Origin: Novakomyces olei
Taxonomy: Eukaryota
Direction of reading: 5' to 3'
NCBI GenBank assembly: GCA_016906335.1
Contig: JADEYG010000014.1
Span: forward strand, 1 to 17,798
DNA: 17,798 nt
The notes under the pieces are model-generated. The model saw only the letters and a program-made list of their open reading frames with translations, ran no database searches and was not told where the DNA came from. The translations under genes were made by a program, and so were the position numbers. Below, one piece after another: positions 1-17,798 of the stretch. Positions within the stretch are counted from its first letter, which is position 1. Every line of letters begins with the position of its first letter.

Positions 1-147
1 CCTAACTAACACTAACAACTAACCCTAACTAACCCTAACTAACCTAACTAACCTAACCCTAACCCCTAACTAACCCTAACCTAACAACCTGACTAACCCT
101 AACCCTAACTAACCCCTAACCCTGACTAACCCCTAACTAACCCTGAC
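1..147. repeat. Terminal telomeric repeat tract (C-rich strand), heterogeneous units CCCTAA, CCCTAACTAA and CCCTGACTAA
   Basis: The window begins with a tandem mix of CCCTAA (TTAGGG), CCCTAACTAA (TTAGTTAGGG) and CCCTGACTAA (TTAGTCAGGG). The tract ends at ...CCCTGAC, about 147. Confidence 0.95.
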
Positions 148-300
148 ACAATCTTCTTTCAATTACTCTCCTTTTTCAACCTTTTTTTGCCAAAATCTAC
201 ATAAATCTATTCCCATTTTCTACTTCTATTTCCCATCTCAACTCCAACTCTCTCCATCCTTTTCTTTATCCAACAATCTCAACAAATTTCTCTACTCCAC

Positions 301-392
301 TCCCTGATAAACAACCTAACCCTAATAAAACAACTTCCTCATACATTATAATACCACATACATTATCCAATAATTACCCCTAACCCTAACTG
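301..392. repeat. Short interstitial telomere-like relics
   Basis: ACCTAACCCTAA at ~314-325 and CCCCTAACCCTAACT at ~377-391, each followed within ~15 nt by the first CATACATTA minisatellite units. Confidence 0.6.
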
Positions 393-1236
393 AACAAATC
401 TCATACATTATGCCCCCATACATTAATGCCCATACATTAATTTACCATACATTATTCCTCTATACATTATTCATCCATACATTATTCATCCATACATTAT
501 TCCTCCATACATTAATGCCCATACATTAATTTACCATACATTATTCCTCTATACATTATTCATCCATACATTATTTCATCCATACATTATTCCTCCATAC
601 ATTATTCCTCCATACATTATTCTACCATACATTATTCTACCATATATTATAATACCATACATTATAATGCCATATATTATTATACCATACATTATAATGC
701 CATATATTATTCTACCATACATTATTATACATACATTACTTTACATACATTATTCTCCATACATTATTCTACCATATATTATTATACATACATTACTTTA
801 CAATACATTATTTTACTATATATTATTATACCACACATTATTATACATACATTATTCCTCCATACATTATTCCTCCATACATTATTATACATACATTACT
901 TTACAATACATTATTATACCATACATTATTATACATACATTATTCACTTTACAATACATTATTTTACCATATATTATTATACCACACATTATTATACATA
1001 CATTATTCCTCCCATACATTATTCCTCCATACATTATTATACATACTTACTTTACAATAACTTTACAATACATTATTCTACCATATATTATTAATACCAT
1101 ACATTATTATACCATACATTATTATACATACATTATTCCTATACATTAAATTACCATACATTATTATACTATACATTATTATACATACATTGCTTTACAA
1201 TAAATTATTCTACTATACATTATTATAATGCCACAT
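338..1236. repeat. Telomere-adjacent minisatellite, core CCATACATTATT (~12-15 nt units)
   Basis: Dozens of tandem (C)CATACATTATT+NNN units. There is an ~89-nt higher-order duplication (421-509 vs 510-599), and the + strand is almost free of G. Confidence 0.95.
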
Positions 1237-1451
1237 AAAATGCATCCTGCGCCGTCATGAGCTTTTTATAAATCTTTAAACCCATATATCTCCATAATTA
1301 CTAATCCAATCTTGTAAACAAGTATATATTTACACTCCTACTGCACCCCTCTATCCAACCATACACTTTTTGTAAAAACACTTGTTCATTCGACGTTTTG
1401 TCACCTCTACACATGGACTACACACTCTTAATTTTTCTTATTTTTCTGACG

Positions 1452-2493
1452 TTTTTCTTATTATACTTTATTACTATGGGCTCTCTCTATAATATTTTTA
1501 TTATATTATCAGATAGCTATAATATGTGTAGACATCTTGTATAATAATTATATTTTATAAATTCAGGCAACCCTACCCTCGCCGCAATATGGTTTGCCAA
1601 TGTTTTGGAATTAAGGCGGAAACTATTTTTGCTCTTACGTCGTTCTTACCCCGTTTATGCCAATTTCCTTAGCATTCCGCGCAATTTCCCATATTATAAT
1701 TTGGAATTTAGTCGGAAAATTCTCCCTAAAAAACCCTGCCTCCCACGTTTCTCCTACCATTCTTATTAGAATTACGCCATAATTCGCGGGAATGCTAAGG
1801 AAATTGGCATGACCCCCCCTCATACATTAATTATTTTTCGAAATGGAATTATGGCGTAAAGGAAAAGCGAAAACCCTGACTAGAATTATCATAATAAGAA
1901 TCGCATTACATAAAAATGGAATTTCGCCATAATTCCGTCTTGAATATATCTAGTTTTTCTTATTATACTCTATTACTATGGTGGCTCTCTCCATAATAAC
2001 TATATTATATTATCAGATAACTACTATGTGCCATGTGCGATGCAATAATATATTATTTATAATATACCTTACCCTACCCCAAGCAATGGCTGTGATGAAT
2101 TTATCAAAAATCCACAGCCTATCAATATTTCGTCGATATGTCAGCTTGCGCTACTGTATTATCCAATAGCATCGCTGTATTCAGCGATATTTCGTCGAAA
2201 TGTCGCAACTTTTTTAGGGGAAACTTTTCGCCAGTTTAATATATGGCAATCCACTAGCGCCTTGCGACATTTCGCCGAAATATCAGTGATAGGGTTTTCT
2301 CGAATTTAGACATAATGCCAATTATTATACAAAAAAAATAATACCAGCTGACATTTCGTCGAAATGTCGCTAGTAATAATAGCTAGGCGTAATGCGCGCT
2401 GGAATATGTACGTCTTGTATAATAATTATAATTTATAAGTTCAGCAACCCTACCCTCGCTGCAATATGGATTGCCAATGATTTGGAATTAGGG
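1452..2493 (+). repeat. Subtelomeric composite repeat cluster 1 (modules C-A-B-C-D-B end-C)
   Basis: Module C (AT-rich ...TATCAGATARCTA...ACCCTACCC) at 1452-1616, 1954-2090 and 2413-2493. Module A has a 22-bp inverted repeat (1657-1678/1789-1810) and module B a 12-bp one (1845-1856/1925-1936). Module D is four GACATTTCGnCGAAATGTC-type palindromes at 2124-2368. Homologous copies occur at 6852-7346, 10329-10785 and, inverted, at 16288-16680. Confidence 0.85.
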
Positions 2494-2582
2494 TCCTCCA
2501 TACATTAATCCTCCATTATTAATCCTCATACAATAATCTTCATACAATAATACTCCATACAATAATCCTCCATACATTATTG
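2494..2582. repeat. Second short CCATACA(T/A)TAAT minisatellite
   Basis: About six tandem units such as CCTCCATACATTAAT and CCTCATACAATAAT, the same core as the 338-1236 array. Confidence 0.85.
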
Positions 2583-2830
2583 CATAACTTGCGCATTACT
2601 TATAAAATTGCTCTCCATACTATAGTTTATAGTTGAATAAATTCGTGATGCCACACTCGACATATAATAGGTTTCAATTCATAAATTTTCCATTATATCT
2701 ATGATCCTGCATACGTTGAATCACATATTATACAATAAATGAAGATAATTAGATCCAACAAACTACTTTTGTTCCGCCATTTTGGTTGGCCTGTCATTGC
2801 TGAAATACCAATGCACGAACTTTACACCCG

Positions 2831-5800
2831 CTATTTGTGTGGGACCGATTGTGATTTGACCGGCCCACAATAAGCATGCTGTGCCTTTGGCCGGTAAAGC
2901 TTCACCGTCCAGGTTTTTAGTTTGTCTTTCATTTCTAATTTTTCGTGTGCTAATTCAAATATAGTAAATAACGATGGCATGATCTTGTCTGAATATTGAC
3001 ATTGCCGTTCCTCTTTCTCCAAATGCCGTCCGACATATTGTTTGAGGTAGGTAGCACCGATAGCAAACGCTCCCAGATTTTATCCAATTTCGCTGATTTG
3101 CTTTCAATACTGTTCTTTTGGCGTCCAAGTACAAAAACTTTATCCTGTTCCGGCATTGGCCAAAGCCGTGTGAGTACTGACTAGCACCGGAAAGGAGACA
3201 CAAAACACATTTGTCTGAAAGATAAAGCATTAAATTGTGAATATCTTCAGCAATTATGATGTTCGACCGATCTCTCTGTAACACGGCTTGTCGACCATAT
3301 CGGCAATCGGGCTGCCTCTCGTTTGCTTCAGCCGGACCTTGCGGCGCTCGACATCTGACATAAGTCACAATGATTCTCGTCCGTCTGACATCGCGCTAAG
3401 TCTTCATCATAGTCGTTGAAATATCTGTCTAGTACTAATCTCCTGCACTCTGTTCATGTACATATCTTCTCAATGGTTTCTCCATTGTGCTTAGATCATC
3501 CTCACTAAATATGATTAGGCTCTCGGCTCTTCTGCCATCTCTTCCAGCACGTCCTGATTCTTGGAAATAGTCCTACCAAACTGTAAGGCGCTTTGGCATG
3601 CACAACCAGTCTCACATGTTGGAAATCAACACCAGTTCCAATAGCAGTCGTTCCAATAATACTTTGCTTTTCTCACCTAATATCCACCGATTTATTATTC
3701 CAGCCTTCTCAGCAAAGCTAAGCTTTGATGTTATGCAATGCGCACGACTAGCAATAGCAATTGTTTCGGCGTCTGACTTTGTTCTTGCGATACACATTAC
3801 GCGATCATCTTCATCTTTGAATTCAAATTGTTTCAGAGTATTTATTACTTCGGACTGTAGTGCTTTCCAGTAGCTTTGCCTCGCTTTGTAAACAATGTTG
3901 TGTCTACGACATCGTACTTTAAAACCCAAGTCGGATTCTCTAGCACAAAATGGTCTATAAATTCGCTCCTTTTGCACGGAGGAAGCGTTGCCGACAAGAG
4001 CACTATTGGTACATCCAATAGTCTTAAACTAGGTATTTGTTGAATTGCCTTCTGTATGACGTAAATGCCAAATGGCATTCATCGACTACCAATCGATCAA
4101 GAATTCCTCTTTGGCGTAAAAGTGTTAAATATTGCCGTCCCGAGTCCGACACAGCTGTCTCCACCGACATCAAGGTTAAGCGATAAAACTTTTTGCGGCG
4201 AAATCATTTCGGCGGTCCATATTCCAGTGTCGATCCCCACTAGTTTGGACCCGACGTTCCTACATCAATCATCAACGCACAATGGTAAAACCATTCACTG
4301 TGCATGAAGCTTGCCGGCAAGCAAGCTGCAACCTGGATTACACATGTCTTCCAAACCCATGGAAAATACAATAACTATTTCCTGTACCTTTCGGGACTGC
4401 TACAATAGCTCCGCCTGTATTGCAGCACGGAATTCAAAATCAGAACCAACAGCCTTTTGCTTTTCTAAACATTCTTTTTCAGTTGACCAATGGGAGACTT
4501 CCAAAAATTTCTGGTACTGCTTTAGTATTTTCCGATCTTGTCCGTAGCATGAATATTTGTTAGACATTTTGGAAGAAATCCGCCCCATGATGACACGCTT
4601 CCAACTAGGTTGACCAAAGATCAGCGTATTCTTCAAACCGCTACTGTTTCCGTACATTGTACTGGTGTGTTGCGACACTGTGATCGATAGGGACTTTAGT
4701 ATCCGTAAGGTTGTCCTCAACGTCTGCGATGTGTTTTGAGAATTTGACATTTATTATGGACGAAGCAATCTCCGCCAGGCAGATATTGACAACGTTGGAA
4801 AAAACACTTGCATGTGCGCAAGACGCTCCGAATACCCGAGAAGGCACTTACCGCTTTTTCCCATGTACACCAAATAAATGGTTTGAGATAGTGCGTTCCC
4901 GAGGACACCCTGTAGTATTCATAAACGGTTGAATATAAATCAAATAATTCAGAACCAAGTTTCCCCACCGTGAGTTAACCCGTCAAGGGTGGGGCGGCCC
5001 AGTAATGTTTTGTGTTTTAGTATAGGTTGTAATACTAGCATCTGTCAACTTTAATAAATATATTTCGCCCTCTCCTTCCATTCTGAAACCATAAGTTATG
5101 GGTTTCCGGTACCGCGCAATGGGGCGCTGATATTGTTAATTAGTGTCCATATCCATCCGCAAAAATGGTTTGTACCGCAGCCAAATACCGGAATGGGCTG
5201 ATTTGTCCCAGTCTCCCCTGTTCCGTTATGAAAATAAGTTGTTAGAGTGTTTTGATTGCAATAGAGAACGAGCCCGTTTTCATGTTCTTTTAAATAAATA
5301 ATGTTTGTTTTCAGCTGCCTTATCCCAAACCAGTAGCCAGGGCTGTGAAATATGGAATAAATCCGAGAGATTTTGTCGGAAAGAAATTTGTGTTGATTCC
5401 AAACAAAAGACTGGTCGCTTAAAATTCCGTAGGGCGCCAAAACTGCGCGTTTGTATAAAATTGTGATTTCGGCCATTCGCTAGAGAACTTCCTCTGTAAG
5501 AGAAACTCTCTCTCTGCAATAATCCCAGGTACATTGGTGCGGATTAACATAATATTTTGTATACTGAAAATAGATAAGCTCCCAATTAAAGAAGAATCCA
5601 ACCGCAAGTACTTTGATGGGTTGAGAAACTGCCTCAACTAAAATGTCCAAGTTTGAACTAGCCTCTCCCGGCTGCGAGCAAGCCTCTTCAAACAAAGTTA
5701 ATTGAGCGCAGTAAATCAATCCAGATATATCGTATTAATCCATTAGGCGGTTTCCAGCTTTTGAAGCATCTCCTTATTATAATAACACATGATGCCACAA

Positions 5801-6853
5801 AAAGCTTAAGAGTGCAGAATCCAAATGTTGTTTTTAATTGGTTGTTTTAAAAGATATAAACCAATATAAAAAAGAAACCGCGCGCAGTATCAAATAGACC
5901 AGTTTGATTGCAAGTACAGTCCCCTCGGCATTAGCCCTTTGAGCGTTCGTCACAGTTAACATCAAGTCGAGTAATGAAAAATCGAATTGCCTGAGCCCGT
6001 ACGAAAAATATCTTTTCTTAGTCGCAGGTAAAGTTGTTCGTCGAAAGTGGCGCACTCGTCCAGAATTGTCCGGCACAAAACTACTCAGTCTAGTCGCCAT
6101 AGCTGAAGTCATTTTCATATTGCTTTCATCAAATATATTGTTATATAAAAGCTCGATTTGTTCATCAATACTGTCAAGCACTGTGGATTCGAAATTGCTC
6201 AGGTTTTCCGTTTGTAAACAGACTCGATCAAACCCAAACTTCGTGACCCACGGTGGAATGTCTCTTTGATCGACATCACTTTCTGTTGCAGCACTGGGAA
6301 GGGTTATAAGGGTCTTTTCCAAGAACTTTCCTACAACGCCCTCCGCGGCTGAATTTGAGCTTGGTTTTAAACCATCTTTCGCAGCAACACGAAAATATTT
6401 CAGAAATTGATTCTCTGTAAAACAAGTTTGTAGGGGTGAACAAACAATATGATCTTTTGATGTTCGAACAGTATGTTCTTTTGAGATATGCTGCTCAATG
6501 ACCTTTCGCGATGATTGAAGCGCATATAGAAAAACTGCAGTAGTAGCCTTGGCAAACCTTAGAAATAATAACGGTTCAACCATTCACCGCAGGGCTCGGC
6601 GGCCTCCAATATTATTCAAAACAGGAGCGATATTCCACGTCGTTTGCCATTAATTACAGAAAGTCCAATTTGAAGTTCAGTACCTTAGCTTATCGCCTGA
6701 CGCAAATGCCTTTCGGCTGCCGTTGGTTCCAACCTCGGACCTTTACCATGCCCGACAGCCTTGCAAGCAACTACCTTTAAACCAAAGGCCTCTCGATTCC
6801 CAAGTACTCATGACTGAGATATCTGTTCAAGTCTTAATTACTACTAGAAACAT
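2831..6853 (-). pseudogene. TLH1: Telomere-linked RecQ-family helicase (TLH-type): OrsD/DUF3505-like Zn region + tyrosine-recombinase-like region + RecQ core + Cys-rich C-terminus; many frameshifts
   Basis: Frame-stitched minus-strand motifs: Walker A-like MGxGKT (~4340-4365, needs a 1-nt indel), LVVDECH (DECH at 4072-4083), LLSATLPP, GTGVDFQHVRLVVH and DYFQESGRAGRDG (3534-3572). Downstream are an RQC-type CRR...C...CDLC and a C-terminal CVLC..H..C / CYRCYLPQTIC / CQYSD, with stop at 2831. The N-terminus has QHISKEH...PLQTCF...YFRV...IPPW, typical of TLH proteins. The gene is transcribed toward the telomere and the start is approximate. Confidence 0.9.
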
Positions 6854-7346
6854 GCTGTAATCTATTTTCGATATAATGCGAATTATTATTAATAGTGTGA
6901 ATGTTCCCCTTTCCGTCGTCGCGATTTTTACCATATTTAACTGGAATTAATGCAGTAAATCTAACCCTCAAAACCCGTTTGACTATTTGTTATCCAATTC
7001 TTATTAGAATTAGCCGTAATTCGCGACGACGAGCAGCAAATTCACATGACCCCCCTCCCATACATTATTAATTTTCAAACTGGAATACGCCGTAATTTTA
7101 CGTAGAACACCCTAACAAAAATATAGCTAATAAAAACTACGATACATTATTTCGAATTACCGGCGTAATTCCGCGCAGAATATGTATAGGAAATGGCATG
7201 ACCCCCCCCCTCATACATAATTATCTTTTCGAAATGGAATTATGGCGTAAAGGAAAAAGCAAAAACCCTGACTAGAATTATACATAAAATAAGAATCACA
7301 TTACATAAAAATGGAATTTCGCCATAATTCCGGTTGAATTATCTAG
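6852..7346 (+). repeat. Subtelomeric composite repeat cluster 2 (modules A-B-B), directly upstream of the TLH gene
   Basis: 7190-7346 is nearly identical to 1800-1953. Module A has IR CGTCGTCGCGA/TCGCGACGACG (6914-6924/7021-7031). ATGCTGTAATC..TTTCGAT at 6852 matches 10436. Confidence 0.85.
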
Positions 7347-7891
7347 AGCCCATTGCCAGAGCAAAAGGAAACAGTACGAATTGGTCGTCGACCATGAACC
7401 TGCCGGGACATTTACAAACGTCCACATTGACCCTGTGGCGTACGGCAGTGTTATATTGGGATATCAGGAACGAAGGTAGTGCTGATGTGGCCTCCTACAG
7501 AAGTGAATCTAAGAACTTACAGGAATATCATCGTCTACTCCAGGGTCGGGTCATACCAAGACACCTCCCTACGTTAAAGCCTCCATTACAGTTGTTTGAG
7601 GAAAGGGATTTAGTTGAATATGGAACCGGGAACGCTTCACGCGGTTATCGCTGGTCTCGGACGTCGTTACTTGGATACAACTATGCCCGCGAAGGACTGT
7701 GAATGCCTTCAGCGAGTGGTCGATGGGCAAGGCCCAAGAAAGAGACCAGGGATCAAAAGCGCGGTGATACAGGCACCGGTATGGTGGGATTTTTACAGAG
7801 AGGTCTACGGGATCGGACCTACCAGGGACAGCGAAAAGAGGTGTTGTCGGGACTTACTCTCTTGGAGGGAGTAATGTCAGGGGTTGCTTAG
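7347..7891 (+). pseudogene. JmjC-domain (Fe(II)/2-oxoglutarate dioxygenase) coding segment at the 3' end of the LTR element; frameshifted
   Basis: Stitched across frames: PAGTFTNVHIDPVAYGSVILG-ISGTKVVLMWPPTEVNLRTY...MEPGTLHAVIA..RTSLLGYNYA. HxD is at 7423-7431, K at 7473-7475 and the distal H at 7638-7640. The last frame (ORF 7703-7891) stops inside the LTR. Confidence 0.8.
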
Positions 7892-8248
7892 AAAGGTGCT
7901 GGGAGCACTTGAATAAGCAACTCGTAGTTTAGTTAGTTAGTTTATTTAGTTGTATGTAGGAAGTTGCTTAGAGTAGCGCTTGGAGCGCAGACTCTAGCAC
8001 TTCTGCAATAAGTTAGTTACTTTAATAGTTTCGTAGAGTGGGATCTTCGGCACAGTAACGAGCCGAGCCCAAGTATAAGAAGAGGAGTTCTTTCTACTGG
8101 GTTCGGGGCGTTACAACAACCAAGGTTCCGCTTAATATAAAGTGTCTTGAGATTAGTTCTTCTATCTGCCTATCCTTTGCTACTCCCTGTCAAGCAACGT
8201 GTGACTTGGCCGACTTAAGATTACTTTGTATTGAGTCACCCCCTAACA
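7875..8248 (+). repeat. 3' LTR (374 bp) of the JmjC-carrying element
   Basis: TG...CA ends with imperfect terminal inverted repeat TGTCAGGGG/CCCCTAACA, an internal TATAAG at ~8074 and a PPT directly upstream. Confidence 0.8.
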
Positions 8249-8489
8249 TAGAGCTTATCAGCCCAGGAAAATCAACCTGCGCGAAAAAAGAAAACGTCAT
8301 CAGAGCAACTAGGAGACGAAAAATTCAGAAAAATAGACCCGCCTGCAGGAAATCCTTCTGGTGAAAGAAAATAAATCTTGAAGGGATCTCCAAAGAAAAA
8401 TTGAAGAAAATCCTTTCCCCCCTTTCCTTAAAAATGGGTCAAAGGAAAATATTAAACAGACCCAAAGGAGGCGTTAATCACATTGAAGT

Positions 8490-10000
8490 CCTGACATTGA
8501 GCCTCAAAATACAATGAAGCCATCACTGGGCCATTTGGGAATCAGTGGAAAGAAGCAATAAATAAAGAACTAAAAGCAATGGAAAGAAATGAAGTATGGA
8601 AAGTCGTTTCCCAATCACAAAATATACGTACAGTTGGATGCGATGGGTGGTTTAAACTGAAACAAGGAGAACAGTCGAATGAAATAATTAGAAAAGCAAG
8701 ACTAGTAGCACAAGGGTACTCACAGATTTTTGAAAAGACTATGGAAGATACATTACGCCCCAGTCGCTCGTCCTGAACAGCATTACCGGTTGGTTTTAGC
8801 TTACAGCGTAATTAAAAATTATGAAATCTATCAAATCGACGTGGATACAGCCTTCCTATATGTACACTAAAGGAGTCAGTGTACATGAAAAAACCCGATG
8901 GGAGTGAAATTAAAAAAACCCGGCCTTGTTCCTAAAATTAAACAAAAGTCTCTATGGTCTCAAACAGGCACCAAGATCGTGAACAGTGACTGGATTCTAC
9001 ATTGACAAAATACGGTCTAACAAATCAAACCAAAGATTCTGCCATATATTACAATGACTCTTAATTATTGCTGTCACGGTAGATGACCTCATGATCGTCG
9101 AAAAAAAGGAAGAGACTTGAATTTGAATCCTTTTTAAAATTTTTACTCCATCAAGTCACTTGGAAAAATAAAAGAGATATCTTGGTATGGACATTACATA
9201 TGACCGCGACAAAGGAATACTCCAAATTGTCACAGTCACAATTTGCTAAGTCAATTATACGCACTTACGGAGACCACTAACCTAAAATACATAAGTCAGC
9301 CCATCACAAACATCAATTCACTCTATCATCCCGCGGATGAAAATTATGATTGTCTGAAATCTATCCAACTATTATAGGAAAATTAATAAATTGACTGAAT
9401 GGACAAGACCAGACCTCAGATTTCAATAAGTATGTTAAGCAAACATACAAAAAGACAAAATGAAGAACAAATACAGGCCTTAAAACACACCATGAGAATC
9501 TAAAGCTACACTGGACACTGATCACCTACATAGAGAAAATGCAGATACACTCGTGGGGCGACTCTGATTTCGCCGGAGACACTTGCGACAGAAAATCCGA
9601 TCAGGGAATACGTTGTCTCACTAGGAAAAAAACGGCCCAATAGCCTGGAAACTCGGCAAAAGCAAAAAATTGTAAACCAGTACAATGATGGCGGATTCGA
9701 AGCTATGAAACTAACAGTCAATCAAGCCTTGTACTACAAATATCTAATGACGAAATTAATAAAGGGCCCGAAACATCCCAACGTCTACTCATAGACAACG
9801 CTGCATATACTTCAATAATGGTGGAAACTACCAGGTTCAAAACATCTAAGTAACACCTGCTACTATGTGATGGATATTGTGAGAAATGGACTGGTAAGCA
9901 TACAGAGATGCCCCTCACGAAACATGAGGCAGATGGATTGACCAAGAACCTACTTGGAAACAAATTCACTAAATTTACAAAATGCTATACAATGAAGAAT
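8490..10000 (+). pseudogene. pol: Ty1/copia pol fragment (reverse transcriptase + RNase H), frameshifted
   Basis: Motifs across frames: QWKEAINKELKAMERNEVW, KARLVAQGYSQ, YQIDVDTAFL, KSLYGLKQAPR, VDDL, YLGMDI, WTRPDL, DSDFAGD, PIAW..KQK. Boundaries are approximate. Confidence 0.9.
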
Positions 10001-10055
10001 ACAAAAAAAAAATAAATACAAGAATACAAAAAGGAAATAAAAGATTCAAGGGGAG

Positions 10056-10328
10056 TGTTGAAATATGAATCTATTATCCCCTTATAATAATAATAATAAT
10101 AATAATTAATAATATATACACTCGCCGACTCACTGACCGGCTAAGACAACTCAACCATGAGTGTCAGTTGTTTGACTTTTAGCTTTACAGAATACTCACT
10201 CAAAATACATAGTTACATATATATAGCTCAAGCGAACCCTCACACCCTCGGGGATTCAGCTGAAGCAATCTAGAGTATCTAATTCATAATCTACCATAAG
10301 AGCAAATTCCAACCTTCTATATTCAACA
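10056..10328 (+). repeat. 3' LTR (273 bp) of the copia element
   Basis: TGTTGAA...TTCAACA terminal inverted repeat directly after the PPT, with an internal (TAA)n run and TATATATA. Confidence 0.9.
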
Positions 10329-10785
10329 TATTATATTATCAGATAACTATAATATGTGTAGCACATCTTGTATAATAAATATATTATATAAATACAACAA
10401 ACCCTACCCTTGCCGCCATTCTCTGCCCTGACATTATGCTGTAATCCTGGTTTCGATCTGACGCTCTTTTTATAGCCTCCAGCCTCCACTGTGAATTACC
10501 TTAACATACCCGCGCTTTTCCCATACATTAACGGCGCATTAGCCAGTAAAATCCGTCCCTGAAACCCCTCCTACAATTTCTACTGCATTTCTTATTTACA
10601 TTACGCCGTAATTCGCGCGTATGTTAAGGTAATTAGCATGAACCCCCCCCTCATACATTAATTTATTTTTGGACCGCATTACGCCGCAAAATCAAACCGA
10701 AAACCCTGTCCAATTTTCAATGCTATAATAATCACATAACAAAATTATTGATTTTGCGGCGTAATGCGCGCTGGAATATGTATAA
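10329..10785 (+). repeat. Subtelomeric composite repeat cluster 3 (modules C-A-B)
   Basis: 10329-10418 matches 1499-1590. It has a 16-bp IR (10494-10509/10619-10634) and a 21-bp IR (10675-10695/10748-10768), and ends GCGTAATGCGCGCTGGAATATGTA as at 2387-2410. Confidence 0.85.
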
Positions 10786-11036
10786 GTAATATCAACCGTT
10801 CGAACTTCAACATAACTTCAATTAATTCAACAAAGATTATTATATAGGACCGTTCGAACAATATATCCAACATCAATAATTTTAACACAAAAGCTTAGTT
10901 TTATAATATTTTTTTATTTTAGAATGTTAGGGTTTATACAGATCAAAAGACGTACGCGTAGTGCGGTCATGTTAAATGCCGTAAACGAAAGCCAGACGTG
11001 GCTAATGTTGACCGTGCTGGTGAAGCAAAATTGAAA

Positions 11037-12103
11037 ATGATTGATAATGAGGAAATCGATGAAATGCGTTGAATTCCTCGTCCGCAGTTAATGATAAGTT
11101 TTCACGTCAGCGCCTTCAGGACTGCGTTTGAGCATGGATCCCGCTTGAAACGCCGGTGACCGTTGCATCCAGTCTGGAGTTAAGATATGCAATATACCAT
11201 CTGCGTTTATTCAGCGCAGTCATTATGCAAATTGCGGCTTATCTTGAGTTGTCGTCGCATCTATCATACAAAACAAAGGTGTTCTCGAGTTCAATGGAAC
11301 CCGTTGCCTACCGAATGATCCCATTCAGGTGGGGAAATAGTTGTATATAGTTGATGGTAAGTCGCAGATGAGAGGATGTTTAGACTGACTGTTTAGAAGA
11401 TGCAGAAGAACTGAGACCGCAAGAGGGACCCGAATCAAAAAGCAAAGCAAGGCCTTTTCGAAATTTACATCTTGATGAGCTTACGTCGACGTACAGCAAG
11501 TCTTCACGGAGCTCATACGGACAGGTAGGGGAGGAAGAAATTTTCTTTGGTACTCACATGAACTAGAATCGTTCAGGGGAGCGTTTGGATGATGAGAGAT
11601 GGCGGCTGTCTAGTGTTTGGTGAGTTTGGAGAAGACAGATGTGAGGCCTGCCATATTATTCCCAAATCGCGCGGAAATTATGTATGTTTGACCGGAAACC
11701 TAAGTTTTTAGAGTTGTTGCTTACCTGTCTCAGCTTTTGCACGGAATCCTTGAGCTAGCATAGCTGACGCTTTCGATATCATTTCTGTGCAGAACGGACT
11801 GTTTCTTTCCTATGAACTGCACAAATACTTCGACAAGTATATGTTGGTATTATTGTCCGGTAAGACAGTATACTGGAGATTAGAGTACTTAAAATTACCA
11901 GGAACAGAGGTTTTCGAAATTCATTGTTTGTGCCGAAGGACAATTTGTTGGACTATCACGGAAAGCAGCTTCTACTAAATCCGAGGTTTAAAAAATACTG
12001 GCCCCGTAAAGAGTTTCTTGACTGGCATTACCGTCAATGCGTGATGGCCAGACTTCGAAGACATTCTTCATTCATGAGCGCCAGAACAGGCATGATTTCA
12101 TGA
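11037..12103 (+). pseudogene. HNH endonuclease (HNH_2 / Crinkler-type HNH family), intron-containing, disrupted
   Basis: Stitched protein: ...MRDGGCLVFG...CEACHIIPKSRG...SVQNGLFLSYELHKYFDKY...DYHGKQL...WPRKEFLDWHYRQCVMARLR. GT-AG introns at 11357-11396, 11525-11566, 11682-11733 and 11860-11901. The start is uncertain (possibly near 10924), and there are several indels and stops. Confidence 0.8.
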
Positions 12104-12231
12104 GCCCGAGACGCGTACAATTTATCCGTCTGTAAACCATGGACAATGTATATCGATTATTTTGAGAAATTAAGAGCCAAAATTTTGATTATCGAGGTGA
12201 TCCGATCCAGCAATTATAAAAATGATAGCTG

Positions 12232-12990
12232 TCATCTTTTTATTGGCCTGGCTACGGACATATATGTCAACATATGAAGTTTTGACACATCTGGAGCGAT
12301 ATGGTCAGAACGAATGCCTATTTCACTAGTCAATTCTACTAATTGCTCTTGAATCAGTCCAATGTCCATAGGACATATGGGCCTAGCACTGGTTCGAAAT
12401 TCAGCCAGTGGGCCGTCCGCAAGATCAGAATATGAAGGTCAACCATGAATCGTACGTGAGTTTGATTCTTTCTGCCCAACCAATCACGCTTAAATCGGCG
12501 ATCTTGTCAAATATATTTCACCCTTTAGCAATACGACATCAAAATATATTGCTGTAATAATTTGCAATCAACCTTGTCTCCAAGATTTTAGAGCCCATGG
12601 CTGGCCTTAGTCTCATAAATGGCTCTTTCTTTCGGATCTGTGCATGCACACAATAGTCCGCAACTAAAATTGTTTGGAATAGCTAGGCTTTGCATGGAAA
12701 TCTCAAGAAAGCGAGGTCAATACCGCATGGAGAGCAAGTCAGAGTTCATACCGCCAGATGCATATGAACTCTCAGGGAAAGTGCGGTATCCCTTTTAAGG
12801 TAAAATTAGTACCATAAAGTTGTGCGCAATTTGTCTGTCCGGCTCTGATTTTTAGTGTTCTTTCGGGATACCCTGGGTCTCTTGAGAATTCAATAATCCA
12901 AATTTACGTCCATTAGCGCCATTTATATATGTCTTCAATCCAGGATTGGCCTCTTTCTGTCTATATTTAAGTTCGAGACAACTGAAGCCT
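12232..12990 (-). other. Possible degraded or spliced coding sequence of unknown function
   Basis: Short protein-like minus-strand open stretches (e.g. FDKIADLSVIGWAERIKLT; DLADGPLAEFRTSARPICPMDIGLIQEQLVELTSEIG...PIKR*). No family recognised. Confidence 0.25.
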
Positions 12991-15230
12991 CAATATTTGA
13001 ACAATGATAACTATTCTTGCGATAGGAAAAAAATTTATTCGCAAATCCCCACAACGGGAGAGACGCGGTCATATCTAACCCTGTAAACATTTATTTCACA
13101 CAGGAACTTTTCTGTTACGATGCGCCGGAAAATATGCCACTACACATTTGTCACTTCGAAGGAGATTGTCAAACTTGATCGCAGAACCCGGTCAAATGTC
13201 GCCATTGTGGTTAAACAAATCAACAAAGCTATGAGCCAATTGCCGCCGAAAACCTTAACCAAGACCTAGGTACAATAGTATATGCCATTAACGTGTTCTC
13301 GTTACGTTCTTTGAAGGATACATCCATGGTCACGACAGAAAGGTTCTATGCGAAATTCTAAATATCTTGCAATGCATTACCAAATGCTCACGGGACAAAA
13401 AGATGCAGTCTCGTTAAGTTTTCGCTTTTTGATCTCTCCTTCGGACGAGCGCAAGGCTCAAACCTTCGGTACAATGTGTTGAGCGTGTAGTCTTATTTGA
13501 CCAGTGATCACTCGGTCCGTAAACGACCACCGGTCAAGTCATACCACCAAAATCGCCATGCTACGGCTTATCAGCTCTAGGCTACTGACAATTAAAGCGT
13601 GAGCCACGATATACAAGTTACGATTATCGGCTCTTCCCTGTTGCGCAAATAAACGGAGGCTTTTCATTTGGAATCTAGATTTCTAGACCTCACCGCCATT
13701 AACGGTATGGCTTGTATCTGATCCTGTCGTTTGCTTGCTCCTGTAAGCCATCGTCCAGATCAATATAGATCCAGGCCAAAACTATTTTTGCCCCATAAAG
13801 GTATTAAGGCTGGGTTTGGTTAAAAATCAAAAAGCCGTGCACATAGCGTCACACAGGCATCTCTCCCCATATCATGGATCGAGGATCCACAAGACATAAC
13901 TGTTCTTACCTAGCCCATTGCTAGGCAAAAGAGAGTTGTGATGAAAACAGTACAGAACACGCTATATTTTCTGCAGCAGATACTTAGAGCATATACCATC
14001 GGTATCAGAAAAAAAACGACAGCACCAACTTTCCAAAGAACGGAGCTTCCTTGAAACTTGGCAAAGACATACCAGGCGTTCCGAAAGTCATTTTGTACTT
14101 CGGGAAATCGCTATCAATATCTCGCACAAGAAAGGTTGGGAACGCGCATCAGCAAGAACGCAGGAATTTATTTAGTCAATCTATTTCCACCTCTTTTAAT
14201 GGTCTAGCTCTCACCTTCTAAATAGTATTCTGGTGCACTGCCCGGGCCGATTGCCCACGGGACCAAAAGGCATCCGAATATTGGCGAGGACCATTCGAAG
14301 ATCAATTGCCAATCATTAACAGGTAATGGTATTGATGATGGATTGTTCCGTGGCTGCCAAAAACCACTGCAAATTGCATTTGAGCTCAGTATAGAGTCGT
14401 CCTCAGCCAAAGGCATAAGAACAGCCAATGGCATTCCCAAGCGCCCGAGTAACTTCTCCAAAGGCAATTGACGGCGGTAGGGACACCTTTAAAACTCCAC
14501 ATACATTCTGTTGGGCTCGCTTAATCCGGCACAAACTTTTTTTAAAGCTGGAGCTTTTATCGAAAATAGCCCACGAAAGAGAGACGACGTCAAGAGCTCG
14601 ACAACAACTGGTCTTTGGGCCAGTAATTCCAGTTATCTTGATTTCAAACCTCCTCTGCTGGCACGGCGACATACATACGTCATACGCCGGCACCGCAATC
14701 AAATGACTCCCCAGCAAATTCGGAACTCAAAAAATGAGGATGTCTAAAAGACTTGCACGTCATGGGCATTGCACGTCATGGCAGCGGCGCACCCAATTTG
14801 TCGGAGCGCACTATCAATACAAGGAGTCAATTATCATGGACATGGCTGAATTAATCTTGAGACAAACTTTATTTTTCTCCCACTTCGGTGTACCGCGATT
14901 TCCCCTGAATCCATGCTCAATTGAGGTCTTAAATTGTTGCGAATTTTTGTCTATATGCTGCTCTTAGGGATACATCCAGTATGTAGAAATATAGAATGCA
15001 AAGTTTAAAGAGTAGCTCGTTAGAATTCAGAAGAATCTGGTTTGTGTACAGTTTTTCCTGGAATCTGCATGTCCTCCAAAGCTACCAGCCGACAGCATTA
15101 ACTCATAGTACGGCACAATTTGTTGTCATTGTCTCGATATGGCTAACAAAGTTCATATTGAAGACGGGGCTCTGAGCATTATAATTCTCCTACAGAGCAC
15201 TGGCTGCGCTTTTTGGATATCAAATGCTCA

Positions 15231-16077
15231 TCATACCATGGATACTGCAAAACCTCTAAATCTCGTCAATACACATTGTGTGTAATGCCAGCGTAGAAGA
15301 GGAGGGTAAGGCTTATCACGGTCGCGAACTAAATCTATGAACATGATCTCCTTTCCGTGATATTCAGATACATCATCTAGAAATGAATGAACATAATATC
15401 GTCCATTCTCAACCCAGATACCAAAGACATATCGATCGAAAGCTTTATGCAATGAAGAACTGAGGGTCAGCCCGTTTCTCAACGCTGTACAAACCAACAC
15501 GACCCTGAGTAAGCTCAAATAAAAAGTTTTGGCCAAGGCTGTAGGGAATGATATGGCACGCTTCATTATAGTTTATATTTCTTTGGCCGCTGACCATACA
15601 GCGACCAAAATCGCGTATGAAGCATTCGAGACGAAATTGTGTTTGTCTTTGCGAGCTCCTCGAAGAACTACTTACGGTCGACAAACTATCAGTAACTGGG
15701 AGCGTTCGCATTCGCGATTTGCTCTGAGGTCCTGGTCAAAAGTTAATCTCGTAAGATGCAGGCTCGGCTAATATATACGTGGTCGGTAAAATTTCCGCAT
15801 CTGACTCGCATGATCCTTCATCGCAACATAACTTGATCGTCTCAGGTGCGTTCGTAATGGACGCAACGATAACTTCATAGAGATACTGAACCTTTTTCAC
15901 ACTGGCAAGTTTGGCACTAGCACAGAACTCAAAAGGCAGCTGAATAATCAGCTTGTTGTCGGAATTAACAATTTTGATGGTAAGGATGCTAGCCCAACTC
16001 TCCACAGAGGTTTTGTAAGTAGTCTCGTACAGCGGTTCACAAGACATTGTAGATTTAGTGCTCCAGCAGTCAATCAA
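15231..16077 (-). pseudogene. HNH endonuclease paralogue, intronless, two 1-nt frameshifts (possibly an intact CDS)
   Basis: ORFs 15736-16077, 15445-15711 and 15231-15566 join into ...QFRLECFIRDFGRCMVSG...EACHIIPYSLG...YSVE-NGLTLSSSLHKAFDRY...EYHGKEI...PYPPLLRWHYTQCVLTRFRG. The likely ATG is at ~16047. Confidence 0.85.
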
Positions 16078-16287
16078 GACCCCCAGTTAAGCTGACAGCG
16101 GTCGAACTGACATGGGCAAGGGATCAATTATTCAATTGTATAGGCTGGAGGCGTTATTGAAAATCATTACCAGGTTTTTCTCTACTGGAAATATAACCTG
16201 CTTCGTTTCTGACGATTTGAAGACGGAATGAGTGACGAGGTGATGTCGCAGGAAGTGTTTAGCAATCTTTCAAATTGAAAGACACGG

Positions 16288-16680
16288 CTATCTATTATTG
16301 CTAGCGACATTTTGATGTATGTCAAGACTGAGAAAACCCTTATCACTGATATTTTGGCAAAATGTCAGAGCGCGCTAGTAGATTACCCATATATTAAACA
16401 GCAAAAAAAATCACTTTCGCAGCAATATCAATGAAGGAGACATTCTATTGGATAAAACGGCAGGGCTAGCTGACATTTCGCAGCAATATTGATAGGTTGA
16501 GGATGTTTTATGAATACATATAGATTTCATTCATTGCCTTTAGGGCGAGGGTATATATTTTATAAAGATCATATTGCAAAGTGCATTTGCATATTTTATA
16601 TTTATTTGATAATAATATACTATAGATATAGCCTACCTGAATAAATATCCGTCTTGACTTAAGTCCAGGAATATGTATAG
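16288..16680 (-). repeat. Diverged inverted copy of modules C+D, with a B-type terminus on the + strand
   Basis: The reverse complement aligns with ~1983-2386 (CCTATCAATATT, TATCCAATAG, GTTTAATATATGG, AAATATCAGTGATA(A)GGGTTTTCTC, AAATGTCGCTAGYAATAATAGMTAG). The right end GGAATATGTATAG is at 16668-16680. Confidence 0.8.
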
Positions 16681-16716
16681 AATAAATGTAGTCGCCGGCC
16701 GCATACACGACCGTTG

Positions 16717-17798
16717 ATGGAGCATGATGCTTACTATGAATTTGGGCCTATTTTGGACGTGACAGAATACAATACAGTATTGAGCGTCTTTGGTATTTGG
16801 CTGAGATTGAAGATTTTACTTATTCTGTTTTTAGGTCTATCTGTTGTAGTCTTTGGACTGGCTTCAAAATTCGTGAAGCATCGTCTTTTTATCAATGAGC
16901 CCCGTAAGCCAAATCTTTAGAAAAACCCGTAATAATTTGTGCAGTCATTTATTTCCTTGTTGGGATCGCGCTTGGTCCGGAAGGCGCCAATTTCATTCGG
17001 CCATCATCGTGGGGCCCTGTTGACCAGATTACTCATGTAATATAAACGACTTTTTGGTTTAATATCGGTGATCTCTCTGACATTGAAGGGATTGGCCCGT
17101 CTGGTTCTCGGCATTCAGCTTTTCATCATTGGGATTGATCTACCGGCACAATTTATTTACCGGCAGTGGAAAAGTCTTGCAGTCCTTTTGCTTCGTATGT
17201 TTTATTTAATATTCAAATGCTCACATTTTAGCGTGTATGACGTTGACTTGGATAATTGCGTCAATAATTATCTATCTCTGTTTTAATATACAAAAGTTCG
17301 TAAGTTTTGTTTCATTATTGAAAACGCTATTTACCTTCTTTCTGACTCTACATAGTTACATGCTATGATCATTGGAGCTTGTGTCACCCCAACTGATCCT
17401 GTCTTATCAAACTCAATTGTGACAGGCGAATTTGCGGAAAAAAATGTCCCCTTAATTTTGCGTCATATTGTTGTTACAGAGGCAGGAGCCAATGATGGTA
17501 GGCACTGTACAAGCAGACTGGAAAGCTTACAGTTAGGTTTTGCTTACCCGTTCCTATTTCTTGCTATATACTTGGCAGATTATAGAGATGGACATTCTAC
17601 CGGACTTTGGTTTGTCAATACAGTCATCTACGAGGTTGTATTCTCCGTTGTTTATGGTTTTTGCGTTGGATATCTGTTCAAGCAATTTCTGTATTTTGCA
17701 GCACGACGTGATTTGGTGGACAGAGAATCATTTGTAATTTTCGCAGTTGCAACTTCACTTTCTATCTTGGGAACAGCGGGCATGATAGGAACAGATGA
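16717..17798 (+). CDS. Fungal CPA1-family Na+(K+)/H+ antiporter (Nha1/Sod2-related), 5' part; continues beyond window
   Basis: Intact spliced frame MEHDAYYEFGPILDV...LFINEPLIYFLVGIALGP...GACVTPTDPVLSNSIVTGEFAEKNVPLILRHIVVTEAGANDGFAYPFLFLA...VDRESF...GMIGTD. GT-AG introns at 16793-16834, 16904-16944, 17037-17088, 17195-17231, 17300-17355 and 17498-17536. Confidence 0.95.

Follow-up and report, generated by a model that had tools for sequence, protein, structure and literature searches.

A polar family of structured subtelomeric units, with a telomere-linked helicase block and possible Helitron2-like affinities, at a chromosome end of Novakomyces olei

The window analyzed here, i.e., the whole stretch of 17,798 nucleotides, is a chromosome end of eukaryotic and fungus-like character, and the question it raises is whether a short polar motif recurring at its junctions records repeated truncation and re-capping of the chromosome, as the initial annotation proposed, or forms the ends of a repeat family. 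The terminal telomere tract (1–150, + strand) was read directly as the C-rich strand and is irregular, including CCCTAA, CTAA and CCCTGACTAA variants (TRF periods 6, 10 and 17). A 15-bp minisatellite of the CATACATTATTCYYC type, with about 55 units, occupies positions 402–1227 (+; TRF), and the same unit type opens the helicase block at 2494. The junctions at 2386, 2410, 2493, 6847 and 16680 are each crossed by independent short-read contigs, while those at 7189, 7346 and 10785 are crossed by no contig piece among those listed. In the helicase gene, an X2 contig matches the window with 0 mismatches and 21 gaps (indel errors).

The seven motif strings at 1953, 2386, 2412, 7189, 7346, 10785 and 16680 were all found by direct reading on the + strand. 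These seven do face the centromere, as had been claimed, but the terminus of an inverted module on the minus strand (16288–16299) faces the telomere. The degenerate pattern AATATRTMTAR, which was picked post hoc with the data already seen, gave four matches versus 0.23 expected (at least four in 0 of 200 shuffles). The remaining strings were retrieved by a scan allowing two mismatches, and the same kind of scan gave motif-like ends of the 83-nt leader S1 at 1520–1531 and 10350–10361. An eighth terminus, absent from the initial annotation, lies at 6847, where the helicase block ends: its final 17-mer is identical to the terminus of module A1 at 12 of 17 positions and to that of module B1 at 10 of 17, and at least 12 matches to the A1 terminus occur in 5 of the 35,564 17-mers of the window, one of which is the 17-mer itself (background 1.4e-4). 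CTAG closes four of the eight termini, and ATAG or ATAA the rest. By their alignments, the strings are homologous 3' ends of repeat modules and not independent motif hits.

The motif is the 3' terminus of a structured, non-coding unit of about 135–155 nt, and these units, together with the 83-nt leader, make up a subtelomeric family of A and B modules arranged head to tail in the same orientation. Each A module contains two tandem units, a point not made previously. Module A1 (1451–1953, +), delimited by alignments and unit homology, consists of the leader S1 (1451–1533), the 5' part of the body (1534–1654), unit1 (1655–1797) and unit2 (1798–1953), which includes a telomere-like CCCTGACTA and ends in ...GAATATATCTAG at 1953. 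Its stems pair 1657–1678 with 1789–1810 and 1846–1857 with 1926–1937, and the arms of a 10-nt subterminal inverted repeat are located at nt 5–14 and at a distance of 53 nt to the 3' end (60 of 5000 shuffles, p~0.012). Module B1 (1954–2386, +; alignments) has about 70 nt of leader in common with A1 and a body forming a long imperfect palindrome; at its 3' end, a 9-bp perfect palindrome (2351–2369; fold z -4.10, equalled in 0 of 200 shuffles) is followed by 13 nt and then by CTAG (2383–2386). In module A3 (10329–10790, +), the leader is cut to 35 nt by an LTR end and is followed by the body, unit1 (10490–10626) and unit2 (10627–10785), the terminus ...GAATATGTATAA being reached at 10785; GTAAT, the 5 nt beyond it, corresponds to the beginning of another unit.

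Unit1 and unit2 proved to be homologous in A3 (z 8.8, 0 of 300 shuffles), A2a (z 5.7, 0 of 300) and A1 (z 3.3, 2 of 300), as did the unit ends (z 4.9, 7.2 and 3.4). The long-range stems are conserved, with compensatory double changes in 10 of the 30 pairs and 88.3% of cells paired, a score matched by 0 of 500 shuffles (slid controls: 0–4 pairs), although conversion between the arms of an inverted repeat can also yield compensatory changes. Local 3' hairpins were not significant in A1 (z -0.12), in A2a (-0.35), at the end of the helicase block (+0.39) or in the tail at 16680 (+1.02), and an Rfam search at E up to 1 detected no hammerhead or other family, the single listed match being a microRNA family at E 0.97.

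One A copy holds the telomere-linked helicase (TLH) block. The 5' half of this copy (2411–2493, +) corresponds to A1 1534–1616, and the alignment of 2403–2493 with A1 1521–1616 shows 87.5% identity over 96 columns (E 8e-27); the 3' half (6848–7189, +; alignments) consists of a degenerate unit start, unit1 (6905–7034) and unit2 (7035–7189), ending in ...GAATATGTATAG at 7189. The intervening block of 4,354 bp (2494–6847, +), whose boundaries were set by the flanks colinear with A1 and A3, starts with TCCTCCATACATTAAT (minisatellite 2494–2576) and ends with GTCTTAATTACTACTAG. A single A copy supplies both of its flanks as colinear halves, the right flank landing on A3 10436–10474 straight after the end of the left one (z 3.5, 10 of 1000), and the 80 nt immediately within the block show no match (z -1.2 and -0.9). 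No target-site duplication is present at the joint, and we agree with the initial annotation that none is visible elsewhere. On the evidence of this one locus, the block is a two-sided insertion with both target halves kept or, with the opposite polarity, the product of a block loss from A1/A3 ancestors. By its ends it belongs to the module family: like each small unit, it opens with CATACATTAAT-type sequence, it closes with the terminal 17-mer of the unit, and its position within the A copy is in register with a sub-unit boundary.

The RecQ-like TLH gene (2790–6580, - strand) is read towards the telomere, its frame being broken in the window by assembly indels. The motifs VVDECH (~4072–4089), SATLPP and QESGRAGRDG (~3534–3563) were read, and the frames gave a RecQ_Zn_bind match (E 2.7e-4, 22.1 bits) which is weak, the curated cut-off being 25. 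Nothing corresponding to the recombinase domain previously attributed to TLH was detected, the Pfam/profile search of the reading frames having returned no recombinase or nuclease family and only this zinc-binding match. One X1 contig spans 2356–7147 at about five times the single-copy depth (a rough value, depth not being copy number). This segment is multi-copy, and since the junctions from 2386 to 7147 are common to all the copies of the block, they arose a single time and were copied afterwards, instead of forming again and again. A multi-copy helicase gene beside the telomere is likewise found in Saccharomyces Y' elements and fungal TLH families, which have long been suspected to descend from mobile elements; telomere repeats border the Y' elements, and their spread is by recombination. 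In the literature searched, no defined termini of a non-telomeric kind common to TLH and short non-coding units are described.

At 2386|2387, the initial annotation rightly placed the following base in the middle of a different sequence. Base 2386 is both the last of B1 and the first of a 25-nt alignment (2386–2410 with 10758–10782, 25 of 25 identical) which identifies an A3-type unit tail of about 25 nt (2387–2410, +), and the joint is crossed by an X2 contig covering 2356–4113 with 0 mismatches. Two other supposed truncations have to be abandoned: 7189|7190 is a natural unit boundary, the following 157-nt piece (7190–7346, +) being exactly one more A1-type unit, 91% identical to 1798–1953 and ending in ...AATTATCTAG at 7346, and 2410–2412 shows the leader-end/body-start arrangement present inside A1 and A3. 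The neighbour at 7346|7347 is truncated, but seems to represent the 3' portion of an LTR element instead of a JmjC ORF, which neither Pfam nor HMM searches supported. This 5'-truncated element (7347–8248, +; read directly) matches no Pfam family and includes an internal ORF-like part, a purine tract (7864–7871) and a 3' LTR (7875–8248, TGT...ACA). X3 contigs break at 8248|8249, where a 5'-truncated copia-type element begins (8249–10328, +), with RVT_2 at ~8588–9207 and a 3' LTR at 10056–10328 (TGTTG...CAACA); gag and integrase are absent from it, and an X3 contig has a loose end after 10328. At both 7346 and 2386, a unit end abuts truncated sequence with no trace of the other half between the junction and the telomere, and these two joints are still compatible with a one-ended event. 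There is no truncation at 16680, where single-copy DNA follows, shortly before the start of a gene that looks intact there. A 32-nt A-type 3' tail (CCGTCTTGA...GGAATATGTATAG; 16649–16680, +; read directly) here abuts the 5' side of the inverted module B2 (16284–16648, -), which ends in ...AATAATAGATAG at 16288–16299 and lies between two divergent genes in the single-copy region, 5.5 kb inward of the repeat/unique boundary; it is spanned by the single-copy X2 contig covering 10803–17798. The motif is thus real and polar, while most of the truncation junctions originally claimed are unit boundaries or parts of a two-sided insertion.

The polarity of the family is genuine, with fixed 3' ends and variable 5' sides: tails of 25, 32 and 37 nt keep the 3' end in every case. 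The centromere-side ends of family runs lie within 5 nt of a unit 3' end at 7346, 10785 (+5), 16680 and 2386, and also at a B terminus in an X3 contig from another strain, in which a 37-nt B tail is followed by 124 nt of unrelated sequence.

The direct observations to be explained are the unit structure, the common terminus, one two-sided insertion (or block loss), one copy in single-copy DNA and the fixed-3', variable-5' polarity. Layered re-capping, in which a telomere-bearing cassette attaches through its single fixed end at a break or target in the chromosome interior and takes the place of all distal sequence, possibly driven by TLH, accounts for a discrete polar 3' terminus on several module types with several right-hand neighbours and variable 5' sides, and for the common terminus of the TLH block. 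The abutments at 2386|2387 and at 7346|7347 also favor it, neither the LTR element nor the nested copia recurring in the 7.3 kb up to the telomere, as do, weakly, joints of an A terminus to TLH 5852 (X2 contig) and to 8072 (X1 and X2), the sides of which measure only 21–25 nt, below the 30-nt caution threshold. As a general explanation, it is nevertheless improbable: the TLH block preserves both target halves, an arrangement that the initial annotation itself had set against re-capping, B2 is flanked on both sides and runs the opposite way, two of the four listed truncation junctions are tandem-unit boundaries, no recombinase or nuclease family was detected in any TLH frame, and the 2386–7147 junctions were made once. 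A low but appreciable probability attaches to the units being ordinary subtelomeric tandem or segmental repeats, perhaps binding telomere proteins via CCCTA/CCCTGAC cores, with junctions produced by unequal crossing-over, by joining at microhomologies and by break-induced copying from one chromosome end to another, and with the TLH gene lodged by an unrelated rearrangement. The tandem structure, the telomere-like CCCTGACTA in A1 and the multi-copy segment on one contig are consistent with this, and exchange between motif-bearing sub-repeats accounts for 7189|7190 and 2410|2411; random array breakpoints, however, would not fall always within 5 nt of a unit 3' end or leave three short tails all retaining it, and neither the inverted B2 beyond the repeat/unique boundary nor the family terminus on the TLH block fits this account.

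Telomeric retrotransposon arrays are formed by HeT-A/TART, MoTeR and endonuclease-free Penelope-like elements, and HeT-A/TART and the Penelope-like elements prime on chromosome ends or breaks, a mode of addition that would keep the 3' end constant and turned to the centromere while the 5' side is truncated. The modules resemble such head-to-tail polar arrays, and their very short tails, their orientation, which would suit priming from a G-strand end, their compensated stems, as in functional RNA, and, weakly, the 2–3 nt shared at contig joints would fit units reverse-transcribed from structured RNA with priming at a chromosome end or break. This origin is scarcely probable, since the sole reverse transcriptase of the window is the copia RVT_2, none of that kind being present, and direct reading showed that none of the junctions carries poly(A), a telomere repeat or a short tandem tail; the Rfam search gave no ribozyme, and the TLH block, which is antisense, 4.35 kb long and provided with its own promoter side, is unlikely to be a retro-copy.

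The preferred reading, possible although short of probable, is that the modules are a family of 3'-anchored, rolling-circle-type mobile DNA resembling Helitron2/HINE elements, with a TLH-carrying member. The nearest known architecture is that of non-autonomous Helitron2/Helentron (HINE) elements, with which the modules share asymmetric ends, a ...CTAG terminus after palindromes, internal tandem units and minisatellite, the lack of target-site duplication and a putative mode of inserting next to or within resident copies in a single orientation. As described in the available part of the source, HINE/DINE-1 elements are short and non-coding and their ends are asymmetric; the arms of a subterminal inverted repeat lie within a few nt of the 5' end and 38–60 nt from the 3' end, a palindrome is placed 8–35 nt before the 3' end, the boundary carries a T run, and the interior contains tandem repeats or microsatellites (PMC4067079), and these ranges cover the position of the 10-nt repeat of A1. 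Along with the Helitron2-type element FoHeli (PMC5148889, likewise in part), they resemble the modules in their asymmetric ends, palindrome, unchanged target site and multiple termini in composites (PMC4067079, PMC5148889). The modules differ from the portrayal in these excerpts in that their inverted repeat is 10 nt rather than 12–15 nt and weakly significant, no consistent A|T or T-rich target is seen at the flanks, and the termini are CTAG/ATAG rather than those published; the copies are also 5'-shortened and, as far as visible, restricted to one chromosome end and one orientation. No Rep/HUH, Pif1-type helicase or other transposase was found in the window, the RecQ-type helicase being the only one and not of the Helitron type. 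Helitron-like 3' ends, which the initial annotation had offered as its second option, fit the anatomy best, but no Rep/Hel partner bounded by these ends was found in the window.

In the sections consulted of a report on Paramecium aurelia, germline chromosome-capping Helitrons have their left end distal and right end proximal (10.1101/2025.11.06.686955); like the modules, they show an absolute orientation to the chromosome end, many internal satellites and ORF-less derivatives at many ends, but they have telomere repeats on both sides and 9–10-kb Rep/Hel proteins, whereas neither Rep/Hel nor junction telomere repeats are seen here. In Botrytis cinerea strain Vv3, the TLH genes have beside them a Helitron-like element whose only such domain is a helicase (10.1101/2022.03.07.483234, partial text); compared by description, it resembles the modules in subtelomeric enrichment, multi-copy TLH association and a helicase with no recognisable nuclease domain, and differs in being 15.5 kb long, having captured genes and flanking TLH, which here lies inside a segment bounded by family ends. 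Conversely, the inner copies of tandem Helitrons are reported to be truncated at the 3' end in the part of PMC7492417 available, while 3' ends are kept here.

If the Helitron2/HINE-like reading holds, the modules would have moved by rolling-circle chemistry, with a preference for inserting at unit boundaries, and the one-sided junctions at 2386 and 7346 may have formed by an insertion whose distal half was lost later, or when a broken chromosome end captured the end of an element. The enzyme involved and re-capping itself are candidates only. The resulting mosaic would later have been copied to several chromosome ends by recombination.

The seven motif strings listed in the initial annotation were all found on the + strand where it had placed them; they are homologous 3' ends of repeat modules, not independent occurrences of a motif. 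Each A module, such as A1 (1451-1953) or A3 (10329-10785), carries two tandem copies of a unit of about 135-155 nt (two or three tandem units were counted per module), and unit 1 matches unit 2 with z 8.8 in A3 (0/300 shuffles), 5.7 in A2a, the right half of an interrupted A copy (0/300), and 3.3 in A1 (2/300). Since the ends of the two units are also homologous (z 4.9, 7.2, and 3.4) and the 83-nt leader S1 closes with the motif-like TAATATGTGTAG, the motif is the 3' end of the repeat unit. Two supposed truncation junctions were therefore reassigned: 7189|7190 is an ordinary boundary between units, the 157-nt piece 7190-7346 (91% identity to A1 1798-1953) being exactly one unit, and at 2410|2411 a unit tail is followed by the start of a body, mirroring the junction between leader end and body start in A1 and A3. 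On the same basis GTAAT, the five bases that follow 10785, matches the start of a further unit. The tail in question, of about 25 nt (2387-2410), is part of a stretch (2386-2410) that aligns to the end of A3 with 25/25 identity, base 2386 being also the last base of B1. The termini read CTAG in A1, B1, the unit ending at 7346, and the block carrying the helicase gene (the TLH block); ATAG in the unit ending at 7189, in the inverted module B2, and in the tail ending at 16680; and ATAA in A3.

The units are structured. Across the diverged A copies, two long-range stems have been kept, with compensatory changes: 10 of the 30 pairs differ on both sides, and 88.3% of cells are paired vs. 76.5 +/- 2.5 in shuffles (0/500 shuffles reach this value, and slid controls give 0-4 pairs). 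Selection on structure could be imitated here by conversion between the arms. The B1 module (1954-2386) has about 70 nt of the leader in common with A1 and is divergent after that. B is a long imperfect palindrome (profile vs. its own reverse complement, E 2e-12), and its body (2095-2390, 16284-16520) consists of 3-4 copies of an element of about 28 nt with the palindrome ATTTCGNCGAAAT in alternating orientation, a set which resembles putative binding sites for a dimeric protein. True terminal inverted repeats were considered for the modules and rejected, only 7 of 12-14 positions matching in B2. A profile search of the window with the A and B models gave no further fragments, the Rfam scan at E up to 1 gave only one microRNA family (E 0.97, a chance match), and the tRNA scan gave none. 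The 18-nt module pattern occurred at 30 loci in a metagenome scan, all of them attributable to chance (13 with 19-27-nt BLAST matches to the window and 17 with none), and the source organism is absent from the metagenomes scanned with this pattern.

The helicase gene (~2790-6580) lies on the minus strand and is read towards the telomere. The sequences VVDECH, SATLPP, and QESGRAGRDG are visible in it, corresponding to DExH, SAT, and QxxGRAGR motifs; it adjoins the telomere, and its depth is roughly 5x that of single-copy DNA. With RecQ-type helicase motifs, a location next to the telomere, and several copies, the gene is classified as a telomere-linked helicase (TLH) gene. A RecQ_Zn_bind match was obtained at E 2.7e-4 (22.1 bits, below the curated cut-off of 25), and the gene's family placement is by motifs only, because word-based protein searches with two TLH pieces found no relatives. 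The recombinase domain that had been attributed to this gene finds no support, since no Pfam family was detected in any frame of the N-terminal half. Searching the Protein Atlas with the N-terminal ORF gave a best score of 0.76 (bacterial DUF4238 clusters), below the useful level, and the AlphaFold2 model of the 249-residue ORF (mean pLDDT 36.6) is unusable.

Comparison with A1 and A3 indicated that the pieces on either side of the gene, 2411-2493 (matching A1 1534-1616) and ~6848-7189, belong to a single A copy, in which they follow one another. When the TLH block is removed in a model, the site aligns colinearly across the joint with A1 and A3. The 80 nt adjoining the block on its right align to A3 10436-10474, straight after the end of the left flank (z 3.5, 10/1000), whereas the 80 nt just within the block have no match (z -1.2 and -0.9). 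Since the flanks are colinear and the interior is unmatched, the 4,354-bp block (2494-6847) sits within an A copy of which both halves have been kept, with no duplication. It is located exactly at a sub-unit boundary: the sequence that follows it on the right starts as a unit does, by a local match to A1 1820-1852 that is not significant. The segment 6780-6911 was also tried as a leader-like 5' part of an A copy and rejected (z 0.5 vs. A1). The block's own ends recall those of the small units: its last 17 nt (GTCTTAATTACTACTAG) show 12/17 identity to the terminal 17-mer of A1, a value reached by only 5 of the 35,564 window 17-mers, and 10/17 to that of B1, while it opens with the minisatellite unit TCCTCCATACATTAAT found also in the array beside the telomere, a unit similar to the C-run plus TCATACATTAAT with which every small unit opens. 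The block may have been inserted, or A1 and A3 may have descended from a copy that lost it, since a single locus fits both; whichever the polarity, the TLH gene is tied to the repeat family.

Contigs from three public sequencing runs (X1, X2, and X3) could be placed on 1240-17798, and run X5 gave none that could be. Both junctions of the TLH block were independently assembled, since a 4,903-nt X1 contig (at about 5x single-copy depth) extends over 2356-7147 and an X3 contig over 6006-7147. X2 comes from the same strain as the window, and one of its contigs differs from 2356-4113 by 0 mismatches and 21 one-base gaps. The window assembly is unpolished, with indel errors of roughly 1-2%; since the X2 contigs differ almost only by one-base gaps, the broken reading frames are largely artefacts and the apparent pseudogenes are unreliable. 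Elsewhere, the 25-nt stretch 4685-4709 is replaced by 61 other letters in the same-strain short-read contigs, and in the single-copy region the X1 and X2 contigs have 121 letters for 111 window bases (13100-13212) and 75 for 77 (14211-14289), which probably reflect additional errors of assembly, or else differences between alleles. Between 11.2 and 17.8 kb the depth is about 4 in X1 and about 1,190 in X2; the helicase region lies at ~3-5x single-copy depth and the small modules far higher, ratios which, as depth is not copy number, serve only as rough multiples ("several-fold," "tens"). The joints 1951->5852 and 1951->8072, with sides of 21-25 nt, are not firm evidence, and neither are the uncovered parts.

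At the distal end, irregular C-strand telomere repeats (1-150) have a commonest period of 10 (AACTAACCCT), with CCCTGACTAA variants at 88-137, and long-read errors may contribute to this irregularity. The CCCTGACTA string of the tract recurs within the second unit of A1 (1875-1883). Two interstitial telomere-repeat blocks (~314-326 and ~378-392), oriented as the terminal tract, are each followed after 10-13 nt by TCATACATTAT, the start of the minisatellite (window 300-420), and seem to be former telomere/minisatellite junctions that are now internal. The 15-bp minisatellite itself (402-1227) is followed by repeated material up to about 10.8 kb, inward of which lies single-copy DNA with genes. 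These include a Na+/H+ exchanger gene and, between A3 and B2, two genes with an HNH_2 endonuclease domain (PF13391), at 11100-12100 (+; E 1e-5) and 15000-16090 (-; E 5.8e-6).

The inverted module B2 (16284-16648), followed by a 32-nt A-type tail in + orientation ending at 16680, lies in this single-copy DNA between divergent genes, in the opposite orientation, and both are spanned by a single-copy X2 contig (10803-17798). There is no truncation at 16680, since the start codon of the exchanger gene lies only about 36 nt further on. At 7346|7347 the sequence on the centromere side had been labeled as a JmjC ORF, a label that has no support: seven reading-frame pieces gave no Pfam match at E up to 10, and a PDB sequence search gave matches only at E~1. 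One frame of the region has GTFTNVHIDP, similar to the JmjC HxD region, which we take to be a resemblance only. The 7328-7702 ORF had no match in a word-based protein search, and when 1.84 billion proteins were searched with it by HMM, the one match (P0001) was a tandem-repeat protein of low complexity and was discarded as spurious. The most plausible reading of the sequence from 7347 onward is the 3' portion of an LTR element, with a purine tract (7864-7871) and an LTR (7875-8248) with TGT...ACA ends, and X3 contigs break at 8248|8249. This element is nested in a copia-type element (RVT_2 at ~8588-9207, E 1.4e-11; 3' LTR at 10056-10328 with TGTTG...CAACA ends) lacking gag and integrase, which in turn cuts the leader of A3; an X3 contig has a loose end after 10328. 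Both LTR elements, in + orientation, have kept the 3' LTR intact and are missing the 5' parts, of which there is no trace between 7346 and the telomere, and a single rearrangement at 7346|7347 suffices to explain both truncations. The 25-nt tail adjoins a complete B end at 2386|2387, and a contig of strain X3 runs from an A end through the final 37 nt of B into 124 nt of unrelated sequence. After natural boundaries have been discounted, a real polarity is left: 3' ends are fixed, with varied neighbors, the centromere-side end of every run of family sequence is a unit 3' end, and the 5' sides vary, down to tails of 25-37 nt.

The repeated re-capping of the chromosome end proposed in the initial annotation may apply to the junctions at 7346 and 2386, but as a general account it is contradicted by the two-sided TLH block, by the location of B2 in single-copy DNA, and by the natural unit boundaries among the junctions listed. 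A repeat family shaped by recombination only accounts neither for breakpoints that always preserve the 3' end nor for a copy located in single-copy DNA. The polarity and the structured stems would fit a retroelement-type origin of the units, but the only reverse transcriptase is the copia RVT_2, the junctions show no A-runs, telomere repeats, or tail, and no ribozyme was found with Rfam at E up to 1. Weighing this evidence and that on Helitrons, we therefore tentatively favor, as the leading candidate although short of a probable one, a family of 3'-anchored mobile units of rolling-circle-like design with a member carrying the TLH gene; we infer both that the units would be mobile and that the chemistry would be rolling-circle-like.

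The closest known architecture is that of non-autonomous Helitron2/Helentron elements. HINEs are described as having subterminal inverted repeats, which lie 2-4 nt from the 5' end and 38-60 nt from the 3' end, together with a palindrome located 8-35 nt before the 3' end, boundary T runs, and internal tandem repeats; they leave the target unchanged (PMC4067079). In the window, a T run marks the 5' boundary of A1, which ends in CTAG, and an inverted repeat of 10 nt in A1, at nt 5-14 and again 53 nt before the 3' end, was equaled in 60/5000 shuffles. B1 shows no such repeat, and A3 and the TLH-bearing copy lack their 5' ends. In B1 a perfect 9-bp palindrome lies 13 nt before CTAG (z -4.10, 0/200), and with the tandem units of the A modules and the 15-bp minisatellite opening the TLH block, the palindrome and tandem repeats of HINEs are both present. 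Against this reading, the local 3' hairpin scores do not reach significance at A-type ends (z -0.12 in A1 and -0.35 in A2a) or at that of the TLH block (+0.39); in Helitron1 a hairpin lies 10-12 nt before the 3' end.

Also against it, 4/8 termini are ATAG or ATAA, and the window contains no Rep/Hel gene, its only helicase being RecQ-type: the search for Rep (HUH) and Pif1-type helicase genes suggested for the Helitron alternative gave none in the ORFs or read-through frames of 1201-10330, and a partner may lie elsewhere in the genome. Compared with the 5'-TC and 3'-CTRR of Helitron1, the TLH block starts with TC and the leader with TTTTTC, and the 3' ends are CTAG, ATAG, or ATAA; the flanks, G|...|A for the TLH block and T|...|C for B2, depart from the A|T insertion rule, and no duplication was seen. 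Across copies the terminus is followed by T, G, G, A, G, or C, with no consistent target. Tandem Helitrons are reported to be 3'-truncated (PMC7492417), in contrast to the 5' truncation found here; Helitrons at Paramecium chromosome ends have the same polarity as here, with the left end distal (10.1101/2025.11.06.686955); and in one Botrytis strain TLH genes are flanked by a "Helitron-like" element that has only a helicase (10.1101/2022.03.07.483234).

Subtelomeric Helitron-like elements and TLH families are known; in the main texts of the literature found, supplements aside, no TLH segment with defined termini common to short non-coding units is described. A complete TLH gene segment here has its terminal 17-mer and opening sequence in common with short structured non-coding units which pile up, in one orientation, beside the telomere. 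Fungal TLH and yeast Y' helicase genes have reportedly long been suspected of descending from mobile elements, and to our knowledge no defined ends had so far been tied to telomere-linked helicase genes; because the TLH segment and the non-coding units have ends in common, this suspicion becomes testable. The presence at a chromosome end of polar arrays with fixed 3' and variable 5' ends is not necessarily a sign that the end was repeatedly lost and re-capped, since most of the junctions here are unit boundaries and one clean insertion. Even if this were only an ordinary subtelomeric repeat family, it would still be a useful worked example of mosaic building. In a more inclusive reading, which we consider unlikely, an undescribed class of chromosome-end DNA elements would have as its master copy the 4.35-kb TLH segment, delimited by a 5' end of CATACATTAAT type and by GTCTTRA...CTAG at the 3' end, inserted with no duplication, in which the RecQ-type helicase and an N-terminal region of about 600 residues of unknown fold would replace Rep/Pif1; the units of about 150 nt and the A and B modules would be its non-autonomous derivatives, and subtelomeres would be rebuilt in one polarity as these derivatives are joined by their 3' ends, in some cases captured by an eroded or broken end as at 7346|7347. 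Should this be the case, helicase genes of the TLH and Y' types would generally be relics of such elements.

Follow-up and report, generated by a model that had tools for sequence, protein, structure and literature searches.

The segment at 7347-7874 of the window, a stretch of 17,798 nucleotides that was analyzed as a whole, is the 3' internal region of a long terminal repeat (LTR) retrotransposon, of which a dead 3' end remains. The leading explanation, on which confidence is evenly divided, is that the region preceding the polypurine tract (PPT) derives from a gene for a JmjC/cupin-type 2-oxoglutarate (2OG) oxygenase. The structural half of this explanation, namely the LTR, the PPT, the junctions and the internal position of the segment, is well supported, and the JmjC ancestry, as judged from short sequence motifs and one targeted statistic, is moderately supported. 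Within that ancestry, it is most likely that Thr-x-x-His-x-Asp and Gly-x-Lys are retained at KDM2A-like spacing, and a second His is probably retained at such spacing as well. The present copy is dead and cannot work, since it is without the N-terminal part of the fold, gag-pol and a 5' LTR, and its frame changes at least four times as assembled. Captured gene fragments are common in LTR elements, and the element may simply carry one of these. As for its history, an LTR element would have inserted in a Copia pol gene and would later have lost everything 5' of 7347, which would have left a junction with a subtelomeric repeat, here termed repeat Y. The features concerned are collected in Table 1.

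Table 1. Retrotransposon tail, JmjC-like motif blocks and flanking sequences in the window
Feature	Position	Strand	Details
Subtelomeric repeat Y copy	about 6997-7346	+	Fixed right end truncates the element
5'-truncated 3' internal region with JmjC-like motifs	7347-7874	+	528 bp; delimited by repeat-Y copies and related-contig ends
Block 1, Thr-x-x-His-x-Asp (T-N-V-H-I-D)	7399-7431	+	Frame of 7330; candidate first two metal ligands and 2OG-binding Thr
Block 2, Gly-x-Lys, hydrophobic strand, Pro-Pro (G-T-K-V-V-L-M-W-P-P-T)	7467-7514	+	Frame of 7329; candidate 2OG-binding Lys
Block 3, Gly-x-x-His-Ala-Val context (M-E-P-G-T-L-H-A-V)	7620-7646	+	Frame of 7329; candidate second His
Block 4, L-G-Y-N-Y	7670-7684	+	Frame of 7328
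Polypurine tract	7864-7874	+	10/11 purines, one T; adjoins the LTR
3' LTR	7875-8248	+	374 bp; TG...CA; inverted repeat in 8/9 terminal bases; related contigs break at both ends
Copia pol fragment, start	8249-8773	+	Insertion target of the LTR element; RVT_2 match 8588-8761, Pfam E 6.5e-8

The window begins at a chromosome end, as follows from degenerate CCCTAA-type telomere repeats at 1-150, whose C-run lengths are irregular, and from a 15-nt satellite at about 390-1240 that consists of more than 20 copies of CCATACATTATT-type units. Farther inward, two ORF groups of opposite orientation match the HNH_2 endonuclease domain, one at 11754-11975 (+; E 1e-5) and the other at 15234-15735 (-; E 5.8e-6), and the latter match is divided between two overlapping frames, which marks a frameshift or else an error of assembly. 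Most of the window's mosaic is flanked by two inverted repeats 14 kb apart (2095-2314 and 16318-16519), which are about 220 bp long and 72-79% alike, and the longest open frame of the window, with 249 codons at 5834-6583 (-), is without a Pfam match. Near the inner edge, an open frame at 17356-17796 (+) that runs off the window end matches the Na+/H+ exchanger transmembrane family (PF00999, E 7.8e-7) and is likely to be the outermost ordinary host gene, next to the subtelomere. Copia, the two HNH_2 ORFs and this exchanger fragment would be in keeping with a fungus.

Contigs of four public sequencing runs were aligned to 6500-9500. The best-matching runs have just 0.07-0.18 of the window's words, and their contigs are taken as evidence of junctions and continuity, not of habitat, strain or copy number. 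Contig pieces from run X1 differ from the window by 52 gap letters and 35 substitutions over 1386 aligned bases and those from run X2 by 120 gap letters and 63 substitutions over 2811, and across runs X1-X3 gap letters amount to approximately 1.5-2 per substitution. This excess of gap letters, together with the irregular C-runs of the telomere repeat, which hint at homopolymer errors, and the spread of one HNH_2 domain across two frames, suggests that the window belongs to a long-read assembly prone to indel errors. Frame breaks in the JmjC-like segment are therefore no proof of decay, and a reading that passes through them is no proof of an open frame; those in 7347-7874 may be assembly errors. 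Over this region, a related 349-nt contig across 7350-7685 is unlike the window in 6 letters and 11 gap letters (record 10).

The LTR, which the original prediction had placed at these same coordinates with a purine run before it, is real, and three hallmarks of an LTR retrotransposon, TG...CA ends, inverted termini and an adjoining PPT, are present. Both of its edges are marked by related contigs, one with 87 unlike bases 5' of 7875 (record 22) and another that extends for 69 unlike bases 3' of 8248 (record 23). The last three bases of the PPT, TAA, form the stop codon of the ORF at 7614-7874 in the frame of 7329. On the right-hand side, the Copia sequence of three runs goes leftwards beyond 8249 into other DNA with no LTR (records 5, 15 and 24); because Copia pol lies 3' of the LTR here and continues without it in related runs, the LTR element is considered to have inserted into a Copia copy. 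The sequence left of the LTR is not Copia, and the 5-base flanks of the LTR (AGTAA vs TAGAG) show no target-site duplication. The LTR occurs once in the window, and a second copy, a primer-binding site and the 5' part of the element are absent from it. A solo LTR within Copia is ruled out, given that the PPT adjoins the LTR, the left flank is not Copia and the target-site duplication is lacking.

Contigs from related runs cover 7350-7685, 7598-7723, 7613-7840 and 7740-7869, and run X2 contains two variants of the last interval, both of which stop at the LTR edge (records 11 and 12). As related contigs extend across the segment up to this edge, the arrangement is not private to the present assembly. 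The PPT at the LTR, the clean Copia right flank, the non-Copia left flank without a target-site duplication and the related contigs jointly place 7347-7874 inside the element, and they bear out the earlier view that the segment is part of an LTR element and not a host gene beside a solo LTR. Contig depths in run X2, which are rough measures, are 15-22 over the segment vs 21-30 in the flanks; depth over the segment thus approximates that of its surroundings, and the element is not a high-copy family in this run.

At its 5' side the element is cut by repeat Y, a sequence of about 450 bp found in three copies of the same orientation, the other two lying at 1499-1953 and 10329-10782. Self-BLAST aligns 1798-1953 with 7188-7346 at 91% and 1499-1947 with 10329-10779 at 71%. 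The right end of the repeat is constant, and the flank beyond it is a different one in each of window copy 1, window copy 2 and a related contig, which means that the internal region starts abruptly at 7347; the start proposed from inspection of the DNA coincides with this left edge at the repeat Y junction, 7346/7347. The JmjC-like domain is consequently cut 5' at 7347, about 17 codons ahead of the Thr/His motif. Pfam searches of 45 ORFs or pieces revealed no gag, reverse transcriptase (RT), RNase H or integrase of the LTR element in the window, where the sole retroelement match is the Copia RVT_2 domain 3' of the LTR, and pieces of 7328-7891 gave no Pfam match to a chromodomain, rve (integrase) or RT. 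Copies of repeat Y, which may be a transposon end or a recombination unit, bracket the block formed by the retrotransposon tail and the Copia fragment.

The account that competes most strongly with JmjC ancestry is chance resemblance, in which an ordinary non-coding or otherwise-coding retrotransposon tail happens to offer motifs that were picked from three frames; it is considered somewhat unlikely. The four motif strings of the original prediction are present where it had located them, distributed over three frames. The candidate ligand codons are Thr 7414, His 7423, Asp 7429, Lys 7473 and, for the second His, 7638. Measured from the first His, Thr lies at -3, Asp at +2, Lys at 50 nt (about +17 codons) and the second His at 215 nt (about +72 codons), and this spacing equals, as had been claimed, that of T209, H212, D214, K229 and H284 in KDM2A, residues whose roles are found in print. 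The metal is held in KDM2A by H212, D214 and H284 (PMC4197961) and the C5 carboxylate of 2OG by T209 and K229, and W282, I283, A285 and V286 surround H284 (PMC11168414). Three co-linear blocks in the right order and with the spacing of a specific JmjC subfamily argue against chance. The same holds for the ligand pattern (T..H.[DE], then G.K 15-18 codons on, then G..H.[VI] 65-85 codons on), which, when read with free choice of frame, has a single occurrence in the actual window, at 7423, and appears in 0/400 shuffled windows, the pattern having been set after the data were seen. A rough estimate from residue frequencies gives about 0.003 chance occurrences per window, which implies many of them across a scan of about 250,000 windows.

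The continuity of the reading is limited. Motifs are joined only by switching frame at least four times within 320 nt, with three frames in use, which is more than the "few 1-nt indels" originally described, although some of these changes are possibly assembly errors. With its start at 7347 and at least four frame changes, the segment does not contain a complete double-stranded beta-helix in a single open frame. Between the Lys block and the second His, the best-fitting frame is that of 7328, which is open for 124 codons over most of the segment, so that another, different reading of the segment is possible. It had also been stated that the last frame runs through the PPT into the LTR; this is true of the frame at 7703-7891, whereas the frame of the second His stops at TAA 7872-7874, before the LTR.

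A targeted profile test that tolerates frameshifts provides the statistic on which JmjC ancestry partly rests. PF02373 searches of prokaryote genomes, which gave matches in 2/5, then 10/301 (E <= 1e-6) and then 0/401 (E <= 1e-8) genomes, yielded 14 loci; no KDM-type JmjC was found in these genomes, the matches being Cupin_8-like only, at 24-34 bits. Eleven ORFs from these loci were aligned, and the alignment recognizes JMJD5, FIH, JMJD7, TYW5-like, JMJD6 and KDM7 structures and drew in 120 Cupin_8/JmjC proteins, and profiles were built from 13 (bacterial) and 120 sequences. Each profile was compared with DNA by a local dynamic programme in which codons are matched and both gaps and frameshifts are allowed (penalties 5, 0.5 and 6 bits). 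Within the first half of the segment (7347-7512), the 120-sequence profile aligned to 7399-7511 across one frameshift with 24.6 bits, a score reached by 0/5000 dinucleotide shuffles (mean 11.0, sd 1.9, max 21.7) and equivalent to a Gumbel-fit P of about 6.5e-5 per 166-nt region; the reversed-profile decoy scored 12.9. This alignment includes His-x-Asp and the candidate 2OG-binding Lys (7423-7431 and 7473), as in JmjC/cupin oxygenases, where the Lys lies about 15-17 residues after the His-x-Asp/Glu motif. A scan of 426 tiles on both strands ranked 7388-7553 first at 25.7, with 19.0 for the next unrelated tile, and the 13-sequence profile also scored best here (24.1 vs 16.6 for the next tile). 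The segment is accordingly the window's best place for two independent JmjC profiles, which is a further point against chance resemblance. In favor of chance, the window-wide P of the first half alone is about 0.03 (6.5e-5 x 426 tiles), and this is before the many recognizable families are counted.

The second half (7513-7874) is at chance level when scored with the same profiles, which are Cupin_8-type and not KDM2-type: it obtained 12.0 and 11.8 bits, which 1644 and 1658 of 5000 shuffles reached, and for a narrower interval, chosen from the distance expected between Lys and second His, the score was reached by 2430 and 2977 of 5000. The Cupin_8 profiles give weight to a Trp-Trp-His block that is absent from the window. 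HMMER scoring of a script-made read-through, with X at the breaks and breakpoints picked with the JmjC hypothesis in mind, gave 5-12 bits against the same Cupin_8 profiles (E 0.1-15 at Pfam-wide Z). Both results, the chance-level C-terminal half and the low read-through scores, favor chance resemblance. Looser gap and frameshift penalties were set aside, as 2-11 of 1000-2000 shuffles then reach the real score, and the resulting alignments drift to a Trp-Trp at 7782 without a His.

Database searches likewise fail to name the domain, which is again a point in favor of chance resemblance. Pfam hmmscan returned no JmjC or Cupin_8 match at E <= 10 for 5/5 single-frame pieces, and phmmer against the PDB returned no JmjC chain for 4/4 pieces; matches to Vpx, a peptidase, NalC, P450 and fibronectin-type binders are due to chance only. 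Word-index searches of 5.8 billion clusters with 7330-7476 and 7614-7874 found no relative. When the 49-residue piece at 7330-7476 was run exhaustively with HMMER against 1.84 billion representatives, two matches resulted at E <= 0.001, neither of which is a relative: both are repeat proteins aligned through several stretches, one being FG-GAP by Pfam, with the same 7-residue word many times over, and the other without a meaningful Pfam match. The presence of the strongest 7-residue word in unrelated FG-GAP repeats too is consistent with chance. ESM Atlas searches with 7330-7476 and the 118-codon frame of 7328 gave no usable match, RasGEF-like rows at 0.77-0.81 falling below the trust level of the tool, and neither a relative nor a match came from scans of metagenomes for back-translated peptides and for a 30-nt LTR word. 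Among about 15 billion predicted proteins there is thus no relative of the segment, and hence no sign of a conserved element-borne enzyme family. The in-frame pieces are merely 14-35 residues long, so that these failed searches count little against the JmjC reading. The original identification as JmjC is supported for the His-x-Asp/Lys half, which beats the shuffles, and is not supported for the second-His half; searches in Pfam, PDB and HMMER were negative, and the frameshift-tolerant scan, a kind of search proposed with that identification, recovered the first half only.

It is distinctly unlikely that intact copies of the element produce an active JmjC enzyme, be it a demethylase or a hydroxylase, that lies in frame with integrase or immediately behind it and works against silencing by heterochromatin. 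The segment occupies the place of the chromodomain in chromoviruses, immediately 5' of the PPT, an ORF stops precisely at the LTR, and all four or five ligand positions appear filled as read, each of which would fit such an enzyme; yet the window holds no adjacent pol, and run X2, by its rough contig depths, no high-copy family. Capture of chromatin enzymes by retrotransposons is known, for example that of DNA methyltransferases (DNMTs) (PMC5890265). The protein collections searched contain no relatives of the segment, though these would be expected from a spread, intact element-borne ORF. Nor does the partial full-text literature covered, main texts only, describe an LTR retrotransposon that has a JmjC domain or contain a paper on such an element. 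An improbable proposal is that of a lineage-restricted LTR family with an intact KDM2/KDM7-like JmjC frame before the PPT, which would strip the element's own repressive histone methylation; the frame breaks would then be long-read assembly errors and the 5' truncation specific to the present copy. A host JmjC gene or pseudogene merely beside an LTR, whether this is solo or forms the border of some unrelated element, is highly improbable. In its favor are the low copy number of the segment in run X2 and the single LTR without a target-site duplication; against it are the PPT adjoining the LTR, the left side of the LTR, where a solo LTR in Copia would have Copia and this one does not, and the two variants of 7740-7869 in run X2, each of which stops where the LTR begins.

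For a retrotransposon tail derived from a JmjC/cupin-type oxygenase gene, the closest enzymes appear to be KDM2A/KDM7 by motif spacing and JMJD5-like Cupin_8 proteins by testable similarity. In KDM2A and KDM7 (JHDM1-type), Thr, His, Asp, Lys and the second His follow one another in the same order and at the same distances. Around the second His, KDM2A reads Trp-Ile-His-Ala-Val and the window Leu-His-Ala-Val, which is nearer to it than to Trp-Trp-His. In contrast, Y222 of KDM2A has no counterpart at +10 in the window, the window segment lacks the N-terminal half of the fold, and no sequence search links the two. With JMJD5/KDM8-like Cupin_8 proteins (PF13621), which are bacterial and animal, the His-x-Asp and Lys blocks of the segment align significantly. 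However, counted from the first His, the Cupin_8 profiles have the Lys at about 15-16 residues and the second His at about 79-81, compared with about 17 and 72 in the window, their Trp-Trp-His block is absent in the window, and the C-terminal half is not significant.

Among mobile elements, the closest by analogy would be chromoviruses in architecture and DNMT-capturing retrotransposons in concept. Chromoviruses (Ty3/gypsy) carry a chromatin module, a chromodomain at the integrase end, in the last part of pol (PMC3248453). They are alike in having an extra module, here a candidate chromatin module, at the extreme 3' internal end before the PPT, whereas 7347-7874 has no chromodomain, integrase or RT match. 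Cytosine methyltransferases have been taken up by retrotransposons (de Mendoza et al. 2018, PMC5890265), which sets a precedent for a captured chromatin-modifying enzyme. The enzyme class is a different one and the lineages are dinoflagellates and charophytes; coding capacity was shown there, compared with motifs alone here. Epe1 of S. pombe, encoded by a host gene, is an anti-heterochromatin factor with a JmjC fold, and VANC of Arabidopsis VANDAL21 is an anti-silencing protein that is encoded by a DNA transposon and is not JmjC. Both could serve as functional analogies only for a candidate element-borne JmjC protein.

If the enzyme reading is true, His 7423, Asp 7429 and His 7638 would coordinate an Fe(II) center, and Thr 7414 and Lys 7473 would bind 2OG. 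The enzyme would then act on a methyl-lysine in a histone or on some other protein side chain, and repressive marks around the element would be removed. Such an enzymatic identity would be drawn from the motifs of half a domain, and the anti-silencing role of the element is purely conjectural. As seen, the sequence is a dead, truncated tail with motif-level similarity, a lead set on a sound structural frame. Should intact copies code for a JmjC enzyme, the retrotransposon would bring along an oxygenase of its own that acts on histones or other proteins, and would counter silencing by a means so far known by analogy only, from chromodomains used for targeting, from DNMTs that were captured and from VANC, which a DNA transposon encodes.
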